In this document: positions 1-64,000 of the stretch, in pieces | Position numbering within the stretch: position 1 is the first letter of the stretch | Layout: each line of letters begins with the position of its first letter | Assembly (NCBI GenBank): GCA_030651475.1 | Contig: JAUSEW010000029.1 | Location: 21,777-85,776, forward strand | Origin: Candidatus Levyibacteriota bacterium | GTDB taxonomy: Bacteria > Patescibacteriota > Microgenomatia > Levybacterales > UBA12049 | Direction of reading: 5' to 3' | Length of the DNA: 64,000 nt | Made by a program: the position numbers and the translations under genes | The notes under the pieces: model-generated | What the model was told of the DNA's origin: nothing | The model's database searches: none | Seen by the model: only the letters and a program-made list of their open reading frames with translations

Positions 1-8
1 AAATCCCG

Positions 9-224
9 ATGGAAGTATCAGGAGACAGAAGAATGGCTTTGGCTATGCGTTGGATAATCCAAGCCGCAAGATCAAGATCGAGTAAAGATTTTCATTTATT
101 TTCAGAAAAGCTGGCAATTGAATTTATGGATGCGGCCCAGAACCTCGGAGAGGCAATTAAGAAAAGAGACGCAGTTGAAAGAATGGCCCAAGCCAACAAG
201 GCGTTCGCCCATTTTAGGTGGTAA
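9..224 (+). CDS. hypothetical protein
   Basis: 71-aa ORF in six-frame track; no recognisable motif; may start upstream of window. Confidence 0.2.
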
Positions 225-225
225 A

Positions 226-597
226 TTATTTGACCAAAATATGGTCTTCTGGTCTCCATCCGGGTTTTGATAAACAACTTACCCAAGTTTCGTTTCCTTT
301 CGCAGAATGAATTTCGCCTGGCTTTATAATAAATTTATCTCCTTTTTTTAATTTATATTTTCTCTTACCTAGCGTAATAATTAAATCGCCTCGTAGGATT
401 TCATAGAATTCAGTAGCCTTTTTATGATAATGAGGTTTTGAATCGTCAATGATGGCAATAGCAATGCCATCTTCTTCGTTATTTTTCGCCGGTTCAATCT
501 CGCAGATAATTTCTGTGGGATTTTCGGGCGGATTTAGAACGATTGTTTTATTAGGATACTTCTTTTTTAATTCAGAAACAACTTTCCTAACATTCAT
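226..597 (-). CDS. cupin-domain protein
   Basis: 123 aa; cupin-like two-motif pattern (HYHKKATEFYEILRGD ... KPGEIHSAKG) recognised by eye. Confidence 0.45.
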   Translation of the reverse strand: MNVRKVVSELKKKYPNKTIVLNPPENPTEIICEIEPAKNNEEDGIAIAIIDDSKPHYHKKATEFYEILRGDLIITLGKRKYKLKKGDKFIIKPGEIHSAKGNETWVSCLSKPGWRPEDHILVK

Positions 598-721
598 AGG
601 GTATATTTTATCAAAATTAAGAAATCATTGTATGGTTATTCCCAAAATTTTATCTCCGGGTTATTTAATGATTTTTATTCAGCGCTAGTTTAGCTAAGTC
701 AATTTAATTCTGTTTGAAAGA

Positions 722-745
722 CTATAATGATACGTATCATTATAG
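722..745. repeat. 24-bp perfect palindrome CTATAATGATACGTATCATTATAG (18-bp core TAATGATACGTATCATTA), copy 1 of 3
   Basis: read directly from sequence; self-complementary; lies 7 bp beyond the stop of the TrpR-like gene. Confidence 0.95.
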
Positions 746-751
746 TGATGA

Positions 752-1195
752 TTAGAAGGCTTTTCTCTTTACTCTTTTTTGCTTCTCATGTTCTTGTTTT
801 TGATATACCCAATTGCTTCCTTTAGATTTTGGAATTTTTGTCAAAACATCTTCGACTTTTTGCCAGAAATTATCTTGATTCTCCATAGCCAGAATCCTTT
901 CTACGACTTTTTTATATCCTTTGCCTGAATATTTGAGCCGTAAACTTACAGAGGCAATGGTTGATGGTGTAACTCGTAAAATTTCTGCAATCGCAGGATA
1001 ATTATGTCCTTTCGCAAGAAGCACGGCTATAGCAAGTCTTTTACTCAACATTATTTTTTCAACCGGGGATAGAAAATCTTCTAAGAAATCTTCGATATCT
1101 TCATTATTTTTTAAACGAGATATCGTAGATTTGAAAATTTCAAACATTCTTTTCTCTACGTCTTTATGTATTGGATATTTAGAAACTTGTGTCAT
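752..1195 (-). CDS. TrpR-like YerC/YecD-family DNA-binding protein
   Basis: 147 aa; segment FLEDFLSPVEKIMLSKRLAIAVLLAKGHNYPAIAEILRVTPSTIASVSLRLKY resembles Bacillus YerC / Trp-repressor fold by eye. Confidence 0.6.
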   Translation of the reverse strand: MTQVSKYPIHKDVEKRMFEIFKSTISRLKNNEDIEDFLEDFLSPVEKIMLSKRLAIAVLLAKGHNYPAIAEILRVTPSTIASVSLRLKYSGKGYKKVVERILAMENQDNFWQKVEDVLTKIPKSKGSNWVYQKQEHEKQKRVKRKAF

Positions 1196-1221
1196 ACTCT
1201 AATGATACGTATCATTAGAGT
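1196..1221. repeat. 26-bp perfect palindrome ACTCTAATGATACGTATCATTAGAGT abutting the start codon of the TrpR-like gene, copy 2 of 3
   Basis: read directly; identical 18-bp core to copy 1; 25 of its bases identical to the copy at 30104-30128. Confidence 0.95.
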
Positions 1222-1297
1222 GCATGTCAAGAGTAGGATTTAGAGTTAAATTAAAAAATAAAATATTAATGCAGACTAGTCTATAGGAGGTTAAATA

Positions 1298-1903
1298 TTA
1301 TTCAATAGTAATTCCGAGGATTTTGGAGCCGATTTGGAGTTTGTTTACGACGTCCATGCCTTTGGTGATGATTCCAAAATTTGTATACTGACCGTTTAAG
1401 AATTGTGAGTCTTTTTTGGTAATGAAAAATTGAGCATCGTTTTGCACTTTTCCATCGCCTCTGCTGGCAATTCCAAGAGAGCCGACAACAAATGGTTTAT
1501 TATTAAACTCAACCGGCATATTGCCTCCGCCTGTTCCATTGCCAAGCGGATCGCCACCTTGTACTACCCAATCTTCAACCCGATGAAATGTAAGATTATT
1601 GTAGAAACCGCTTTTGGCTTTTTGCACAAAATTATTTACAGTATTCGGCGCATCTTTTGAAAAAAGAGAAAGCGTAATATCTCCTTTACTGGTTTTGATA
1701 ATTGCCGTAGAAGTTGCGGTTGGATTTTCTGCCATAGGTGTTATTATAACAGTTGGCGAAGGAGTTGGTGTGGGATTCTTAGAAGGAATAGCCAAGGTTT
1801 CTTTTTGTGCGGGAGAAGCCTGTTGAGAAGATTTGTTGTTTAAGACGAGAACTGCGAAAAATCCCAAGATAAGAATAAATATAACCAAAATAAATTTATT
1901 CAT
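1298..1903 (-). CDS. peptidyl-prolyl cis-trans isomerase, cyclophilin type, with N-terminal membrane anchor/signal
   Basis: 201 aa; cyclophilin signatures FHRV..WVVQGGDP..GTGGGN and hydrophobic N-terminus. Confidence 0.75.
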   Translation of the reverse strand: MNKFILVIFILILGFFAVLVLNNKSSQQASPAQKETLAIPSKNPTPTPSPTVIITPMAENPTATSTAIIKTSKGDITLSLFSKDAPNTVNNFVQKAKSGFYNNLTFHRVEDWVVQGGDPLGNGTGGGNMPVEFNNKPFVVGSLGIASRGDGKVQNDAQFFITKKDSQFLNGQYTNFGIITKGMDVVNKLQIGSKILGITIE

Positions 1904-1916
1904 GTTGGCTATTATA

Positions 1917-2558
1917 TCAAAAATACATCAAATGTAGCCAATCAAATTCTCCTTCCTTGAGAATTTTTTTAACAGCGCCGATGGTTGTTTTGATTCTTCT
2001 TGCCCGTTGGGGTTCTCCGTCAGAAAATTTAGCTGGTTCTTGAGTAATGGTTGGTTTTGGTAAATTGAGCTCATCCAAATTTTCAAGAAATGCATCCAAA
2101 AAAGCTCCATCTCCAGATAATATATCTGACTTACGACAATGATTCGCAATTCCCCTTGCGCATCCTTCACATAGAATATCCGGTATTCCTTCTACAATTT
2201 CCGCTGGATGATTATCAGGCAAGTTTAGAAATTGTTCATCCGTTTGTCTATTATATTTTTCTACCCTATCAGCATCTTCCGTAGAAAAACCAAATAGCTC
2301 ATGAAAATATTTCAAATTTCTAAATACGTCTAGTGGTTCGATATCAGGGCTATTTCCGATAGCAAGATAGAAATAATTCTCCACTCGGAATCTCGTATAT
2401 CTTGCGTGTTCTGCTGCATATTCAACTGGGTTTTCAGCTCTAATCAGAAATGCAAAATCTTTAAGGTGGTGGCCGCGGATTACGAATGGCTTTGATCCAT
2501 CAACCTCTCCATTCACTCTTCGTACAGGATTAAGTACGTGTGTTTCAAGTTCAGACAT
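1917..2558 (-). CDS. hypothetical protein with CEGCARGIANHC cysteine motif
   Basis: 213-aa ORF; no family recognised. Confidence 0.35.
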   Translation of the reverse strand: MSELETHVLNPVRRVNGEVDGSKPFVIRGHHLKDFAFLIRAENPVEYAAEHARYTRFRVENYFYLAIGNSPDIEPLDVFRNLKYFHELFGFSTEDADRVEKYNRQTDEQFLNLPDNHPAEIVEGIPDILCEGCARGIANHCRKSDILSGDGAFLDAFLENLDELNLPKPTITQEPAKFSDGEPQRARRIKTTIGAVKKILKEGEFDWLHLMYF

Positions 2559-2783
2559 AGTGGGAAAGATTATATCATCCTACTCCTCTAGAATGCAAAA
2601 AGAAAATATGGTATACTAATTTTGCAAATTCTAAACTCTAAGCGCTAAATTCTAAACCAGCCTTCGCCAAAGGCTACGGCCGGCATAGTAATATCAAAAT
2701 CAGAATTACAGGAATTCAAAAGAGTTTCGAGCTTATAATTTTAAAAATTTGAATTTATTTAGGTTTTAGGATTTTTTATTATT

Positions 2784-4895
2784 ATGGCTGAAGATAAAAG
2801 ATATGTTGAATTAGATCACATCAGAAACATTGGCATTATTGCCCATATTGACGCGGGTAAAACCACGACTACCGAGCGTATTTTGTACTATACAGGGAAA
2901 ACCTACAAAATCGGAGATATTGATGAGGGGACAACGGTCATGGATTGGATGGAAGAGGAAAAGAAAAGAGGGATCACGATTGTGTCTGCTGCAACTACTG
3001 CATATTGGGGGGGTTACAGATTTAATATTATTGACACTCCTGGACACGTTGATTTTACAGCCGAAGTAGAAAGGTCGCTTCGGGTTTTGGACGGTGGAAT
3101 CACAGTTCTGGATGCAGAAGAAGGAGTTCAATCTCAATCCGAAACTGTCTGGAGACAAGCAGATAAATACAAAGTTCCAAGACTTTGTTTTATTAACAAG
3201 ATGGATAAGGTTGGAGCTGATTTTTTGGCAACTGTCAAAAGCATTGAGGACAGACTCGGAGCAAATACGGCAATTATGGTTTTGCCAATCGGAGCCGAAG
3301 CAACCTTTAAGGGAGTTTATGATTTACTGACCAGAAAATCCGTTATCTGGACAGGAGAAGAATTAGGCGCAAAGTTTGAAATTACTTCGGAAATCCCGGA
3401 AGGAATGGGACAGGAGATTGAAAAATACAGAGCCAAGTTGGTTGAGAAAATTGCAGAAACAGATGATGTGCTGGTCGAAAAATATCTTGCAAATCAAGAG
3501 ATTGGGGTTGAGGAATTAAAGAAAGCCTTAAGGCGGGCAGTTATTGCTTATAAATTAGTTCCGATTTTCGCCGGATCATCCTTGAGGAACAAAGGAGTGC
3601 AGCTTCTTCTGGATGGAGTTGTTGATTATCTTCCATCTCCTGTTGATCTAGATCAAGTGAAAGGAATAAATCCAAAAACAGGGGAAGAAGAAATAAGAAA
3701 ATTAGTTCCCGAAGAGTCAATTGCGGGTTTGGCTTTCAAAATTCAGAATGATCCTCACGTTGGAAAACTTACCTATTTTAGGATTTATTCAGGTAAAGTT
3801 GCGGCCGGAACTTATATTTATAACAGCACTAAAAATATTCAAGAAAGGGTTGGGCGGCTGCTTCTGATGCACTCCAATGAAAGAACGGAAATAAAAGAAG
3901 CGTTTGCCGGAGAAATTATTGCAATCGTCGGACTTAAAGACACGACCACAGGAGATACGCTTTGTGATCCGGAAAAACCAATTATTTTAGAAAAAATTAC
4001 CTTCCCGGAGCCGGTTATATCCCTAGCAATTGAGCCAAAAACGAAATCAGATCAGGAGAAATTGGGATACGCTTTAAAACGTTTGATGGATGAAGATCCG
4101 ACATTTCAGGTTAAGACCAATCATGAAACAGGACAGACAATTATTTCAGGAGTTGGAGAGCTGCAGCTTGAGGTTAAAGTAAATACCATGAAGGCTGATT
4201 TCGGAGTTGAGGCCAATGTCGGAGACCCACAAGTGGCCTACAAAGAAACTATTAGCAGGGAAGCGGAAGGTGAAGGAAAATACATCAAGCAATCCGGAGG
4301 AAAAGGACAATACGGACATTGTCTGTTGAGAGTTACGCCTAAGCCTCGCGGAGAAGGTTTTGAATTTGTTAATGGTGTCAAGGGAGGAGCAATTCCGGCA
4401 ATATTTATATCCTCGATTGAAAAAGGAGTTAAGGAAACAATGGAAAACGGAATTTTGTTGGGTTACCCGATGGTAGATATGACGGTTACGGTTTATGACG
4501 GGTCCTATCATGAAGTTGATTCTTCAGATATTGCCTTTAAGATCGCAGCTTCCCAAGCCTTGCAGGCAGCAACCAAAAAAGCAGGCCTGACACTTTTGGA
4601 ACCAATCATGAAAGTTGAAGTAACAACCCCAAATGAATTTATGGGAGATGTGATTGGAGATTTGTCTTCCAAAAGAGCGCAGATTTCAGGGACAGAAGAG
4701 AGAAGCAGAGCAACGATTATTTTGGCAATGGTGCCTTTGTCAGGGCTTCCTGGTTATGCAACTGCGCTTCGCTCTATGTCTCAAGGCAGAGCGTCTTATT
4801 ATATGGAACCTTCACATTATGAGGAAGTGCCCAAAAATATTCAAGAAGAAATGTTGGCCAAATCTACATTTACAGGAAGGGTTAATGCACAGTAA
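2784..4895 (+). CDS. fusA: translation elongation factor G
   Basis: 703 aa; AHIDAGKTTTTERIL, DTPGHVDF, NKMD GTPase motifs and EF-G domain order. Confidence 0.97.
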   Translation: MAEDKRYVELDHIRNIGIIAHIDAGKTTTTERILYYTGKTYKIGDIDEGTTVMDWMEEEKKRGITIVSAATTAYWGGYRFNIIDTPGHVDFTAEVERSLRVLDGGITVLDAEEGVQSQSETVWRQADKYKVPRLCFINKMDKVGADFLATVKSIEDRLGANTAIMVLPIGAEATFKGVYDLLTRKSVIWTGEELGAKFEITSEIPEGMGQEIEKYRAKLVEKIAETDDVLVEKYLANQEIGVEELKKALRRAVIAYKLVPIFAGSSLRNKGVQLLLDGVVDYLPSPVDLDQVKGINPKTGEEEIRKLVPEESIAGLAFKIQNDPHVGKLTYFRIYSGKVAAGTYIYNSTKNIQERVGRLLLMHSNERTEIKEAFAGEIIAIVGLKDTTTGDTLCDPEKPIILEKITFPEPVISLAIEPKTKSDQEKLGYALKRLMDEDPTFQVKTNHETGQTIISGVGELQLEVKVNTMKADFGVEANVGDPQVAYKETISREAEGEGKYIKQSGGKGQYGHCLLRVTPKPRGEGFEFVNGVKGGAIPAIFISSIEKGVKETMENGILLGYPMVDMTVTVYDGSYHEVDSSDIAFKIAASQALQAATKKAGLTLLEPIMKVEVTTPNEFMGDVIGDLSSKRAQISGTEERSRATIILAMVPLSGLPGYATALRSMSQGRASYYMEPSHYEEVPKNIQEEMLAKSTFTGRVNAQ

Positions 4896-4910
4896 ATAGT
4901 AAATAGGGTA

Positions 4911-4939
4911 TTGACTAGAAGGAAAAAATATTGTATATT
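4911..4939 (+). promoter_or_regulatory. sigma70-like promoter for tuf (TTGACT-17 bp-TATATT)
   Basis: hexamers and 17-bp spacer read directly, about 44 bp upstream of tuf ATG. Confidence 0.5.
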
Positions 4940-4982
4940 TATCAGTGACCTTCCAAAAGGTTAATTTTTTTTGTAAAATTTT

Positions 4983-6170
4983 ATGGCAGAAGCAACTAAA
5001 TATCAAAGAACCAAACCGCATGTTAATATAGGAACCATTGGTCATGTTGACCACGGTAAGACCACTCTTACTGCGGCTATTGCAACAGTTTTGTCTAAAA
5101 AAGGAATGGCGCAGGCCAAAAAGTACGAAGACATAGATAATGCTCCGGAAGAAAAAGCAAGAGGCGTTACCATAAATCTTACTCATATTGAATATGAGAC
5201 AGAAAAACGTCATTATGCTCATATCGATGCTCCTGGACATGCAGATTACATAAAAAATATGATTACAGGCGCCGCTCAAATGGATGGCGCTATTTTGGTT
5301 GTTTCAGCACCGGACGGGCCAATGCCTCAAACAAGAGAGCATATTCTTTTGGCACGACAAGTCGGAGTTCCTGCAATTGTAGTATTTCTTAACAAAGTAG
5401 ATATGGTACAGGATCAGGAATTATTAGACTTGGTAGAAATGGAAGTCAGAGAACTTTTGACTAAGTACCAATATCCGGGAAAAGACACTCCTATTATAAG
5501 AGGTTCGGCTCTTAAAGCTTTGGAGGGAGATCCGGAAGCGGAAAAACAAATAATGGCCCTAATGGATGCAGTTGATACATTTATACCTACTCCAAAAAGA
5601 GATACGGATAAGCCATTCTTGATGCCGGTTGAGGATGTTTTCTCTATTAAAGGCAGAGGAACAGTTGTAACAGGCAGAATTGAAAGAGGAATTGTCAAAA
5701 TTAACGATGCGGTAGAGATAGTCGGACTTAAAGAAACAAAACCAACTATAGTAACAGGTGTTGAAATGTTCAAAAAGCAATTGGATGAGGGTCAGGCAGG
5801 AGATAATGTCGGAGTTTTGCTTCGAGGAATTGAAAAAACAGATGTGGAAAGAGGACAAGTTGTTGCCAAACCGGGAAGTATAACACCCCATAAAGAGTTT
5901 GAGGCGGAGGGATATATTCTTACCAAAGAAGAAGGCGGACGCCATACACCATTCTTTACAGGATACAGGCCTCAATTTTACATTAGAACAACCGATGTGA
6001 CTGCGGAAGTTACTCTTCCAAAAGGTGTAGAAATGGTAATGCCTGGAGACAATACCAAAATGACAGTTAAGCTTATTGCTCCGGTAGCTTTGGAAGAAGG
6101 GCTTAGATTTGCCATCCGCGAAGGCGGAAAAACAGTCGGAGCCGGCGTTATCTCCAAAATAATCGCTTAA
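4983..6170 (+). CDS. tuf: translation elongation factor Tu
   Basis: 395 aa; [25 protein letters not shown] motifs. Confidence 0.98.
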
Positions 6171-6215
6171 GTTTTTAGATTTTAATTTTTTAATCCTCTG
6201 CCCTACAAAAATTAT

Positions 6216-6476
6216 ATGGCTCCAGAAATAGAAATATCACGAGACCAGGAAATTAAGGTATGTCAGTGGATTAAAGCAAAAGGTACGGAAGAATGGCTTT
6301 ATACAGCTGAAAACGACGAAATTGCTATGGCTTCCATCGTAGACAAAGAACCATTAATAATATTTCCGCATTATGCAAATGAAGCAAAGCCCATGCTATA
6401 TTGTAGCGAAAAACTTGCATCCGAACTTGCAAAAGATGGAATCATAACCCTTCCAAAACCTCAACAGAAGAAATAG
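6216..6476 (+). CDS. hypothetical small protein inserted between tuf and rpsJ
   Basis: 86-aa ORF, no recognisable motif. Confidence 0.3.
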   Translation: MAPEIEISRDQEIKVCQWIKAKGTEEWLYTAENDEIAMASIVDKEPLIIFPHYANEAKPMLYCSEKLASELAKDGIITLPKPQQKK

Positions 6477-6539
6477 AAATGCCCCAAATTTTTATTTTTT
6501 ATTTTTGAGTTTTGATATTTGATTTAATGTAAGTGCTCC

Positions 6540-6568
6540 TTGAATAATATTTTCTTATATAGTAAAAT
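6540..6568 (+). promoter_or_regulatory. sigma70-like promoter for rpsJ (TTGAAT-17 bp-TAAAAT), -10 ends 6 nt before the ATG
   Basis: read directly; no room for a Shine-Dalgarno leader. Confidence 0.45.
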
Positions 6569-6574
6569 AGCTGA

Positions 6575-6883
6575 ATGCCTAAAGGAAGAATACGCGTTCG
6601 TTTAAAAAGTTACGATGCAAGAGTGATAGATCTTTGCTGCCAGCAAATCCTAGATACTGCAATTAGGACTGGAGCAAAGGTTGTAGGTCCTATTCCTCTA
6701 CCTACCAAGAGAACTGTTTACGCAGTTAACAAATCTCCATTTATAGATAAAGACGCACGAGACCATTTCGAAATGAGAGTGCATAAAAGATTAATAGATA
6801 TAGTTTCCCCGACAGATAAAACAATTGATAGTCTTACTCATCTCGAACTCCCCGCAGGCGTCAACGTGGAAATAAAAATGTAA
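6575..6883 (+). CDS. rpsJ: 30S ribosomal protein S10
   Basis: 102 aa; IRVRLKSYD..LD........GA.V.GP.PLPT consensus. Confidence 0.95.
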   Translation: MPKGRIRVRLKSYDARVIDLCCQQILDTAIRTGAKVVGPIPLPTKRTVYAVNKSPFIDKDARDHFEMRVHKRLIDIVSPTDKTIDSLTHLELPAGVNVEIKM

Positions 6884-7066
6884 GTTGTTTCTTCGCGCTC
6901 CACCTAAAAATACTCCGTTTGCTAATCGGGGGATGCGATTCCCCCTCCCATCATACGCTTTGTTTCAAATGCGAACAAACAGAATGAAAGAGGGAATTAG
7001 GTAATTCCGCAGGTGTAGCTACAAAAACACCCCAAGGGTGTAAGATGTTGGTTTGCCAAAAGTAGG

Positions 7067-7510
7067 TTAGGGTTTCGTTCCCGTGTCTTTCGAGCTAAAG
7101 CCTAAGTGGCTTTTTAGCGCATTAAGCATGATTTGTTTTGCTTGTTCAATTAGCCCATCTTTCGTTTTATCATCCAGGACTTTATTCTTAAAGCGGAAAA
7201 TCATGTAGGGTTGATCTCCGTAAGCTACAAAATAGTCGTTGATTACGTCTTCTGGTATTTCTAATCCAATAAGTTGTGCTAAAGTTGCTTTTCTTACTTC
7301 CAAATCTCTTTGGTAAAGAGGTCTGAACATTGGCAGGAGAAATTGTTCCTCATCGCAATTGAATCTCCTTTTCCTGAACTCTTTTATTAATTCTTCCGAA
7401 GACGAAACCGCTCTGAGTATAACAACGTTATCTGCAATGTTTTTTTCTGGAATTCCTAATGCCAAAAGCTTTTCTTCCGAGCTTTGTCCATTAATTCTAG
7501 CTTCAGCCAT
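7067..7510 (-). CDS. hypothetical protein on opposite strand between rpsJ and rplC
   Basis: 147-aa ORF; no family recognised. Confidence 0.4.
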   Translation of the reverse strand: MAEARINGQSSEEKLLALGIPEKNIADNVVILRAVSSSEELIKEFRKRRFNCDEEQFLLPMFRPLYQRDLEVRKATLAQLIGLEIPEDVINDYFVAYGDQPYMIFRFKNKVLDDKTKDGLIEQAKQIMLNALKSHLGFSSKDTGTKP

Positions 7511-7635
7511 ATCGACGAATTATAACTTCCTGTTATTGTAAAAGCAAATTTAAACTTATTCTAGCCTCGGGAGAATGGTAGCAGAATAATTTTAAAAATA
7601 TGCTGAAATAAATTCAGAATGACAATTGGAAGCTA

Positions 7636-7664
7636 TTGCATTTATCCCCGTCTTCTTATATAAT
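7636..7664 (+). promoter_or_regulatory. sigma70-like promoter for rplC (TTGCAT-17 bp-TATAAT)
   Basis: read directly. Confidence 0.5.
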
Positions 7665-7744
7665 TACCTTTGAAAGTCATGTTTAACCGACTGGAGGTAA
7701 ATAAGGCTGCATAAATAGAAAGTTTTTGGGATTTTTTCCCTGAA

Positions 7745-7768
7745 GCGACTGTGTGCAGTCGCTTTTTT
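7745..7768 (+). terminator. intrinsic-terminator-like hairpin (GCGACTG-tgtg-CAGTCGC + TTTTTT) in the rplC leader, candidate attenuator
   Basis: perfect 7-bp stem, 4-nt loop, 6-T tract, 14 nt before the rplC ATG. Confidence 0.5.
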
Positions 7769-7781
7769 GGTTTTTGAGATT

Positions 7782-8552
7782 ATGAATGCAATATACGGTA
7801 CGAAAATAAAACAAGCGCAAATGTTCCTGCAAAACGGAACGCGTATCCCTGTTACTCAAATAAAGGTGGACGGTAATGTCGTAGCTGGAATAAAAACAAA
7901 AGACAAAGACTTATACGATGCTTTGCAAATAGGTGTTGGAGTAAGAAAAAGAGCAAATAAATCATTCCTTGGATTTGCAAAAAAAGCAAGTTTAACATTT
8001 ATTCCTAAGTTTTTACGCGAGATAAAGGTTGCGGATGGAGAAAGTCTGCCAAAATTAGGAGATGTTATAAAACCACAAGATGTATTTAAGCCCGGAGATA
8101 TTGTGGATGCCATTGGTATATCCAAGGGTAAAGGTTTTGCCGGAGTTGTTAAAAGGCACCATTTTAAAGGCGGACCCAGAACTCACGGACAATCAGATAG
8201 AGAAAGAGCCCCAGGATCAATTGGACAAACCACAACACCGGGAAGAGTTTATAAAGGAAAAAGAATGGCAGGCCATATGGGCTCGGAAAAAGTTACCATA
8301 AAAAATCTAGAAATCGTCGCAGTAGACGATATTTTTTTGTACGTCAAAGGTTTGGTTCCCGGTAGCGTTAACAGTCTTTTGAAAATAGAAAAAGTTGGAG
8401 AAAGCAAAAAGTTTGTTCCTCTGTATAAAGAGTCCTCCTCCGCTGAAGCTTCGGCGGGCAAGGAAGAGAAGATAGAAGTCGTAAAAGAGCCAAAAGCTGA
8501 AGCTAAGAAGGAAGATAATCAAACTAAGGAGGTAAAAGAAAATGCCAGTTAA
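7782..8552 (+). CDS. rplC: 50S ribosomal protein L3 with Lys/Glu-rich C-terminal extension
   Basis: L3 consensus (GTKIGMTQ-like MNAIYGTKIKQAQMF, KGKGFAGVVKRHHF); ATG at 7782 preferred over TTG at 7767 in ORF track. Confidence 0.9.
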   Translation: MNAIYGTKIKQAQMFLQNGTRIPVTQIKVDGNVVAGIKTKDKDLYDALQIGVGVRKRANKSFLGFAKKASLTFIPKFLREIKVADGESLPKLGDVIKPQDVFKPGDIVDAIGISKGKGFAGVVKRHHFKGGPRTHGQSDRERAPGSIGQTTTPGRVYKGKRMAGHMGSEKVTIKNLEIVAVDDIFLYVKGLVPGSVNSLLKIEKVGESKKFVPLYKESSSAEASAGKEEKIEVVKEPKAEAKKEDNQTKEVKENAS

Positions 8553-9321
8553 AAAAAACGCAAAACGCACCCATTCGACAGGCTCAGGGCAAAACGCAAA
8601 AAAAGTAATTAAAAAGACTGCAGTTAAAAAGCCTGTTATTAAAAAGGTTGTTGCTAAAAAACCAAAGAGCACTTTATCTTTGGAAGTTTTTGATACGAAA
8701 GGAAAATTATCCGAAACCATTTCACTGCCAAAAGAGATATTCGGAGTAGAAGTTAACGATAAACTTCTTGCCCAAGCTGTCAGAGTTTATTTAGCCAATC
8801 AAAGAGAGGGATCTGCGAGGACAAAAACACGAAGTACTGTTCACGGCACAACTAAAAAGGTTTGGCAGCAAAAAGGCACGGGAAGAGCCAGGCATGGTTC
8901 CAGAAAGGCGCCTATTTTTGTTCATGGAGGAATTGCTTGGGGACCAAGACCAAGAGATTTTTCGCTTTCTCTTTCTAAGAAAATGAGGAAAGCGGCATTA
9001 TTTTCGGCTTTATCTCTAAAACAAAAATCCAATGAAATTAAAGGCATAAAAGGTTTAGAAAAACTGACACCAAAAACGAAATTAATAGTAGAGGTTTTGA
9101 ATAATTTGGGAGTAAATAAAGACAATAAAAAAATACTTTTGATAACGCCAAAGGGAAAAGAATTTGAAAACGTTTATCGAGCGGCAAGAAATATTCAAGG
9201 AGTGAGCCTTTTGCCGGCTGACATAATTAATGCATATCAAGTTATGGATAATAAACTGATTTTGCTTATGGATAAATCTCTGGATGTTATCACAAGCAAT
9301 TTTCTAAAGGAGAAAGCATAA
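8542..9321 (+). CDS. rplD: 50S ribosomal protein L4 with Lys-rich N-terminal extension
   Basis: 259 aa; L4 core (VHGTTKKVWQQKGTGRARHGS). Confidence 0.9.
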   Translation: MPVKKNAKRTHSTGSGQNAKKVIKKTAVKKPVIKKVVAKKPKSTLSLEVFDTKGKLSETISLPKEIFGVEVNDKLLAQAVRVYLANQREGSARTKTRSTVHGTTKKVWQQKGTGRARHGSRKAPIFVHGGIAWGPRPRDFSLSLSKKMRKAALFSALSLKQKSNEIKGIKGLEKLTPKTKLIVEVLNNLGVNKDNKKILLITPKGKEFENVYRAARNIQGVSLLPADIINAYQVMDNKLILLMDKSLDVITSNFLKEKA

Positions 9322-9322
9322 T

Positions 9323-9616
9323 ATGTTGAATCTAAATGTTATCATAGCGCCGGTTATAAGCGAAAAATCAACCAAAGGAATCCAGGAGGGTAAATTTACA
9401 TTTAAGGTTGCCAAGACCGCAACAAAGAGAGAAATCAAAAAAGCAATTGAGAATCAATTTAAAGTAAATGTTTTAAAAGTAAAAACCAGTATTGTTAAAG
9501 GAAGACAAAGTAGAGTTGGTGTAAGAAGAATGGAAGTATCACAAAGCAGTTTTAAAAAAGCAATAGTGTCCTTAAAAAAAGGTCAAAAAATCGACATTTT
9601 TGAAGTGGCAGGCTAA
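9323..9616 (+). CDS. rplW: 50S ribosomal protein L23
   Basis: 97 aa; position in operon and L23 pattern (VISEKST...[15 protein letters not shown]). Confidence 0.9.
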
Positions 9617-9620
9617 ATCT

Positions 9621-10361
9621 ATGAGTAAATTAAAATTTATCAAAAAGAAACATTCAGGTAGAGATGTAACAGGAAGTGTATCTGTTCGCCATCAGGGAGG
9701 AGAGCAGAAAAGATTCTTGCGTATTATAGATTTTAAACGGGACAATGTAGGGATTGCAGGAAAAGTAGTTTTGATAGAGTACGATCCAAATAGAAACTGC
9801 GATATAGCTTTGGTCCAATACGCTAATGGAGAGAAACGCTATATCCTAAGACCGGAAGGATTAAATGTAAAAGATATTGTTAAATCAGGTAAAGACGTTG
9901 ATATCAAAGTTGGTAATGCGCTTTCTTTGGAGTCAATACCTGTTGGGACAATTGTTCATAATGTAGAATTGATACCGGGTAAAGGCGGACAAATGGTAAG
10001 AGGAGCAGGGACAGGAGCAGCTGTACAGGTAAAAGAGGGAAAGTATATTCATCTAAAACTTCCATCAGGAGAAATAAGAAGCGTTCTTGGAAAATGTTTC
10101 GCAACGATAGGCACTTTAGGAAATATTATTTTTAAAGATAGGAATTTGGGCAAAGCAGGAGCAAGTATCCATATGGGAATAAGACCTACCGTTAGAGGAG
10201 TAGCTCAAAATCCAAGGTCTCATCCGCATGGGGGCGGAGGAGGCAGAAGCGGCATAGGTATGCCTACGCCAAAAACATACGCCGGAAGACCTGCAGTTGG
10301 TAAAACAAGAAAAAAGAAAAAATATTCAGATAAACATATAATACAAAGGAGGAAGAAATAA
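9621..10361 (+). CDS. rplB: 50S ribosomal protein L2
   Basis: L2 motifs (GRNxxGxITxRHxGGGHK-like, [11 protein letters not shown]); ATG 9621 preferred over TTG 9600. Confidence 0.93.
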
Positions 10362-10362
10362 A

Positions 10363-10647
10363 ATGTCAAGATCGTCTAAAAAAGGTCCATATGTGGATCC
10401 AAAATTACTTAAGAAAGTTATTAAGCAAAAACAATCCGGAGATAGAGGAGCTATTAAAACATGGGCAAGAGCCAGTCAGATCCCACCGGAATTTGTCGGA
10501 CATACATTTGCAGTTCACAATGGACGATTATTTATTAATATTTTCGTAACAGAATCTATGGTTGGACATAGGCTTGGGGAGCTTGCTCCAACCAGAACAT
10601 TTAGAAGTCATGGAAGAGTAGTCGCGAGGGAAATCTCTAAGACTTAA
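10363..10647 (+). CDS. rpsS: 30S ribosomal protein S19
   Basis: 94 aa; [27 protein letters not shown]. Confidence 0.95.
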
Positions 10648-10661
10648 AAAGATATAAAATT

Positions 10662-11009
10662 ATGGAAATTGTAGCAAAAAGTCAATCAGTAGGAATAGCG
10701 CCCAGAAAAATTAGATTAATTGTTGATGCAATACGCAAGATGTCTTTGGAGCAGGCGCTAAACACGCTTTCTACCGTTAATAAGCGCGGAACAAGAGTTA
10801 TTTATAAAACTCTTAAAAGCGCTCTGGCAAATGCTAAAAACTTGAAAAGGCAAAATCAAGAAAACCTTTTCATAAAAAGCATAGAGGTATCCGGAGGTTC
10901 ATTTCTCAAAAGAGCTAAACCGTCAACACGCGGAAGACAGCATCCTTATAAAAAAAGAACAAGTCATATAAAAATAGTATTGGAGGAAAAAAATGGGACA
11001 AAAAGTTAA
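10662..11009 (+). CDS. rplV: 50S ribosomal protein L22
   Basis: 115 aa; operon position and L22 pattern. Confidence 0.9.
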   Translation: MEIVAKSQSVGIAPRKIRLIVDAIRKMSLEQALNTLSTVNKRGTRVIYKTLKSALANAKNLKRQNQENLFIKSIEVSGGSFLKRAKPSTRGRQHPYKKRTSHIKIVLEEKNGTKS

Positions 11010-11640
11010 TCCAAAAATTTTAAGACTGGGATCTTTATATACCTGGAGCAGTCGGTGGTTCGCAGATAAAGGATATAAAGAAACCCTTCTTGAAGATATC
11101 AATCTTAGGAAAGCTATTCTGGAAAGGCTAAAAAATGCCGGTGTATCCGAAGTTCAAATTGAAAGATCGATAAATAGCATGAAATTAATTATTTATGTGG
11201 CCAGACCGGGTATGGTTATCGGCAGAGGAGGAAGCGGTCTTGAAGAAATAAAGGAATTTGTCCATAAGACTCTTAAAATAAGTAAGGATTCCAAAACTGC
11301 GCCAAAAGTAGACATAAGAATAGAGCCGGTTAAGGAACCAAATCTGGACGCTTTCCTAATAGCGAAAAACATCGCAGAACAACTGACCAAAAGAATTCCT
11401 CATAGGCGTGTAATGACTAAGACCCTTGAAAGAATTATGGAATCCGGAGCAAAAGGAGCGAGAATTGTGCTTTCCGGAAGAGTGGGCGGAGCAGAGATAG
11501 GCAGAGTTGAAAAATTGCAGCGCGGCACTCTTCCTTTATCAACAATCAGAGCAAATATTTCATTTTCCCATGTTCCGGCTCTGACGAAAAAAGGTTATGT
11601 CGGAGTAAAAGTTTGGATTAATAGATCGGAAATCAAATAA
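10993..11640 (+). CDS. rpsC: 30S ribosomal protein S3
   Basis: 215 aa; MGQKVNPKILRLG N-terminus, KH domain. Confidence 0.95.
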   Translation: MGQKVNPKILRLGSLYTWSSRWFADKGYKETLLEDINLRKAILERLKNAGVSEVQIERSINSMKLIIYVARPGMVIGRGGSGLEEIKEFVHKTLKISKDSKTAPKVDIRIEPVKEPNLDAFLIAKNIAEQLTKRIPHRRVMTKTLERIMESGAKGARIVLSGRVGGAEIGRVEKLQRGTLPLSTIRANISFSHVPALTKKGYVGVKVWINRSEIK

Positions 11641-11656
11641 TTTTAAATTAAAAAAT

Positions 11657-12076
11657 ATGTTAGCACCAAAAAGAGCAAAATACAGAAAACAACATAGGGG
11701 AATGCTTAGAGGAGTTGCTCATAAAGGTACGGAAATTGCCTTTGGAGAATACGGGCTTATGGCGGAAGAAAGAGGTCTCGTATCAAGCAGACAATTGGAA
11801 GCAGCACGAAGAGCAATTACTCATTATACTCAAAGAGGGGGAAGAATTTGGATAAGAGTTTTTCCTCATAAGCCTATTACGAAAAAACCGCCGGAAACAC
11901 GAATGGGCGGAGGAAAAGGCGATGTTTTTGAATTCGTTGCTGCAGCTAAACCCGGTACGATATTATTTGAAATGGGTGGAGTTTCAAGAGACATAGCGGT
12001 TATGGCATTAAGACTTGCATCGCACAAAATAGGCGTAGCAACGAAATTTATAGAGAAAAAAGCATTACAAGTATAG
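11657..12076 (+). CDS. rplP: 50S ribosomal protein L16
   Basis: 139 aa; MLAPKRAKYRKQHRG. Confidence 0.95.
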   Translation: MLAPKRAKYRKQHRGMLRGVAHKGTEIAFGEYGLMAEERGLVSSRQLEAARRAITHYTQRGGRIWIRVFPHKPITKKPPETRMGGGKGDVFEFVAAAKPGTILFEMGGVSRDIAVMALRLASHKIGVATKFIEKKALQV

Positions 12077-12078
12077 AC

Positions 12079-12282
12079 ATGAAAACAAAAGATAAACAAG
12101 CATTACATACGAAAACAATAGAAGAACTTAAAAAGCTTTTGCAGGATTTAAAGAGCGCTTTGTTCTCTTTATCTCTTGACAAAACACAAAATAAGCTTAA
12201 GAATACAAGGTCAATCTATTTGAAGAGAAAAGAAATTGCGCAAATAGCAACTGTTTTAAGAGAAAAGGAGCTTAAGCTATGA
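12079..12282 (+). CDS. rpmC: 50S ribosomal protein L29
   Basis: 67 aa; position and helical L29 pattern. Confidence 0.85.
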   Translation: MKTKDKQALHTKTIEELKKLLQDLKSALFSLSLDKTQNKLKNTRSIYLKRKEIAQIATVLREKELKL

Positions 12283-12325
12283 CCCGTTCGACAAATGCTC
12301 AGGGTCATAGTGAGGAATTCGAACT

Positions 12326-12562
12326 ATGAAAAAAATATTGGAAGGAATTGTTGTTTCGTTGAAAATGTCAAAGACAGCAGTAGTTAAAATAACAATCGTA
12401 AAGGAACATCCGATGTACAAAAAGCTTGTTAAAAAGCATAGGAAAATAAAAGCAGATACGTCAGATTTAAAATTGTCTTTGGGAGATAAGGTAAGAATGG
12501 AAGAAACAAGACCTATTTCTAGAGATAAACATTTTAAGATTTTGGAGGTTATAAAAAAATGA
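12326..12562 (+). CDS. rpsQ: 30S ribosomal protein S17
   Basis: 78 aa; G.VVS.KM.KT..V..... HP.Y.K pattern. Confidence 0.9.
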
Positions 12563-12933
12563 TTCAACAGAGAACAATTATGCGTCCGGCAGATAATTCG
12601 GGAGCCAAAGAGTTGATGGTTATTCATATTTTTGGCGGATCATCAAGGAAATTTGGATACATAGGAGATATAATAAATTGCGTTGTTAAGGAAGCTAATC
12701 CCATAGGGCAGGTAAAAGACGGACAGGTTGTGAAGGCAATTGTAGTTAGGACAAGAAAAGAATATCGGAGGCCTGACGGTTCGTATATTAGGTTTTCCGA
12801 TAATGCAGCGGTTATAATAGATAATCCGCAGGATAAAAATCCTATAGGTACAAGGGTTTTTGGTCCAATCGCTAGGGAAGTAAAAGAAAAAGGATTTGCA
12901 AAAATCGCCAGTATGGCTGTAGAGGTATTATAA
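12559..12933 (+). CDS. rplN: 50S ribosomal protein L14
   Basis: 124 aa; MIQQRT...ADNSGAK. Confidence 0.95.
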
Positions 12934-12936
12934 GCT

Positions 12937-13242
12937 ATGAAACTTAGAAAAAACGATCAGGTGAAAGTCGTAGTAGGAAAAGATGCCGGCAAGACAGGAA
13001 AAGTAGAAAAGGTTTTTTATAAAAAAGGTTTGGTTTTGATAACCGGTATTAATCAATATAAAAAACATATGAAGGCTAAATCTCAAAATCAACCATCAGA
13101 AATAGTTACTCTAACTAAACCATTGGCGGTTGGAAATGTAATGTTTGTCTGCCCAAATTGCCACAAGCTGGCGCGAATAGGCTTTAAGACTGACGGTAAA
13201 GTTAAAATTAGAATTTGCAAAAAATGTCAGGAGAAAATATAA
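12937..13242 (+). CDS. rplX: 50S ribosomal protein L24 with C-terminal CxxC...CxxC zinc-ribbon-like tail
   Basis: KOW motif KNDQVKVVVGKDAGKTGKV; C-terminus FVCPNC...RICKKC. Confidence 0.88.
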   Translation: MKLRKNDQVKVVVGKDAGKTGKVEKVFYKKGLVLITGINQYKKHMKAKSQNQPSEIVTLTKPLAVGNVMFVCPNCHKLARIGFKTDGKVKIRICKKCQEKI

Positions 13243-13245
13243 ACT

Positions 13246-13797
13246 ATGAATAACTTACAGGTTCAATTTATGAAAACGGGTTTGAAGGAATTGCAAAAAG
13301 AATTGGGAATTAAAAATCCAATGGCTGTTCCGGCTTTAGCAAAAATAGCAATTAATGTAGGAGTTAAGGACGCAATTTTGGATAAAAAGAATGTTGAAAA
13401 AGCAAGTTCTATTTTCGCTCAGATTACCGGTCAAAAGCCAAAAGTGACCAAAGCAAAGAAAGCCATTTCCGGATTTAAGCTAAGAGAAGGAGTAGAAATA
13501 GGTCTTATGACAACTCTAAGGGGTAAAAAGATGTATGATTTTTTTGAGAAATTAGTGTTTATTGTTTTGCCAAGATTACGGGATTTCCATGGAGTGAGTA
13601 CGAAAAGTTTTGACAATAGAGGAAATTACAGTTTGGGTTTTGAAGAGTCTTCCGTATTTCCGGAAGTTGATACGGGAAAAGTAGAAAAAGTTCAGGGTTT
13701 CGAAATGACTATAGTTACGACAGCCAAAAGCAAAAAAGAAGGATTTTTACTACTGCAAAAATTAGGTATGCCTTTTCAAAAGGACGGTAAGATATAA
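13246..13797 (+). CDS. rplE: 50S ribosomal protein L5
   Basis: 183 aa; L5 pattern and operon position. Confidence 0.92.
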   Translation: MNNLQVQFMKTGLKELQKELGIKNPMAVPALAKIAINVGVKDAILDKKNVEKASSIFAQITGQKPKVTKAKKAISGFKLREGVEIGLMTTLRGKKMYDFFEKLVFIVLPRLRDFHGVSTKSFDNRGNYSLGFEESSVFPEVDTGKVEKVQGFEMTIVTTAKSKKEGFLLLQKLGMPFQKDGKI

Positions 13798-13816
13798 AAT
13801 CGTAGTTTAAGAATTT

Positions 13817-14002
13817 ATGGCTAAAGTATCTAGTATTTTAAAATTTAAAAAAAAGCAGAAATTTGAAGGTAGACAAAGAAACCGATGTAATCTTTGTGGA
13901 AGAGCTAGAAGCTATATGAGGCGTTTCGGATTATGCAGATTATGTTTTAGGGAATTAGCGATGAAAGGAGAATTACCAGGGGTTCTTAAATCTACTTGGT
14001 AG
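13817..14002 (+). CDS. rpsZ: 30S ribosomal protein S14 type Z (zinc-binding)
   Basis: 61 aa; CNLCGR...CRLCFRE. Confidence 0.93.
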
Positions 14003-14011
14003 TTTTATTTT

Positions 14012-14404
14012 ATGAATCATAAAGTCTCAGATTTTGTTATCAGAATAAAAAATGCGGTTTTAGCCAGAAGGAAAAAATTTTCCGTTCCTTCATCTAATCT
14101 TATTAAAATAATAGCTGAAACTTTAGTTAAGGCTGGTTTTTTAGACAGCGTAAAAGAAAATAATGTTGACGATAAGAAAGTTTTGGAAATAACCTTAAAA
14201 TATTACAAAAGAATACCTTCCTTAACTGATGTAAAGATTATTTCTAAGCCATCGTTAAGGATTTATGTAGCAGCCAAGTCTCTTCCGGAAGTTTACAGAA
14301 GAGGCAAATACACGCTTATACTTTCAACCAGCAATGGAGTGATGACGGGAAAAGAAGCATATAAGAAAAAGATTGGAGGAGAATTACTTTTTAAGATTTG
14401 GTAA
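14012..14404 (+). CDS. rpsH: 30S ribosomal protein S8
   Basis: 130 aa; D.I.RIKNA pattern. Confidence 0.92.
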   Translation: MNHKVSDFVIRIKNAVLARRKKFSVPSSNLIKIIAETLVKAGFLDSVKENNVDDKKVLEITLKYYKRIPSLTDVKIISKPSLRIYVAAKSLPEVYRRGKYTLILSTSNGVMTGKEAYKKKIGGELLFKIW

Positions 14405-14411
14405 ATAATAT

Positions 14412-14966
14412 ATGTCAAAACTTGCTAAAATTCCGGTTATTTTAACAGAAGGGGTATCGTTTACCTTGGATAACGGTATTGCTAAAATAAGCGGTCCTAA
14501 AGGAAATCTTTCCTTTGCTATTCCGGAAGGTATAGATGCTAAGTCTTTCGAAGGTCGGCTTTTATTTACTCTAAAAAATAAAGATGCTGAAAATAAAAAG
14601 CCGTTGCTGGGACTTACAAGAGCGACTCTTGCAAATATGGTAACCGGTGTTTCCAAAGGTTTTGAGAAGAAACTTGAACTTTCAGGAGTAGGTTATAGAG
14701 CTGCCGTTTCCGGCAACGAACTTAGTCTTTCGATAGGATTTTCGCATCCTGTAAAAGTGTTGGCTCCGCAAGGAATTGCTTTTTCGGTTGCGGAAAGCAC
14801 CATTGTTGTCTCCGGGATAGATAGGTATTTAGTAGGCAATACAGCGGCAAGAATTAGAGCTGTTCGTCCCCCAGAACCATATAAGGGAAAAGGAATTAAA
14901 TATCTCGGAGAAAAGATAAGAAGGAAAGCAGGAAAAGTAGCTAAAGCATTGGGAGCAACGAAATAA
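14412..14966 (+). CDS. rplF: 50S ribosomal protein L6
   Basis: 184 aa; two-domain L6 pattern, operon position. Confidence 0.92.
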   Translation: MSKLAKIPVILTEGVSFTLDNGIAKISGPKGNLSFAIPEGIDAKSFEGRLLFTLKNKDAENKKPLLGLTRATLANMVTGVSKGFEKKLELSGVGYRAAVSGNELSLSIGFSHPVKVLAPQGIAFSVAESTIVVSGIDRYLVGNTAARIRAVRPPEPYKGKGIKYLGEKIRRKAGKVAKALGATK

Positions 14967-14969
14967 AGT

Positions 14970-15314
14970 ATGATAAATACAGTACGAAAATATAAAAAGA
15001 AACTTAGAACCAGGTCAAAGATAAAAGGAAGTCAAAGACCAAGACTGTCTATCTTTAGATCTAACCGTTTTGCGTACGCTCAAATTATTGACGCTGAAGG
15101 AAAAAGCACAATTGTTAGCGCAACAGAAAAAGAATTGGGGAAAGTAGAAATAAAGGGAAAAGTGGAAAAAGCAAAAGCATTGGGATTGCTTTTGGCTAAA
15201 AAAGCGTTAGCGAAAAAAATTAAAGAAGTAGTTTTTGATCGGGGAAACTATGCGTATCATGGAAGAGTAAGCGCTATAGCAGCAGGCGCCAGAGAAGGAG
15301 GATTAAAATTCTAA
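14970..15314 (+). CDS. rplR: 50S ribosomal protein L18
   Basis: 114 aa; RPRLSIFRSNRF..AQIID, DRGNYAYHGRV. Confidence 0.92.
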   Translation: MINTVRKYKKKLRTRSKIKGSQRPRLSIFRSNRFAYAQIIDAEGKSTIVSATEKELGKVEIKGKVEKAKALGLLLAKKALAKKIKEVVFDRGNYAYHGRVSAIAAGAREGGLKF

Positions 15315-15811
15315 TGATGAATACGGGATTTTTACAAAAAAAACCACAAAGCGAATTTGAGGAAAAAATAATCCAAGTAAATAGGGTTTCTAAGAAAACA
15401 AAGGGAGGAAACAAAATTGGATTTTCGGTATTAATGGTGATTGGAAATAAAAAAGGAAAAGTAGGAGTAGGTTTGGGTAAAGCGTTAGACGTATCTTCGG
15501 CAATTAGAAAAGGCGTTGCTCTTGCTAAGAAGCATATGATAGATGTTCCTATTGTGAACGGAACTATTCCATTTGAGCTTTTGGTAAAATTAGGTGCGGC
15601 TAAAATTTTACTAAAACCTGCTCCTAAAGGTAGCGGAGTAATTGCCGGGGGTGCGGTAAGAAGTGTTGTTTCCGCTGCGGGAATTGAAAATATTTCATCT
15701 AAAGTTCTAGGGACGAAAAATAAAGCAAGTAACGTATACACCGCAATGGAAGCTTTGAAAAGATTGGGGCAAAGATATAGAAATATTAAGGAGGCATCCG
15801 CAAATAAATGA
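15314..15811 (+). CDS. rpsE: 30S ribosomal protein S5
   Basis: 165 aa; VNRVSKKTKGGNKIGFSVLMVIGN, GSGVIAGGAVR. Confidence 0.95.
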   Translation: MMNTGFLQKKPQSEFEEKIIQVNRVSKKTKGGNKIGFSVLMVIGNKKGKVGVGLGKALDVSSAIRKGVALAKKHMIDVPIVNGTIPFELLVKLGAAKILLKPAPKGSGVIAGGAVRSVVSAAGIENISSKVLGTKNKASNVYTAMEALKRLGQRYRNIKEASANK

Positions 15812-16248
15812 ATTTAAATAATCTTATAACGATAATAAGGAGAAAAAAAAGGCGTCTTGGTCAGGGTTATGGTTCAGGACGAGGCAAGACAGCAGGTAGA
15901 GGAACAAAAGGACAGAAAGCGCGAGGAATGGTCTCAATTTCATTTGAGGGAGGAGGAGTGTCTCTTATCAAAAGACTCCCCTTTATGCGTGGTAAGGGAA
16001 GATTCAAGCCAGTTAGCGAAAAGCCAATTATTCTAAATCTTGATGCGCTCAATAGTCTGAAAAAGAACAGTAAGGTAGATATAAAAACCTTGATAGAGAA
16101 TAAGTTGGTTGATAAAGACCGCGCAAAAGCAAACGGTGTAAAAATTTTAGGGCGCGGAAAAATAAATATTCCTTTAGATGTAAATTTACCTGTTTCTAAA
16201 TCTGCCGCTTTGAAGATTGAGAAGGCAGGCGGAAAAATACTAAAATGA
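15808..16248 (+). CDS. rplO: 50S ribosomal protein L15 (directly follows rpsE; no L30 gene)
   Basis: 146 aa; [25 protein letters not shown]. Confidence 0.93.
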
Positions 16249-17531
16249 ATAACATTTTGGGGATTTTCAAGAACAGCATTAATACTCCTGAAGTAAGGAA
16301 AAAACTTATTTTTACAGCTTTAATATTCATAGTATTTAGAATATTTGCCCACATACCTGTGTCAGGAGTAGATCTCGTTGCTCTTAAAACCCTTTTTTCT
16401 CAAAATCAATTTTTAGGACTTTTGGATGTTTTTTCAGGGGGAACGCTTGCTAATTTTTCCATTATGGCATTGGGTTTAAATCCCTATATTAATGCTTCAA
16501 TAATTTTGCAACTTTTAACCATGGTATTTCCCAAACTTGAAGAGTTATCGAAAGAAGGAGAAGCGGGTAGGCAAAAAATAAATCAATATACGAGAATGCT
16601 AACGGTGCCTTTGGCGCTTGTACAGGGTGTTGGTATGTACGCACTTTTAAAAAGTCAAAATATTATTTCATTTCTTCCGCCGATAAATTTAATTTCTTTT
16701 CTTCTTACGATGGTAGCAGGGACAATGCTTATGGTTTGGTTTGGAGAACTTATTTCGGAAAAAGGTGTTGGTAATGGAATATCACTTCTTATTTTTGCCG
16801 GAATAGTTGGAAGAATCCCGGTTATTTTTGCTCAAACAGCCGCTACGACAACAGCGACCAACATACTAAATATTATTGTTTTTCTCGTAATGGGGCTTTT
16901 AGTAATTGCTTCAATAGTCATTATAAACGAAGCAACAAGGCAGATAACTGTGTATTATGCCAAGAGAGTTAGGGGAAATAAAATGTATGGCGGTCAGTCA
17001 ACCCACCTTCCCCTTAGAGTTAATCAAGCTGGAGTAATCCCTATAATTTTCGCAGTGTCTTTAGTTCTTTTGCCCTCTTTAATTGCTAATTATTTAACGG
17101 CGTCCAGCAATCCTTCCTTAAGAAGCGTTGCGACAACGATCTCTTTGTGGTTTAATCCAGAAGGGATATTCTATAATGCTTTGTATTTTTTCTTGGTAGT
17201 AGGATTTACGTATTTTTATACGGCAGTGATTTTTAATCCAAAGAAAATTTCCGAAGAGATCCAAAAATACGGAGGTTTTATTCCAGGTATTAGGCCTGGC
17301 AGCCCTACGGCTTCGTATCTAAATTATATTCTAACAAGGATAACTTTGGCCGGAGCAATTTTCCTAGGTATTATAGCCATATTTCCTACAATCGCCAAAC
17401 TTTTTTCAAACGTTCAGACTCTTATTCTGGGAGGCACAGGGATATTGATTGTCGTATCGGTTGTCCTGGAAACAATAAAAGCGATAGAAGCGCAGCTTGT
17501 TATGAGAAATTACGAAGGATACAATAAATAG
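16245..17531 (+). CDS. secY: preprotein translocase subunit SecY
   Basis: 428 aa; 10-TM pattern and SecY signatures; spc operon position. Confidence 0.95.
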
Positions 17532-17548
17532 TGAGCGGAGTCGAATCT

Positions 17549-18085
17549 ATGAAGATAATTTTAATAGGAATTCAGGGAGCAGGAAAATCAACTCAGGGGA
17601 ATTTACTTTCGGAAAAATTAAAAATTCCTTATCTCTCAACAGGGCATATTTTTAGATTTCTGGCAAAAGAGAAAACTAAACTTGGCCGCTATATAAAAGA
17701 GATAATGAATGCCGGATATCTTATTCCGGATAAAAAAACAGTTTCTATTGTCAGCAATTATCTTAAACGTCCGGAATATGCTAATGGCTATATCTTGGAT
17801 GGTTTTCCGAGAACCCTTGATCAGGTAAAAGAATTTAAAAACGGAGTTGATAAAGTAGTTTATTTAAAAGTTTCAGATAAAGAGGCTCTCTGGAGACTTT
17901 CCTATAGAAATGGAGACAACAGAGAAGACGAGACCCTAGCTGCTCTTAGGAAAAGAATTGAGCTTTTTCATAAGCTCACAGAACCTGTTTTGGATTATTA
18001 TAAGAACAAAGGGAATTTAGTTGAGGTAGACGGAGAAAAAGCAGTTGAGGAAGTGCATAAAGAAATTTTGGAAAAGATAAAATAA
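17549..18085 (+). CDS. adk: adenylate kinase (short type, no zinc lid)
   Basis: P-loop GIQGAGKSTQ, GFPRTLDQ motif; ATG 17549 preferred over GTG 17531. Confidence 0.85.
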   Translation: MKIILIGIQGAGKSTQGNLLSEKLKIPYLSTGHIFRFLAKEKTKLGRYIKEIMNAGYLIPDKKTVSIVSNYLKRPEYANGYILDGFPRTLDQVKEFKNGVDKVVYLKVSDKEALWRLSYRNGDNREDETLAALRKRIELFHKLTEPVLDYYKNKGNLVEVDGEKAVEEVHKEILEKIK

Positions 18086-18107
18086 TATATCCTCTTAATT
18101 TTAAAAA

Positions 18108-18662
18108 ATGATCATTGTTTTTATCGGGCCACCATATGCCGGCAAAGATACTCAAGGAAGACTTTTAAGTCAGGAGTTTGGAAATATGCCCATTTTTAGT
18201 ATGGGTCATTTAATTCGTGAAGCACGAGAGTCTGGCAACGAAACGTTTATAAAAGCTTACGATGCATATGCTTTGAAAGGATTCCATCTTCCAACAGCGA
18301 TAAAATTTCCTTTACTTAAGGAAAAAATGGATCAAGCAAGAGACGGATTTATATTGGATAATTTTCCGGCAACAAAAGATGATCTTGTGATGCTTAATAA
18401 CTATTTATTGCAGGCAAATAAAAAAATTAATAAAGTAATATATATAGATATATCAGAGGAAGAGATGAGAAAGCGTTTTAAAAACGCATTCCGTGGCAGA
18501 AAAGACGATGATCCAGATATCGTAGCCACAAGGAGGGAAATTCAAAATCAGGATAGAGTTCCTGTCCTTGAATTTTATAAAAGTCAAAATCTTCTCTCGG
18601 AAATAAATGGCGAAGAAGATATAGATAAAATTCATAAAGAAATTTTGGAAAAGTTACAATAA
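18108..18662 (+). CDS. adenylate-kinase-like paralog with degenerate P-loop (GPPYAGKDTQ)
   Basis: 184 aa; same length and shared C-terminus HKEILEK with adk; DNFPATKDD in place of GFPRT. Confidence 0.65.
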   Translation: MIIVFIGPPYAGKDTQGRLLSQEFGNMPIFSMGHLIREARESGNETFIKAYDAYALKGFHLPTAIKFPLLKEKMDQARDGFILDNFPATKDDLVMLNNYLLQANKKINKVIYIDISEEEMRKRFKNAFRGRKDDDPDIVATRREIQNQDRVPVLEFYKSQNLLSEINGEEDIDKIHKEILEKLQ

Positions 18663-18674
18663 AGAACAATTAAT

Positions 18675-19478
18675 ATGATTAATATTAAAACGAATGAAGA
18701 GATTGAAATAATGCAACTGGGGGGGGAAATTTTAGCTGATGTTTTGTTTAAGGTTTTAGAGCATGCGAAAGTTGGGGTTTCGGAACTTGAATTAGATAAA
18801 TTGGCAGAAGAGTTGATTCTGAAAGCAGGAGGAGAACCTGGATTTAAAAAAGTTGCAAATTATAATCATACAATATGCGTATCCACGAACAATGTTGTGG
18901 TACACGGAATACCGACTAATTATAAATTTAAAAAAGGGGATGTTGTCGGAATAGACTGCGGAGTGTATTTTAAAGGATTTCATACGGATGCCGCACATAC
19001 GGTGCGAGTTAAAAGTTTCCCGCCTCAGCGGGATCCCTCAAGCGATGGGACAAAGTTTAAAGTTCAAAGTTCGGATGGGGTAGATAGGTTTTTAGAAACT
19101 GGAAAAAAAGCGTTGGAAAAAGGAATAGAGCAGGCGAAAATTGGCAATAGAGTGGGGCATATTTCTAAAGCAATACAGGATACGGTTGAAGGAAAAGGTT
19201 ACTCCATAGTTAGAAGTTTGGTTGGGCATGGGGTAGGCAGAAAACTTCATGAGGATCCTGAAGTTCCCGGATTTTTAAATGTTCCCATTCAGAGAACACC
19301 GCTTCTTAAAGAGGGAATGACTATAGCAATTGAAGTCATTTACAATATGGGCAAAAGAGATGTTGTATATGCTAATAATGATGGATGGACGATTAAAACT
19401 AAAGATGGAAGTATTTCCGGCCTTTTCGAAAGAACAGTTGCCATAACCAAAGAGAGTCCTAGGATACTAACCGTATAG
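18675..19478 (+). CDS. map: methionine aminopeptidase type I
   Basis: 267 aa; pita-bread motifs (GIDCGV, GHGVG, EPEV), operon position. Confidence 0.9.
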   Translation: MINIKTNEEIEIMQLGGEILADVLFKVLEHAKVGVSELELDKLAEELILKAGGEPGFKKVANYNHTICVSTNNVVVHGIPTNYKFKKGDVVGIDCGVYFKGFHTDAAHTVRVKSFPPQRDPSSDGTKFKVQSSDGVDRFLETGKKALEKGIEQAKIGNRVGHISKAIQDTVEGKGYSIVRSLVGHGVGRKLHEDPEVPGFLNVPIQRTPLLKEGMTIAIEVIYNMGKRDVVYANNDGWTIKTKDGSISGLFERTVAITKESPRILTV

Positions 19479-19549
19479 CATTGCTCTTTCTAGGCCAATT
19501 TGATATAATTTAAGATTACAAGCCAAAAGTTTGGTTTGATAATTTTTTT

Positions 19550-19768
19550 ATGGCTCATCAGGGGTCTTTTGAAGTAGAAGGAGTAGTAAAGGAATCATTG
19601 CCCAACACTCTTTTTAGAGTAGAATTATCTAATAAGAGTATTATTCTTTGTCATTTATCAGGCAAGATGAGGGTGCATTTTATAAAGATTTTGCCCGGAG
19701 ATAAAGTTCGGATAGAAATGACACCGTATGATAAGGCAAAAGGAAGAATAGTATATCGTTATAAGTAA
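19550..19768 (+). CDS. infA: translation initiation factor IF-1
   Basis: 72 aa; S1-like IF-1 consensus (G.V.E.LPN..F.V.L.N......SGKMR...I.ILPGDKV..E.TPYD..KGRI..R). Confidence 0.95.
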
Positions 19769-19847
19769 ACGGTTAGTTAATTAGCGTCTAGCGGTTAGTT
19801 TGAAACGAACTAAACGCTGAATGCTAGCAAACTAAACGCTATATGAT

Positions 19848-19961
19848 ATGAAAGTTCAAGCCAGTATAAAAGCAAGATGTGCTAAATGTAAAATTCTTAA
19901 AAGAAAAGGTGTTCTAAGAGTGGTGTGTGAGAACCCTAAGCACAAACAAAGACAAGGATAA
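19848..19961 (+). CDS. rpmJ: 50S ribosomal protein L36 (not in ORF track, below length cut-off)
   Basis: translated by hand: [37 protein letters not shown]; Cx2C...Cx4H zinc ribbon. Confidence 0.9.
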
Positions 19962-19962
19962 T

Positions 19963-20388
19963 ATGAGAATTGCCGGATTTAATATACCTGACGAAAAAAG
20001 AGTAGACATAGCGCTTACTTATCTTTATGGTATAGGAAGAAATAATGTGGTTAGCGTTCTTGCCAAGGCTCAAGTTGATCCTACAGTAAGAGTTAAGGAT
20101 CTTTCTGAAGATGAGCAGAAGAAAATCCAGCAGGCACTAGATAAATACAAAATAGAGGGGGATTTGAGAGCGGAAGTTACATCGAACATTAAAACCCTAA
20201 AAGAAATTGGTTCCTACAGGGGACAAAGACATGCCAAAAATCTACCTGTAAGAGGACAAAGAACCAGATCTAATGCGCGAACAAAAAGAGGTAAGAGGTT
20301 AACGATTGGTGCTATCAAAAAAGAAACGGCTGTGAAGATGGGTATTGTTGATAAAGAAGCTGATTCTAAGGAGCCGGTTAAAAAATAA
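19963..20388 (+). CDS. rpsM: 30S ribosomal protein S13
   Basis: [14 protein letters not shown] start (ATG 19963 preferred over 19927); S13 consensus. Confidence 0.93.
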
Positions 20389-20393
20389 TTTTT

Positions 20394-20795
20394 ATGGACG
20401 AACTTAAAAAAATTAAAAAAGAGGAAAAAAAGAAGAAAAATGTTTCCGTATCGAGTAGAGGCAGAATATACATAACTTCTACATTTAATAATACGTTAGT
20501 TACAATTACCAACGATAAAGGAGATACTATTGCTTGGAGTTCGGCCGGCGCTGCAGGATTTAAGGGTACCAGAAAATCAACGCCATATGCCGCAAGTTCA
20601 GCTGGAGAAGCGGTCTCCAGGAAAGCAGCAGAAAAGGGTTTAAAAACGGTTGATGTGTACGTAAAAGGTCCAGGTTCAGGCAGAGATTCTGCTCTTAGAG
20701 CGATTAAAGCAGGCGGATTATCAATATCGTCAATTTCCGATATAACGCCCATTCCCCACAACGGACCTAGGGCAAAAAAGAAAAGGAGAATATAA
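20394..20795 (+). CDS. rpsK: 30S ribosomal protein S11
   Basis: 133 aa; S11 pattern (NNT.VT.TD..G......SAG..GFKG.RKSTP.AA). Confidence 0.95.
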
Positions 20796-21400
20796 TGGCT
20801 AGATATATAGGACCAAAACATAAATTAGCAAGAAGAGAAGGAGTAAATATTTTAGATAAGCAATCTCCGAGTCTTTTGAGGCGTTTAAATACGCCGCCCG
20901 GAATGCATGTGGTAAGGGGAAAAAAGCGAATGTCTGAATATGGAGAACAGCTTAGAGAAAAACAAAAAGCAAAAGCAGTATACGGACTTTTGGAGAAACA
21001 ATTCAAGAGTTTAGTAAGAACCGTAGAAAAGAAAAAAGGAGAAACAGGAGAGATGCTTATTCAGCTTTTGGAAACAAGATTGGATAATATCGTATACAGA
21101 TTGGGTTTTGCGAAAACAAGAGCACAGGCTCGTCAATTTGTTTCCCACAAACACATACTCGTTAACGGTAAAAAAATTAATATTCCCTCTTTCCCGATAA
21201 AAATAGATGACGTTATTTCACTTGTCCCAGCCATACAGAATAATCCGCAAGTTGTAGCTCTGACTAAGGAAAAAAATGAGAATCTTTTACCTTTCTTAAA
21301 AAGAGAAGCCTTAGTTGGGAAACTTATAAGAATGCCAAAGAGAGAAGATCTAGTATTTCCGTTCGATTTGCAACAGATTATTGAATATTATTCAAGATAG
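20795..21400 (+). CDS. rpsD: 30S ribosomal protein S4
   Basis: 201 aa; [16 protein letters not shown]. Confidence 0.95.
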   Translation: MARYIGPKHKLARREGVNILDKQSPSLLRRLNTPPGMHVVRGKKRMSEYGEQLREKQKAKAVYGLLEKQFKSLVRTVEKKKGETGEMLIQLLETRLDNIVYRLGFAKTRAQARQFVSHKHILVNGKKINIPSFPIKIDDVISLVPAIQNNPQVVALTKEKNENLLPFLKREALVGKLIRMPKREDLVFPFDLQQIIEYYSR

Positions 21401-22337
21401 TGGTACAATACACTTTATGTTAAATCCTAAGTTTACAGTGAAAGAAGAAAAGGCCAGCGCAGAGTATACAGAGTTTATTATTGAGCCTTTAGATCCTGGT
21501 TATGGGCAAACATTGGGAAATGCGTTGAGACGCGTACTTCTTACTTCTATCCCTGGAGCAGCGGTTACATCCGTTAGGATTTCCGGAGTAAAGCATAGAT
21601 TTTCTACAGTTCCGGGCCTCAAAGAAAATATAGTTGATCTTTTGCTTAACATTAAAGGTCTCAATATCCGTTTGCTCAATTCGAAAACATCCAGCACGAT
21701 CAAGCTTTCAGTTAAAGGGCAAAAAAAGATATTGGCGCAAGATCTGGATCTTTCGGAGGACGTTGAAGTTGTAGATAAAAATCACTATATAGGATCTCTA
21801 AGCGACAAAAAGGCAAAATTGGAGATAGAGCTAACAGTTGAAAGAGGTATGGGTTATTCATTGGCTACTGAAAGAAAAATTGCGACTGTTGGCGTAATCC
21901 CAACAGATGCCGTCTTTAGTCCTGTTAAAAGAGTCAGTTATGAAATTCAAGCGACCAGGGTTGGCAGACAAACAGATTTAGATAAGTTAATTCTTAAAGT
22001 TTGGACCAATGGCGTAATTACTCCTCGTGAAGCATTAGATGAAGCCGCAAGAATCGCATCATCTTACTTTCTGCAAATTTATGAACCAAAAACTTTCGTA
22101 AGTTCAGAAAGCTCTTCCTCCAGTGCAGTTTCCGATAGTCTTTTAAAACTTACGGTAGATGAACTTGATTTGCCAACTAGAATCTACAATAGTCTTAGAA
22201 ACGGAGAAATAGAAACAATAGGGCAACTATTAGAGAAATCAAAAAAAGACTTAATGTCAATGAGAAATATGGGAATAAAATCTATAGCAGCAATAGAAGC
22301 AAAACTTAAAGAAAAAGGCGTATCGTTAACGGTTTAA
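21381..22337 (+). CDS. rpoA: DNA-directed RNA polymerase subunit alpha
   Basis: 318 aa; N-terminal dimerisation domain and C-terminal domain pattern (VDELDLPTRIYNSL). Confidence 0.93.
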   Translation: MNIIQDSGTIHFMLNPKFTVKEEKASAEYTEFIIEPLDPGYGQTLGNALRRVLLTSIPGAAVTSVRISGVKHRFSTVPGLKENIVDLLLNIKGLNIRLLNSKTSSTIKLSVKGQKKILAQDLDLSEDVEVVDKNHYIGSLSDKKAKLEIELTVERGMGYSLATERKIATVGVIPTDAVFSPVKRVSYEIQATRVGRQTDLDKLILKVWTNGVITPREALDEAARIASSYFLQIYEPKTFVSSESSSSSAVSDSLLKLTVDELDLPTRIYNSLRNGEIETIGQLLEKSKKDLMSMRNMGIKSIAAIEAKLKEKGVSLTV

Positions 22338-22452
22338 GACGCTCGGGGGTCCTGTCAGAAGTTTCCCTCCCGCCAGTGCTCCTGAAGCTTCGCTCAGATG
22401 CGCGCTGTCGGGAACCTTTCCACTTCTGCCACCCCTTTAGTTTTTAATTCAT
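22338..22452 (+). other. GC-rich, highly self-complementary intergenic element between rpoA and rplQ
   Basis: about 105 nt of markedly higher GC than surroundings; long imperfect pairing GGGGTCCTGTCAGAAG.../...CTTCTGCCACCCC with nested inner stems. Confidence 0.5.
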
Positions 22453-22950
22453 ATGAAAAAAAATGTTTTCGGAAGACAATTTAAAAGAGACAAAAATCAA
22501 AGAACTGCTTTGTTTAAAGGCTTAATGTCAGCGTTAATTATAAATGGCAGAATAAAAACAACGCAAGAAAAAGCAAAAGCGATTAAGGGAGATATAGAAA
22601 AATTAGTAACCAAATCCAAAAAAGGCGAGGCTTCGAGAAGGCTCTTGCAAAAAGTTTTGGCCCCAAATTTAGTAGACAAGTTGATAAAAGAAATAGGGCC
22701 AAGATTTTCTAAAAGACCGGGAGGATACACGAGGATTATAAGAATCGGACGAAGAGTATCTGATAATGCGTCAACGGTTTTCATAGAATGGGTGGAAGGG
22801 GAAACAGTAAGAATAGAAAAGCCCGTGCTCCAAATAAGTGAGCCAAAAAAGAAGGAAGTCACAAGGGAAGTTGAAAGTAAAAAATCCCAGCCAAAGGCTG
22901 GTCGTCCAAAGGATGGAAAAACAATAGTTAAAAAGGAGTCTAAAAAATAA
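22453..22950 (+). CDS. rplQ: 50S ribosomal protein L17 with Lys-rich C-terminal extension
   Basis: 165 aa; L17 core and operon position. Confidence 0.9.
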   Translation: MKKNVFGRQFKRDKNQRTALFKGLMSALIINGRIKTTQEKAKAIKGDIEKLVTKSKKGEASRRLLQKVLAPNLVDKLIKEIGPRFSKRPGGYTRIIRIGRRVSDNASTVFIEWVEGETVRIEKPVLQISEPKKKEVTREVESKKSQPKAGRPKDGKTIVKKESKK

Positions 22951-23393
22951 TGAGAAAAGATACCCAAGCAACAAAAGCAACGGATATAAAAAGAGTGTGG
23001 CATTTAATCGATCTTAAAGGACAAACCTTGGGAAGAATTTGCAGTAAGATCGCCAATCTTTTAATGGGTAAATCAAAGCCATACTTCATAAGAAATTTGG
23101 ATTGCGGAGATTACGTAGTGGCAATAAATGCGAAAGAAGTAAAAGCTACGGGTAACAAAGAGCTATTAAAAAAATATTATTATTATTCCGGTTATCCTGG
23201 CGGTTTGAGAACAGAAACCCTTGAGAATTTAAGAGATAAAAACCCTAAGGAAATTATCCGCCATGCGGTATCGGGAATGTTGCCGCAGAATAGATTAAGA
23301 GATAGAATGTTTACCAGATTGTTTATTTTTCCAGATGCCAACCATTCATACAAAGACAAATTTTCGGCCAAAGGCCGATCAGCCTCTGGCTGA
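22950..23393 (+). CDS. rplM: 50S ribosomal protein L13
   Basis: 147 aa; WHLIDLKGQTLGR. Confidence 0.93.
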   Translation: MRKDTQATKATDIKRVWHLIDLKGQTLGRICSKIANLLMGKSKPYFIRNLDCGDYVVAINAKEVKATGNKELLKKYYYYSGYPGGLRTETLENLRDKNPKEIIRHAVSGMLPQNRLRDRMFTRLFIFPDANHSYKDKFSAKGRSASG

Positions 23394-23399
23394 AATAAT

Positions 23400-23861
23400 A
23401 TGGAGGATAAAAAAATAATAGAACCAAAAGTTGATAAAAAGGATTATATCTTCGCAGTTGGCAGACGTAAGGAGGCCATAGCCGGAGTGCGTTTTCATAA
23501 AAAAGATAAAGTTTCGTGGGGGGATATAACGGTAAACAAAGGAGAAATATTTGTTAATAAAATGCCGGCAGAAAAATATTTCGGAAGCCAAGCTGTAAAT
23601 GTATATAGCGAGCCATTGCGTCTTGCTAATATGGAGAATAAGTTTGCCATAACGGTTATTGTCAGAGGCGGAGGAAAATTTGGACAATTGGATGCTATGG
23701 TTTTGGGTATAGCAAGAGCGTTAAATCAATTAGACAGAGATAAATTTCGTCCGGCTCTTAAAAAACAGGGATTTCTTACTCGGGATTCCAGAACTAGGGA
23801 ACGTAGGAAAGTGGGAATGGGCGGTAAAGCAAGAAGAAGAAAACAAAGTCCTAAGAGGTAA
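23400..23861 (+). CDS. rpsI: 30S ribosomal protein S9
   Basis: 153 aa; C-terminal GGKARRRKQSPKR. Confidence 0.93.
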   Translation: MEDKKIIEPKVDKKDYIFAVGRRKEAIAGVRFHKKDKVSWGDITVNKGEIFVNKMPAEKYFGSQAVNVYSEPLRLANMENKFAITVIVRGGGKFGQLDAMVLGIARALNQLDRDKFRPALKKQGFLTRDSRTRERRKVGMGGKARRRKQSPKR

Positions 23862-24456
23862 ACTTTTTATAAAGTTTTATAAATTCTTCATTTTTTGACA
23901 AGAGTTTAGTTTCTTGCTCGCACCAGACAGAATAAGTACCGGGTTTTTGTTCGATTTCCCTTAAGAACTCCTGCCATTTTATCCATCTTACCCTCTCTAC
24001 CTCGCCGCGATTTAATAAAGGTTTTTTATCGCTAAACGCAATAAGGACAGGACAGATCTCATTTTCAACAATACCATTCATTTCTGCTTTGTAAGAAAAG
24101 TCGGGTAAAATTTCAAATAACTTATCTATCTTAATCCCCAATTCAAAATTTAATCTTCTCTTAGCAGCATCTATATTTGATTCATTAAGCATTGGGTGTC
24201 CGCAGACGGAATTTGACCAAACCAGAGGCCACGTCTTTTTCTTACCGCTTCGTTGCTGAAGAAGTAATTGTCCCTTAGAATTGAAAAGAAAAACGGAAAA
24301 TGCCCTATGTAAAGGAGTATTACTGTTATGTGTTGCTAATTTCGGAGCAATCCCCAATACGTTATTATTTTTATCAACTAAAACTACATAATCTTCTACT
24401 TTTTCCATAATGCAAACAAAAAACTTATCAGTAAGTAGATTAACAAAATCTGCCAA
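23851..24456 (-). CDS. idi: isopentenyl-diphosphate delta-isomerase type 1 (Nudix)
   Basis: HRAFSVFLFNSKGQLLLQQRSGKKKTWPLVWSNSVCGHP matches IDI-1 signature; true start possibly internal Met (MEKVEDYVV). Confidence 0.85.
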   Translation of the reverse strand: MADFVNLLTDKFFVCIMEKVEDYVVLVDKNNNVLGIAPKLATHNSNTPLHRAFSVFLFNSKGQLLLQQRSGKKKTWPLVWSNSVCGHPMLNESNIDAAKRRLNFELGIKIDKLFEILPDFSYKAEMNGIVENEICPVLIAFSDKKPLLNRGEVERVRWIKWQEFLREIEQKPGTYSVWCEQETKLLSKNEEFIKLYKKFTS

Positions 24457-24728
24457 AGCATAACTGAAATGAAAACAGTGCTAAGAAATAGAGAGATAGC
24501 TTCTCTTTTTAATCCATACGTATTTATCAGAACAGACCCAATTCTCCCAAACATAAATAAAATAATAAGCCCAACGAAGGGAGAGAAAATTACAGGTAAA
24601 AGGACAGGACGTCTTGTAACTTGCCTTATGGTTATAAATGGGTGAAATATAAGACCAATAAGAGTTTTTGTAAAAATGTACGCGCTAAAAATTAAAAATG
24701 TACTTTTTTTCATAGTCCTTCGATACAT
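24396..24728 (-). CDS. small integral membrane protein
   Basis: 110 aa, three hydrophobic segments. Confidence 0.35.
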   Translation of the reverse strand: MYRRTMKKSTFLIFSAYIFTKTLIGLIFHPFITIRQVTRRPVLLPVIFSPFVGLIILFMFGRIGSVLINTYGLKREAISLFLSTVFISVMLWQILLIYLLISFLFALWKK

Positions 24729-24781
24729 TCGATAAACTCAGTATCGCACTGAGCGAAGTCGAATGTGCGACAAGCTCAGGA

Positions 24782-25009
24782 TTATAACTTTCCAAAAATT
24801 TTCAAAATAAATTCACTGTAATTTTTCCCCAAAATGAAATGCAGGATTAAAGTAAAAATAATAGAAAGGGGAATTAAGATTCGCCAAGGATGATTTCCTA
24901 GCCAAGAACTTACGGAAAGAAATACTTTAGGCAGAAACATGCTCCTTAAAATTTTCTCCTGCTCTTGCGCCCTTTCTTCCAAAGTCTTAAGGAATTCGTG
25001 TTCGTTCAT
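24782..25009 (-). CDS. small membrane protein immediately downstream of ECF sigma factor (candidate anti-sigma factor)
   Basis: 75 aa, one TM segment; 4-bp overlap with sigma gene. Confidence 0.35.
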   Translation of the reverse strand: MNEHEFLKTLEERAQEQEKILRSMFLPKVFLSVSSWLGNHPWRILIPLSIIFTLILHFILGKNYSEFILKIFGKL

Positions 25010-25575
25010 GGTTCGACTTCGCTCACCATCTTCGATACTTCTGCACGGTCATAGGCGAGCTTAAAGCTTTGCCGAGCTCTAAAAAGAAGAGATTCGGCAG
25101 CTTTAAATGATAACTTTAATTTTACGGCAAGTTCTTTTACCGGAACTTGATCTTCGTAGTGTAGCTTGAGAACTTTTTGGTAGCTAATTGATAGACTCTG
25201 AAGAGATAATTCAATTCTGTCACGGATTTTATTTTTTTCAAACTGGAACTCCGGTTGATTTATTTCAGCTGCGGCAATTTGCAGAAAAGGCATTTGAGAT
25301 AAAAGTATGGATTTAATTTTCTGTTTGCGATAAAAATCAACGGTTTTATTATGGGCGATTCCATAAAGCCAAGCCAAAACGCTTTCATGCCTTCTTAGCA
25401 AAGATAACGAATCAATTGCTTCCAAGAAAACATCATTTGTTAATTCTTGAGCATCTTCGTGTCTCGCAAGCCTTTTTAAAAAATAGGATAAAATTTTTGG
25501 AGAATAAGATTTATAAAACTCAATTACTGCCTTACTATCTCCAGAAAGAATACGTTTTATGAAAGAAAAAGACAT
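25006..25575 (-). CDS. RNA polymerase sigma-70 family, ECF-type sigma factor
   Basis: 189 aa; region 2 (DAQELTNDVFLEA, VLAWLYGIAHNKTVDFYRK) and region 4 HTH. Confidence 0.75.
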   Translation of the reverse strand: MSFSFIKRILSGDSKAVIEFYKSYSPKILSYFLKRLARHEDAQELTNDVFLEAIDSLSLLRRHESVLAWLYGIAHNKTVDFYRKQKIKSILLSQMPFLQIAAAEINQPEFQFEKNKIRDRIELSLQSLSISYQKVLKLHYEDQVPVKELAVKLKLSFKAAESLLFRARQSFKLAYDRAEVSKMVSEVEP

Positions 25576-25653
25576 AGGGAGATTATATCAGATTTTTGCT
25601 GCGAATGATTTTGGGAAATTTTACGACTAGATAGAAGGAGGTATTGACGTACT

Positions 25654-26808
25654 ATGGATTTTCGTGCTTATGTAAGTGTTGATAAGAGACGTAAGGCAGT
25701 AGAAGATAATTTAAAAGTTAACCTTTCTAATATTGGCAATTATTCCTTTGATTCAAAGCTGGCATCTTCAAGAAATTGCGAGAATATGATTGGAGCAGTT
25801 CAAATTCCATTAGGGATTGCTGGGCCTTTAAAAATAAAAAGCGATTTCTCTGAAGATGAAGTTTTTTTACCGTTAGCTACAACAGAAGGGGCTTTAGTTG
25901 CATCTGTAAATAGGGGATGTAAGGTAATTACTCTAAGCGGAGGAGTAACTGTTAATAGCCAAAGGATAGGAATAACAAGAGCTCCGGTTTTTGTGGTGAA
26001 TAATCAAAAAGAAGGTAAAAAGTTCGTAGAGTGGGTAAATTCTAGCTTTAAACTTCTTAAGCAAGTTACGGAATCCACTTCATCTCATCTGACCCTTTTA
26101 GATATAAAATCTACCTTCATGGGAAGAAATGTTTATTTAAGATTTAGATTTGATTCACAAGATGCAATGGGCATGAATATGGCAACAATTGCGTGTACCA
26201 AAGCGGCATCTTTTATAGAAAAAGAAACAAAAGCGCGATTAGTGGCGATTTCCGGGAATATGTGTGTTGATAAAAAGCCTAGTTTATTAAATTTTATTGA
26301 AGGAAGAGGGTATTCCGTTTCAGCTGACATATTAATCCCACGAAAAATTGTAGAATCTACGTTAAAGTCTAAAACAGAAAGTATCGTCGAAGTCGCGCAG
26401 CGCAAGCTAATGTACGGGTCTTTACTTTCGGGCAGTGTTGGGGCAAATGCTCACTATGCAAATATTTTATCAGCTATGTTTATAGCGACTGGACAAGACG
26501 CAGCGCATGTGGCAGAATGTTCTGTAGGTATAACAACAGCGGAAGAAATAAAGGGTGATCTCTATGTCTCAATATATCTACCCGATCTCGTGGTAGGAAC
26601 AGTTGGCGGAGGAACATCTCTTGAAACCCAAAAAGAAGCATTATCAATTATGGGAATTAGTGGTGGCAATAATGGAAAAAATGCAAGAAAATTAGCAGAA
26701 ATTATTGGAGGAGCTGTGCTCGCAGGAGAGATTTCCTTATTAGCATCTTTAGCGGATAATTCTTTAGCATCAGCTCATCGGAAATTAGGGAGGGGAGAAA
26801 AAATATAA
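25654..26808 (+). CDS. hmgA: 3-hydroxy-3-methylglutaryl-CoA reductase (class-I-like catalytic domain)
   Basis: 384 aa; ENMIG, DAMGMNM, GTVGGGT signatures. Confidence 0.9.
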   Translation: MDFRAYVSVDKRRKAVEDNLKVNLSNIGNYSFDSKLASSRNCENMIGAVQIPLGIAGPLKIKSDFSEDEVFLPLATTEGALVASVNRGCKVITLSGGVTVNSQRIGITRAPVFVVNNQKEGKKFVEWVNSSFKLLKQVTESTSSHLTLLDIKSTFMGRNVYLRFRFDSQDAMGMNMATIACTKAASFIEKETKARLVAISGNMCVDKKPSLLNFIEGRGYSVSADILIPRKIVESTLKSKTESIVEVAQRKLMYGSLLSGSVGANAHYANILSAMFIATGQDAAHVAECSVGITTAEEIKGDLYVSIYLPDLVVGTVGGGTSLETQKEALSIMGISGGNNGKNARKLAEIIGGAVLAGEISLLASLADNSLASAHRKLGRGEKI

Positions 26809-26812
26809 AATT

Positions 26813-27850
26813 ATGACAGGAATTGTTGGATACGGAACCTATATTCCGAAATATCGTCTTAGACTTTCTGAAATTGCCAAGGTGTGGGGAAAGGATACGG
26901 CCGAAATAGAAAATGGACTGCGTATTTCTGAAAAAGCTGTTCCTGGTTTTGATGAAGATGCCGTAACTATGGGAGTGGAAGCATCAAAAAAAGCCATTGC
27001 TATGGCAGGTATTAATCCTTCTTCTCTGCAAAGCGTATATTTTGGTTCAGAAAGTCATCCTTACGCTGTTAATCCTTCTTCAACAACACTTGGAGAATAT
27101 TTGGGTATAGGAAATAATTATTTTGCGGCAGATTTGGAGTTTGCCTGCAAAGCCGCTACAGCCGGCATGCAGATAACAGTGGGATTAATAGATAGCAAAA
27201 ATATAAAATATGGTTTGGTTGTGGGAAGTGACACTGCTCAAGGTAAACCTCACGATGCGTTAGAATATACAGCAGCGAGTGCCGCATGCGCGTACATTTT
27301 GGGGAATAAGGAAACAGAAATTATTGCAAAAATTCTGGAAATGTCATCCTTCTCATCCGACACTCCTGATTTCTGGAGAAGGGATGGAGCCAAATATCCA
27401 TCCCATTTTGGAAGATTTACTGGCGAACCGGCGTATTTTACTCACATAATTCAAGAGGGGAAAAATTTACTTGCAAAAAGCAAACTTAAGCCTGAAGATT
27501 TTGACTACTGTGTTTTTCATATGCCTAACGGTAAATTTCCAAGAGTTGTTGCTAAAAAACTTGGATTTACCTCCGGGCAACTAGCACAATCTCTTATAGT
27601 TGATAAAATTGGCAATCCGTATTCAGCATCTGCATTGATGGGATTAGCAAGCGTCCTAGATATTGCAAAACCAAAACAAAAAATATTCTTTGTTTCTTAC
27701 GGATCGGGTGCAGGATCAGATGGTTTCATATTTGAAACTACGAGTAGAATTTTACAAAAACAAAAAAAGATAATTACAGTCTCAAAGCAAATGGAAGATA
27801 AGATTTATATTTCCTATCCAACTTATTTAAGACAAACACACGTCATATGA
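26813..27850 (+). CDS. hydroxymethylglutaryl-CoA synthase (archaeal / short type)
   Basis: 345 aa; thiolase-fold HMGCS pattern, N-terminal GIVGYGTYIPKYRL. Confidence 0.85.
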   Translation: MTGIVGYGTYIPKYRLRLSEIAKVWGKDTAEIENGLRISEKAVPGFDEDAVTMGVEASKKAIAMAGINPSSLQSVYFGSESHPYAVNPSSTTLGEYLGIGNNYFAADLEFACKAATAGMQITVGLIDSKNIKYGLVVGSDTAQGKPHDALEYTAASAACAYILGNKETEIIAKILEMSSFSSDTPDFWRRDGAKYPSHFGRFTGEPAYFTHIIQEGKNLLAKSKLKPEDFDYCVFHMPNGKFPRVVAKKLGFTSGQLAQSLIVDKIGNPYSASALMGLASVLDIAKPKQKIFFVSYGSGAGSDGFIFETTSRILQKQKKIITVSKQMEDKIYISYPTYLRQTHVI

Positions 27851-28995
27851 AAATAAATATATTGGGAACTCATGCAACGAAATTTGGAGAGTTATGGAAT
27901 ATATCTCCGCGTGCATTAGCAAGGGAGGCAATGGAAAATGCATTAAATGCATCCGGCTTGAAAGCATCTGATATAGACGCTTTATATGTAGGGAATATGT
28001 TGTCCGGAATTTTGGGTAATCAAGCGAATTTAGGATCCTTGCTCGTTGAAGAGCTGGGTGTTCAAGTTCCCGCTTTTAGAATAGAAGGCGCTTGCGCTTC
28101 AGGAGGTTTAGCTTTGCATAACGCGATTAACAGTCTTAAAGCGGGGCAATATAAAACAGTTTTGGTTTTAGGTATAGAAAAAATGACAGATCATAGTCAA
28201 GATGAGATTACAAATGCTTTAATGTCTGCGGGATCGGACGAAGAGCGTTTGGCTGGTGCAACATTTCCCGGAGTATATGCGCTAATGGCCCAAGCCTATA
28301 TGCAGCAATATAAAGTAAGCGAAGAAGATTTGGCTTGCGTTTCCGTAAAAAACCATTATCATGGAACGCTAAATCCCAAAGCTCAATTCCAATTTCCCAT
28401 AACCATAGCCGATGTTATGAGAAGCGCAAAGATTGCTGATCCGCTCAAACTTCTAGATTGTTCTCCGATTTCAGATGGGGCTGCGGCAGTTGTTATTACC
28501 AGCGAAAATATTCTTAAAAAAAATAAGAAACCCATACAGATTATTGCAAGCGAAGTAGCCACAGACACGCTTAGTCTTCATGACAGAAAATCTTTTACCA
28601 GTTTGAGTGCCGTTGTTGAAGCATCTACGAAAGCGTATGGAAAAGCAGGATTAAAACCTTCGGATATTGATGTTGCTGAAATTCATGATTGTTTTTCAAT
28701 TTCAGAGGCGATTGCAACAGAAGATTTAGGTTTTTCTAAAAAGGGCGAAGGTGCAAGGGATATTGCCAAAGGCAAGAGAACGCTTTTTAAAGGGGATATT
28801 ATTTGTAATCCATCGGGAGGACTAAAAGCCTGCGGTCATCCTGTTGGAGCAACAGGCATAAAGCAGATAGTCGAGCTTACGGAACAGCTTAGAGGAGAAG
28901 CTGGGAAACGTCAGGTTGAAAAAGCAAGGATTGGTTTGGCTCACAATGTCGGGGGAAGCGGTACGATAGCGGCAATTCATATTTTACAAAAATAG
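27847..28995 (+). CDS. acetyl-CoA C-acetyltransferase (archaeal-type thiolase)
   Basis: 382 aa; thiolase pattern with active-site Cys (EGACASGG), HDCFSI, NPSGG. Confidence 0.85.
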   Translation: MKINILGTHATKFGELWNISPRALAREAMENALNASGLKASDIDALYVGNMLSGILGNQANLGSLLVEELGVQVPAFRIEGACASGGLALHNAINSLKAGQYKTVLVLGIEKMTDHSQDEITNALMSAGSDEERLAGATFPGVYALMAQAYMQQYKVSEEDLACVSVKNHYHGTLNPKAQFQFPITIADVMRSAKIADPLKLLDCSPISDGAAAVVITSENILKKNKKPIQIIASEVATDTLSLHDRKSFTSLSAVVEASTKAYGKAGLKPSDIDVAEIHDCFSISEAIATEDLGFSKKGEGARDIAKGKRTLFKGDIICNPSGGLKACGHPVGATGIKQIVELTEQLRGEAGKRQVEKARIGLAHNVGGSGTIAAIHILQK

Positions 28996-29000
28996 ATATT

Positions 29001-29303
29001 ATGATAACATCACCGGTAAAACTTTGGAGAAGGCAAAAAAATACATCAGCTCTTATAGGGAAAAAAGGGAAAATTTTGCAGTGGACAATTATTCGGGTTC
29101 CGGCTAAATCTTTTATTGATCAAGCGCCGTACCCTGTTGTAATTGTGAAAATGCAAAATGGAGAAAATATGATTGGGCAATTAGTTGACTGGCAGGAAAA
29201 AGATTTGATAGTAGGGAAAGACGTTATTGCTGTTTTGCGAAGATTGAGAACGGAAGGGAAAGAAGACGTTATCTACTACAACATTAAATTCAAGCCTCTA
29301 TGA
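29001..29303 (+). CDS. DUF35-family OB-fold protein (thiolase/HMGCS partner), lacking zinc-ribbon
   Basis: 100 aa; OB-fold pattern; no cysteines; position right after thiolase as in archaea. Confidence 0.6.
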   Translation: MITSPVKLWRRQKNTSALIGKKGKILQWTIIRVPAKSFIDQAPYPVVIVKMQNGENMIGQLVDWQEKDLIVGKDVIAVLRRLRTEGKEDVIYYNIKFKPL

Positions 29304-30367
29304 AAAAAATTCAAGTTTCTGCCCCGGGTAAGTTACATTTATTGGGCGAACACGTGGTAGTACACGGAAAACCAGCTATTATTGCAACGGTAAATAAACG
29401 CTGTTTTGTAGAAATTACTCCCCGAAAAGATAGGAAAATAGAAATTATTTCTGAAAATTTGAAAGCAAGTAAGATAGTTACGGAAAAAGAAATTATTGCA
29501 AAAACTAAAGAAGCGCAAACAAAATGGGAAACTTATATAAAAACTAATGAGATATCTCTTCTTAAGTCTATAGCTTCAGATCCCTTAGACTTTCCGATTA
29601 TTGTTATTGGTGAGACTTTAAAATATCTTAACAAAACTTTACCATTTGGTTTTACTCTATCAATAAAATCAGATATTCCAATTGGTTCCGGGATGGGATC
29701 TTCTGCGGCACTTAGTGTTTCTATAGCTGGTGCCATGTATTTATTGTTTAATAAAAATTTAGATAAAGAAGTTATAAATGAAATTGCCTATCTTGCAGAA
29801 CAAAAGAAACACGGCCTTCCGTCCGGAGGAGACAATGTTGCTAGTTGTTTTGGAGGAATGGTTTGGTATCGTAAAGAAACACCAGACTTAAAAATTATCA
29901 AACCAATTCCTTTTTCCTTCCCCCGAAAATTGGCAAAGAATTTTGTCGCCATTCATACAGGTATTCCAATTGAATCAACAGGCGAAATGGTAAGTATCGT
30001 ACGGGGACTATATCAAACAAAAAAAGATTTTGTTGAAAATATTTTATCAAGCCAGGAAAAACTAACACGAGAGCTTCTATCTGCAATAAAGGATGGCGAC
30101 GACACTCTAATGATACGTATCATTAGAGCGGGAGAGAAAAACCTTGAAGCGTTAGGGGTTGTAGGAAAAAAGGCACAAGCTATAATTAGGGAAATAGAAA
30201 AGTTAGGAGGAGCGGCAAAAATATCTGGAGCAGGAGGTATTAAGAATGGGTCGGGAATGCTTCTTGCTTACCATAAAACACCAGTAGCTCTTGATGAAGC
30301 TTGTTTGCAATTTAAACTTACGAATAGTAAAATAGCGCTTGGAGACGAGGGCTTAAGACAGGAGTAA
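29300..30367 (+). CDS. mvk: GHMP kinase, mevalonate kinase-like
   Basis: 355 aa; APGKLHLLGEHVVV N-terminus, PIGSGMGSSAA motif 2; contains 24-bp palindrome copy 3. Confidence 0.75.
   Translation: MKKIQVSAPGKLHLLGEHVVVHGKPAIIATVNKRCFVEITPRKDRKIEIISENLKASKIVTEKEIIAKTKEAQTKWETYIKTNEISLLKSIASDPLDFPIIVIGETLKYLNKTLPFGFTLSIKSDIPIGSGMGSSAALSVSIAGAMYLLFNKNLDKEVINEIAYLAEQKKHGLPSGGDNVASCFGGMVWYRKETPDLKIIKPIPFSFPRKLAKNFVAIHTGIPIESTGEMVSIVRGLYQTKKDFVENILSSQEKLTRELLSAIKDGDDTLMIRIIRAGEKNLEALGVVGKKAQAIIREIEKLGGAAKISGAGGIKNGSGMLLAYHKTPVALDEACLQFKLTNSKIALGDEGLRQE
30105..30128. repeat. 24-bp perfect palindrome CTCTAATGATACGTATCATTAGAG inside mvk coding sequence, copy 3 of 3
   Basis: read directly; 25 nt (30104-30128) identical to 1196-1220. 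Confidence 0.95.
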
Positions 30368-30371
30368 AATT

Positions 30372-31226
30372 ATGGTACCCATAAACTATGGAGGAAGAAT
30401 TGAAAGTAGAGGTCCTGAAACCTATAGGAGTCAGTCCTTATTAGACACTATTTTTCAAGCAACTGGTTTAGAAAATTTTCAAGGAAGTGCAGTTGTTATC
30501 GATTTAATGTCGGGTCCTGGAGGAATAGCGCTTAATCTTCAGAAAAAAGCCTCCAGACATTCTTATGCTGTTCTAGATTATGATCAGGAACAATTAGCCA
30601 AAATAGGGGAGCACGAGCCCGTAAATAAGATATTGGCTGATGTAAGGAATGTATCTTCTGTTGTTAAAGGAGAATCTGTAGATATCGCAACTGCTCGTTA
30701 TGGGATTAAGGATATACCTCAAGGGCAACAGCTTCAAGCGCTCAAAGGTATTAATGAGATATTGAGACCAGGAGGAGTTTTTGTGCTTACAGATATGATT
30801 TCCTTGGAAGGTGAAGGATTGCAGAGGTGGCTTAACATACAACATAGTCAAAAGCAGCAGCTTAGCGGAAGAGAAATTGAAAAAGAGGGAGAGTGTTATA
30901 TCCCGACAGAAAAAGAGTGGCTAGCGATGTTAAAAGAAGTGGGTTTTGAAGCGGAAGTTTTTGGTTATTATACAAGTCCTATTTCTACTGGGGATTGGCT
31001 TACGGGAAATCAATTTGGTAATCCAAAATCACCGGAAGCGGCCAGGAAAAAAGCTATTATGGACGAGATAATAATGAACGCTCCAGAAGGTGTGAAAAAA
31101 GCGTTTAATGTGCGACAAGGAGTGAATGGTATGGAAATTGATTATCCAGTTGTTATAATAAGAGCAGTTAAGAAAGTAGCAGAGTCTGGTTTGCCTACTG
31201 CTGGTGATTTATATGCCGCAAGCTAA
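30372..31226 (+). CDS. class I SAM-dependent methyltransferase
   Basis: 284 aa; motif I VIDLMSGPGGIA, motif post-I ILRPGGVFVL. Confidence 0.7.
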   Translation: MVPINYGGRIESRGPETYRSQSLLDTIFQATGLENFQGSAVVIDLMSGPGGIALNLQKKASRHSYAVLDYDQEQLAKIGEHEPVNKILADVRNVSSVVKGESVDIATARYGIKDIPQGQQLQALKGINEILRPGGVFVLTDMISLEGEGLQRWLNIQHSQKQQLSGREIEKEGECYIPTEKEWLAMLKEVGFEAEVFGYYTSPISTGDWLTGNQFGNPKSPEAARKKAIMDEIIMNAPEGVKKAFNVRQGVNGMEIDYPVVIIRAVKKVAESGLPTAGDLYAAS

Positions 31227-32190
31227 AAAGATTACTGTTTCGGCGCCGGGGAAATTAATGCTTTTAGGTGAGCATGCTGTTGTCTATGATCATCCCTGTT
31301 TGGTAACTGCTGTTGACCAAAGAATGCGGGCAACTGTTGAAACTTTAGATTCTTTAGAATTCCAATTGGAAGCAGAAGACGTAAAGGTTACCGGTTATAA
31401 AAAGCCTTTAAGCGAAGTTGGTATTGGAGATATCCCAAAGGGCGCAAAATTTGTAGAAATTGCTCTAAAAAATATTAATGAAAAATATCCTCTTAAAACA
31501 GGATTAAAAATAACAACTACATCGGAATTCTCTTCCCAATTCGGATTTGGATCTTCTTCCGCATCAACAGTCTGTACGATAAAAGCGGTTTCTGAAATTC
31601 TGGGTTTGAATTTATCTGAAAAAGCAATTTTTGATCTTGCGTTTAAAACTGTTTTGGATATTCAGGGAAAAGGATCGGGTTTTGATGTGGCAGCTGCGGT
31701 TTATGGCGGAACTCTGTATTTCGTAACCGGCGGAAAAGTAATTGAGCCTTTAGATATTAAATCATTGCCGTTAATTGTTGGATATAGCGGAGTAAAAGGA
31801 GACACAGTAACGTTGATGAACAAAGTAAAAGAGACTTTTGCCGATAAACAAGGTCGTCTTAATCAAATTTATAATAGTATTGAAGCCTTGGTTGATCAAG
31901 CAAAAATGGTACTTCTTAAAAGCGATTGGAAAACATTTGGAGACCTAATGAATCAGAATCAGAAATATTTAAGCGAATTAGGAATTAGTATTGAAAAACT
32001 TGATAATATGATTAAAGGCGCACTTGATGCAGGCGCTTATGGCGCAAAGCTTTCCGGCGCAGGAGGAGGGGATTGTATGATTGCTATTGCGACAGAAGAA
32101 AAAAAACAAGCAGTTGAGCAAGGCATCAATGCAGTTGGCGGAGAAGTTATCAATGTTGGCACCAACGCAGAAGGCGCAAGAGTGGAATAA
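31204..32190 (+). CDS. GHMP kinase (mevalonate / phosphomevalonate kinase; assignment ambiguous)
   Basis: 328 aa; APGKLMLLGEHAVVY, GFGSSSAS, KLSGAGGGDCMIA motifs; 23-nt overlap with upstream methyltransferase gene. Confidence 0.7.
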   Translation: MIYMPQAKKITVSAPGKLMLLGEHAVVYDHPCLVTAVDQRMRATVETLDSLEFQLEAEDVKVTGYKKPLSEVGIGDIPKGAKFVEIALKNINEKYPLKTGLKITTTSEFSSQFGFGSSSASTVCTIKAVSEILGLNLSEKAIFDLAFKTVLDIQGKGSGFDVAAAVYGGTLYFVTGGKVIEPLDIKSLPLIVGYSGVKGDTVTLMNKVKETFADKQGRLNQIYNSIEALVDQAKMVLLKSDWKTFGDLMNQNQKYLSELGISIEKLDNMIKGALDAGAYGAKLSGAGGGDCMIAIATEEKKQAVEQGINAVGGEVINVGTNAEGARVE

Positions 32191-32194
32191 AATT

Positions 32195-32971
32195 ATGGGA
32201 CATGAAGCATCATTAGTGCCAGATATTTTGCCTCCAGGTAGAAGAATTGCTCTGATAGATATAGATGGTACATTGACTGAGGGTCTTACCATCTCTTCGT
32301 TTGCTGAATACTTAGACAATAACGATTCTTTTAATTCATCTTCGTGGGATCATATGCAGGAAGATTTTTCTCGTTATAGCGCCAGCGATCATGGACATGC
32401 TGCTTATGAGCAATTTGCCGTAGATTTAGTATTGCATTATGCTGATGGATTAAGAGACTACAGAGTAAGCGATGTCGAAGCTATGGCTGGCAAGTTTTTT
32501 GTTTCTGTGCAAAGAAATGAGGTTCCTGAATACAGAGTGTATCCATTTTCTCCTCAGCTAGTTCATCTTATGAATAAAATAGGAACAACAATAGCAGTTT
32601 CCGGTTCTCCAGCTGAGTCACTTGCTCCGTTAAAACGCATTCTTAATTTAGGAGATTTAAGAGCTACTGCTATTGGACAAAAGAATGGAATCTATACAGG
32701 AAGAGTAGATATTAATTTGGCATTAGACTCTGAAAAGAAAAAGGTAGTTGGGGAATATATAGCTGAAGATACAGATAGCGCACGCTCTTTTGCTTTTGGA
32801 GATACGATGCATGATTTGCCCATGCTGGAAGCTGTGGGAAATCCTTTTGTGGTTGGAGATAATTCGCATTTACTAGCTGTTGCAAGAAGAAGGGGATGGT
32901 CTATAATTAATTCTGACAATGCTATTGATCAAGTAGCGCAGAGAATAAACACTTTATTTAAGAATACTTAA
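32195..32971 (+). CDS. HAD-superfamily hydrolase, subfamily IB-like
   Basis: motif I IALIDIDGTLTE, motif IV GDTMHDLPML; ATG 32195 chosen because ORF-track start 32081 overlaps upstream gene. Confidence 0.65.
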   Translation: MGHEASLVPDILPPGRRIALIDIDGTLTEGLTISSFAEYLDNNDSFNSSSWDHMQEDFSRYSASDHGHAAYEQFAVDLVLHYADGLRDYRVSDVEAMAGKFFVSVQRNEVPEYRVYPFSPQLVHLMNKIGTTIAVSGSPAESLAPLKRILNLGDLRATAIGQKNGIYTGRVDINLALDSEKKKVVGEYIAEDTDSARSFAFGDTMHDLPMLEAVGNPFVVGDNSHLLAVARRRGWSIINSDNAIDQVAQRINTLFKNT

Positions 32972-33948
32972 TGAAAGCAACTGCAGTAGCCCCGTCAAAT
33001 ATAGCATTCGTCAAATATTGGGGTAAAAAAGACGAAAAGCTTCGACTTCCTGAAAACGGCAGTATCTCCATGAATTTAAATAATCTTCAGACTACAACAA
33101 CTGTTGAGTTTAATAAAGATTTTAGAGAAGACTTAATTATCATTAACGATCAGAAAGAGGAAAATGAAGGAAGCAGAGCTATAAAGCATTTAGATAGAAT
33201 TAGAATTCTTGCAAAAATAAATTACAAAGCAAAAGTAGTAACTAAAAATAATTTTCCTACAGGTACCGGACTTTCTTCATCTGCATCAGGTTTTGCAGCG
33301 TTAACTTTAGCCGGCGCAAAAGCAGCTGGATTAAATCTGTCGGAAAAAGAATTGTCAATTCTTGCAAGACAAGGATCTGGTTCTGCTTGCCGTTCTATTC
33401 CAGGTGGATTCGTAGAATGGTTAGATGGGGATACAAGCGATACATCTTATGGCGTGTCGTTATATCCTAAAAATTATTGGGACATTGTTGATGTGGTTGC
33501 TGTTGTTAGTAAAAACAAAAAAGAAGTTAGCACGACTGAAGGACAAAAATTGGCAAAATCAAGTCCGTTTTTTCCGATTCGTTTAGCAAGAATAAAAGAA
33601 AAAATTAGATTAATAAAACAATATTTGAAGGAAAAAGATTTTAAAAATTTCGGAGAATTGTTGGAAGCGGAAGCATTGGAACTTCATGCAATTATGTTAA
33701 CCTCAACACCTTCGCTTATATATTGGTTGCCGGGAACTTTGAAAGTTATGCATGCTGTTAAAAGATGGAGAGCTGAAGGATTACAAGTTTATTTTACTGT
33801 TAATACAGGGCAGGATATTCATCTGATTTGTCAAAAAAAAGACGTTGAAAAAGTTGTTAAAAAAGCAGAAGAGATATTAGATGTTCAAAAAACAATTGTC
33901 AATTATCCTAGCAAAGGAGCGCATTTAATTTCAGCACATCTTTTTTAA
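32971..33948 (+). CDS. mvaD: diphosphomevalonate decarboxylase
   Basis: 325 aa; SNIAFVKYWGKKDE, GLSSSASGFAAL. Confidence 0.88.
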   Translation: MKATAVAPSNIAFVKYWGKKDEKLRLPENGSISMNLNNLQTTTTVEFNKDFREDLIIINDQKEENEGSRAIKHLDRIRILAKINYKAKVVTKNNFPTGTGLSSSASGFAALTLAGAKAAGLNLSEKELSILARQGSGSACRSIPGGFVEWLDGDTSDTSYGVSLYPKNYWDIVDVVAVVSKNKKEVSTTEGQKLAKSSPFFPIRLARIKEKIRLIKQYLKEKDFKNFGELLEAEALELHAIMLTSTPSLIYWLPGTLKVMHAVKRWRAEGLQVYFTVNTGQDIHLICQKKDVEKVVKKAEEILDVQKTIVNYPSKGAHLISAHLF

Positions 33949-34838
33949 AAAGTTCTTTTTTCTATAATTTCAACTAAATCTAAAAATTTCTTTTTATATT
34001 TTATTTCCATTTCCATATTTGCAATAATTATTTTAGCGCTCTTTATATTATCTTTAACTATCTCTTTTTGAGATGCTAAGTCTTTATGTTTTCGGTTGGT
34101 ATCAAATATATCGTCTTGAGATTGAAAAGCTATGCCCAATCCCAATCCTAATTCTTTGCAAAACCTTTCTGCGTGCGAAGTTAATTCTCCTGCCAAGGAC
34201 GCACCAATCAATAAGGGATAAATAAAAGAGTATCTTGCTGTTTTTAGATAGTTTATCTTAGAATTTAAAGTCGGTATTATTTTTTGGCGTGATTGAGAAT
34301 CAATATCGAGCATTTGACCCACTATTGTTCCATCAACCATATCGAAAAAAAACTTTCTTACTCTTTGAATTGCAGATTGATCAAAGTCCAAATTTAAATT
34401 TATAATTTCCGTAGCCCAATTGAAGAAAAGATCTCCTAAAAGAATTGCCTGTGAGTTACCGAAATGTTCATAATTTTTATTTCCCCTTTCTTTTTTTAAT
34501 TTCTCACCAATATATATATGAGAGGCATATATTCCATGACGCATGTTTCCTTTATCCATAATATCATCATGGATAAGTGCAAATATATGAAAGATCTCGA
34601 GTGCAATTAATAATTTCAGAACTTTTTCTGTTTCCTTTCCTCCAAAAGCCTGATATGTTAGAAATGCGATAAATGGGCGTATGCGTTTTCCGCCTGATAA
34701 AGTAATTTTTTTAGCATAGTTAATATAGTCAATAATTGAAGAATCTTTGGTATAATTAATAATGCTCTTCATTTTTTTATCAAGGTAGTCCTGGAGATAG
34801 GGGTCAAATTTTTGTTTAAATACTTCTAAGTCGTTCAT
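33945..34838 (-). CDS. short-chain trans-polyprenyl diphosphate synthase (FPP/GGPP synthase family)
   Basis: 297 aa; first DDxxD (LIHDDIMD) and second (FQSQDDIFD) Asp-rich motifs. Confidence 0.85.
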   Translation of the reverse strand: MNDLEVFKQKFDPYLQDYLDKKMKSIINYTKDSSIIDYINYAKKITLSGGKRIRPFIAFLTYQAFGGKETEKVLKLLIALEIFHIFALIHDDIMDKGNMRHGIYASHIYIGEKLKKERGNKNYEHFGNSQAILLGDLFFNWATEIINLNLDFDQSAIQRVRKFFFDMVDGTIVGQMLDIDSQSRQKIIPTLNSKINYLKTARYSFIYPLLIGASLAGELTSHAERFCKELGLGLGIAFQSQDDIFDTNRKHKDLASQKEIVKDNIKSAKIIIANMEMEIKYKKKFLDLVEIIEKRTF

Positions 34839-34842
34839 TGTT

Positions 34843-35625
34843 TTATTTTAATCTTGCTCCAAATCTTCTTTCTCTTTTAGAATAATCAATTAAAGCTCTT
34901 ACGAAGTCCTTCATATCGGCGTCCGGTAAAAGCTTTGAGATAGAGTAAAATTCTGAATTCTGGTTAAGCCAGCCAATGTCGGAAGTTCTTTGTTCGCCGC
35001 TAGTTCTTATTATTAGATCTGCAGGATGAATTTCTCCTTGACCATCTCTTAACCTTTTTAACATATCATGAGTAATTTTGGTATTTTTTGGAAGTTTTTG
35101 TATTTCCTGCATGATTCTTAATTCCTGATCTTCTCCTCCAAAATCAATTGCGATGCAAAGAATTTTTCCTTTGTTGTTTTTTGTCATATCTTCAACTTTT
35201 CGCATAGTATCTTTTAAGTTCAAGGGGATTCTATCTTTTCTGCCAATATGGATAAAGCGGCTTTTATTTTTTAAAAGGTCTGGCGTAATTTCTTTTATTG
35301 CTCCTTCAAAAAGTTTCATTAAATCCTCAACTTCTTTTTTTGACCTTTTCCAGTTATCGGCAGCAAATCCCCAAATAGTAATAGTATTTATAGGTAATTC
35401 CTGTAAATTACTTAAGACATTTTTTAGAACCCTATATCCTTGTTGATGTCCAATAATAGGAATGCTGTTTAGCCTTCTTGCCCATCGTCCATTACCATCA
35501 GGAATAATTAATAGATGATTAGGAAATTTTCCTTCAGGGATACTCTTTAAATCCGGAAATCTTTCGAAAATACTCTTTTTCATAAAGCAGATTGTAATTG
35601 TATCCTGAAAAATAGCAAAATGCAA
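34843..35625 (-). CDS. uppS: undecaprenyl-diphosphate synthase (cis-prenyltransferase)
   Basis: 260 aa; HLLIIPDGNGRWA, TIWGFAADNWKRS. Confidence 0.88.
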   Translation of the reverse strand: MHFAIFQDTITICFMKKSIFERFPDLKSIPEGKFPNHLLIIPDGNGRWARRLNSIPIIGHQQGYRVLKNVLSNLQELPINTITIWGFAADNWKRSKKEVEDLMKLFEGAIKEITPDLLKNKSRFIHIGRKDRIPLNLKDTMRKVEDMTKNNKGKILCIAIDFGGEDQELRIMQEIQKLPKNTKITHDMLKRLRDGQGEIHPADLIIRTSGEQRTSDIGWLNQNSEFYSISKLLPDADMKDFVRALIDYSKRERRFGARLK

Positions 35626-35654
35626 TTTATTATAGTTTCTGATATAATGCTTTA

Positions 35655-36299
35655 ATGGTTAAGAAAGCAAAAGCCGTAGCGAAAATTAAAGAAGATAAAA
35701 AATCATTTATTCTTGAAAAGCTTAAGACCCCAAGGGTTTTTATAACTCTTATCGTCATTCTTGTTGCAGGATTATTATTCTACTTCAGGGGACTTTTCGT
35801 AGCAGCTGTAGTTAACGGAGAACCCATTACAAGGCTTTCGTTAATTTCGCAGATGGAGAAAAAAGACGGTAAGCAAATGCTTTCTACTCTTGTAACCCAA
35901 ACTCTTATTTCCCAGGAGGCAAAGAAAAGTAAAATAGACGTTAGTCAGCAGGAAATAGATGCAGATATCAAAAAGATTGAAGCAGGCCTTACGAGCCAAG
36001 GTCAGACTCTTGACCAGGCGATGCTTGCTCAAGGGATAACCAGAGAAGATTTATCAAAAGACATTAGAATTCAAAAATTGGTAGAGAAAATGTTCGCCAA
36101 AGATGTGAAAGTTGCAGATAGTGAAGTCACAGATTATATAGATAAAAACCAAAGCTCAATTCCTACAAATTTAACTTCAGATGATGTTAAGAAACAGGTA
36201 AGACAGCAATTGGAACAACAGAAATTGTCAACAGTTTTCCAAGCTTGGTTGGATAGTGCCCAGAAGAACGCCAAAATAAACTACTTCGTAAACTATTAA
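35655..36299 (+). CDS. membrane-anchored SurA N-terminal-domain-like chaperone protein
   Basis: 214 aa; N-terminal TM then helical SurA-N-like region; no PPIase domain. Confidence 0.45.
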   Translation: MVKKAKAVAKIKEDKKSFILEKLKTPRVFITLIVILVAGLLFYFRGLFVAAVVNGEPITRLSLISQMEKKDGKQMLSTLVTQTLISQEAKKSKIDVSQQEIDADIKKIEAGLTSQGQTLDQAMLAQGITREDLSKDIRIQKLVEKMFAKDVKVADSEVTDYIDKNQSSIPTNLTSDDVKKQVRQQLEQQKLSTVFQAWLDSAQKNAKINYFVNY

Positions 36300-36305
36300 G
36301 AATAA

Positions 36306-36572
36306 ATGGTAAAATTTAAAATAGACCAGAAAATTGTAGAAAAGATCGGTTGGGCGGCTTCAATAATAGCTATTCTGATGTGGTTTTCATTTTTTGACCA
36401 AATTCGTTTAAATCTTGCCGGACAAAAAGGCTCATTAATAATTCCAATAGTAGTTACGGTAAACTGTATTTTATGGACATTGTTTGGACTAGGAAAGAAG
36501 AATTGGCAAATAGTTGCTTCTAATGTGCCGGGGATATTCATTGGGATTATTACAGCAATAACCGCGTTATAA
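36306..36572 (+). CDS. small 3-TM membrane protein, SemiSWEET / PQ-loop-like
   Basis: 88 aa; resembles SemiSWEET layout (TM1 ... FFDQIRL ... ) by eye. Confidence 0.35.
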   Translation: MVKFKIDQKIVEKIGWAASIIAILMWFSFFDQIRLNLAGQKGSLIIPIVVTVNCILWTLFGLGKKNWQIVASNVPGIFIGIITAITAL

Positions 36573-36598
36573 GATAAAATCCAATACCTCGTAAGCTG

Positions 36599-36856
36599 TT
36601 AATCTAAGATAGGTTTACCAAATTTTATTAAATTATCTTTCTTTTTCCTGCGCCATCCTTTAATTTGTTTTTCGCGTCTTCTAGCTTGTAATAGTGTTAA
36701 AAACTTTTCTGAATAGACTAATTTAAAATTTTTATTTCTTTTTGTGAATTCCGCACCATCCCCTTTATTATGTCTTTGAAGTCTCGCTTGAAGATTATCG
36801 GTAACACCAACATATAGATGATTTTTGGAGTTTTTTAGGATATATAAAGAGTACAT
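36599..36856 (-). CDS. GIY-YIG nuclease family protein (stand-alone)
   Basis: 85 aa; YSLYILKNSKNHLYVGVTDNLQARLQRHN ... LVYSEKF ... IKGW. Confidence 0.75.
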   Translation of the reverse strand: MYSLYILKNSKNHLYVGVTDNLQARLQRHNKGDGAEFTKRNKNFKLVYSEKFLTLLQARRREKQIKGWRRKKKDNLIKFGKPILD

Positions 36857-36929
36857 TCTGATTTGCCCTTCGGTAAACTCAGGGCTCTTCGCCTACGCTC
36901 ATAGTCGAAGACTCTGAGCTTGTCGAAGA

Positions 36930-37000
36930 GTCGGGGCGCTGAGAATCGAACTCAGACCACATGACCCCCAGCCACGCATTCTACCACTAAACTACGCCCC
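36930..37000 (-). tRNA. tRNA-Pro (anticodon GGG)
   Basis: folded by hand: 7-bp acceptor stem starting C1-G72, T-arm CTGAG-TTCGATT-CTCAG, anticodon loop CTGGGGG with U33 and G37; no encoded CCA. Confidence 0.8.
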
Positions 37001-37068
37001 GTTTTGCAAAGCAGAATCGAATTTGATCTATTGCATTATAACAAAATATTGCTACAATAAACATAATT

Positions 37069-38145
37069 ATGGGCAGGACACCTAATTCTCAAAAATCTAC
37101 AGCTTCAATTAGTAATTCAGAATCTTCACATAAATTAGATGCAGTTAAGCTCGCCATGGAGCAAATAGAAAAACAGTACGGAAGGGGCTCTATAATGCGG
37201 TTTGGCGAAGCTGGCCAGAAGCTGGATATCTCTGTCATCTCAACAGGGTGTCTTCCCGTAGACTTGGCGCTTGGAGTAGGCGGAGTGCCAAGAGGAAGAA
37301 TTATAGAAGTCTTTGGTCCCGAAGCCTCGGGAAAAACCACGATTTGTTTATCAATCATCGCCCAAGCCCAGAAGCATGGAGGAATTGCAGCCTTTATAGA
37401 TGCGGAGCACGCTTTGGATCCTCTGTGGGCAAGAACCATTGGGGTTAAGCTGGATGAACTTCTTATTTCCCAGCCGGATACAGGAGAACAAGCTTTGGAG
37501 ATCGCAGAAAGTTTGATTCGAAGCGGAGGAGTAGACGTTCTGGTTATAGATTCTGTGGCAGCGTTAGTTCCTCGAGCGGAAATAGAAGGAGAAATGGGAG
37601 ATTCCATGATGGGGCTTCACGCAAGACTTATGTCGCAAGCTTTGAGAAAACTTACAGGGGCTATTTCTAAATCCAAGACAATAGCAATTTTTACCAACCA
37701 GCTAAGGCAAAAAATAGGAGTTATGTTCGGAAACCCTGAAACCACAACCGGAGGTTTGGCGCTTAAGTTTTACTCTTCCGTTAGGATGGATGTTCGCAAA
37801 ATAGAAACGATAAAAGATGGAGATAGGGCTATCGGCTCAAGACATAGAGTAAAAATAGTTAAGAATAAGGTGGCTACGCCTTTTAGGATTGCAGAATTTG
37901 ACGTGATGGCTGATACGGGAATTTCCAGAGAGGGAGGAATAGTAGATGTAGGTGTTGAGATGGGAATTATTCAAAAGTCAGGAGCATTTTTCAGATTTGG
38001 GGAATTAATGCTTGGCCAAGGTAAGGAAGCAGCGAAAATATTTCTTAAGGAAAAGCCTGATATTGCTAAAAAGATTGTGGATGAGATTTTGAAAAAAAGC
38101 AAAACCTCCGGCACCCCTGTTGAAGTAGGAATTGAAGAGAAATAG
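37069..38145 (+). CDS. recA: recombinase RecA
   Basis: 358 aa; GPEASGKTT Walker [18 protein letters not shown]. Confidence 0.95.
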
Positions 38146-38151
38146 ATAATC

Positions 38152-38622
38152 ATGGAGGAGTTTGAGAAGTTTTACAATAAGGCGCTGAAGTTCTTATCCT
38201 ATCGTCCTCGATCGGAAAAAGAAATCCGCGATAAATTATTTCAAAAAAAGACGCCTCAAGATTTAATTGAAAAAATTGTTTCAAAGCTTAAAGAACAGAA
38301 GTTTATTAATGATGAAGAATTTGCGAAATTGTGGATTGAAAGCAGAAATAGATCTAAGCCACGCAGTTTACGTTTGATTAAATTAGAATTAAAGCGAAAA
38401 GGAATCGAAGGAGACATTATTGACAAAATGACTAATGATGAAGGATTAATGATTAAAGATTTGGAATCGGCTAAAAAGCTTGTTGCAAAGAGAATGGCAA
38501 GATTGAAGGGTTTGGATAGGCAAAAGATTTATGAAAAACTGGGGAGGTTTTTGGCTTCAAAGGGATTTGGTTGGGATACGATAAAACAGGTGATTGACGA
38601 AGTATTAAGCGAAGGAGTATAA
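38152..38622 (+). CDS. recX: regulatory protein RecX
   Basis: 156 aa; helical repeat pattern typical of RecX; directly downstream of recA. Confidence 0.75.
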   Translation: MEEFEKFYNKALKFLSYRPRSEKEIRDKLFQKKTPQDLIEKIVSKLKEQKFINDEEFAKLWIESRNRSKPRSLRLIKLELKRKGIEGDIIDKMTNDEGLMIKDLESAKKLVAKRMARLKGLDRQKIYEKLGRFLASKGFGWDTIKQVIDEVLSEGV

Positions 38623-38792
38623 TATTTCTAAGGATAAAGACAATAGATTTGTCAGCCCCACTTCGTCCCGATTAGATCGGGACTTCGAGGGGCAAGAGGT
38701 AATTTTAGGAAGTTATGGCTATAAATCCTAAATCGACAAATATTCAAAAAGGGCATTAGTTTGCTCTTTTCTTCTATTGTCTCCATAAAATT

Positions 38793-40064
38793 ATGAATTC
38801 GCCGCAAAATGATTTATTAACTCTTGAGAGGAAACTTCTTGAAAAAGAGGAGAAGCTTGAGCGTGCAAAAGAGGAAATAGAAAAAGAAAAACAAAACCTT
38901 GCAAAGAAAAAAGAAGAATATATAGAAAAACTGCATAAAGCTTCAGGAATGACAGGAGAGGAAGCCAAGCAGCAGCTTATCAAAGAGACGGAAGAAAAAG
39001 AAGCTCAAGTAACAGCAAGAATTATTAAGCAAAGGGAAGAAGAGGCAAGGTTAACAGCCGATAAGAAAGCGCAGGAAATCCTCATCGACAGCATGCAGCA
39101 TGGGGCCTTAAATTACATCGCCGAATATACCGTGTCTACGGTCAAAATCACAGATGAAGATATTAAGGGAAGAATTATCGGTAAAGAAGGCCGCAATATT
39201 AAGGCATTTGAACAGGCAACAGGGGTAGATGTTGATTTGGATGAGGAAGGCATTATTAGGCTTTCCTGTTTTAACCAGGTAAGAAGAGAAATAGCCAGGC
39301 GGGCGTTGGAAAAACTTATTAAAGATACAAGAATACAGCCTTTTAGAATAGAAGAGATTGTAAATCAAACAAAACAAGAGCTGGAAAAAATTATGTCCGA
39401 AGAAGGAGAAAAACTTGCGCATGAAGTTGGAGTTTTCAATCTGGCGCCGGAACTTTTAGCGATGTTGGGTAAATTTAAATTCAGAACCTCATATGGGCAA
39501 AATTTAATTGTCCATACGCTTGAAGAAACCAAAATTGGTATTCATATTGCTCAAGAGGTTGGAGCAGATGTCAATATTGTGAGACTGGGATGTTTATTTC
39601 ATGATATCGGTAAAGTTGTTGATGGAGAAGGAAGTCATGTAAAACTCGGAGTAGAATTTCTAAAAAGATTTAATCTGCCGGAAAAAATTGTTAACTGCGT
39701 TGCCGAACATCATGAAGACAAGCCTTTTTCTGCGATGGAATCGGTGATAGTTTATATAGCGGATGCGATTTCCGGAGCTCGCCCCGGCGCAAGATACGAA
39801 GACGTTGAAGAATATGCAAAAAGATTGAAAGATATGGAGGATATAGCCAAAAGTTATGAAGGCGTTGAAGATGCGTATGCTTTCGAAGCAGGCAGAGAAT
39901 TAAGAGTTATTATAAATCCGGGTGAACTTGATGATAGCCAAACAGTTATAGTGGCAGGAAAAATTAGAGAAGAAGTAGCGAAAAAATTAGCAGTTCCCGG
40001 AGAAGTTAAGGTTACGGCAATTAGAGAATTTCGCGCAATATCTTCTGAAACCCCGAACTTTTAG
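38793..40064 (+). CDS. rny: ribonuclease Y (KH + HD domains; no N-terminal TM segment in this ORF)
   Basis: 423 aa; KH motif IIGKEGRNIK, HD motif LFHDIGK; downstream of recA-recX as in Firmicutes. Confidence 0.85.
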   Translation: MNSPQNDLLTLERKLLEKEEKLERAKEEIEKEKQNLAKKKEEYIEKLHKASGMTGEEAKQQLIKETEEKEAQVTARIIKQREEEARLTADKKAQEILIDSMQHGALNYIAEYTVSTVKITDEDIKGRIIGKEGRNIKAFEQATGVDVDLDEEGIIRLSCFNQVRREIARRALEKLIKDTRIQPFRIEEIVNQTKQELEKIMSEEGEKLAHEVGVFNLAPELLAMLGKFKFRTSYGQNLIVHTLEETKIGIHIAQEVGADVNIVRLGCLFHDIGKVVDGEGSHVKLGVEFLKRFNLPEKIVNCVAEHHEDKPFSAMESVIVYIADAISGARPGARYEDVEEYAKRLKDMEDIAKSYEGVEDAYAFEAGRELRVIINPGELDDSQTVIVAGKIREEVAKKLAVPGEVKVTAIREFRAISSETPNF

Positions 40065-40145
40065 TAATTTGATATATTGACAACTCGCAATTTACATTGT
40101 ATTGTTAAGCTAATTATTCTGTCCAAGAATAGGAGGTGAAACAAT

Positions 40146-40418
40146 TTGACAAAAAGAGAATTAACAGAGGTTGTTGCTAAAAAAGCTAATTTAACCATTA
40201 AAGCTGCAAGAGATTCTGTGCAAGCAGTCATAAACTCCATTAGGGATTCATTAAAAAGAGGAGAGAAGGTTGTGATCACAGGATTCGGAACATTTTCAGT
40301 TAGACAAAGAGTCGAAAGAGTCGGAAGAAATCCAAAAACAGGTGAAAAAATAACCATAACGGCGAGAAAGGCTCCCGGATTTACTCCCGGAAAGACTCTT
40401 AAAAAAGCAGTAAGATAG
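40146..40418 (+). CDS. hup: DNA-binding protein HU
   Basis: 90 aa; GFGTF..R....RNP.TGE signature. Confidence 0.9.
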   Translation: MTKRELTEVVAKKANLTIKAARDSVQAVINSIRDSLKRGEKVVITGFGTFSVRQRVERVGRNPKTGEKITITARKAPGFTPGKTLKKAVR

Positions 40419-40433
40419 AATTAGGTAATTTGT

Positions 40434-41468
40434 ATGACCATCAGACTTAGGACAGCTTTTTATCTAGGGCTGACCATTCTTGCGTTATGGTTTATTTACA
40501 TAGGAAGAGAAATACTCATTCCTTTTATTTTGGCAGGTATTTTTGCTTACATATTTAATCCTGTTGTTAATTTCTTTTCGAATAGGATAAAACTTTCTAG
40601 GTCACTCTCGATAATTATCATTTATCTTATCATTGTTTCTATTTTTGTAGTTTCAAGTTTATTTTTGGTAAGACAGATAATTGACGAATCATCGGAACTT
40701 AAAAATCTTACAAATAATCTACTAAAAACTACAAAATCCCAAATCGAAACTCTTCCGTATTGGCTTAAACCAACCGCTCAAGAAACAATTTCTTCTTTAG
40801 AAAAATCAAGAATATTTTTGCCGTTGGATATATTCAGTTTTTTCCCCGGCGCAATATCCAGAATAGTAAGTTTTTTCATTTTCCTTTTTTCAGGATTCTA
40901 TTTTCTGAAAGAGGGAAAAAGTATGATTGATAAACTTTTAAATTTTGTACCCAAAAATCATAGGATAGATGTTGAAATATTGCTTTTTAAAATAAATAGT
41001 GTATTGGGGGCTTACCTTCGTGGCCAAATCCTGATAGTAGCCATAGTATCCCTTATGCTTTTTGTAGCTCTTTCCATACTTGGAGTTAGATTTTCTTTAA
41101 TTTTGGCGATTTTCTCCGGCTTCGCAGAGATAGTTCCGATTATAGGACCGATTGTGGCAGGAGGCGTGGCGGCTTTGGTGGTTCTAGTAACGGGAACCGT
41201 TAATTTTTCGTTAACCCCCATTTATGGAGCTCTAGTTGTAGCAGTTGTTTATTTTGTAATTAGGCAATTTCAAGATTATTTTATAAACCCCTATGTTATG
41301 GGCAAGATAACTAAACTTCATCCCTTAATTATCCTTTTTGCGGTATTGGCAGGAGGACACGTATGGAGTCTTTTGGGAGTTATATTGGCGGTTCCTATAG
41401 CCGCAATTATTAAAATTCTCTTAGAGTTTTCCGTAAATAAGATAAACGAACAAACGAACAAAAAGTAA
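40434..41468 (+). CDS. AI-2E family transporter / UPF0118 membrane protein
   Basis: 344 aa; about 8 TM segments with architecture typical of PerM/AI-2E family. Confidence 0.45.
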   Translation: MTIRLRTAFYLGLTILALWFIYIGREILIPFILAGIFAYIFNPVVNFFSNRIKLSRSLSIIIIYLIIVSIFVVSSLFLVRQIIDESSELKNLTNNLLKTTKSQIETLPYWLKPTAQETISSLEKSRIFLPLDIFSFFPGAISRIVSFFIFLFSGFYFLKEGKSMIDKLLNFVPKNHRIDVEILLFKINSVLGAYLRGQILIVAIVSLMLFVALSILGVRFSLILAIFSGFAEIVPIIGPIVAGGVAALVVLVTGTVNFSLTPIYGALVVAVVYFVIRQFQDYFINPYVMGKITKLHPLIILFAVLAGGHVWSLLGVILAVPIAAIIKILLEFSVNKINEQTNKK

Positions 41469-41477
41469 GCCTTTCAT

Positions 41478-41506
41478 TTGCCTTTAGTTCTTCAATGTAC
41501 TACAAT
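41478..41506 (+). promoter_or_regulatory. sigma70-like promoter for rnpB (TTGCCT-17 bp-TACAAT)
   Basis: read directly, about 10 nt upstream of predicted RNase P RNA 5' end. Confidence 0.5.
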
Positions 41507-41516
41507 ACGTTCTGCT

Positions 41517-41916
41517 CTAGGAAGAAGATCCGTTACTCCGCCAATCGGCGGAGAGGAAAGTCCAGACAGGCGTAAACCCTTGCACCAGTAATGGTGCAGG
41601 GTAAAGACGGGGATGGAGCGTAAGCTCCGACTAGCAATAGCTGGTATTCTAATCCTTTACTCACATGCGGGATTAGAAGCAGGTTCTGAATTAACAGGAC
41701 TTGAGAGCAACAGAGACGAGTGAGAGTGAAACGGGTAATCCCACCTGCTGCAACTTTCGAACGATGCGTTTGACCATCTTTACGGGAGCATCAAAGAAAG
41801 GCATCACTTAAAAAGTGGCGTATGTGACTAATTATCACAAACGAGATAGATTACGGACTATAGTCCTGAGAGAAATCGAAGGATTAAAAACAGAATCTGG
41901 CTTATTCTCTTCCTAG
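41517..41916 (+). ncRNA. rnpB: RNase P RNA (bacterial type A-like)
   Basis: universally conserved P4 strands GAGAGGAAAGTCCAGAC and ACAGAATCTGGCTTA; P1 pairing CTAGGAAGA/TCTTCCTAG; P3 hairpin CTCCGCC-aatc-GGCGGAG. Confidence 0.85.
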
Positions 41917-41944
41917 AGCACTTTATTTGTTATTCTCCTAGTTT

Positions 41945-42634
41945 ATGGCTGAAAAACAAACTGCTTTAAGTAATGAAAACAGGGATTCTTTTGAAGCAAG
42001 ACTGTTCGGATGCTTCTCGCCTCTTGATACGAAAAATATAATGTATGCATATGATGTTGCAAAAATTGCTCATGGTCAAAAATTACAAAAAAGAGATAGC
42101 GGTGAACGATATTTTGAACATCCCAGAGCTGTTGCCTTGATTTTGCTTGATGAGTGTGAGATAAAAGACGCAGCAATTATAAAAGGCGCTCTAATACATG
42201 ACGTATTAGAAGACACGGGATTTTTTGGAAATGCTCATTACTTAACTTACCAGCAATTAATCGAGGAAGCAGAGTATAGAATTAGTTTGTTATTTGGAGA
42301 GGAGACAGCGGGAATTGTAATAGATGTATCGAAACCAAATGGTACAGACATGGTGGGAAAAACAGCAGGTGAAATAGACGACATGTATCATAGAAATCTT
42401 GAAAACGCTCCGGCAAAGAGTTTGTTGGTAAAGATGGCAGATGTTCTACATAATAATCGTACACTTCTATCTACAACACTTAAGAAACAACACCATCGGG
42501 TGGAGGAGACAGAAGGAGTCTATTTAGACATGTTTAAAAGAAAAGTTCTTCCAGAATATCCAAATGAAGGAGGCTATCTTTTGGATCAAATAAAGTTAGC
42601 CGTAAATAGAACTCGTTTAAGTTGGCGAAAATAG
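41945..42634 (+). CDS. HD-domain (p)ppGpp hydrolase, small alarmone hydrolase-like
   Basis: 229 aa; RelA/SpoT HD signature EHPRAVA...ALIHDVLEDT. Confidence 0.65.
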   Translation: MAEKQTALSNENRDSFEARLFGCFSPLDTKNIMYAYDVAKIAHGQKLQKRDSGERYFEHPRAVALILLDECEIKDAAIIKGALIHDVLEDTGFFGNAHYLTYQQLIEEAEYRISLLFGEETAGIVIDVSKPNGTDMVGKTAGEIDDMYHRNLENAPAKSLLVKMADVLHNNRTLLSTTLKKQHHRVEETEGVYLDMFKRKVLPEYPNEGGYLLDQIKLAVNRTRLSWRK

Positions 42635-42640
42635 CTTTAG

Positions 42641-45508
42641 TTAATTTGTACTGCAAAGCATTTTGTATTCGCAAGTTACGCAGAGCATATTTTTACTGCA
42701 TTTGAAATCACTTTTTTCAATTTCTGCAATTTTTTGAATTAGTTCGTTTTCTAATTTATCCAAATCTTCCTGCTTGAAGTTCATAGATTTTTTGGTATTT
42801 CCCTCAAGGAAATGAAGCGTTAGGGCTATATCTTTGGGATTTCGATTAAGTACGCTATCTTTAATCCGTGTTGCTGCCAGGGCATACATGGCAAGCTGAA
42901 GTTCGTGAGCCTCATGTGCTTTGGGATTATCTTGCCCTGTTTTATAATCAATAATTTCGATACCGTTACCTTTTTTGTCTATTCTATCGATTTTACCAAA
43001 AACTTTGACGCCATTCTTAAGCATAAAATTAAATGGCATTTCAAGTCCAAGAATTTTGGTTTTTGGGTTATACTCTTTTTTATAAAATTCTTCCAGTATT
43101 GCAATCGCTTGGGTGAATCTTTCTTCTTCATGTTTTTTATTTGTGTATCCTTCACTAATCCATTCGGTTTTAAGTATATTCAGTAAATCTTTTAGTGATT
43201 GGGTTTTCCCATCTTGAATATTTTTGTAAAAATTGTACAAAGTGCTGTGAATAGAAATACCAAAACTCTGGACACCGGCAATGGGAGTTGGGATGTTGAA
43301 AATAACCTTTGCTTTATAGTGAAGGGGGCAGATATCAAAACTCTGAAGATTTGAATATGTAATGTAGGAGACTTTATATGATTGTTTTGTCTCTTTGACT
43401 TCTTCTTTCTCCTCATAGTCGGATAGTATTTCCGTAAGGGATAGCTGTTGGGTTTGATTTTTTATTTCCTCTTGTTCCTGCAATTTTGGAAGCGCTTCGT
43501 AAATAAAAGGGGAAAGTTTTTTTGTCCGTTTAGCAGTTGCATAAAAATTAGCTGCTGTAAAATATAATCTTTCTTTTGCCCGCGTCATGCCAACATAAAA
43601 AAGTCTTCTTTCTTCTTCCAGATGAAAATCACTATTAGGATCTATTTTTTCCTTAATAATTCCCAGAGGCAGTGGGATTTTTTCATTTCTTTCACGCGAC
43701 GGGAAACGGTCGGATACAAGATTTACCAAGAATACAACCTTAAATTCAAGTCCTTTTGAAGAATGAACGGTCAAAATATTAACTGCATTTCTGTCTTTCC
43801 TGTCAATGTCCGCTGCTTGAGGACTGTCTCCCATTTGAAGCATGAGATTTAACCATTCGACGATGGTAAATATGTTAGCGTCATGACGTTCTGTCTCAAA
43901 ACTTTTTATTCTGTCAAAAAACTTTGCAATATTCTGGACTCTTCGTTCTTCTTTGACTGAATCTGTAGAATTAAGAGTCTCAAATAATCTTGAATCAAGC
44001 AGGAAATAATAGAGAATTTGTCCGGCTGTTTCTTTTTTGCTTTTCTCCAGATGTCTTTCTGCCATTTTTCTAAAATTTGTTAATTTTTCTTGCGTTTCAG
44101 GTTTTAGGAAAGATTGTTCGACATTGAAAAGTGCTTCAAAAAGAGTAAGATTTCTTTTTTTGGCAAAATTAAGTAAATAATTCAGTTCAATGTAGGGGAT
44201 GCTAAATATATCCATCGAAAGAACTCTGAAAAGAGATACTGAATCTGAAAGATTTGTCAGGAACATAAGATAAGCAATTAAGTCTTTTATTTCTTCCTGC
44301 TGGAAAAGATATCCGGGGCCTAAAAATTGAAAGGGGATTCTGTGTCTTTGTAAAGAAGCTGTAATTATACTTGCATGATTATTGGCTCTTACCAAAATCG
44401 CGACATCTTTATATTCATATTTGCTTTGAGTTAGCTCTTGGATTTTCTTGGCAATGGTATCTGCTTCGTCTTCCGATCGATTTTCATGAATGAATTCGAC
44501 TTCTTGTTTGTGTGCCTTGGAATTACTTTTGAGTTTTTTATCAATACCCTCAACAACTTCTAGTCGGTTGGGATTATTGTGTTGGATAAGTCGATACGCT
44601 GCATCCAAAATAGTCTGGATAGATCTATAATTATTATTCAAAGTGACAGTTTTGGCAGTTGGGAAATTTTTTTTAAATTGCAAAACATTGGAAACCGCAG
44701 CGCCTCTAAATCTGTATATTGATTGATCGTCATCAGCAACTACGGCAATATTTTTATCTTTTCCGGCGAGGGCAATTGCCAACTCATTTTGCGCATAATT
44801 GGTATCCTGAAATTCATCAACCAGAATAGATTTGAATTGATTTTGATATTTTTTCAGAATATTCTTTCTTGTCCGGAATAGCAGTAGGGTATTTGAAATA
44901 AGATCTGAAAAATCCATAACTGATTCTTTTATTTTCAATTCTTCATATTTTTTATAAGCATTTGCCAATTCCAAATATTGATCTTTTTCCTCTATCGATT
45001 TTTGAGTTTTCGCCCAATTAAGATATTCACCGGGTGATACATCTTCATCCTTAAGTCTTGAGAAATGCGAAAGCAGAGCATCCAGAAATTTTGTAGGATT
45101 TCCAAGAGGTCTAAAAAGTTTAAGATCCATATTGAAAATGTTTTTTCGGAGCAAAAGCATGGATTCTGCTTCCGAAATCAATTTATATCCTGGATCCAGT
45201 CCTATGGTATGCGCGTCGTCTCGAAGAATTCTGTCACAAAAACCATGAAAGGTCATAATCCACATTTGGGTATAACCATACGGCATTGCGATATCTACGC
45301 GTTCTTCCATTTCGCGGGCTGCCTTATCCGTAAAAGTTAGGGCTAGAATTTGGGAGGGAGGAATATTTTTTTCCAAAACTAAGTATTTTATTCTTTCTGT
45401 TATGACAGTTGTTTTGCCTGTTCCTGCGCCTGCAATAATGAGAAGCGGTCCGTTTCCATGGCGTACTGCTTCAAGCTGTTCCTTATTGAGGATTTTTTTG
45501 TCTTCCAT
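42641..45508 (-). CDS. UvrD/PcrA-family helicase fused to C-terminal PD-(D/E)xK nuclease with Cas4/AddB-like cysteines
   Basis: 955 aa; Walker A AGAGTGKT, helicase motifs; C-terminal EIIDYKTG and C...CxxCx5C cluster. Confidence 0.8.
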   Translation of the reverse strand: MEDKKILNKEQLEAVRHGNGPLLIIAGAGTGKTTVITERIKYLVLEKNIPPSQILALTFTDKAAREMEERVDIAMPYGYTQMWIMTFHGFCDRILRDDAHTIGLDPGYKLISEAESMLLLRKNIFNMDLKLFRPLGNPTKFLDALLSHFSRLKDEDVSPGEYLNWAKTQKSIEEKDQYLELANAYKKYEELKIKESVMDFSDLISNTLLLFRTRKNILKKYQNQFKSILVDEFQDTNYAQNELAIALAGKDKNIAVVADDDQSIYRFRGAAVSNVLQFKKNFPTAKTVTLNNNYRSIQTILDAAYRLIQHNNPNRLEVVEGIDKKLKSNSKAHKQEVEFIHENRSEDEADTIAKKIQELTQSKYEYKDVAILVRANNHASIITASLQRHRIPFQFLGPGYLFQQEEIKDLIAYLMFLTNLSDSVSLFRVLSMDIFSIPYIELNYLLNFAKKRNLTLFEALFNVEQSFLKPETQEKLTNFRKMAERHLEKSKKETAGQILYYFLLDSRLFETLNSTDSVKEERRVQNIAKFFDRIKSFETERHDANIFTIVEWLNLMLQMGDSPQAADIDRKDRNAVNILTVHSSKGLEFKVVFLVNLVSDRFPSRERNEKIPLPLGIIKEKIDPNSDFHLEEERRLFYVGMTRAKERLYFTAANFYATAKRTKKLSPFIYEALPKLQEQEEIKNQTQQLSLTEILSDYEEKEEVKETKQSYKVSYITYSNLQSFDICPLHYKAKVIFNIPTPIAGVQSFGISIHSTLYNFYKNIQDGKTQSLKDLLNILKTEWISEGYTNKKHEEERFTQAIAILEEFYKKEYNPKTKILGLEMPFNFMLKNGVKVFGKIDRIDKKGNGIEIIDYKTGQDNPKAHEAHELQLAMYALAATRIKDSVLNRNPKDIALTLHFLEGNTKKSMNFKQEDLDKLENELIQKIAEIEKSDFKCSKNMLCVTCEYKMLCSTN

Positions 45509-45581
45509 GGAGATATTTTACCACACCCAAAACACCTTAATTAAAGGAAACTTACTGTCATTTTCGTAGCTTACTACATTC

Positions 45582-46001
45582 CTACTCAACAACTATTGTT
45601 CCCGTCTGACTTGGATTTAGATGGTCATGATAGCTGTATGTTCCAGGTTTATCAAACCCAAGCTGCACGGATGATCCGTCACCAAACTCCCCTAAATTAA
45701 GAGGAGGATAGGCAAGATGAGTTGGATGTACTGCTGAATTCACAGTAACTGTCGTTCCACTTTTATTCATCCAAACAACTTTTGTCCCGGCCTTAATTGT
45801 TAAAGTTTGAGGTACGAATCCGGAAGTCGTTACAGTAACGATAGCCTCGCTTTGCTTCTGTTCTTGAGCAGGAGAAGTTGTTACTTGTTGACTTTGAGAT
45901 CCTTGTTGAACTGGAGCTTGGTTCGAGCTCTTTTTAGCTCCAAATATAAATACTCCGGCAATTATAGCAATAGCGATTATGACAATTAAAAATTTACCCA
46001 T
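45582..46001 (-). CDS. membrane-anchored cupredoxin-like protein (Cys ligand replaced by Asp)
   Basis: 139 aa; C-terminal PGTYSYHDHLNP..GTIVVE resembles plastocyanin/pseudoazurin copper site but without Cys. Confidence 0.4.
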   Translation of the reverse strand: MGKFLIVIIAIAIIAGVFIFGAKKSSNQAPVQQGSQSQQVTTSPAQEQKQSEAIVTVTTSGFVPQTLTIKAGTKVVWMNKSGTTVTVNSAVHPTHLAYPPLNLGEFGDGSSVQLGFDKPGTYSYHDHLNPSQTGTIVVE

Positions 46002-46042
46002 TTCGTTTTATTCACCTCCCTTATTCCATAAGTGACTTTTTC

Positions 46043-47032
46043 TTAATCTTCTATTTCTTTTACGGCGACTTCCTCAAGGCTTTTAGTTGAATTAAGTTTT
46101 TGGCCAAGCTGTCCGAACACATTGCTGACATTGGAAAACTGTCCCGAAGCATTATTGATATGTCTGCCCAAGATTTCCATATTCCCCGAAACTTTTTCGT
46201 AGTCACCCTGCATAGCTCTTAACATTTTGAAAACCTCACGGGAACGTCCTTCAATTTTCTTCCCTTCAAATGAAAGAAGTATTGTTTGAAGATGGGCATA
46301 AAGAGTACTTGGGGATACAACGTAGACTCTGGATCTTTTCGCAAAATCCATAACCTCGGTTATATTGACTAGCTCATAGTATACGGACTCGCTTGGTACG
46401 TACATTAACGCAAAATCCATTGTACCTTCTTCAGGAAGAATATATTTCCTAGCGATATCTGTTATATGTTTTTTTACATCCCTAATAAATTCTTTTTGGA
46501 TATCATTTTTTTCTTTTTCACTTTCTGCTTTGGTCATTTTCTGGAAATTCTCCATGGGGAATTTTGAGTCTATGGGCAAAATGCCCGCATCGGTTTTTAT
46601 CGCCGCATCAACTCTTTGTCCTGATTTAAATTGATATTGCAAATTGAAACTATTTTTAGGAAACATCTGCGATATAAGGTCTTTAAGAACCTGTTCTCCG
46701 ATATTTCCTCGTAGTTTCGGACTTTTAAGAAAATCCTGAAGTTCCCGCATGCCTCTTCCGATTTCACTCATCTCCCCAACTTCTTTGCCAACATCTCTAA
46801 TAACAGCAGCTGCCTTGTCAAGCCGTTCATTTAATTGTTTTGAATTTTCCTGAAGGGTTTTTACCATGTTAGTTGAAGATGAGTTAATAGAGCCCTGCAT
46901 GCTTTTTAGCCATTCAAGCAGGGTATCGTCAGGTTTATTGCTGGAAGATGATAGCTTTTTGTTGATGATAAAAATAATAATACCAAAGCCTACAAATACG
47001 AGAACTAGAATAAGGATAATTTGGATATTCAT
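46043..47032 (-). CDS. rmuC: DNA recombination protein RmuC
   Basis: 329 aa; N-terminal TM, coiled-coil, C-terminal DFALMYVPSESVYYE region typical of RmuC. Confidence 0.65.
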   Translation of the reverse strand: MNIQIILILVLVFVGFGIIIFIINKKLSSSSNKPDDTLLEWLKSMQGSINSSSTNMVKTLQENSKQLNERLDKAAAVIRDVGKEVGEMSEIGRGMRELQDFLKSPKLRGNIGEQVLKDLISQMFPKNSFNLQYQFKSGQRVDAAIKTDAGILPIDSKFPMENFQKMTKAESEKEKNDIQKEFIRDVKKHITDIARKYILPEEGTMDFALMYVPSESVYYELVNITEVMDFAKRSRVYVVSPSTLYAHLQTILLSFEGKKIEGRSREVFKMLRAMQGDYEKVSGNMEILGRHINNASGQFSNVSNVFGQLGQKLNSTKSLEEVAVKEIED

Positions 47033-47106
47033 TATATTAATAACTATTTCTACTATACACCATTGACAAAGTTTTTTTAATAGTTTAGGATATTTATTGT
47101 TCTTTT

Positions 47107-47397
47107 ATGTCAAATTTTTCTACGTCCAGAACTATAATCTTTGCAGTATTTGCAATTGCGTTACTAATTGTTGCCTTTGTATTAGTTTTTAATAAAAAAG
47201 GAATACAAGTTACGAGCCAATTGCTATCGCCTATAAGCCAAGTTTCTCCAACAGTAGTGAATGTGACTTCCCAAAATGCGGATAAGGTGGTGGAAGATAC
47301 AGACAAAGCAATACAAGAATCTACTAGTCAATTAGACAGTGATCTTAATTCTTTGGATAACATAGATCAAACACAGGATAGTACAGCCGGATTATGA
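47107..47397 (+). CDS. small membrane-anchored hypothetical protein
   Basis: 96 aa; N-terminal TM. Confidence 0.3.
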   Translation: MSNFSTSRTIIFAVFAIALLIVAFVLVFNKKGIQVTSQLLSPISQVSPTVVNVTSQNADKVVEDTDKAIQESTSQLDSDLNSLDNIDQTQDSTAGL

Positions 47398-48224
47398 AAA
47401 AATATATTATTAGCGCTTCATTATTACTATTAGTACTTTTGGCAGCTCAATCTGCTTTAGCAAAATCTGCTGATGGGGAAGGTAATGTCGTGAAGGATGC
47501 AAATAACTTGCTTAGGCAAGCGCAGAATACGATAAATAATTCAAGTAAAGCCGCTGTTAGAGAGCAGGAGCAGATTATCAGATTAAAACAGCAGGGAGAC
47601 AAAATGGTTACGCAAAGGATAGCATCTCTAAATATCCTTATTGCTCGTATAAACAACGATAAACGTCTTACAAGCGATGAAAAGACAGCATTATCGTCAG
47701 ATGTGCAGAATGCTATAAGCGGTTTAACTGCTCTTAAGACAAAAATTGACGCGGATACAACAGTTGGAGATTTAAAGGCAGACATAAAACAAATTGCTAC
47801 AAACTATAAAGTTTATGAAGTGCTTGAGCCCAAGATGAGGATTTTAGTTGTTATAGATAATCTTCAGGATATTTCTAATAGACTTAGTCGGCTTTCACCA
47901 AAGCTGCAAGTCTTTATTGATGATCTTAAAGGTCAAAATAAAAATGTTTCAGATCTCCCGATTTTACTTAACGATATTAATTCCAACCTTTCGGCAATCA
48001 ATACCAAATTGTCTGCGGATAAAATTGCAATTATGAATATTAGCGTAAATACAGTTAATGCTAAGGATGCTTTCGTTTCAGTACGAAAAGACTTGGCGCA
48101 AGTTCGGGCTGATTTCGCCAAAATACGCCACGATATAGCGTTGATGAGAGAAAACCTTAAGGGAGTTCTTAAAAATACAACTGCCGGTCCCTCATTAGCT
48201 CCAAGCGCAGTACCCCTCAACTAA
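47394..48224 (+). CDS. secreted helical/coiled-coil hypothetical protein
   Basis: 276 aa; signal peptide MKKYIISASLLLLVLLAAQSALA. Confidence 0.4.
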   Translation: MKKYIISASLLLLVLLAAQSALAKSADGEGNVVKDANNLLRQAQNTINNSSKAAVREQEQIIRLKQQGDKMVTQRIASLNILIARINNDKRLTSDEKTALSSDVQNAISGLTALKTKIDADTTVGDLKADIKQIATNYKVYEVLEPKMRILVVIDNLQDISNRLSRLSPKLQVFIDDLKGQNKNVSDLPILLNDINSNLSAINTKLSADKIAIMNISVNTVNAKDAFVSVRKDLAQVRADFAKIRHDIALMRENLKGVLKNTTAGPSLAPSAVPLN

Positions 48225-48368
48225 ATAATTCAGTTTTCGTAAAGTCTTTAATCAAAATATAATTCAGGATTAGCTTTTATTTTTTGCCCCACCTTATCTT
48301 ACCGTTCGCCTTTTCAATCCTATTCGAATACGGCTCTCGGAGCGATTGATCGGTGGGCAAGCATGATT

Positions 48369-49463
48369 CTACTCAAAGTAAAGTTCAGGATTTGCTATAA
48401 TATTTCTCCAATCCTCCTGTTTGCCATTGAAAAAGGCTGCCGAAGCGATCATTGCAGCGTTGTCAGTACATAACCTTTTTTCTGGACAGAAAAAAGGAAT
48501 TTTCAATTTTAAATTTTCAATTTTCAATTGGAACTCGTCACGGAGTTTTTGATTTGCTGCGACTCCGCCTCCAAGGAGAATTGATCTAACTTTATATTGT
48601 TGCGCGGCTTTAATTGTTTTGGAAACTAAGACATCAATAATTGCCTGCTGCGAAGAAGCAGAGATATCTTGAATGTATCTTTGGCTAAACTTTTCATTTT
48701 TATTTTTCAATGTTTCTCTTAAAACTGCGGTTTTAAGACCGGAAAACGAAAAGTCATAATCTTTTGAACCAATCATTGGTCTTGGAAAAGAAAATGCTTT
48801 TGGATTACCGTTTTTTGCAAATTTTTCAATTTCTGCGCCTGCAGGATAGGGAATTCCCAAAAGTCGTCCTATCTTATCAAAAGCTTCTCCCGCCGCATCA
48901 TCGCGTGTACCGCCAAGCCAGTGAATGCTGCCATGTTTTTCCATAAGGACTAAATCTGTATGTCCTCCAGATACAACGAGAGTAATTAATGGGAATTCTA
49001 TATTAGCGTTTAGCGTATAGCGTTTAGCGTTTAGTTTAGGATTTAGGATTTCGGATTTAGGATTTGCGCGAATGAAATTCGCGTAGATGTGTCCGATAAG
49101 ATGGTTAACCGGAACTATTGGTTTTTTTAAAACATAAGCAAGAGTTCTTGCGGTTTCTACTCCTACCAATAGAGATCCGATTAGTCCCGGACCAACAGTA
49201 ACGGCGATTACGTCGATCGAACCCGCGGGGTTTTGTACGTCAACCCCGCGGGTTGAACTCAATGCTTCTTTTATGACCGGAATCATATATTTCACTTGTT
49301 CACGGGCAGCAATATTGGGTATAATTCCTCCTGTTTTAGAATGAAGCGCCAACGAAGAAGCAACTACATTGGATAAAATTTTCAACTCTTTAGTTTTAAT
49401 ATTGGCATCTATAATTGCGACTCCTGTTTCATCGCAGCTTGTTTCTATACCTAAAATTTTCAT
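48369..49463 (-). CDS. tsaD: tRNA N6-adenosine threonylcarbamoyltransferase TsaD
   Basis: 364 aa; MKILGIETSCDETGVAIID, HxxGH metal site; contains repeat-encoded insertion. Confidence 0.9.
   Translation of the reverse strand: MKILGIETSCDETGVAIIDANIKTKELKILSNVVASSLALHSKTGGIIPNIAAREQVKYMIPVIKEALSSTRGVDVQNPAGSIDVIAVTVGPGLIGSLLVGVETARTLAYVLKKPIVPVNHLIGHIYANFIRANPKSEILNPKLNAKRYTLNANIEFPLITLVVSGGHTDLVLMEKHGSIHWLGGTRDDAAGEAFDKIGRLLGIPYPAGAEIEKFAKNGNPKAFSFPRPMIGSKDYDFSFSGLKTAVLRETLKNKNEKFSQRYIQDISASSQQAIIDVLVSKTIKAAQQYKVRSILLGGGVAANQKLRDEFQLKIENLKLKIPFFCPEKRLCTDNAAMIASAAFFNGKQEDWRNIIANPELYFE
49003..49065. repeat. nine tandem heptamers (TTAGCGT x4-like then AGGATTT x4-like) inside tsaD
   Basis: read directly: ttagcgt ttagcgt atagcgt ttagcgt ttagttt aggattt aggattt cggattt aggattt; 63 nt, in-frame. 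Confidence 0.9.
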
Positions 49464-49467
49464 AAGA

Positions 49468-49902
49468 TTAAGGGTTCTCTATCTTTACGAAATCTCCCTT
49501 TTTAAAGTTATACTTCTCGGATAATCCCGCATTTATTTCCAGAACCGTATCGGATAGTTTTTCAGGACGATAAATAGCAGGATTTTGGTCTTTTTGCGGA
49601 GGCTGTAAGTTTTGATAAATTGCAACGATTCTATTATTGCCAATAAAAATAATATCAATTGGAAATTTCATATCTTTCATCCAAAAAGAATAATAAGAGG
49701 CAGTACCGAATGGAAAAAGCATACCTTGGTTTTGGGGAAGATTTGAGTATTTAGCCAAACCTATTTCTTTATCCCTAGAGCTTTTGGCAATGTAAAGATT
49801 AAAGCTGTGATTATTTATTGTAATTTTTGGCGTTTTTGCCAAAGTTGAAACACCAATTAAAAAAAAGGAAAGCGCCAAAAGGAAAAAAAACCTCTTTCTC
49901 AT
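49468..49902 (-). CDS. DUF192-family protein with signal peptide
   Basis: 144 aa; MLFPF...SFWMKDMKFPIDIIF pattern typical of DUF192. Confidence 0.6.
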   Translation of the reverse strand: MRKRFFFLLALSFFLIGVSTLAKTPKITINNHSFNLYIAKSSRDKEIGLAKYSNLPQNQGMLFPFGTASYYSFWMKDMKFPIDIIFIGNNRIVAIYQNLQPPQKDQNPAIYRPEKLSDTVLEINAGLSEKYNFKKGDFVKIENP

Positions 49903-50384
49903 AAATCTTTAGAAATTAATTCTGCGAGCCGGGTTGTAGATTGATCTTTTATTATTTCCGTAACTATAACAACAATTCCATTCACTTTTTTTGCCTGTCG
50001 TTCTTTATGATGTATTGAGGAATCACCTTTCGTTATTGCAATTATAGAGGGTTTGATTCGCGTTATTATCTCATCGTATTGATCATTGGTAATTAAATCC
50101 GGCAAAAGAACTACGTAGGTCACAATTTCAAGAGCTTCCAGAAGAGATGCTCTATCTTCTTGGGTATTTATGGGGCGATTTTTTCCTTTAAGTTTTTTGA
50201 TATTAGCGTCACTTTCCAAGAGAACAAATAAAGTATCTCCCTGTTTTTTCGCGTTTTCCAGGAAAGTTAAATGTCCGATATGCAAAATATCAAAGCATCC
50301 CCCAACCAGAATAATGCTTTCGTTATTTTTCCGGATTTCTTCTGCAATGATGGCAGCTTCTTCCACTGTTAAAATCTTTTTCAT
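49899..50384 (-). CDS. cytidylyl/adenylyltransferase-fold protein (RfaE domain II / TagD / RibL-like)
   Basis: 161 aa; (H/T)xGH motif GGCFDILHIGH. Confidence 0.6.
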   Translation of the reverse strand: MKKILTVEEAAIIAEEIRKNNESIILVGGCFDILHIGHLTFLENAKKQGDTLFVLLESDANIKKLKGKNRPINTQEDRASLLEALEIVTYVVLLPDLITNDQYDEIITRIKPSIIAITKGDSSIHHKERQAKKVNGIVVIVTEIIKDQSTTRLAELISKDL

Positions 50385-50385
50385 A

Positions 50386-51801
50386 TTACTCTTTGGTTCC
50401 CCGAAGATAAATAGCCCGCCAAGCTTGAAAATTAGAAGTAAATTTATCGGATAAATATTCTTTATTATCTTTCATTACTGTTCTTGCAAAAGAAACATTT
50501 GCGCCCCAAGCGGAAAAGTCAATCTGTTTAATGGTTCCTTTAGGCAGAGTTGGATCATCTTGATAAACATCCGGCGGGGGAGGAACTTCATTTGTAACAA
50601 TAGGCTTGGTCAAAGTTACACTTCTTCCGTCAGTTGTCCCATAAAGAGAAAATGTCAGCTGTTCAATATCCGGATTGATTGAAGTTTGGATAAGAATATA
50701 TTTATCGGTATCATTTTTGAACTTAAAATCTACGTTGGGAGAGTATACTGTCGCATCAATTCCCGGAGGGCTATCTTGCTCGTAATAACCAACTCTATAT
50801 GCATGAGCATGCCTTTCTATTATCGGAAGTCCTGCATTGAGAACTGCTCTAAAAAGCGTTGTGGAAACCTGACATACTCCTCCTCCGTCTCCAAGCACTG
50901 TTCTTCCGTTTTCTATAACATACGCCTGCTGATATCCTGTAAATGCGGATACGTCTCCCAAAGCTTTATTGAAAGAAAATACCTCGTTTGGCGCTACCAA
51001 AATTCCATTCAGTCTGGTTGCCGCCAAAGTTACGTTATAAACTCTATTTACTATAGAATGCTGGAAAAGAGAATTTCCTTCCCCAATGAGCTCTTTAATT
51101 CCAAGGTTATTAATCTTATCTATTGTGATTTTTGGTTTTAGTATTTTAACAGGAATAGAAATAATTAAGCTTTTAATTTTCCCTGTTGCTACGAGCTGGA
51201 TGTTGGAATTAAGTTCACTTTTTATAGCGTCAATATCTATTTCCTGGCCATCGGAGGAAGGAGTAAAAACAGACACTTTGCCATTTTGCAGATTAAATAC
51301 TGCGTCAACAGGCGCTACATACATTTTATTGGCAATTGGCGTTAATAAGCTTTGCAGTCTTTCTTCCGAGTAATGATAAGAAGTCTTAAGATTTATCTCG
51401 TTAAGGTAAGCACTTAGAATTAGATTTATGTTTGAGAGTATTCCTTCGGAGCGCCCTAAACTAATTGCCTGTTTTGCGATAAGATTTTCGTCAAATCCGT
51501 AATTAATATCTTTAGCATAAATTGTGATAGTCTCGTCATTGCTTAAGAAAACAAATTTCGTATTGCCAAATGCGTCATTTTTTTTAGAAAAATAATCTTT
51601 TATTTGCTGTTCGGTTTTTCCGCCCAAAGTTATCTTGTCGGCTGTGATACCGGGATAAACTACGTTGGCATTTATTTTCTCAAAAATAATAAGAGCAAAA
51701 CTCGCCAATAAAAAAATGCCCAAAGACGCGCCAATGATAACCCATAGAGTTTCTTTGGCAATTTTAGCCAATTTATGTTTCTTAGTATGCAAGATTTTCA
51801 T
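50386..51801 (-). CDS. VanW-family protein with N-terminal TM anchor
   Basis: 471 aa; VanW core LGDGGGVCQVSTTLFRA. Confidence 0.7.
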   Translation of the reverse strand: MKILHTKKHKLAKIAKETLWVIIGASLGIFLLASFALIIFEKINANVVYPGITADKITLGGKTEQQIKDYFSKKNDAFGNTKFVFLSNDETITIYAKDINYGFDENLIAKQAISLGRSEGILSNINLILSAYLNEINLKTSYHYSEERLQSLLTPIANKMYVAPVDAVFNLQNGKVSVFTPSSDGQEIDIDAIKSELNSNIQLVATGKIKSLIISIPVKILKPKITIDKINNLGIKELIGEGNSLFQHSIVNRVYNVTLAATRLNGILVAPNEVFSFNKALGDVSAFTGYQQAYVIENGRTVLGDGGGVCQVSTTLFRAVLNAGLPIIERHAHAYRVGYYEQDSPPGIDATVYSPNVDFKFKNDTDKYILIQTSINPDIEQLTFSLYGTTDGRSVTLTKPIVTNEVPPPPDVYQDDPTLPKGTIKQIDFSAWGANVSFARTVMKDNKEYLSDKFTSNFQAWRAIYLRGTKE

Positions 51802-51841
51802 TTGATATGGGGCATATGTGGTATTATACTAAATATAGCAT

Positions 51842-53242
51842 ATGGATGAGAATACGATTTTTCAAAACCCTAAGGTATTTGTGCCCTCCCAGCAAGAAGT
51901 TCCTTCTCCCTTGCCTGAATCGGAATTACCTCAAGATATGCAAGCGCAAAGCCCCAATAGGAATATTTTAAAATTTATTATAGCGTTAATTACTGTTGCT
52001 GTCTTAGTTTTTCTTTTTGTTAAGATGGTGATTCCCGGTTTGCAGAAACCAAAAGAAACTCAAGTTACGCTGTCGTACTGGGGTTTATGGGAAAGTCCTT
52101 CGGTAATGCAGTCGGTAATAACAAAGTTTGAAAAAGAGAACCCAAATATTAAAATTAGCTACGCAGTCCAGGATGTAAAACAGTATAGAGAAAGACTTGG
52201 TACCAGAATTAAAAACGGTACGGGACCTGATATTTTCAGTTTTCATAATACATGGCTACCAATGTTGTCTTCGGATCTTTTGCCTTTGCCAAAAGAAACA
52301 CTTACCAAAGAGGACTTTACGAAGTGGTTTTATCCTGTCGCAGGAAACGATTTAATTAAAAATGGGGCAATATATGGAATTCCGGTTGGAATAGATACTC
52401 TTTCTCTTTATGTCAACACGACACTTTTCGAGGGAGCTAATCTTCAGCCGCCGACCACCTGGGTTGATTTTGCCAATTATGCAAAAAGACTTACGATTAA
52501 AGATGCCGGTAATAAAATAACAACTTCAGGAGCCGCTTTGGGAACGTTCAATAACATTACTCATGCTCCGGATATAGTTTCTTTGCTTTTCGCTCAGAAC
52601 GGAGTAAATTTGTATGATATTCCTAAAACCTCTCAAGCCGCAAGCGAAGCGTTAATTTTCTATACAGCATTTGCAATGGGGAATAGTAATATTTGGGATA
52701 GCACTTTGGATCAATCAATGTTAGCTTTTGCGAAAGGAAATCTGGCTATGTATTTTGGTTACTCTTGGGACTTTTTTGCGATAAAAGCCATAAATCCCAA
52801 TCTTGCGTTTGCTATCTATCCTGTGCCTCATCTTGGCAGTCAAAATATGACAATCGCAAGTTATTGGGCAAATGGCGTTTCCGTAAAGAGCAGTCACCAG
52901 AAAGAAGCGCTTTTATTTATTAAATTTTTAGCCAAAAAAGAAACTGAAGAAAAACTTTTTACGGAAGAATCAAAAACCAGATTTTTTGGACAACCTTACG
53001 CGAGAACGGATTTAGCGGATTCTTTGAAAACTAATACTTTTGTATATCCTTTTATCTTACAGGCAAAAGATGCGGTTTCTTCGTTTTTCGTAGACAGCAC
53101 GTATGATAATGGTTTAAATTCCAAAATGAATGCTTATCTTGGCAAGGCAGTAGAGTCTGTTTTGGGAAATACGTCTCCTCAAACTGCGGTAGATGCTCTT
53201 TCGCAAGGAGTAACGCAAGTTCTCAAACAGTACGGCCAGTGA
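51842..53242 (+). CDS. extracellular solute-binding protein (sugar-type ABC transporter substrate-binding family) with N-terminal TM anchor
   Basis: 466 aa; size, TM anchor and SBP family-1-like pattern. Confidence 0.5.
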   Translation: MDENTIFQNPKVFVPSQQEVPSPLPESELPQDMQAQSPNRNILKFIIALITVAVLVFLFVKMVIPGLQKPKETQVTLSYWGLWESPSVMQSVITKFEKENPNIKISYAVQDVKQYRERLGTRIKNGTGPDIFSFHNTWLPMLSSDLLPLPKETLTKEDFTKWFYPVAGNDLIKNGAIYGIPVGIDTLSLYVNTTLFEGANLQPPTTWVDFANYAKRLTIKDAGNKITTSGAALGTFNNITHAPDIVSLLFAQNGVNLYDIPKTSQAASEALIFYTAFAMGNSNIWDSTLDQSMLAFAKGNLAMYFGYSWDFFAIKAINPNLAFAIYPVPHLGSQNMTIASYWANGVSVKSSHQKEALLFIKFLAKKETEEKLFTEESKTRFFGQPYARTDLADSLKTNTFVYPFILQAKDAVSSFFVDSTYDNGLNSKMNAYLGKAVESVLGNTSPQTAVDALSQGVTQVLKQYGQ

Positions 53243-53273
53243 AACGCCTCACCAATAATAGTATAATGCCCTC

Positions 53274-54155
53274 ATGCAAAAAAGTATAAAAAAGGCAGTT
53301 TTACGGACTCTTATTTATAGTGATATTTTCGACTATCCTCTTTCAAAAGAAGAGATTTGGAGATTTTTGATTGGGCAAAAAATTGGCAGGGAATCTTTTA
53401 AAAAAGAGTTAAAGAGTTTGGCTAAATCTGAATCTACGCCCTTGGGGTGTAGCTATAAAAATAATTTCCATTATCTTTTGGGTCGGGAAAAAATTGTAGA
53501 AAAAAGAATCGAAAGAGAAAAAATAAGCAGAAGAAAACTTAAAATTGCGAGAAAAGCAGCGAGATGGCTTTCGTATATTCCCACCACGCTTTTTGTAGGA
53601 GTAAGCGGAGCATTGGCGTTAAAAAATTCCCATAAAGATGATGACATAGATTTATTTATTGTCACTTCCAAAAACACCCTTTGGTTTACGAGATTATTGA
53701 TGGTTATCTTGCTTATGTTGATCGGACAGTACAGGAAGCGCAATGCAAAAGATGTTTGTGATAAAATTTGTTTGAATATGTTAATTGACGAAACGTCCTT
53801 GCAATTGCCGTTGAAACAGCAGGATTTATACGGCGCGCATGAAGTTATTCAACTAATGCCAATTTCTGTCAAAAACAATATGCATCACAGATTTTTGCAA
53901 GCAAATAAATGGACGGAAAAGTTTCTGCCAAACGCAATAGAAAGAACCAAAAGCGGGCAAAAAAAATCATTATTCTTAATTCATAATTCATTATTCATTT
54001 TAGAGTGGTTAGCAAAACAACTTCAACTTTGGTTTATTAATAAACATAAAACAATAGAAGTGGTTTCCGATAATTTTCTTGCTTTTCACCCCTTAAATTA
54101 CAGGAGAAAGATCCTTAATTTATATAATCAAAAAATAAAAAAATATGGAATTTAA
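53274..54155 (+). CDS. hypothetical protein with nucleotidyltransferase-fold motif
   Basis: 293 aa; GVSGALALKNSHKDDDIDLFIV fits GS-x9-13-DxD of Pol-beta-type nucleotidyltransferases. Confidence 0.4.
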   Translation: MQKSIKKAVLRTLIYSDIFDYPLSKEEIWRFLIGQKIGRESFKKELKSLAKSESTPLGCSYKNNFHYLLGREKIVEKRIEREKISRRKLKIARKAARWLSYIPTTLFVGVSGALALKNSHKDDDIDLFIVTSKNTLWFTRLLMVILLMLIGQYRKRNAKDVCDKICLNMLIDETSLQLPLKQQDLYGAHEVIQLMPISVKNNMHHRFLQANKWTEKFLPNAIERTKSGQKKSLFLIHNSLFILEWLAKQLQLWFINKHKTIEVVSDNFLAFHPLNYRRKILNLYNQKIKKYGI

Positions 54156-55155
54156 TTTAGTAGCTTGCGGGGGAACGTTTGACCATTTTCATAAAGGACA
54201 TAGGGAATTATTGAAGTTAGCTTTTTCTTTAGGTAAAAAAGTGATTGTTGGAGTAACAAGCGATAATTATCTCAAGGGTTCAAAATTCAAAATTCAACAT
54301 TCAAAGTTTGTAGAATCTTACGAAAAAAGAAAAGAGGAGGTTTTAGGTTTTATAAAAGAGGAGAAGGTCTTAGATAGGGTAGGGATAGTGGAAATAAATG
54401 ATTTGTTTGGACCTACGTTGTCCTATGATTTAGCAATAGACGCGATTGTCGTATCGGAGAGTACCAAAGAGGGTGCAAGAACTATAAATAAATATCGTAC
54501 GGATAAAGGATTACCCCGGCTAGAAATGTTCATCTTGCCAATGGTTTTGGCGAAAGACGGAGGGGAAATATCTTCTTTTAGGATAAGAAACGGAGAAATA
54601 GATAGGGAAGGGAGACCCTACATTAATCCTTTATGGCTTAAGCATAAGTTACTTTTAACGGAAGCAATAAAAAGAAGATTGGAAAAACCATTTGGCGTTA
54701 TCATAAAAGACCTTAAAGAATTACCTAGCCAAAATATTCAGTTTGTCATAACGGTCGGAGATGTTACTACGAAGAAGTTCAACGATTTGTATTTAAAACA
54801 GAATATCGCGGTTGTAGATTTTAAGGTGGGCAGAAAAATTATGTTTTCCAGAATCGAAGAGTTGGGATTTTCAGGGATAGAAATAGTAGTTAAAATTAAT
54901 AATCTGGCAGGCTGTCTTACTCCGGACATTTTTAAAGGAGTGCGGAATGCATTGAAGCAGGGATTGGAAAATAGGATAATTATTAAGATAGAAGGAGAGG
55001 AAGATTTGTCAGTATTGCCTTTGGTTTTAGCTTCGCCTCTTAACTGCGTTGTTTTCTATGGACAGCCGAATGAAGGAATAGTGCGCGTAGTGGTTTCGGA
55101 GGAAATTAAGAAAATTGCTTATGGGTTAGTTGATGGGTTTGAGATGCTGAAATAA
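54145..55155 (+). CDS. archaeal-type phosphopantetheine adenylyltransferase fused to putative DUF359 (GTP-dependent dephospho-CoA kinase-like) domain
   Basis: N-terminal domain GGTFDHFHKGH ... SSFRIRNGEID matches archaeal PPAT; C-terminal half has VGDVTT, VDFKVGR and GEEDL motifs. Confidence 0.55.
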   Translation: MEFNLVACGGTFDHFHKGHRELLKLAFSLGKKVIVGVTSDNYLKGSKFKIQHSKFVESYEKRKEEVLGFIKEEKVLDRVGIVEINDLFGPTLSYDLAIDAIVVSESTKEGARTINKYRTDKGLPRLEMFILPMVLAKDGGEISSFRIRNGEIDREGRPYINPLWLKHKLLLTEAIKRRLEKPFGVIIKDLKELPSQNIQFVITVGDVTTKKFNDLYLKQNIAVVDFKVGRKIMFSRIEELGFSGIEIVVKINNLAGCLTPDIFKGVRNALKQGLENRIIIKIEGEEDLSVLPLVLASPLNCVVFYGQPNEGIVRVVVSEEIKKIAYGLVDGFEMLK

Positions 55156-55195
55156 ATTCAGCATGATATTGAGAAAGAGCTAGTACTAGAGGTTA

Positions 55196-55224
55196 TTGAC
55201 AAGCAGTCTGTTTTAGGATATATT
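55196..55224 (+). promoter_or_regulatory. sigma70-like promoter for greA (TTGACA-17 bp-TATATT)
   Basis: read directly. Confidence 0.5.
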
Positions 55225-55235
55225 TGCGTTGTAAT

Positions 55236-55270
55236 ATCCCTCAAAATTAAACGCGGAGGGATTTTGTTTT
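55236..55270 (+). terminator. intrinsic-terminator-like hairpin (ATCCCTC...GAGGGAT + TTTGTTTT) in greA leader
   Basis: 7-bp perfect stem, 13-nt loop, U-tract, 12 nt before greA ATG. Confidence 0.45.
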
Positions 55271-55282
55271 AATAAGGAATAT

Positions 55283-55753
55283 ATGGATAGTAAGAAAACA
55301 TATTTAACAAAAGAAGGATTAGGCGAACTTAAAAAAGAGTGCGAGGATCTTATTAACGTAAAAAGACCGGATGTTCTTTCCAGAGTTTCTCAAGCAAGAA
55401 ATATGGGAGACTTGTCTGAAAACGCAGAGTATACGGCAGCAAGAGAAGAACTGACGTTGATAGACACCAGAATTGACGAACTGGAAGAGCTTTTGAAACA
55501 AGTAATTTTGATAAACGAACGGGGCCAAAATGGCCATAGTATCGTTAAATTGGGTTCAAAGGTAACGGTTGAGGTAAAAGGCAAAAAAGAGGAATTTGCC
55601 GTAGTTGGAGAAATGGAAGCAAACCCTGAAGAAAAGAAAATTTCCCATAAATCTCCTATAGGCAGCGCGCTTCTTGGTAAAAAGGTTGGAGAAAAAGTCG
55701 AAGTAGAAGCCCCGGCAGGGAAAATAACCTACGCCATAGTATCGATTAATTAA
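55283..55753 (+). CDS. greA: transcription elongation factor GreA
   Basis: 156 aa; coiled-coil N-domain and FKBP-like C-domain pattern. Confidence 0.9.
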   Translation: MDSKKTYLTKEGLGELKKECEDLINVKRPDVLSRVSQARNMGDLSENAEYTAAREELTLIDTRIDELEELLKQVILINERGQNGHSIVKLGSKVTVEVKGKKEEFAVVGEMEANPEEKKISHKSPIGSALLGKKVGEKVEVEAPAGKITYAIVSIN

Positions 55754-55768
55754 GGCTATTTAAGATAA

Positions 55769-56446
55769 TTGTCAATGGATGATCCTACGGTTGAAAAAGA
55801 AATGTTGAATCAAGTAATCGTTGAATCAGTAACAAAGATTCCCTTAGGTGGAAAAGAAGAATTTCTAACCGAAGTAATAGATGTTGAAAAAAGTGCTTGG
55901 CGTCCCGAGCTTCAGGCTTCAAAGAAAAAATTCGTTTCTAGATTAGAGATATTTCCTCAAGGTTTTATAGTTGCAAAAGTAGAAGGTAGAATAAAGGGAG
56001 TTACTACTTCCCAAATTACCACATATGATCCGTTAGAGAAAAAAACATGGAATGAGATTACAGATAACGGTATGATCAAAAGAACTCATAATCCCGCTGG
56101 AAATGCATTATACGTTGTGTCAGTTGCGGTAGCAGCGGACGCTCAAGGAATGGGTGTAGGAAGTAAATTAGTAGAAGAGCAAAAAAAAATAGCTAGGCAA
56201 TTAGGACTTAAGTTAGTCTTTCTAGGGGCTAGAATTCCAGGATACAATAAGTATTGCGAACAAAACGGAGAAATTTCCGTAGAAGAATATTTAGCGCTCA
56301 AGAATCAGAACGGCGAGTCAGTTGATCCCGAAATTAGATTTTATGAAAGACAAGGATTACGTGCCTCTAAAATTATTCCGGAATTTGAGCCAGATATCGA
56401 TAGCAGAAACTACGGAGTCGTGGTAGCTTGGGAGAATACGGATTAG
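55769..56446 (+). CDS. GNAT-family N-acyltransferase (paralog 1)
   Basis: 225 aa; motif A AQGMGVGSKL, motif B-like EIRFYERQG. Confidence 0.5.
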   Translation: MSMDDPTVEKEMLNQVIVESVTKIPLGGKEEFLTEVIDVEKSAWRPELQASKKKFVSRLEIFPQGFIVAKVEGRIKGVTTSQITTYDPLEKKTWNEITDNGMIKRTHNPAGNALYVVSVAVAADAQGMGVGSKLVEEQKKIARQLGLKLVFLGARIPGYNKYCEQNGEISVEEYLALKNQNGESVDPEIRFYERQGLRASKIIPEFEPDIDSRNYGVVVAWENTD

Positions 56447-56473
56447 GCTAAAAACCCGCACACAATATACAGG

Positions 56474-57127
56474 CTAAACCGTGAAGAGAGATTTTAAGAT
56501 AGAGAAAGCTTTATTGATATCTTCATCTTGAAAAACTAATGTTAATTCGCGACTCGTCGAAACAATTTCTATTATATTGACGTTTTCCCAGACTAGCGAC
56601 TTTAGAAATGAGTAGATTACGCCTGGTGATCTTGCAGCCTCCTCAGGTAAGTAAATAGTAATAGAAGACAAATTGTCAATGTCGGAAATAATAGTTTCTT
56701 TTTGAAGATAGAGAAGTATTTCTTTTTTTAAACTATCACTTATAATCATCGTCGTTTCAGAAAGCCCTTCGGTTAATGTAAGAAAATGTCGTTTTTTTAT
56801 AGGGTGCACTTGAAAGAAGGTAGAGCAGGATTCATAAAGAGTGTCAGAATTAACCAGAGTTACAAGGGATAGGCGAGAACGGATAGCGATTTCAGGTTGG
56901 GTTTTAAATATATTTTTATAATTGATATTGGGCTTAATCCTATTTTTCAATCTATTGATAGCCATGATTATAGAACTCTGACTCGTTTTTTTTATCAACA
57001 TTTTTTCAATTTCTGGTTTTATATATTTTGCAAGAGCAGAGCTATTTATAATTCCCTTAGCAAAGGCTTCAGTTAAGTAACGAGACCTTTTTATTATTGT
57101 TTCTGTTACCTGAGGTACAGTAACCAT
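56474..57127 (-). CDS. hypothetical protein, possible ACT-like regulatory domains
   Basis: 217 aa; C-terminal beta-alpha-beta-beta-alpha pattern; weak. Confidence 0.25.
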   Translation of the reverse strand: MVTVPQVTETIIKRSRYLTEAFAKGIINSSALAKYIKPEIEKMLIKKTSQSSIIMAINRLKNRIKPNINYKNIFKTQPEIAIRSRLSLVTLVNSDTLYESCSTFFQVHPIKKRHFLTLTEGLSETTMIISDSLKKEILLYLQKETIISDIDNLSSITIYLPEEAARSPGVIYSFLKSLVWENVNIIEIVSTSRELTLVFQDEDINKAFSILKSLFTV

Positions 57128-57243
57128 ATGTTAAAATTTTAACATAATGTATGGGATTTGTCAATAATTTATCAAAATTTGACATCGTTACTAATAAATA
57201 ATATAGTGTTTTTTATGTTCCCCAAGAACAGTTAATTAAAATT

Positions 57244-58077
57244 ATGACAAATTTAAGAGAAAATGGCGTATTAATGGGTGTTGCTGTAGGCGTAAGGCAA
57301 GAATCGTTACTCGGTAAATACGAAGTTAGACCTTATAAGCCTGAAGATGCAATTACAATATATAACGAGCTGGAGGTACCAAATTGGGCACCTTGGCTAA
57401 GGGCATCAGCCGAAACTTTGGCAAAAAGAGCAGAGGTTTTCCCAGATGGGCAGCTTGCTGTATGGGAAGGAAAACGTCCAATAGTTAATATATCTCTATC
57501 TAGGTTTAATTACGATGGAAACCCAGACAACCTTTCCACATGGGATGAACTAATGGGAGTTCCCGCTACGGGCAAAGATACATTTGATCTAAATGGAAAT
57601 GCTTTAGGAATGATGTCAATTAATGTCCATCCAGATTATCAAGGTAAAGGTTTGACAAAAGTTGTAATTGATGCTGTTAAAGATAGAGCAGTTAAATTAG
57701 GCGTAACTCATATAATGGGTTCATTTAGACCGAGTCAGTTTGGCGAATATAGTACCCAGAATCCAAATGCTAGTATTAAAGAATATATTGATAAAAAAAG
57801 AAAAGAAGATAATATGCCTCATGATGCATGGTTAAGAGCATTGACAAAAAATGGCATGAGAATGTTGCGTATAGATGATGCAGCAATGGTAATACCAGAT
57901 GTAACAAGAAGTGAATTTGAAGATTATAAAAAATCATATAAGCCAGAAAAATGGAAACAAATAGCTCCTAGTGTATGGAGATGTGGGGAAACGGGAGTAT
58001 GGTTAGCTGGAGAGAGATCAGCCGTTTATGTCGAAAGTAATGTTTGGGGAATTTTGGACAAAAACGGAACCTCTTAA
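57244..58077 (+). CDS. GNAT-family N-acyltransferase (paralog 2)
   Basis: 277 aa; motif A YQGKGLTKVV; alignable by eye with 55769..56446. Confidence 0.5.
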   Translation: MTNLRENGVLMGVAVGVRQESLLGKYEVRPYKPEDAITIYNELEVPNWAPWLRASAETLAKRAEVFPDGQLAVWEGKRPIVNISLSRFNYDGNPDNLSTWDELMGVPATGKDTFDLNGNALGMMSINVHPDYQGKGLTKVVIDAVKDRAVKLGVTHIMGSFRPSQFGEYSTQNPNASIKEYIDKKRKEDNMPHDAWLRALTKNGMRMLRIDDAAMVIPDVTRSEFEDYKKSYKPEKWKQIAPSVWRCGETGVWLAGERSAVYVESNVWGILDKNGTS

Positions 58078-58122
58078 TTGAAAAAATAAATTAAAACTTT
58101 CAAGATGATATAATACCTCTTA

Positions 58123-59082
58123 ATGACTGTTTTTGAAAATTTTCCACTTTCAGATATTATTTATTACGGAATTGGCGGGAAAGCTAGGTTTGTTTTGAGA
58201 GTTCAAAATAAAAAAGATCTTCTCGAGGCTTTGGAGTTTATCAGAACAAAGAAGATTAAAAAAGTATTGACTGTTGGATTTGGATCGAATCTCTTAGTGT
58301 CAGATAGTTTTTTTAATGGCGCAGTTTTGTGGTTCTGCAGGGCAGAATTTCCGCAAATAAAGTTTTTAGAAAATGGTTTAGTAAAAGTTTTCGCAGGAGA
58401 AAATCTTGACGACGTTATTCAATTCTCATTTCAGCATAATTTGATTGGTTTGGAATGGGCAGGAGGACTTCCCGGAACAATCGGAGGGGGAATTCGGGGA
58501 AATGTCGGTGCATTTGGCGGAGAAATAAAAAATTCAATTGAAAAAGTAGAAGTTTTCGATATTATCACTAACGAAATAAAAGTTTTAGACAATAAAGATT
58601 TAAAATTTTCGTATAGAAATAGTTACGTAAAAGAGAATAAAAACTTAATCGTTGTAAACGCATTTTTTAAGCTCTCAAAAGCAAATGAAAAAGAACTAGC
58701 GCAGGCAAAAAAGATTTATTTTTCCCATATAGATTACAGGAAGAAAAATCATCCTCTGGATTATCCATCCTGCGGATCTGTTTTTAAAAATATCACCGAC
58801 AAAGAGAATGTTGAGAGAATATTAAATGTTTGGCCGGATATAAAAGAGCAAACTGAAGACAAATGGCATGGGAAAGTGGCAATGGGCTATGTAATAAATA
58901 GATTGGGATTTTCAGGAAAAACATACGGAGGGGCGCAGGTTGCCGAAAAACACGCAAATTATATTCTCAATAAAAACAATGCTACATTTAATGATGTTGA
59001 AACTTTGATCCAGGAGATAAAAGATAAGTTTAATAAAACATTTGGTTTTTACCCCGAAGTTGAGGTGGAAATTATATCTTGA
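58123..59082 (+). CDS. murB: UDP-N-acetylenolpyruvoylglucosamine reductase
   Basis: 319 aa; FAD-binding GIGGKA, GFGSNLL, C-terminal MurB domain. Confidence 0.85.
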   Translation: MTVFENFPLSDIIYYGIGGKARFVLRVQNKKDLLEALEFIRTKKIKKVLTVGFGSNLLVSDSFFNGAVLWFCRAEFPQIKFLENGLVKVFAGENLDDVIQFSFQHNLIGLEWAGGLPGTIGGGIRGNVGAFGGEIKNSIEKVEVFDIITNEIKVLDNKDLKFSYRNSYVKENKNLIVVNAFFKLSKANEKELAQAKKIYFSHIDYRKKNHPLDYPSCGSVFKNITDKENVERILNVWPDIKEQTEDKWHGKVAMGYVINRLGFSGKTYGGAQVAEKHANYILNKNNATFNDVETLIQEIKDKFNKTFGFYPEVEVEIIS

Positions 59083-59150
59083 CAACGATAATAGTCTGTG
59101 GTAAATTGGCTTAAGCTTAATGAATATTAATTTTGTTTTTTCAAAAAAAA

Positions 59151-59184
59151 CCAAGAAAAACCCTCTATAGGGGTTTTGTCTTGG
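59151..59184. terminator. long imperfect hairpin CCAAGAAAAACCCTCTATAGGGGTTTTGTCTTGG flanked by A8 / T-rich tracts (bidirectional terminator candidate)
   Basis: read directly; downstream of murB. Confidence 0.4.
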
Positions 59185-59213
59185 TTAAGTTTTAAATTTC
59201 AGAACCAATACGA

Positions 59214-59236
59214 ACCCCTCAAAAGAGGGGTTTTTA
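59214..59236 (+). terminator. intrinsic terminator ACCCCTC-aaaa-GAGGGGT + TTTTT
   Basis: perfect 7-bp GC-rich stem plus T5; lies inside the ORF-track N-terminus of 59176..60315, arguing for the later start. Confidence 0.6.
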
Positions 59237-59250
59237 TTTGGAAAAAAGAT

Positions 59251-60315
59251 ATGGGAAACATAGAGGAAAGTGAAAAATTTATACATCAAGACGTTCCGAA
59301 GATTGAGCCAGGACTAGAGAGTTCTGTGGGGCCATTGTGGCCACCAGCGAAAGCTTCCTCCGAGCGATTAAAAGGTATTTATACTTTGGGAGTAGTTCGA
59401 GATGTACATGATTTAAATAATATTTTTGGGCATCTTCAGAATAGTGACCCAAACATAAGCCGTGTAAGTCTAAGAGCTGTTGTTGACAATTCCTTTATTA
59501 AGGATATAGCGAGTAATGGGGATGGAGAATTCATTGAGGCGATAATTCCATTGGAAGGTACGCAAGAAGCATTTGCGCCAACAAGTATCGTATACTTTGG
59601 GCACAATAATTCGAATAGGACTCCTGTCACAGAAGAGATAGAACAGTATAGGAGGAATCTTTTTGATGCGCTTCGTATAATACCTCGGTCTGCTGATGAG
59701 GTGCTTGAGCGACCAAAAGCAGATGGCTACAAAATTTCTATCTGTAAACTTCCTGAAAATAGTTCTCTGCGTGAGGCAATTCTAGATCAAGTAACAGAGC
59801 TATATGCACGATTTGGATGGGGAAGAGTTGAAGTATCGAAGATACTTTTTAAATCAAGTAATATAATTGGTATTGCTACAAAAGATGAGCGTATCGTTTC
59901 AGCAGGTATTGCGGAAACAGCGGTAATTCCTATAGGTAGCAACACATTACGTATGGTTGAAATTACAGAAGCTGCGACCCGAGATGGTCATGACCGCCGA
60001 GGTGTATATACTGCGGTTTCAACGCAATTGCTTTTAGAAATTGCGCAACGATCAAAAGCACGCAATATCTTTGACGGAGAGGTAGATGTGGTATTTGGAG
60101 AATGCAATGGAAATGCTAAAGGTGTTCTTCATACTGCACGAATTCAAGGCAGAACTTTTGCAACAGAAGTAGGCGCGCAATTTGGTCTTTCTAATAGTGG
60201 AATTTTACCTCAACACGTGCCAATATCTGGCGCGCCAAGAACGACTAGATATAATGATTTATTCCCTGCATATATTGCGAGAAACAAGTTGTATGAAATG
60301 TATGGAAAACAATAA
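59251..60315 (+). CDS. hypothetical protein (possibly GNAT-fold)
   Basis: ATG 59251 chosen downstream of terminator; no confident family. Confidence 0.35.
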   Translation: MGNIEESEKFIHQDVPKIEPGLESSVGPLWPPAKASSERLKGIYTLGVVRDVHDLNNIFGHLQNSDPNISRVSLRAVVDNSFIKDIASNGDGEFIEAIIPLEGTQEAFAPTSIVYFGHNNSNRTPVTEEIEQYRRNLFDALRIIPRSADEVLERPKADGYKISICKLPENSSLREAILDQVTELYARFGWGRVEVSKILFKSSNIIGIATKDERIVSAGIAETAVIPIGSNTLRMVEITEAATRDGHDRRGVYTAVSTQLLLEIAQRSKARNIFDGEVDVVFGECNGNAKGVLHTARIQGRTFATEVGAQFGLSNSGILPQHVPISGAPRTTRYNDLFPAYIARNKLYEMYGKQ

Positions 60316-61387
60316 TAGCCCTATAGATTTGCTAGAAAAGTTAGTAAGTATTTTTTCGGTAACTGGGAGTGAGAATGCTATTCACTTGCTGATCGAAAAG
60401 CTTCTTTTGAAAAATAATTTTAATGTTCAAAAACAGAGGATAGCTAAAGATAGATGGAATCTGTTTGCCCAAAGAGGAAATGGAAAATCGGCAATTTTAT
60501 TTTTAGGACACATGGATACTATACCTGCCGGTAATGGTTGGAAAACAAATCCCCACGTGTTAGTTAAAAATAATGGCAGACTTTATGGCTTAGGGGCGAG
60601 CGACATGAAAGGAGGAATTGCAGCATTTCTTTCTGCAGCTACGAAAACGAATGCGTACGTTAAGATCTTGCTGACAGTTGATGAAGAAAATATTTCCGAA
60701 GGCGCATGGAAAGCAATCAAAATAAAAAGTTTTTTCAAAGACGTAAAGCTGATTATTTCAGCAGAGTCAAATTTCACTCTTAAGGAAAATGATATTACAG
60801 TTGGTCGAACAGGGCGTTGCGTATACGAGGTACTTTTTAAGGGAAAAGAAGAGCATATCATACGATATAAAGAAGGAACAGATGCAATAGAGCTTCTTGG
60901 AAAATTTGTTAATAAGCTTTATGAAAGACGATCGGTTTTATTTCAATCGTCACAAACAATAGCGCAAGTTAGAAAAATTGAAGGTGAGTCTGTAGGTATG
61001 AGTGTATGCGGAATGGCAAAACTTGAAGTAGAAGTGTTATTGGGATCAGGGGATTCTATAGGCAGTGTCTGTCGTGTTCTTAAGCAGCTTGGTGCTTCAA
61101 AAGTAAATATTAAAAAAAGAAAAACACCATATCTAGAGTCTTATTATTTTGATAGTTTTCCGTATGGCGATTTGATCGGAAAAATAGTAAAAAAACATAT
61201 TGGTAATTCTATGAAATTGACCACAAGGATCTCTGTTGCCGACGATAACGTGCTGGCAACGCTAGGGATACCAGTTATTACGTGGGGAGCAATAGGCGGA
61301 AATGAGCACACAGCAAATGAGTTCGTGAACGAAGATAGTTTGCTGAAATTACATAATGTATATTTGGAATTTCTTAATTCGATATAA
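60302..61387 (+). CDS. M20-family metallopeptidase / deacylase (ArgE/DapE-like)
   Basis: motifs LGHMDTIPAG, GASDMKGG, EE pair; ATG 60302 preferred over upstream in-frame start. Confidence 0.7.
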   Translation: MENNNSPIDLLEKLVSIFSVTGSENAIHLLIEKLLLKNNFNVQKQRIAKDRWNLFAQRGNGKSAILFLGHMDTIPAGNGWKTNPHVLVKNNGRLYGLGASDMKGGIAAFLSAATKTNAYVKILLTVDEENISEGAWKAIKIKSFFKDVKLIISAESNFTLKENDITVGRTGRCVYEVLFKGKEEHIIRYKEGTDAIELLGKFVNKLYERRSVLFQSSQTIAQVRKIEGESVGMSVCGMAKLEVEVLLGSGDSIGSVCRVLKQLGASKVNIKKRKTPYLESYYFDSFPYGDLIGKIVKKHIGNSMKLTTRISVADDNVLATLGIPVITWGAIGGNEHTANEFVNEDSLLKLHNVYLEFLNSI

Positions 61388-61453
61388 TTTAGTACAATAC
61401 AATTATGTTTTGGGTGGATGGAGTAAATTTCAGATTTAAAGTATACTAATAAA

Positions 61454-62896
61454 ATGCAAGATACAGATTTTAGGAAAGTTCGTTTGGAAAAACTTGAAAA
61501 AATAAAAGCTTTGGGGTGGAATCCATATCCAGCCTCTTTTGATAAGAAGCAAACAATTGCTGATGCTTTAGGAAGCGAGGGGAAAGTTGTCAAAACCGCA
61601 GGAAAGATCTTCTCTTATAGAGAGCATGGAAATATCGCATTTGCGGATCTGAAAGATGAAACAGGAAAAATACAGATTTTCTTTCAGAAAAAATTGCTTG
61701 GAGAAGATTACAAAAATCTCAAGCTTTTGGATATAGGAGATTATATAGGCGTTGAGGGAAAAGTTATCAAAACAGTCGCAGGTGAAATTTCTATAGCTCC
61801 AACTTCTTATACCTTACTTACGAAATCACTTAGTCCTCTTCCTAGTGAATTTTTTGGCTTAAAAGATACGGAACTTCGTTATCGTCAACGCTACCTGGAT
61901 CTTTTAATTAATCCAGAGATACGAATGCATTTTAATAATAGAACGAAATTAATTAGTGGCGTTCGAGAATATCTTGATAATTTAGGTTTTTGGGAAGTGG
62001 AGACGCCTACTCTCCAGCCTCTGTATGGTGGAGCAAATGCAAAGCCTTTTAAAACTCATGTAAACGCATTGGATACTGATATGTATTTAAGAATTGCTGA
62101 TGAGCTATATCTAAAAAGACTTGTTATTGGTGGGTACGAAAAAGTTTATGAGATCTGCAAAGATTTTCGTAACGAAGGAATAGACCACACTCATTTTCCG
62201 GAATTTACAATGATTGAGTGGTACGAAGCATACGCAGATTATCAAAGAGTTATGGATGTTGCAGAAGGTTTGTTTAAACATCTAGGAAAAAAATTGTATG
62301 GACACACAACGCTTGAAGTAGAAGATAAGAAAATAGATATTGGTAAAAAATGGCCAAGAATAGAAATGTCAGTTATTATGAAAGAAAAGTTGGGATTGGA
62401 TGTTGAAAAAGAAACTACGGAAAATTTAAATGCTTATGCGAAAAAGAATTGTTCAGGAATGCAATTATTGGGCGGAGAAACAAAAGGACAGGTTATTTTT
62501 GCGATTTTTGAACATAAAATTCCGCAACTTCTTAATGAACCGACTTGGATTGTTGATTACCCGGAAGATGTAAGTCCATTATCAAAACCCCATAGAAGTA
62601 AGCTGGGATGGGTTGAAAGATTTGAGGGATATATTGGCGGAAAAGAGATTTGTGATGGGTGGAGTGAGTTAACAGATCCACAAGTGCAAAGACAAAGGTT
62701 TACTCAAGACGTTAAGGCTGCAAGAAAAGATAAAGAAGAGGCGCAGCAAGTTGATGAAGATTTTCTAACGGCAATGGAATATGGAATGCCACCACTTGGC
62801 GGAATTGGAATTGGCATAGATAGGCTAGTTATGTTTTTTACAAATAAATGGGCGATAAAAGAAATAGTTCTTTTTCCAACTCTTCGCTCAAAATAA
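61454..62896 (+). CDS. lysS: lysine--tRNA ligase (class II)
   Basis: 480 aa; N-terminal OB anticodon-binding domain, class II motifs (FRNEG, GGIGIGIDRL). Confidence 0.93.
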   Translation: MQDTDFRKVRLEKLEKIKALGWNPYPASFDKKQTIADALGSEGKVVKTAGKIFSYREHGNIAFADLKDETGKIQIFFQKKLLGEDYKNLKLLDIGDYIGVEGKVIKTVAGEISIAPTSYTLLTKSLSPLPSEFFGLKDTELRYRQRYLDLLINPEIRMHFNNRTKLISGVREYLDNLGFWEVETPTLQPLYGGANAKPFKTHVNALDTDMYLRIADELYLKRLVIGGYEKVYEICKDFRNEGIDHTHFPEFTMIEWYEAYADYQRVMDVAEGLFKHLGKKLYGHTTLEVEDKKIDIGKKWPRIEMSVIMKEKLGLDVEKETTENLNAYAKKNCSGMQLLGGETKGQVIFAIFEHKIPQLLNEPTWIVDYPEDVSPLSKPHRSKLGWVERFEGYIGGKEICDGWSELTDPQVQRQRFTQDVKAARKDKEEAQQVDEDFLTAMEYGMPPLGGIGIGIDRLVMFFTNKWAIKEIVLFPTLRSK

Positions 62897-62897
62897 A

Positions 62898-63515
62898 ATG
62901 CAGAAAATCCTCATTGCAACTAGGAACGAAGGAAAACTTAAGGAATTCAAACATTTTCTTTCCGGCCTTAAAGCGAATATTGTTTCTCTTGCGGATTTAG
63001 GTATTAAAGATAAAGTTGAGGAGGTTGGAGAAACTTACAAAGAAAATTCGCAAGCTAAGGCATTAGCTTATTCTAAGAAGAGCGGATTACCCGCAATAGC
63101 GGATGATGGAGGAATAGAAATAGAAGCTTATGGTGGTGCACCGGGAATAAAAAGCAAAAGATGGTTAGGAGAAGAATCAACAGAAGGAGATATTATAAAT
63201 TACATGAGAAAAGTTGCAAAAGAATTGCCTAATAACAATAGAAGAGCATTTTTTAAAACTGTTGTGTCATTAGCGATGCCGAACGGAAAAGTTTGGAGCG
63301 TTAATGGTGAGATTGAGGGAATTATCGCAGAAAAACCTTATTTAAAACCTTTAAAAGGATATCCGTACCGTTCATTTTTCTATTTGCCAAAAATTAAAAA
63401 ATATTATCATGAAGATCAATTGACCGACAGAGAACAAAAGCTCTATAATCATAGATATAAGGCGGTTCAGAAATTAAAACCAATAATCAAGAAAGTATTA
63501 ATGATAAATGATTAA
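62898..63515 (+). CDS. rdgB: non-canonical purine NTP pyrophosphatase (RdgB/HAM1 family)
   Basis: 205 aa; ATRNEGKLKEF N-terminus. Confidence 0.8.
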   Translation: MQKILIATRNEGKLKEFKHFLSGLKANIVSLADLGIKDKVEEVGETYKENSQAKALAYSKKSGLPAIADDGGIEIEAYGGAPGIKSKRWLGEESTEGDIINYMRKVAKELPNNNRRAFFKTVVSLAMPNGKVWSVNGEIEGIIAEKPYLKPLKGYPYRSFFYLPKIKKYYHEDQLTDREQKLYNHRYKAVQKLKPIIKKVLMIND

Positions 63516-63524
63516 GGATTAATT

Positions 63525-64000
63525 ATGATTGATTTAAAGTTTTTACGGGAGAATCCGAAAATTGTTCAAAAAGCAGCAAAAGATAAAAATATTGATATTA
63601 ATATTAATCATATCTTAGAGATTGATGCAAAATATAAAGAGCTGCAATTAAAAGTACAAAAAATAAGAGAGGAAAGAAACGTATTGGTTGGCGAAATAAA
63701 AGGAAGGCCTACTTCAGATCAAATAGAAAAAGGAAAAAATATAAAAGTAAAACTGGAAAAAGAAGAAAACTCATTGAATGCGGTAGGAGATGAATTAAAA
63801 ACATGGCTTTTAAAAATTCCTAATCTTCCAAAGTCTGATGTGAAAGTTGGCAAAGATGAAAGCGAAAATGAAATTATTAAAAAAGTTGGAGATCCAAAGC
63901 AATTTTCATTTACCCCGAAAGACCATCTGGAATTAGGAGAAGCGTTGGACATTATTGATGTAAAACGAGCAACAAAAGTTTCTGGTTCGAGATTTGGATA
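63525..64000 (+). CDS. serS: serine--tRNA ligase, N-terminal part (3' end beyond window)
   Basis: MIDLKFLRENP... coiled-coil N-domain typical of SerS; not in ORF track because no stop in window. Confidence 0.8.
   Translation, partial: MIDLKFLRENPKIVQKAAKDKNIDININHILEIDAKYKELQLKVQKIREERNVLVGEIKGRPTSDQIEKGKNIKVKLEKEENSLNAVGDELKTWLLKIPNLPKSDVKVGKDESENEIIKKVGDPKQFSFTPKDHLELGEALDIIDVKRATKVSGSRFG

Follow-up and report, generated by a model that had tools for sequence, protein, structure and literature searches.

The mevalonate gene cluster of a Levybacteria genome encodes an archaeal-type HMG-CoA synthase (HMGCS) and thiolase together with a DUF35 protein that is reduced to 100 amino acids and has no zinc ribbon. 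The trio is a variant, conserved and under selection, of an archaeal-type system that is already known, and its function is most likely the archaeal-style coupled thiolase/HMGCS reaction. The explanation as a whole, namely that these are Levybacteria mevalonate enzymes which carry out this coupled reaction with a minimal DUF35 partner, is given a probability of about 0.65. The novelty of the zinc-free minimal DUF35 is modest: the main elements have already been published, and the picture of the pathway does not change. The mevalonate pathway has its thermodynamic bottleneck at the thiolase step, which archaea overcome with the DUF35-scaffolded complex.

The genes are located in a stretch of 64,000 nucleotides (the window). 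According to matches with Pfam, TIGR and NF family models, a complete mevalonate-to-polyprenyl route is encoded between positions 23851 and 35625:

23851-24456, minus strand: type 1 isopentenyl-diphosphate isomerase (Nudix); NF002995, 213.2 bits versus 127
25654-26808, plus strand: HMG-CoA reductase (HMGR), class I (NADPH); PF00368, 412 bits; TIGR00533, 447.2 versus a cut-off of 441.8
26813-27850, plus strand: archaeal-type HMG-CoA synthase, C-terminally short, 345 aa; NF003274, TIGR00748, 6ESQ chain I
27847-28995, plus strand: archaeal/SCP-x-type acetoacetyl-CoA thiolase, 382 aa; NF004720, 6ESQ chain A
29001-29303, plus strand: minimal DUF35, 100 aa, with an N-terminal helix (residues 5-16) and an OB barrel (22-99); PF01796
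29300-30367, plus strand: GHMP kinase 1, mevalonate-kinase-like; TIGR00549, 182.7 bits versus 163
30372-31226, plus strand: SAM-dependent methyltransferase inserted in the operon; PF13649 and PF01209 matches
31204-32190, plus strand: GHMP kinase 2, mevalonate kinase-like; TIGR00549, 207.5 bits versus 163
32081-32971, plus strand: HAD-IB family hydrolase; PF12710, 45.8 bits; TIGR01488, 47.3 versus 45
32971-33948, plus strand: diphosphomevalonate decarboxylase; TIGR01240, 270.7 bits versus 171
33945-34838, minus strand: trans-polyprenyl diphosphate synthase; PF00348, 130.4 bits
34843-35625, minus strand: cis-prenyltransferase (undecaprenyl diphosphate synthase family); PF01255, 177.1 bits

The gene order HMG-CoA synthase, thiolase, DUF35 had been proposed in a preliminary description of this DNA, and it was confirmed by three plus-strand reading frames at exactly these coordinates, with family models scoring above their cut-offs. 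HMGCS scored 495.6 bits with NF003274 (cut-off 244) and 438.5 bits with the archaeal model TIGR00748 HMG_CoA_syn_Arc (cut-off 353), versus only 116.6 bits with the bacterial model TIGR01835, whose cut-off is 360. The thiolase gave 483.3 bits with NF004720 (cut-off 420); its score with NF053570, the equivalog of the Methanothermococcus thermolithotrophicus type, was 443 bits and thus below the cut-off of 600. For all three proteins the best match among solved structures was the corresponding chain of the M. thermolithotrophicus thiolase/HMGCS/DUF35 complex (6ESQ/6ET9), with identities of 52% over 338 aa for HMGCS, 45% for the thiolase and 33% for DUF35. HMGCS aligned end to end with 6ESQ chain I (382 bits), and the thiolase matched 6ESQ chain A with 316.5 bits. 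The catalytic tetrad of HMGCS was located at E80, C112, H236 and N268, the counterpart of the tetrad named E82/C114/H238/N270 in PMC12960953. The CxS, HDxF and GHx motifs of the thiolase were found as C83-A-S85, H280-D-C-F283 and G330-H331. Tetrad and motifs were invariant in all 57 sequences compared. The short C-terminus of archaeal HMGCS (about 345-350 aa in total) leaves the DUF35 platform exposed (PMC11522927), and with its 345 aa the Levybacteria enzyme falls into this class.

The 100-aa product had been described as a DUF35-like OB-fold protein without cysteines and without the usual zinc ribbon. In the HMM search that had been proposed as a check it matched PF01796 OB_ChsH2_C, the DUF35 OB domain, with 37.7 bits (gathering score 27.1), so that the result which would have spoken against the assignment, absence of a DUF35/OB-fold match, did not occur. 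The rest of the description also held: the protein contains neither Cys nor His, and the Pfam search gave no match to the zinc-ribbon family PF12172. Of the two-domain Pfam architecture of DUF35 proteins (PF12172 zf-ChsH2 plus PF01796 OB_ChsH2_C) PF01796 alone is present, as it is in 120 of 120 close homologues among the matches listed. In the DUF35 alignment both CxxC knuckles are replaced by a gap of about 31-34 residues, which corresponds to the complete rubredoxin-like zinc ribbon, and the N-terminal helix with its invariant W9-R10 is joined straight to the OB barrel. The AF2 prediction was a confident compact fold. In sequence and fold the protein is nearest to the scaffold of the ternary complex (6ESQ_E), not to the DUF35s of binary complexes, and its W-R, F-R-R and Y-G-x-K-F motifs are also found in the archaeal scaffold. 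Residues W9, R10, R80 and Y93 were invariant across 64 short DUF35s, down to about 31% identity. The dN/dS values ranged from 0.05 to 0.27; the short DUF35 is under purifying selection. An identical protein (100%) is encoded in a Candidatus Levybacteria MAG, and short forms made up 77 of the best 150 DUF35 clusters at 50% identity.

A ribbon encoded by a hidden upstream exon or by a frameshifted segment was considered and rejected: the thiolase gene ends at 28995, 5 nt upstream of DUF35, and there is therefore no space for a ribbon-coding segment. The ATG at 29001 is the first start after the in-frame stop. No second DUF35-like ORF, full-length or other, was found in the window. Insertions that could compensate for the lost ribbon were sought in the thiolase and in HMGCS and none was detected; the lengths of the two enzymes are 382 and 345 aa in short-form lineages, versus 380-382 and 343-346 aa in long-form lineages.

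The genes of HMGR, HMGCS, thiolase, DUF35 and kinase 1 lie on one strand and are joined by ATGA overlaps or by gaps of at most 5 nt. The HMGR stop is 4 nt ahead of the HMGCS start, HMGCS and thiolase share a 4-nt ATGA overlap, and the start of kinase 1 overlaps the DUF35 stop in the same way (ATGA), which is also the commonest DUF35-kinase junction in related loci. Judged by these junctions, the DUF35 ORF is translationally coupled on both sides. GHMP kinase 1 may be the phosphomevalonate kinase. Homologues of the inserted methyltransferase occupy the equivalent position in only four of the 79 loci compared (L007, L012, L016 and L018), and no homologue of the HAD-IB hydrolase was found in these 79 loci. 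As listed, the hydrolase ORF starts with TTG at 32081 and overlaps kinase 2; its translation suggests an alternative Met codon near 32198, just past the kinase 2 stop.

With the HMGCS protein as query at least 79 related loci were found, a sample biased to Levy-, Gottesman- and Woesebacteria. Among the loci listed, HMGR, HMGCS, thiolase, short DUF35 and kinases followed each other in all 52 related Microgenomates loci for which the DNA was long enough. Because the same order recurs in every locus that extends far enough, the arrangement is not due to chance. In these 52 loci DUF35 directly follows the thiolase, is 97-108 aa long and has no paired CxxC, down to 40% identity and in genomes of about 1 Mb. 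The preliminary description had treated the trio as a single occurrence in "a bacterium"; it is instead the standard arrangement of Microgenomates (CPR). The abstract of Vogeli et al. 2018 reportedly mentions "some bacterial" genomes. Archaeal-type AACT/HMGS of Microgenomates have been described (PMC6107057), and the occurrence of the thiolase/HMGCS/DUF35 architecture in bacteria has been proposed (PMC11522927).

The short DUF35 is probably a derived form, since bacterial contigs with the same synteny retain a longer one. Contig L085 has the rpoA-L17-L13-S9-sigma-HMGR-HMGCS-thiolase order seen here, but its DUF35 is 135 aa long and carries the zinc ribbon. L080 and L083 resemble L085, and the long CPR DUF35s contain both PF12172 and PF01796. 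These contigs and L082 appear to be bacterial from the genes that they carry (rpoA, sigma-70 and ribosomal proteins of bacterial type). In an NJ tree without support values the long forms of L085, L080 and L083 branch below the large short-form clade; L082, a lineage with the short form, is placed outside the long forms, and its deletion has similar-looking boundaries. In the proposed scenario a deletion in frame would have taken out about 31-34 residues and with them the rubredoxin-like ribbon. The parts that would have been kept, N-terminal helix and OB barrel, hold the residues shared with the archaeal scaffold.

In the coupled reaction the thiolase would convert two acetyl-CoA, through a Cys83 acyl-enzyme, to acetoacetyl-CoA, a thermodynamically uphill step, and HMGCS (Glu80/Cys112/His236/Asn268) would at once combine acetoacetyl-CoA with a third acetyl-CoA to form HMG-CoA, which is downhill. 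Thiolase and HMGCS dimers would be held together by the 100-aa DUF35, as they are in the archaeal 6ESQ/6ET9 complex; a CoA arm would swing between both active sites, and acetoacetyl-CoA would not be released. HMGR would consume the HMG-CoA made by the trio, and together with the two GHMP kinases, the decarboxylase, IDI-1, the trans-prenyl synthase and the UPPS-family enzyme would lead to polyprenyl diphosphates. A physical ternary complex, a shared CoA site and channelling are suggested by homology, synteny and selection. In the archaeal complex a positively charged cleft between zinc ribbon and OB domain contacts the thiolase (PMC6996347); loss of the ribbon removes part of a known interface. 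Every DUF35 structurally characterised by 2019 bound zinc (PMC6996347). We consider the odds to be slightly in favour of Microgenomates running the channelling complex with a metal-free scaffold of 100 residues, made up of N-terminal helix and OB barrel only. If this is true, assembly does not require the zinc ribbon, or else the complex has been rebuilt in a way that accommodates its absence.

The same genes could be read differently if the short DUF35 served the SCP-x-type thiolase only, as an obligate partner required for its folding, solubility or activity, and the bridge to HMGCS had been lost with the ribbon, so that the two reactions would not be physically channelled. The KT/DUF35 pairs of Sulfolobus and Ltp2-ChsH2 would be comparable cases. 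There are KT/DUF35 pairs in which co-expression with DUF35 is needed for a soluble and active thiolase (bioRxiv 10.1101/2024.07.05.601840); in the Ltp2-ChsH2, BbsAB and Sal-Shy structures, which were among the fold matches of our protein, DUF35 is paired only with thiolase-like subunits; and the lost ribbon belongs to an interface of the archaeal complex (PMC6996347). However, it is the thiolase that the ribbon-OB cleft touches there, and ribbon loss therefore endangers the contact with the thiolase no less than that with HMGCS. Moreover, HMGCS still has the short C-terminus of the archaeal enzymes, with the DUF35 docking platform exposed, the nearest relative of the DUF35 in sequence and fold is 6ESQ_E and not a binary-complex protein, and the three genes are adjacent in 52 of 52 loci. 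We regard a partnership with the thiolase alone as unlikely. Loss of a whole domain with all its metal ligands could also mean that the 100-aa ORF is a decaying, functionless remnant in a streamlined genome. This reading is contradicted by the selection and conservation data, i.e. the low dN/dS, the constant length in 52 of 52 loci and the four residues invariant in 64 sequences; the confident compact fold and the translational coupling on both sides point the same way, and the chance that it is correct is very small.

A further possibility is a repurposed acyltransferase of the PhlABC/MucABC type, which would catalyse Friedel-Crafts C-acylation in secondary metabolism and would not form HMG-CoA. 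The next-best sequence and fold matches of the trio are PhlA, PhlB/MucC and related chains, and the bacterial HMGS/ACAT/DUF35 complexes characterised so far are of the Friedel-Crafts type (PMC12960953). The motif test effectively refutes this possibility: the E-C-H-N tetrad and HDxF, which PhlA/MucA and PhlC/MucB no longer have, are complete here and do not vary. HMGCS scores 382 bits with the archaeal enzyme and 175-180 bits with PhlA, the neighbours of the trio are HMGR, kinases, decarboxylase, IDI and prenyl synthases, and no polyketide or tetramate genes were found adjacent to it; we give such an acyltransferase hardly any credence. Finally, since all three proteins are nearest to archaeal families, the segment might be archaeal DNA, wrongly assembled or recently transferred, in place of a native bacterial operon. 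The flanks are bacterial (rpoA, L17, L13, S9, an ECF sigma-70 factor, RecA/RecX and RNase Y), the GC content is even across the window, and linkage to the ribosomal protein operon in the same gene order recurs in independent assemblies, among them megabase-scale scaffolds and two records whose titles call them chromosomes. In the gene tree (NJ) the bacterial sequences form a deep clade and are not a recent graft from archaea, consistent with PMC6107057. Ancient shared ancestry with the archaeal genes is the published view. Mis-assembly and recent transfer are refuted by these observations, and their probability is negligible.

The preferred reading, a coupled thiolase/HMGCS reaction with a minimal DUF35, is of interest for several reasons. 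A large bacterial radiation retains the three-gene module under strong selection, with a scaffold that has no zinc ribbon. This extends the system firmly into bacteria with its primary-metabolic chemistry intact, unlike PhlABC/MucABC. The conserved positions mark the indispensable parts of DUF35, namely the helix bearing W-R and the OB barrel bearing R80 and Y93. The short protein would offer a natural minimal metal-free scaffold for experiments and for isoprenoid pathway engineering, and the long-form (L085-type) and short-form CPR operons, identical in synteny, would form a natural before/after pair on the role of the ribbon.

Compared with the archaeal 6ESQ/6ET9 complex, the Levybacteria system has the short HMGCS, the E-C-H-N tetrad, the CxS/HDxF/GHx motifs, the helix plus PF01796 and the organisation in one operon; the four-Cys zinc ribbon (PF12172) is missing, as it is in 52 of 52 orthologues. 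In the archaeal complex (2018, cited in PMC12960953, PMC6996347 and PMC11522927) the DUF35 has about 130 aa with a four-Cys rubredoxin-like ribbon, whereas here the host is a CPR bacterium and the DUF35 has 100 aa and no ribbon. Unlike the archaeal system, the Levybacteria operon is joined to HMGR and to a lower pathway of the bacterial/eukaryote type (kinases, diphosphomevalonate decarboxylase, IDI-1). The window is an example of the CPR mevalonate cluster of Hoshino & Gaucher 2018 (PMC6107057), with all parts present in 23851-35625; DUF35 is not mentioned in that paper, and a zinc-less DUF35 between thiolase and kinases is not described there. With the S. acidocaldarius KT/DUF35 fatty-acid synthase core, Ltp2-ChsH2, BbsAB and Sal-Shy the trio shares a DUF35 OB-fold subunit associated with an SCP-x-type thiolase-fold enzyme. 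In HMGCS-DUF35 fusions of other bacteria (a Streptomyces albus example in PMC11522927, and loci L058-L079) an HMGCS-like domain and DUF35 are likewise encoded together beside a thiolase. In L058-L079, however, DUF35 forms the C-terminus and keeps its CxxC motifs, and E, C and H of the tetrad are missing in 16 of 16 aligned fusions (Asn is kept in a few); their sequences indicate a different subfamily with a different function. In PhlABC (5M3K) and MucABC (9VBO/9VBT) the HMGCS tetrad and the thiolase HDxF have been lost, the reaction is Friedel-Crafts acylation and the zinc ribbon is kept. The intact tetrad and HDxF place the Levybacteria trio outside this group, and its pattern is the opposite one: the catalytic motifs are retained and the ribbon is lost.

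The three closely packed ORFs between 26813 and 29303 were assigned by family models as follows.

26813-27850, + strand: archaeal-type HMG-CoA synthase (HMGCS), 345 aa, first ORF
27847-28995, + strand: archaeal/SCP-x-type thiolase, 382 aa, second ORF
29001-29303, + strand: DUF35 OB protein (PF01796), 100 aa, third ORF

HMGCS scored 495.6 bits with NF003274 (cut-off 244), 438.5 bits with TIGR00748 'HMG_CoA_syn_Arc' (cut-off 353) and only 116.6 bits with the bacterial model TIGR01835 (cut-off 360). The thiolase reached 483.3 bits with NF004720 (cut-off 420); with the M. thermolithotrophicus-type thiolase equivalog its 443 bits fell under the cut-off of 600. The order and coordinates given in the preliminary description were thus correct. 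The HMM search of 29001-29303, proposed there as the check, with absence of a DUF35/OB match as the refuting outcome, returned PF01796 with 37.7 bits (Pfam gathering score 27.1), and the protein, described as a cysteine-free OB-fold DUF35-like polypeptide, contains neither Cys nor His. The claimed lack of a zinc ribbon also held: the Pfam search gave no match to the zinc-ribbon family PF12172 in the 100-aa protein. With the thiolase gene ending 5 nt before its ATG, the ORF has no room to be longer, and no second DUF35-like ORF was found within the window. An 'OB-fold domain-containing protein' encoded by a Candidatus Levybacteria MAG matches the 100-aa protein at 100% identity.

Ribbon-less short forms of DUF35 were aligned with long forms of 130-137 aa. 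The N-terminal 'SPVKxWRxQK' helix of the former aligned with 'xPxxWRxxxxRY' of the latter; the gap of ~31-34 residues that follows spans both CxxC knuckles, and the alignment resumes at the first OB-barrel strand, in agreement with a weak first HMMER stretch. Since helix and barrel align around this gap, the ribbon was cleanly excised and the other two elements were kept. There was no compensating insertion, because thiolase and HMGCS have equal lengths in long- and short-form lineages. All DUF35 structures solved by the time of a 2019 review bind zinc at an equivalent position, and in 6ET9, a structure of the M. thermolithotrophicus thiolase/HMGCS/DUF35 complex, a positively charged cleft between ribbon and OB domain touches the thiolase (PMC6996347); the lost segment therefore belongs to an interface already known. 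In the short form, residues 1-35 are still strongly basic (net +8). Three long-form homologues (P0234, P0240 and P0248, 133-138 aa) retain the length of the ribbon segment with just 0-2 Cys; judged by sequence, some lineages seem to have lost zinc binding without deleting the ribbon.

HMMER was run in full over 1.84 billion cluster representatives and yielded 374 relatives. Among the best 150 of these, 77 clusters (50% identity) were short forms of ~100 aa with the W-R helix and no CxxC, and only 15 were canonical long forms with two CxxC, appearing from E ~1e-13. An HMGCS scan with one genome per species gave, among the matches listed, 56 loci of the candidate phyla radiation (CPR), from Levy-, Gottesman- and Woesebacteria and unclassified Microgenomates. 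All 52 loci extending far enough had the order HMGR-HMGCS-thiolase-DUF35-GHMP kinases-decarboxylase, with a DUF35 of 97-108 aa lacking paired CxxC. Residues W9, R10, R80 and Y93 were invariant in 64 short forms, at identities down to 31%, and long forms and the archaeal scaffold conserve their equivalents too. The possibility that the 100-aa DUF35 is a decaying gene is contradicted by its conservation in 52/52 loci and by dN/dS values of 0.05-0.27 (against 11 orthologues with computable dS); purifying selection acts on this gene, in genomes of ~1 Mb, and it is no remnant. The operon genes in the window overlap by ATGA or lie ≤5 nt apart, and the 4-nt DUF35/kinase overlap is the commonest DUF35-kinase junction among related loci. 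In many TPA MAGs that bear the title 'uncultured Gammaproteobacteria bacterium' (L004, L010, L013-L018, L020-L023 and others), the locus was 58-81% identical to the Levybacteria operon with identical gene order; these organism labels look like placeholders or errors. An origin of the trio segment as foreign DNA is likewise contradicted, by even GC content throughout the window and by bacterial flanks, with rpoA, L17, L13 and S9 upstream, RecA, RecX and RNase Y downstream, and an ECF sigma factor also among the flanking genes. The host is a CPR (Microgenomates) bacterium and the DNA is not archaeal. GC skew was positive in nearly all 2-kb bins of positions 1-64000 (maximum +0.30) and its cumulative curve climbs almost monotonically; genes are mostly on the + strand.

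Neighbouring genes complete the mevalonate-to-polyprenyl route with class I HMGR, a pair of GHMP kinases, diphosphomevalonate decarboxylase, IDI-1, a trans-prenyl synthase and a cis-prenyltransferase of the UPPS family. Further features are listed here.

24396-24728 and 24782-25009, - strand: two small ORFs with predicted membrane products, in the IDI-HMGR interval and divergent from the operon
25006-25575, - strand: ECF-type sigma-70 factor, in the IDI-HMGR interval and divergent from the operon
29300-30367: GHMP kinase, TIGR00549 (mevalonate kinase) 182.7 bits, cut-off 163
30372-31226: SAM-dependent methyltransferase between the two kinases in the operon, weak UbiE/COQ5 similarity
31204-32190: GHMP kinase, TIGR00549 207.5 bits, cut-off 163
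32081-32971: HAD-IB family hydrolase between kinase 2 and decarboxylase, possible alternative start at an internal Met codon near 32198
36930-37001, - strand: single tRNA-Pro(GGG)

Both kinases scored under the phosphomevalonate-kinase cut-offs; presumably one of them acts as phosphomevalonate kinase. The pair is kept in nearly all related loci. A methyltransferase homologue occupies the equivalent position only in L007, L012, L016 and L018, and no HAD-IB homologue was found at the equivalent place in the 79 loci fetched by HMGCS search (blastp E ≤ 1e-5); a phosphatase is an odd companion for a pathway whose intermediates are phosphorylated. The contig of P0154 (JGI 3300075153), another short-form lineage, carries DUF35, one GHMP kinase, the decarboxylase and an amino-acid-kinase-family gene, possibly an isopentenyl phosphate kinase, with HD, prenyl synthase and UPPS genes after these. 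CPR lineages seem to differ in the lower pathway and to share a fixed upper trio.

Some bacterial contigs hold a zinc-ribbon DUF35 in the equivalent operon. Locus L085 reads adk-map-infA-S13-S11-S4-rpoA-L17-L13-S9-sigma(-)-HMGR-HMGCS-thiolase-DUF35-kinase-kinase-decarboxylase-Nudix-UPPS, the same synteny as in the window (L080 and L083 are similar), with a sigma-70 gene at the equivalent place and a DUF35 of 135 aa that has a weak zf-ChsH2 match. In a neighbour-joining tree built on joined HMGCS and thiolase sequences, with the archaeal pair as root and L083 and L085 included as long-form lineages, these two branch below the large short-form clade, and the short-form lineage L082 branches still lower. 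This synteny and branching suggest that the short form was probably derived within CPR, by one or two origins; ribbon loss in L082 may have been independent. The gene order in the divergent lineage L082 (contig Ga0452210_000127, 3725-7312) is HMGR-HMGCS-thiolase-DUF35; the HMGCS call is just 288 aa long, the DUF35 has 103 aa, and neither kinases nor a decarboxylase come next.

For each trio protein the best solved relative is the corresponding chain of the archaeal complex (6ESQ/6ET9): HMGCS at 382 bits and 52% identity, thiolase at 316.5 bits and 45% identity, DUF35 at E 5.3e-11. The window HMGCS is as short as its archaeal counterparts, a length at which the docking platform for DUF35 stays exposed (PMC11522927). 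The HMGCS tetrad E80, C112, H236 and N268 and the thiolase motifs C83-x-S85, H280-D-x-F283 and G330-H331 are present, and invariant in 57/57 sequences compared; their integrity contradicts a trio repurposed as an acyltransferase. We infer with a probability of roughly 0.65 that the trio assembles as in archaea and couples the thiolase and HMGCS reactions through DUF35. DUF35 would bridge thiolase dimers and HMGCS dimers, and exergonic HMG-CoA synthesis would pull endergonic acetoacetyl-CoA synthesis forward via a shared CoA site; the scaffold would here be reduced to helix plus OB barrel. The analysis establishes protein identities, fold, motifs, the ribbon deletion, conservation, selection and operon structure, from which assembly and channelling are inferred. 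The main rival reading, rather unlikely, is that the short DUF35 is only the obligate partner of the thiolase, as in KT/DUF35 pairs, with no bridge to HMGCS.

Archaeal-type AACT and HMGS, in one cluster with the remaining pathway genes and cis-IPPS, were described for most Microgenomates in 2018 (PMC6107057), a paper that never mentions DUF35. Also published are the archaeal complex and the suggestion that some bacteria may have it in the form of HMGCS-DUF35 fusions (PMC11522927); the trio itself is therefore of a known kind. By title and abstract, none of the five papers naming both 'DUF35' and 'mevalonate' in the searched library concerns CPR bacteria, and the conserved, metal-free, ribbon-less Microgenomates DUF35 appears undescribed. 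In loci L058-L079 (Deltaproteobacteria, Rhizomicrobium, Bacillota, Dehalococcoidia and others, all non-CPR), HMGCS-like proteins 465-500 aa long have a DUF35 at the C-terminus with its CxxC motifs kept, and usually an SCP-x-type thiolase adjoins. Tetrad residues E, C and H are replaced in 16/16 of these fusions aligned, Asn being kept in a few; their sequences suggest that the HMGCS part is a catalytically dead scaffold of another, uncharacterised thiolase system. The canonical DUF35 has two domains, zinc ribbon and OB, and the Microgenomates protein fails one of these defining features, which is unsurprising to a specialist, yet gives a useful handle on the role of the ribbon. In bacteria, two HMGS/ACAT/DUF35 complexes have been characterised, PhlABC and MucABC; they were repurposed for Friedel-Crafts acylation and have lost the HMGCS tetrad and the thiolase motifs (PMC12960953), whereas the trio in the window retains both.

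Follow-up and report, generated by a model that had tools for sequence, protein, structure and literature searches.

A 28-bp palindrome in a mevalonate kinase gene of a Candidatus Levyibacteriota bacterium as a candidate intragenic operator of a TrpR/YerC-like protein

Introduction

In the CPR (Patescibacteria), uncultured bacteria with hardly any intergenic DNA and a very small set of regulators, gene regulation is almost unexplored. We analyzed a 64,000-nucleotide stretch of DNA (the window) from a Candidatus Levyibacteriota bacterium, in which a palindrome inside a mevalonate kinase gene recurs beside the distant gene of a small helix-turn-helix protein related to TrpR and YerC. Why should a conserved metabolic gene contain the DNA word that also flanks a regulator gene? 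The original prediction considered either an operator tying the YerC-like regulator to the mevalonate operon, acting as a roadblock or an internal promoter, or a mobile palindromic insertion tolerated in frame. We assign a probability of about 0.6 to the reading that the site at 30103-30130 is an intragenic operator of the 147-aa YerC-like regulator and acts on the operon, where we infer both the binding and the roadblock from sequence comparison. A literature search for the palindrome sequence and for a paper on a CPR regulon found neither.

Results and Discussion

Sequence and copies of the palindrome

Three units of the motif are present in the window:

30103..30130, no strand: 28-bp palindromic site CACTCTAATGATACGTATCATTAGAGCG in the mevalonate kinase gene, with the in-frame translation (D)TLMIRIIRA
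1195..1222, no strand: 28-bp palindrome TACTCTAATGATACGTATCATTAGAGTG, presumed auto-operator, abutting the ATG of the YerC-like gene with a one-base overlap
720..747, no strand: 28-bp palindrome, A/T variant GACTATAATGATACGTATCATTATAGTG, 4 bp past the stop codon of the YerC-like gene

We confirmed the 25-base match between 30104-30128 (ACTCTAATGATACGTATCATTAGAG) and 1196-1220, and when read as an inverted match the identity extends to 26 nt (1197-1222 versus 30103-30128). Positions 30105-30128 form a perfectly palindromic 24-bp core. It had been described as the third of three identical copies, which is correct for those at 30105 and 1196, whereas the copy at 722-745 carries two symmetric base changes (CTATAAT...ATTATAG). 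Comparison with about 90 sites in other assemblies gave a full motif of 28 bp, CACT[C/A]TAATGA-TACGTA-TCATTA[G/T]AGTG. The outer bases C-A...T-G were kept in most of these sites from independent assemblies, though they were absent from the search patterns, and conservation of all 28 positions, center included, is stricter than operators usually show. In the kinase gene, the Ala codon GCG accounts for a C in place of T at position 27.

The claim that such a palindrome can hardly arise by chance was borne out: in 100 dinucleotide-preserving shuffles, no match with 3 or fewer mismatches turned up. Besides, no perfect palindrome in the window is longer than the three copies (24 to 26 bp); the maximum in 50 shuffles was 22 bp, and usually 14 to 18 bp. 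A scan of the window revealed no degenerate copies at 4 to 8 mismatches, and half-site pairs were not above background. The motif is also rare in relatives: eight contigs of 100 to 370 kb each appear once in the hit list. Four of the 23 hits of the genome scan (L003, L011, L016, and L023) have the 18-mer core only, with no outer arms, and are probably chance matches; two more with partial outer arms (L019, which has 5 mismatches to the 28-mer, and L020) were excluded from the context table. As in uptake sequences (USS/DUS), a strict DNA word is substituted into genes in frames that tolerate the encoded peptide, but it is far sparser than USS/DUS, which occur roughly once per kb, and a DNA uptake sequence was rejected on this ground.

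The host gene and its operon

The copy at 30103-30130 lies within the following features:

29300..30367, + strand: mevalonate kinase gene, 355 aa, with the site at codons 269-276
25654..33948, + strand: tightly packed mevalonate-pathway operon, assigned from ORFs, Pfam, and the gene content of syntenic loci

As predicted, the palindrome encodes TLMIRIIR in frame within the ORF at 29300-30367. The product is a mevalonate kinase by TIGR00549 (182.7 bits against a cutoff of 163.05), with the Pfam domain GHMP_kinases_N (PF00288); it is 100% identical to a Candidatus Levybacteria protein named mevalonate kinase and aligns with solved mevalonate kinases, gapless at the site. The operon begins with a 384-aa ORF, in the position that HMG-CoA reductase has in relatives, followed by genes for an HMG-CoA synthase-like protein, a thiolase, an OB-fold protein, and mevalonate kinase, and continues with those for an SAM methyltransferase, a second GHMP kinase, an HAD-like protein, and diphosphomevalonate decarboxylase; for operon genes without a scan of their own in the window, functions were taken from synteny. 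The palindrome splits this operon within the kinase gene, about 240 bp short of its end.

An internal promoter at this copy, one of the two modes of action put forward, was not substantiated: no -35 box was found in either direction (best match, 3 of 6), and the promoter scan was empty over the site. The kinase copy has no promoter features; a roadblock to transcription would be its most likely action. A weak and unrelated promoter match was observed at 30304-30333.

The site was not inserted

The mobile insertion that had been suggested is contradicted by the alignment check, in which 120 kinase orthologues align through the eight residues without a gap. An insertion was likewise rejected on the Methanosarcina mevalonate kinase structure (PDB 6MDE), which aligns gapless through the site. 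Copies of relatives in CysRS and MetRS are also gapless against solved structures, and that in TGT shows a 1-residue offset only. A comparable helix, xE(I/L)(I/M)RIIR, is already present in most kinase orthologues. On the evidence of these alignments, the kinase-gene site arose by base substitutions within an amphipathic helix that was already there, changing (x)E(I/L)(I/M)RIIR to TLMIRIIR.

These results bear on a selfish or recombinational origin, i.e., a MITE/REP/RPE-like element or an 11-6-11 Xer/dif-like site at a gene cassette, tolerated in genes. RPE, REP/RAYT, and pdif are multicopy insertions that add length and are tied to transposases or recombinases. Palindromic repeats within genes (RPE) or bracketing a gene (REP around RAYT, pdif modules) resemble our case, and a division of the 28 bp into 11+6+11, as in dif and pdif, is possible. 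Two copies enclose the regulator gene in a cassette-like manner, three copies bracket two consecutive genes in L024, and the window copies are near perfect with no intermediate decay. Against this, no length change was detected at the coding sites tested (MVK, CysRS, TGT, and MetRS), and the sites occupy orthologous codon positions across lineages with 52 to 80% protein identity. The copy number is low, no transposase or recombinase is adjacent, and the neighbors are housekeeping genes. Length and symmetry fit Xer/dif by inspection. Several copies are found per genome, many of them in essential genes, where recombination sites that are perfect palindromes would favor lethal inversions or deletions. 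IMG/VR viral contigs do not contain the 18-mer core, and a phage origin was rejected for this reason. We therefore regard such an element as very unlikely.

Selection on the DNA of the kinase gene

The site is found at the same codon positions in the orthologues L010, L014, L042, L051, L065, L081, L091, L092, and L098; the kinase of L014, only 52% identical, carries a perfect 28-mer. Three orthologues (P0002, P0010, and P0009; 74 to 80% amino acid identity), which were chosen by protein sequence only, all use ACT CTA ATG ATA CGT ATC ATT AGA. With the codon usage of the window, the probability of this identical eight-codon choice is 2.9e-5 per sequence, and three of the codons are rare (CTA, 8.5% of Leu; CGT, 9% of Arg; ATC, 15% of Ile). 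Synonymous sites flanking the palindrome differ among the orthologues. Fixed codons, three of them rare, amid varying neighboring synonymous sites therefore indicate that the DNA itself is under selection, and by this codon-level comparison the palindrome in the kinase gene is held by selection on DNA.

It is thus scarcely credible that the kinase merely needs TLMIRIIR and that the palindrome is a by-product of protein convergence. The ancestral-like xE(I/L)(I/M)RIIR does put part of the right arm (ATA CGT ATC ATT AGA, IRIIR) near the ancestral coding sequence. Nevertheless, the exact, partly rare codon set recurs in all protein-selected orthologues, unrelated genes and intergenic DNA contain the 28-mer too, and no shuffle gives a match. 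The original prediction had raised the case of orthologues with these residues but without the palindrome; in our set, orthologues with TLMIRIIR all carry the palindrome, and those that lack it differ in the residues, an outcome that favors the prediction.

In variants of the kinase site, the arms are intact and the CpG center is replaced by TATATA, TACATA, or TTTATA. Constant arms around a variable center are expected if a dimer reads the arms. A rough neighbor-joining tree of the kinases places the motif in at least three distinct regions and supports no more than this statement. The kinase genes of close relatives (P0008, with 76% identity, and L095), and also of L099 and L100, are without the site, and in L099 and L100 no replacement site was found in the operon or within 10 kb. 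Because close relatives are without the site and without a replacement, any control of the operon would be dispensable and lineage specific. For the mevalonate pathway, our case suggests that lipid-precursor synthesis in Levybacteria is under lineage-specific control.

The YerC-like regulator and its flanking palindromes

The presumed binder of the palindrome and its promoter are as follows:

752..1195, - strand: TrpR/YerC (HisR)-like helix-turn-helix protein, 147 aa, presumed palindrome binder, assigned from PF01371 and fold
1202..1230, - strand: sigma-70-type promoter of the YerC-like gene, with -35 TTGACA (1230-1225), a 17-nt spacer, and -10 TATCAT (1207-1202)

Residues 20 to 100 of the regulator match Trp_repressor (PF01371) with 45.5 bits against a cutoff of 27, whereas the YerC/YecD equivalog TIGR02531 is narrowly missed (39.4 bits; cutoff, 42.2). 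Since a 98-aa protein of L012, which has canonical HisR boxes, reaches 82.7 bits with TIGR02531, the regulator of the window is a divergent paralogue and not HisR proper. Its best solved relative is the E. eligens HisR (3G1C; E value, 9e-9). The AlphaFold2 model has a mean pLDDT of 77.5, with 82 to 91 per ten-residue block over residues 11 to 100, and the top Foldseek matches are 3KOR, 3FRW, and 3G1C (target-normalized TM-score, 0.71 to 0.82), followed by E. coli TrpR. According to this model, the regulator has the TrpR/YerC all-helical fold. There are 349 homologues, and nearly all of the best 120 listed are 147 aa long. The conserved N terminus MTQVSKYPIHK identifies the ATG at 1195 as the true start.

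The promoter of this gene has 11 of 12 consensus matches, and the palindrome spans its spacer and -10 box. The A of the ATG (1195) is 7 nt past the -10 box, which implies a leaderless mRNA. The layout TTGACA-17/18-TATCAT recurs in L004, L024, L031, and L066, and the promoter of a 373-aa gene in L024 is overlapped by the palindrome as well. The upstream copy over the spacer and -10 box points to autoregulation.

Furthermore, the palindrome was found on both sides of the 147-aa gene at all loci with both flanks readable (the window, L002, L004, L015, L024, L031, L053, L066, and L068/L089), and wherever the flank of a YerC-like locus could be read, a copy follows the stop codon at a distance of 0 to 48 bp. 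A paralogue in L041, 27% identical, is flanked on both sides by a different palindrome, ACTTTATTAC-TGTACC-GTAATAAAGT (copies ACTTTATTACTGTACCGTAATAAAGT and CTTAAATACTGTACCGTATTAAAG), with the same outer ACTYTA/TARAGT and the same 14-bp spacing but another interior. In L053, whose regulator has 46% identity, the core is kept and changes occur at positions 5-6 and 23-24. Thus, as far as these few cases allow, the palindrome and the regulator change together across paralogues and lineages.

The same copies could be taken for a hairpin element, an RNA stem-loop or DNA cruciform that would determine the ends, stability, or processing of mRNA with no part played by the YerC-like protein, e.g., as a 3' end protector after genes or as a processing or pause site inside operons. 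The predicted hairpin has an 11- to 12-bp stem and a 4-nt loop (-10 to -15 kcal/mol; z-scores, -2.8 to -5.8), and many intergenic copies are located 0 to 17 bp from stop codons. Positions 5/24 are C:G in 66 sites, A:T in 14, and mixed in 9, and swaps that keep pairing are seen in L002 (G10:C19 to A:T) and L053 (T6:A23 to C:G). These symmetric double changes (5/24 overall, 10/19 in L002, and 6/23 in L053) fit base pairing and dimer binding equally. It is, however, the sequence and not merely the pairing that is conserved, as covariation is absent at positions 2/27 (7 G-T and 10 A-C versus 1 G-C). There is no T-run after the stem, and the terminator scan was negative at all three window copies, on which an intrinsic terminator was rejected. 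Nor does the element match an Rfam family; the only match of the window at the gathering score is a tRNA (36931-37001). Besides, the copy upstream of the regulator mostly precedes the predicted transcription start and hence would lie outside the RNA, and the paralogue of L041 with its own variant palindrome points to a protein-specific site. We consider a hairpin function unlikely.

Comparison with HisR and TrpR

The palindromes bound by HisR (YerC) have the consensus cacTTTA-N6-TAAAgtg, autoregulation is frequent, and binding has been demonstrated in vitro for the R. gnavus protein (Ashniev et al. 2022, PMC9413887). The system described here shares with HisR the protein family and fold (PF01371; solved relatives 3G1C, 3FRW, and 3KOR) and a palindromic site that overlies the promoter of the regulator gene, a position also known from autoregulated hisR genes. 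Of the outer 7 nt, CACTCTA/TAGAGTG, 6 agree with the HisR half-sites; the spacing is 14 bp here and 6 bp in HisR. In relatives, the 28-mer adjoins his genes, hisG-hisS in L012 and hisF in L048. On the other hand, the window protein, at 147 aa, carries about 45 additional conserved residues at its C terminus, the site spans 28 bp with an invariant interior, many sites are intragenic, and the targets in the window are not histidine genes. No canonical HisR box was found in the 64-kb window. In L012 and L045, the short HisR genes have their own ACTTTA-N6-TAAAGT boxes, which argues that the 28-mer system is paralogous and not HisR itself. The 28-mer also stands past the stop codon of these true HisR genes, so that the one-protein-one-site pairing is drawn by analogy.

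Like E. coli TrpR (1TRO and 1TRR), the regulator would be a small all-helical dimeric repressor with a symmetric operator over the -10 box of its own and target promoters. The regulator model superposes on TrpR with a target-normalized TM-score of 0.65 to 0.81, but the operators are without sequence similarity. TrpR binds in tandem (entry 1TRR). A tandem-dimer reading of the 28-mer, with two 20-bp HisR sites that overlap at an offset of 8 bp, was inspected; the inner half-sites that it requires were unlike the outer ones.

Proposed action on the mevalonate operon

The operator that had been proposed to tie the YerC-like regulator to the mevalonate operon is indirectly supported by the overlap of the site with the regulator's own promoter, its position on both flanks of that gene, its change together with the protein in a distant paralogue, the HisR-like half-sites, and nucleotide-level selection; only the internal-promoter version of it is unsupported. 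We propose that the 147-aa TrpR/YerC (HisR)-family protein most likely binds the few genomic 28-bp copies. By covering the spacer and -10 box of its own promoter, it would repress itself. On the kinase-gene site, the repressor would most probably block or slow RNA polymerase within the operon, and such a roadblock would, in the presence of a putative co-repressor, yield less full-length kinase mRNA and less methyltransferase, second GHMP kinase, HAD-like protein, and decarboxylase.

Intragenic roadblock operators exist, as in CcpA cre, CodY, and PurR. As in these cases, the kinase site is inside a transcription unit, has no promoter features, and is expected to hinder elongating RNA polymerase, whereas the CcpA, CodY, and PurR sites are short and degenerate. 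To our knowledge, none of the latter is conserved base for base across genera or dictates an eight-codon peptide. Our case offers a concrete, testable pair: a TrpR-like protein, small and highly conserved, and a 28-bp site that constrains codon choice in essential genes across lineages with about 50% identical proteins. If binding is confirmed, the pair would show a minimal genome placing operators inside coding sequence, and the reach of the TrpR/HisR family would extend beyond amino acid biosynthesis operons.

Sites in other genes of relatives

In relatives, the motif occurs at orthologous positions, without indels, in the genes of CysRS, ArgRS, MetRS, TGT, and others, including glycosyltransferases. 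About half of all copies are inside coding sequence, without promoter features, and encode TLMIRIIRV or H(Y/S)NDTYHYS. No clear functional theme was evident among the host and neighboring genes. Both the intragenic copies and the missing theme count against the operator reading, as do the strict conservation, the 14-bp spacing, and the lack of the kinase site in close relatives.

This distribution raises the alternative that the YerC-like protein occupies strict palindromes as chromosome landmarks for segregation, nucleoid organization, or replication control. The sites of parS, matS, and SlmA/Noc are often intragenic and beside the gene of the binder. As with parS, a strict DNA word of low copy number is substituted into genes in tolerant frames and adjoins the gene of its presumed binder; the unusually strict conservation, the intragenic copies wherever the protein accommodates either peptide, the absence of a theme among host genes, and the loss of the MVK copy without replacement in the operon also accord with a landmark. 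In contrast to parS, the presumed binder is TrpR-like and not ParB, and some copies have a promoter-operator layout, namely, those overlapping the promoters of the regulator gene and of the 373-aa gene of L024, which is the classic arrangement of an operator. Members of the TrpR/YerC family are known only as ligand-dependent repressors (PMC9413887). A landmark role for these palindromes appears rather improbable.

Returning to the operator reading, a broader version of it is possible but tentative: a 147-aa TrpR/YerC paralogue of Microgenomates may recognize a strict 28-bp palindrome repeatedly substituted into housekeeping genes at orthologous codons, forming an intragenic network that serves as a global roadblock regulon or as chromosome landmarks. 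We know of neither use in the TrpR family. A global roadblock regulon, if true, would suit genomes with almost no intergenic DNA. If binding is confirmed, the conserved CPR peptides TLMIRIIR and HYNDTYHYS may be dictated by a function at the level of DNA and not of protein. Within the window, the palindrome at 720-747 is also located 122 bp upstream of a cupin gene (226-597, - strand).

Palindrome copies in the window

We searched the window for the 24-bp palindromic core, allowing up to 3 mismatches, and obtained three copies, which lie as follows with respect to two genes and an operon.

720-747 (core 722-745): copy with two symmetric differences from the core
752-1195, minus strand: 147-aa Trp_repressor-family protein (family profile match), the YerC-like regulator
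1195-1222 (core 1197-1220): copy
25654-33948, plus strand: mevalonate operon
29300-30367, plus strand: mevalonate kinase ORF (family profile models)
30103-30130 (core 30105-30128): copy in frame within the kinase ORF, encoding TLMIRIIR

Bases 30104-30128 read ACTCTAATGATACGTATCATTAGAG and equal 1196-1220, as the original prediction had it, and the identity amounts to 26 nt when the match is read inverted. No other perfect palindrome in the window is as long as these three (24 to 26 bp, compared with at most 22 bp in 50 shuffles). A chance origin was rejected: at the same threshold none of 100 shuffles contained any match to the core, and the exact, partly rare codon set of the kinase site recurs in orthologues selected by protein. 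The kinase product is 100% identical to a protein of a Candidatus Levybacteria MAG, which places the window in a CPR/Microgenomates bacterium.

Scanning of public genomes with an 18-mer core and of metagenomes with a 24-mer yielded about 90 sites, in which bases beyond the search patterns were conserved too, giving the consensus (C/T)(A/G)CT(C/A)TAATGATACGTATCATTA(G/T)AG(T/C)(G/A). The real unit is thus a 28-bp motif common to many assemblies; no window sequence was found at 4 to 8 mismatches to it. The matches belong to MAGs of Levybacteria, Roizmanbacteria, Curtissbacteria, and other Patescibacteria, and the motif is of low copy number, occurring once in each of eight contigs of 100 to 370 kb among the matches listed. 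It was not found in IMG/VR viral contigs, nor its sequence in the literature searched. Eight loci with the 28-mer (L002, L005, L006, L008, L009, L014, L017, and L022) come from TPA MAG records titled "uncultured Gammaproteobacteria." This label looks wrong for at least L002 and L014, because L002 is syntenic with the window (EF-G, cyclophilin, and a close, CPR-type 147-aa YerC-like homologue; E value, 2.9e-81) and L014 has the mevalonate kinase operon context.

Conservation of the site in mevalonate kinase

When 120 kinase orthologues are aligned, TLMIRIIR stands gap-free opposite xE(I/L)(I/M)RIIR of the motif-less sequences, and the alignment to a Methanosarcina mevalonate kinase structure is gap-free at the site too. 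An in-frame insertion was therefore rejected. A selfish or recombination-type palindrome, set beside this absence of an indel and the low copy number, seems to us highly improbable.

Since loci found by a DNA pattern necessarily have the palindrome, codon constraint was assessed on the DNA of orthologues picked by protein similarity alone. Three of these (P0002, P0010, and P0009; 74 to 80% amino acid identity) all have exactly ACT CTA ATG ATA CGT ATC ATT AGA, including the rare codons CTA, CGT, and ATC, and differ at synonymous positions beside the site. The probability of this codon set, given the peptide and the window's codon usage, is 2.9e-5. Besides, the L014 kinase, only 52% identical, carries a perfect 28-mer at the same codons. 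In variant sites the arms are preserved and the CpG center is altered.

Variants of the kinase site
L094: TLMIYIIR, center TATATA
L093: center TTTATA
L097: TLMIHIIR, center TACATA
L096: partly decayed

Nothing of the site is seen in the kinase gene of P0008 (76% identity), and in relatives lacking it no substitute is present at another point of the operon or up to 10 kb away. In a rough neighbor-joining tree with the motif columns left out, the Levybacteria clade carries the motif for the most part, some losses aside, and the motif turns up again at two distant, separate positions (L014/P0076/P0096 and P0070). The kinase copy thus did not arise by insertion, and it is its DNA sequence that is conserved.

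The YerC-like regulator and its flanking copies

The 147-aa protein scores just under the YerC/YecD equivalog cutoff, and its closest solved relative is the Eubacterium eligens HisR structure 3G1C. Its AlphaFold2 model (pLDDT, 77.5), in which an additional helical stretch at the C terminus is predicted with less confidence, matches YerC/HisR-type structures first and then Escherichia coli TrpR. The family is very conserved: the best 120 of 349 homologues are 67 to 100% identical and nearly all exactly 147 aa long. At all loci with both flanks readable (the window, L002, L004, L015, L024, L031, L053, L066, and L068/L089), the palindrome, counted with up to 6 mismatches, stands on both sides of the gene, whose ATG is -1 to 17 bp away from the upstream copy and whose stop codon precedes the downstream copy by 0 to 48 bp. 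In the window, the upstream copy lies within a near-perfect promoter (TTGACA, 17 nt, TATCAT, 6 nt, ATG), and L004, L024, L031, and L066 share its perfect -35 box. The N terminus, MTQVSKYPIHK, is conserved, implying that this ATG is the real start and that the mRNA is probably leaderless in the window; L024 has a short leader and a ribosome-binding site instead. In L024, a third copy provides a promoter-operator module of this kind for another gene, which encodes a 373-aa protein without a Pfam match (L024:1506-2627, minus strand), is bracketed by two copies, and has the full TTGACA-17-TATCAT module plus a ribosome-binding site. Among candidate regulon members with an ordinary promoter arrangement, this gene stands out most clearly.

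YerC has been identified as HisR, a histidine-dependent repressor with 20-bp palindromic operators (consensus, cacTTTA-N6-TAAAgtg) and frequent autoregulation, whose in vitro binding was shown for Ruminococcus gnavus (PMC9413887). The outer seven bases of the 28-mer, CACTCTA, equal the HisR half-site at 6 of 7 positions, whereas the half-site spacing is 8 bp longer; the 147-aa protein exceeds the Pfam family threshold and has the family fold but falls short of the HisR equivalog cutoff. The system resembles a TrpR/HisR repressor-operator pair with autoregulation, as judged from sequence and model.

L012 and L045 contain a short, true HisR gene (TIGR02531; 82.7 bits in L012) with two tandem canonical ACTTTA-N6-TAAAGT boxes abutting its ATG and a 28-mer 4 to 9 bp past its stop (4 bp in L012). 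The region spans L012:2826-2866 and L012:3168-3337, is the same in L055 and L070, and is similar at L045:3880-4248. Given that HisR has its own boxes there, the 147-aa paralogue is a better partner for the 28-mer than HisR itself. In L012 this 28-mer lies upstream of hisG-hisS, whose leader contains, immediately ahead of the hisG ATG, a terminator-like hairpin (caaccgccgaaaggcggttttttt) that may serve as a further attenuator at the RNA level.

At L041:8973-9440, a 155-aa paralogue (27% identity) has a different palindrome on both sides, ACTTTATTAC-TGTACC-GTAATAAAGT, with outer ACTYTA/TARAGT half-sites at the 14-bp spacing of the 28-mer but another interior. Site and protein thus seem to change together. 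The flanking palindromes are ACTTTATTACTGTACCGTAATAAAGT (L041:8934-8959) and CTTAAATACTGTACCGTATTAAAG (L041:9451-9474), the upstream one behind a TTGACA box; 935 bp farther upstream, a canonical 28-mer adjoins a methyltransferase-like ORF of 156 aa that is unrelated.

Sites in other genes and proposed function

About half of the sites are intragenic, always in one of two stop-free frames (TLMIRIIRV or H(Y/S)NDTYHYS) and at the same position in orthologues of different contigs.

Host genes
Mevalonate kinase
CysRS, residue about 117
ArgRS, residues about 100-130
MetRS, residue about 379
tRNA-guanine transglycosylase (TGT)
GT4 glycosyltransferases
M24 peptidase
ComFC-like protein
Small methyltransferase-like protein

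Alignments to solved structures revealed no insertion at the CysRS, TGT, and MetRS sites. Intergenic copies usually lie 0 to 17 bp from a gene end, their neighbors including 5'-3' exonuclease, MurD, ThyA, HisF, GatA, CCA-adding enzyme, PdxS, NUDIX and HD hydrolases, and a dCTP deaminase-like gene. That a single operator-like word of 28 bp is embedded in a number of essential genes in different CPR lineages is the more surprising result and directly testable.

The best-supported reading is that a putative YerC-like repressor at the kinase site hinders transcription of the mevalonate operon. The repressor, presumably ligand dependent, would bind the intragenic site and act as a roadblock in the tightly packed operon, resulting in less full-length kinase mRNA and lower expression of the four downstream genes. 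The observations behind an operator are the site itself, its gap-free alignment, its constrained codons, its association with the gene and promoter of the regulator, the joint change of site and protein in the paralogue, and the fold of the protein, although the unusually strict conservation of all 28 positions and the dispensability of the site in close relatives count against it. The original prediction had offered an intragenic operator or a mobile in-frame insertion; the regulator link and codon constraint lend the former indirect support, whereas the latter is refuted by the lack of an indel.

No -35 box in either direction and no terminator features were found at the kinase copy. Its RNA is predicted to form a hairpin (-12 to -15 kcal/mol), as an RNA or DNA hairpin element might; given that the L041 paralogue has its own variant palindrome, we consider such an element unlikely. 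Many sites are intragenic without promoters, and no single functional theme was seen among host and neighbor genes, in which tRNA-related genes recur; both points count against an operator. A chromosome-landmark role, which could accommodate them, is in our judgment quite unlikely.

Other features of the window

Both GHMP kinases (29300-30367 and 31204-32190) exceed the mevalonate kinase equivalog cutoff (182.7 and 207.5 versus 163 bits), and profile models do not tell which is mevalonate kinase and which is phosphomevalonate (or other) kinase. Between them lies a SAM-dependent methyltransferase gene (30372-31226), which L092 and L097 share, which is missing from the operons of L091, L094, L099, and L100 despite their synteny in other respects, and whose place is taken in L098 by a 134-aa gene without a family match, suggesting a variable slot in the operon. 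An unrelated 20-bp perfect palindrome, TATGTTAAAATTTTAACATA (57127-57146), begins at the first ATG base of a minus-strand gene (56474-57127), in a divergent intergenic region shared with the gene at 57244-58077; presumably, this is an operator-on-start-codon layout like that of the YerC-like gene, for another regulator.

Follow-up and report, generated by a model that had tools for sequence, protein, structure and literature searches.

A methyltransferase family linked to lower mevalonate pathway genes in CPR bacteria and DPANN-type archaea

Introduction

C-methylation of isoprenoid precursors is a known reaction of secondary metabolism, with precedents on IPP, DMAPP, GPP and FPP in actinomycetes and Serratia (PMC9401056 and reviews). 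The enzymes that methylate IPP or DMAPP include Lon23/argMT from S. argenteolus, monMT from S. monomycini, fasMT from R. fascians and humMT from M. humi (PMC9401056). Where the mevalonate (MVA) pathway has been surveyed in CPR bacteria and archaea, the core enzymes are listed but a methyltransferase is not mentioned (PMC6107057, PMC11052028, PMC8975820). In the full-text literature that we searched, we found no description of a link between the methyltransferase discussed here and the MVA pathway, and no report of methylated polyprenols or C6 units from CPR or DPANN organisms.

Here we analyse a 64,000-nucleotide stretch of DNA (the window) from a Candidatus Levybacteria genome. An initial annotation, made from the sequence alone, had pointed to a SAM-dependent methyltransferase gene inside the MVA operon of this organism. 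We describe the gene and its protein, its distribution and neighbours in CPR bacteria and archaea, and the reactions that it might catalyse.

Results

The methyltransferase gene lies in a nine-gene mevalonate operon

The MVA operon occupies ~25.6-34 kb of the window and comprises nine tightly packed genes on the + strand, in the order HMGR, HMGS, thiolase, DUF35, kinase A, methyltransferase (MTase), kinase B, HAD hydrolase and MVD. The host belongs to Candidatus Levybacteria, within the CPR. The features of the operon and its surroundings are listed here with the evidence for each.

23851-24456, - strand: NUDIX-family protein, presumed type 1 IPP isomerase (IDI); Pfam NUDIX
25654-26808, + strand: HMG-CoA reductase (HMGR); Pfam
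26813-27850, + strand: archaeal-type HMG-CoA synthase (HMGS); Pfam
27847-28995, + strand: thiolase (AACT); Pfam
29001-29303, + strand: DUF35/OB-fold protein; Pfam
29300-30367, + strand: GHMP kinase A, divergent mevalonate-kinase-like, presumed phosphomevalonate kinase; TIGR00549, 182.7 bits
30360-30364, + strand: AGGAG, Shine-Dalgarno-like, 7 nt 5' of the MTase ATG and right before the kinase A stop; sequence
30372-31226, + strand: class I SAM-dependent methyltransferase (MTase), 284 aa, ATG start; ORF and Pfam
31213-32190 (alternative GTG start at 31204), + strand: GHMP kinase B, canonical archaeal-type mevalonate kinase; TIGR00549, 207.5 bits
32195-32971, + strand: HAD-IB family hydrolase; PF12710, TIGR01490/TIGR01488
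32971-33948, + strand: diphosphomevalonate decarboxylase (MVD); TIGR01240, 270.7 bits, over cut-off
33945-34838, - strand: polyprenyl diphosphate synthase, convergent with the operon; PF00348
34843-35625, - strand: undecaprenyl-diphosphate-synthase-type cis-prenyltransferase, convergent with the operon; PF01255

A sigma factor gene lies upstream of the operon, as does the NUDIX (IDI-type) gene, and the position of the latter is kept in L012, L018, L028 and other loci (L and P numbers are our own labels). Within the nine genes, no terminator-like sites were found above chance expectation, and a search of the 64-kb window for an IPK gene found none. The window also encodes, in the interval separating the isoprenoid cluster from recA, a SemiSWEET-like protein of 88 aa (36306-36572, + strand; MtN3_slv, E 7e-6) and one of 85 aa with a GIY-YIG domain (36599-36856, - strand). 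The matching place in L001 is taken by a 23S_rRNA_IVP gene.

Both GHMP kinases exceed the TIGR00549 mevalonate-kinase cut-off, kinase A with a weak C-terminal domain. Kinase B matches the mevalonate kinase (MVK) of M. mazei (4hac) over its full length with 131 bits, and the match of kinase A to the M. mazei enzyme is partial (86 bits). Kinase A is presumably the phosphomevalonate kinase (PMK).

The initial annotation had described the MTase as embedded between these two kinases, and the ORF together with the Pfam and TIGR00549 matches confirms the tightly packed arrangement. Its placing of the MTase start 5 bp past the upstream kinase gene is also correct: the kinase A stop codon is a TAA at 30365-30367 and the MTase ATG follows five bases on, at 30372, leaving a 4-nt spacer. 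The 23-nt overlap that it reported with the next kinase gene holds if kinase B starts at GTG 31204, but is reduced to 14 nt if the start is ATG 31213. We consider the ATG more likely, because the called kinase B gene of L001 has the identical 14-nt overlap with its MTase gene.

The protein is a conserved class I methyltransferase

The MTase ORF is 100% identical to a MAG protein listed by NCBI as 'class I SAM-dependent methyltransferase [Candidatus Levybacteria bacterium]'. Pfam models over cut-off are PF13649 Methyltransf_25 (32.2 bits, cut-off 27), PF01209 Ubie_methyltran (27.4 bits, cut-off 20.1), PF08241 Methyltransf_11 (26.4 bits, cut-off 21.2) and PF13489 (27.1 bits, cut-off 27). Together with the SAM-binding motifs and the seven-stranded alpha/beta fold, these domain models place the protein among the class I methyltransferases; the AF2 model has a pLDDT of 91.5. 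Relatives form 28 close clusters in a word-index search, and an exhaustive search with an MTase profile yielded 209 representative clusters at E<1e-10, of which 68 reach E<1e-30. The gene is therefore genuine and conserved.

Aligning 28 homologues, at 36-73% identity, leaves 28 positions invariant. The family signature comprises Y6, R9, Y18, D44, M46, G48, G50, D69, D90, R109, Y110, K113, D114, D141, M142 and H158, together with K161, Q162, R167, E172, C175, S202, W209 and Q214. Y6, R9 and Y18 lie in the N-terminal segment, R109-Y110-x-x-K113-D114 comes after strand 4 and D141-M142 after strand 5. Motif I is a variant form, V-I-D44-L-M46-S-G48-P-G50, with an invariant Met in place of the first Gly. 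Conservation of D69 and D90, the acids that bind ribose and adenine, is 90% or higher in the 28 sequences and likewise in 175 family members. A lid motif, QHSxKQQLSGRxIxxEGECxIPT, which includes H158, K161, Q162, R167, E172 and C175, is specific to the MTase family. Residues common to all three MVA-linked subfamilies are Y6, Y18, R109, Y/F110, K113, D/N114, D141, M142, H/R158, K161, S202, W209 and Q214. Judging from the secondary structure of the model and from position in the class I fold, the invariant residues would sit on elements that normally form the substrate pocket. The predicted mixture of Arg/Lys/His with Tyr/Trp would suit a small phosphate-bearing ligand in cation-stabilising aromatic surroundings.

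A PDB profile search with the MTase returned BH2331 (4.5e-16), CysG-type methyltransferases (~4e-11), YcgJ and phosphoethanolamine N-methyltransferases (7e-6). The only RNA-related PDB matches are CmoA and METTL6, at E 1.7e-5 or worse and in the core only, and no rRNA, tRNA or protein methyltransferase family reaches cut-off in the Pfam or NCBIfam lists. To the initial annotation, closest homologues among rRNA or protein methyltransferases, combined with a loss of synteny, would have spoken against a role in the MVA pathway. We see instead that the closest relatives are of the small-molecule type and that synteny is kept. On sequence grounds, the MTase is a class I methyltransferase of small-molecule type, from a family without a characterised member.

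Linkage to the mevalonate operon persists through rearrangement

CPR synteny was sampled from seven contigs reached via homologous proteins and ten genome representatives reached via the MTase profile; these come from Levy-, Gottesman- and Woesebacteria, 'Patescibacteria' and several TPA MAGs titled Gammaproteobacteria. The order HMGR-HMGS-AACT-DUF35-kinase A-MTase-kinase B-(HAD, IDI or nothing)-MVD is found in ~17 Microgenomates loci, with MTase identities of 36-62%. The synteny that the initial annotation had proposed to look for is conserved across Microgenomates, and lower-MVA genes also lie beside the DPANN-type archaeal homologues described below. Rearranged operons were seen in L008 (kinase A, HD protein, MTase, kinase B, MVD, IDI), in L010 (MTase, kinase A, NUDIX, adjoining ruvAB) and in L056 and L067 (DUF35, MTase, kinase A, kinase B, MVD). 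The MTase-MVA link survives operon rearrangement, and the MTase adjoins kinase A in every CPR locus but L008.

Five of the loci (L014, L016, L019, L020 and L021) come from TPA MAGs labelled 'uncultured Gammaproteobacteria bacterium' and carry an MVA operon of the CPR/Microgenomates type, complete with archaeal-type HMGS, thiolase and DUF35. This label is probably wrong.

The methyltransferase is an optional member of the operon

A metagenome scan anchored on MVD gave 80 loci at 52-89% MVD identity, 40 of which contain both kinases. The MTase gene lies between the kinases in none of these 40 loci and upstream of kinase A in two, and the kinases abut, with a gap below 60 nt, in ~33. The window's closest relative, L026 (73% identity for kinase A, 87% for kinase B and 89% for MVD), has an 11-nt kinase junction without an MTase gene. 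The presence of a methyltransferase in the MVA operon, as first annotated, is therefore real and recurrent but not fixed: the gene is missing from ~95% of related CPR operons, L026 included, and because it has been lost so widely its function is dispensable. A core pathway step can be ruled out, given the absence of the MTase from 38 of the 40 related operons.

On a neighbour-joining tree of kinase B and MVD, built without bootstrap, MTase-bearing operons are scattered and each has an MTase-less sister. MTase divergence correlates only moderately with that of kinase B and MVD (Mantel r 0.44, a value reached in 9 of 5000 permutations), and the MTase evolves faster, with a mean identity of 44% versus 61%. 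Between L014 and L020 (MTase at 7001-7768 in both), identity is 86% for kinase B and MVD and 42% for the MTase, against 67% between L019 and L020. The L014/L020 discordance suggests either that the MTase was replaced by recombination inside the operon or that rates are very uneven. No adaptation to MTase presence is visible in the core MVA enzymes. A recent horizontal insert was ruled out, as the GC and GC3 of the MTase gene equal those of its neighbours and its divergence partly tracks that of the operon. The simplest reading is that the MTase is an old accessory gene with a history of many losses and some exchange.

Phosphohydrolases recur at the same operon junctions

A 345-aa HD-domain protein, representing one orthologous family, lies between kinase A and kinase B in L068, L083 and L008, in the last case followed by the MTase. 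The HD-domain proteins are listed below.

L008, 532-1560: HD-domain protein
L068, 1284-2339: HD-domain protein
L083, 6996-8021: HD-domain protein
L032, 5845-7944: HD-domain protein, fusion

Members share 35-46% identity and were seen only at the kinase A/kinase B junction of Microgenomates MVA operons; the protein gave no match in PDB or NCBIfam. The L032 protein is fused to a class I methyltransferase of another kind, which has only the Rossmann core in common with the present family. The resulting 700-aa HD-MTase fusion is itself conserved: it forms nine clusters, with identities of 48-61%, and one of these bears the name Candidatus Roizmanbacteria. The HD hydrolase and the MTase appear to work as a pair.

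The kinase B/MVD junction is likewise variable. It holds the HAD-IB gene in the window, a gene for another HAD hydrolase in L062, L080 and L089 and an IDI gene in L015, L017, L044, L046, L081 and L087, and is otherwise empty. The HAD-IB hydrolase of the window (32195-32971) is a second non-canonical gene in this operon. From the HD, HAD, IDI and MTase genes that occupy these junctions it follows that phosphohydrolases and methyltransferases are recurrent optional passengers of the operon.

Archaeal homologues lie in other types of mevalonate cluster

The MTase signature is kept well beyond the CPR, in members that their sources name Micrarchaeota, Micrarchaeaceae, Diapherotrites and Candidatus ainarchaeum. 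Three of the five archaeal-type contexts examined are MVA clusters, of types unlike the CPR operon. In L106 (Micrarchaeaceae) the homologue adjoins genes for mevalonate-3-phosphate 5-kinase (M3P5K), bisphosphomevalonate decarboxylase (MBD), a mevalonate-3-kinase (M3K)-like protein and IPK. In L107 (Ca. ainarchaeum) it is flanked by UbiX/UbiD and IPK and has MVD-like and MVK genes close by, and in L108 and L109, which represent a third subfamily, it adjoins IPK and MBD-like, M3K-like and M3P5K-like genes. No MVA neighbours were seen at L022 or on the P0064 contig. As the archaeal linkage involves cluster types unlike that of the CPR, hitch-hiking is unlikely. The lower-MVA link of the MTase family is cross-domain, extending over CPR Microgenomates and DPANN-type archaea. 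L106 also has a SAM synthetase gene (8689-9565); ~7 kb separates it from the MTase homologue and from the Thermoplasma-type cluster of lower-MVA genes.

The family is thereby linked to three lower-MVA variants that differ in their biochemistry: the classical MVK/PMK/MVD route, the Thermoplasma-type M3K/M3P5K/MBD/IPK route of L106 and L108, and UbiD/UbiX with IPK in L107. Intermediates of the classical route are MVA-5-P and MVA-5-PP, and those of the Thermoplasma-type route are MVA-3-P and MVA-3,5-PP; the route in L107 possibly proceeds via anhydromevalonate phosphate, if its UbiD is the archaeal decarboxylase. Since the variants share only mevalonate and IP/IPP/DMAPP, and the predicted pocket combines Arg/Lys/His with Tyr/Trp, a phosphorylated C5 compound is the most likely substrate. 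In CPR the MTase directly adjoins kinase A, the presumed PMK, whereas two of the archaeal clusters place it beside IPK; each of these enzymes converts a monophosphate to a diphosphate. Taken as a whole, the genomic context would narrow the substrate towards IP/IPP/DMAPP or mevalonate.

Distant paralogues occur in other settings

A distant subfamily, in which K113 is replaced by H and the signature reads RYHDDMHKTR..CIPSWQFP, provides the domain at the C terminus of Hanks-type Ser/Thr protein kinases, which are 550-1050 aa long (P0101, P0117, P0126, P0128, P0129, P0139 and P0143). Other 'H-type' homologues, at L023 and L025, are surrounded by proteins without known function, IS elements and a radical-SAM fragment. 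The PADLOC 'mad2' match of this subfamily spans the MTase core only, and a profile of the divergent subfamilies (A2) gave almost no useful matches in the word-index database. Given paralogues that are fused to Ser/Thr kinases or lie amid unknown genes, the chemistry at family level need not concern isoprenoids. On L023 (1-6312), two copies of an IS3-type transposase pair (2-1176 and 5135-6312) bracket the stand-alone distant homologue P0098 (2768-3568), a protein of 457 aa that matches no Pfam family (3565-4938) and another of 303 aa, and this arrangement looks like a composite transposon.

Discussion

The reading that we favour, and hold tentatively at a little less than an even chance, is that the MTase is an optional small-molecule methyltransferase from a lower-MVA-tied family, predicted to be catalytically competent and to act on a phosphorylated C5 compound at the end of the pathway, be it IP, IPP or DMAPP. 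As for the chemistry, SAM-dependent methylation of the olefin of this compound, giving a C6 'homo' unit, would be the most likely. Such a side-branch may have been kept by some lineages and lost by most, and the HD and HAD phosphohydrolases at the operon junctions may feed or drain it. In line with the proposal of the initial annotation, the product may be a C6 unit or a pathway intermediate to which a methyl group has been added. The occurrence of the family in three lower-MVA variants and two domains, with an HD partner and an HD-MTase fusion, argues for a side-reaction on isoprenoid precursors. A larger claim would be that ultra-small symbionts of both domains possess a methylation branch leading from IP/IPP/DMAPP to a C6 'homo-isoprenoid' or some other phospho-isoprenoid that carries an added methyl group, and that an HD phosphohydrolase is dedicated to this branch as a partner; this we regard as rather unlikely.

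Mevalonate is the other metabolite common to the three linked variants, and O-methylation of the carboxyl or hydroxyl group of mevalonate or phosphomevalonate could, by analogy with BioC and Tam, mask, park or export the intermediate, with the HD and HAD proteins in the same side-route. The predicted pocket is rich in Arg/Lys, BioC and JHAMT are among the structural neighbours of the MTase, and Micrarchaeota have only the lower MVA pathway and may rely on host-derived precursors (PMC8975820), all of which would fit. However, dozens of other methyltransferases are at least as close as BioC and Tam, an ester would block decarboxylation while no esterase is encoded nearby, and the immediate neighbour in archaea is IPK, whose substrate has no carboxylate. 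We judge O-methylation to be improbable.

A reading of about the same low probability is that the MTase serves in metabolite repair or overflow, where together with HD, HAD or Nudix phosphohydrolases it would inactivate a lower-pathway by-product that is toxic or inhibitory, instead of making a new isoprenoid. A patchy and dispensable gene that evolves faster than the core enzymes would suit such a role, as would the recurrent hydrolases at the junctions and the conserved HD-MTase fusion of Roizmanbacteria-like genomes. The argument is nonetheless one purely from context.

We consider it very unlikely that the protein is a SAM/SAH-binding regulatory subunit or pseudo-enzyme that modulates the neighbouring kinase (CPR kinase A or archaeal IPK) and so couples isoprenoid flux to methyl-cycle status. 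The position beside kinase A in all CPR loci but L008, and beside IPK in L107 and L108, agrees with this, as do the overlapping reading frames, which suggest co-translation, and the fusion of distant paralogues to Ser/Thr protein kinases. Yet the SAM motifs and the many invariant polar residues on pocket-forming elements are what catalysis predicts, and the kinase A of L026, 73% identical to that of the window, works without an MTase. Equally doubtful is an unrelated housekeeping or specialised methyltransferase (for tRNA, protein or a phosphobase, for example) that sits in the operon through a chance event of the past, passed on within Microgenomates: homologues without MVA neighbours (L022, the P0064 contig, L023 and L025) and matches to phosphoethanolamine N-methyltransferases and CmoA, which are among the better characterised ones at E ~1e-5 in the Rossmann core only, are outweighed by independent archaeal MVA linkage in different cluster types, a link kept after rearrangements, the recruitment of an analogous HD-fused methyltransferase to the same kinase junction, and the lack of any rRNA, tRNA or protein methyltransferase family at cut-off.

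What would be new here is that a known fold and a known pathway are joined by an undescribed accessory branch. If the MTase does produce a methylated C5 phosphate, it would offer a phylogenetically remote new biocatalyst for non-canonical terpenoid building blocks, and a true cross-domain branch would imply that organisms with little-known lipid biology contain polyprenyl carriers, lipids or signals that are methylated. The question touches on the poorly understood membranes and carrier lipids of CPR and DPANN organisms, and is open to direct test with one recombinant protein and a few commercial substrates.

Comparison with known methyltransferases

Several described enzymes resemble the MTase in part. 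The likeness to UbiE, MenG and COQ5 lies in the Ubie_methyltran model (27.4 versus 20.1 bits), and some databases name homologues 'UbiE'. UbiE-type quinone methylation was ruled out by the NCBIfam equivalog models, every one of whose cut-offs the MTase misses by a wide margin (NF001244, 35.2 versus 216 bits; TIGR01934, 32.1 versus 158; NF001242, 30.1 versus 351), and no quinone-pathway genes were seen in any MTase locus. Phosphoethanolamine N-methyltransferases (3uj7, 4r6w) are also small-molecule enzymes; their substrate carries a phosphate, an N-terminal Tyr is present and the lid is basic. Their match is however to the Rossmann core alone (query 36-155), and the genomic context of the MTase is unrelated to choline metabolism.

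The nearest structures are the uncharacterised proteins YcgJ from B. subtilis (1xxl) and BH2331 from B. halodurans (1vl5), which show full-length structural and profile similarity to the MTase, including the C-terminal extension. The annotation of YcgJ was still incomplete in 2018 (PMC6158493). Both lack the lid motif and most of the invariant residues except R109: in the HMMER alignment, BH2331 reads TCRIAAHHFP against vvRYglkDip in the MTase family, and QHSxKQQ...EGECxIPT is missing from it. The common pocket and lid residues expected of orthologues were thus not found in YcgJ or BH2331.

Kinship to the IPP and GPP C-methyltransferases, raised in the initial annotation, was not borne out, as neither the PDB profile search nor the comparison with structure representatives gave any specific similarity. 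Geranyl diphosphate 2-C-methyltransferase (4f84) and C6-FPP methyltransferase (9tb4) share 11-16% identity with the MTase and come 10th and 15th in a series of generic methyltransferases with little to separate them. No prenyl-diphosphate methyltransferase is among the best 60 PDB profile matches, and for the PDB representatives of the prenyl diphosphate C-methyltransferases (IPPMT/GPPMT/FPPMT) no kinship rises above the class I background. The genomic linkage typical of IPPMT/GPPMT/FPPMT is present, with the MTase gene near IPPS/UPPS in CPR and near IPK and lower-MVA genes in archaea. As with the actinomycete IPP/DMAPP C-methyltransferases, we see a class I SAM-dependent methyltransferase encoded beside isoprenoid-precursor or prenyltransferase genes, and the C6 and C7 units made by those enzymes are the kind of product that we propose for the MTase. 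The actinomycete enzymes belong to secondary-metabolite operons, whereas the clusters that carry the present family are primary lower-MVA ones, in CPR and DPANN-type organisms, and the family has often been lost from them.
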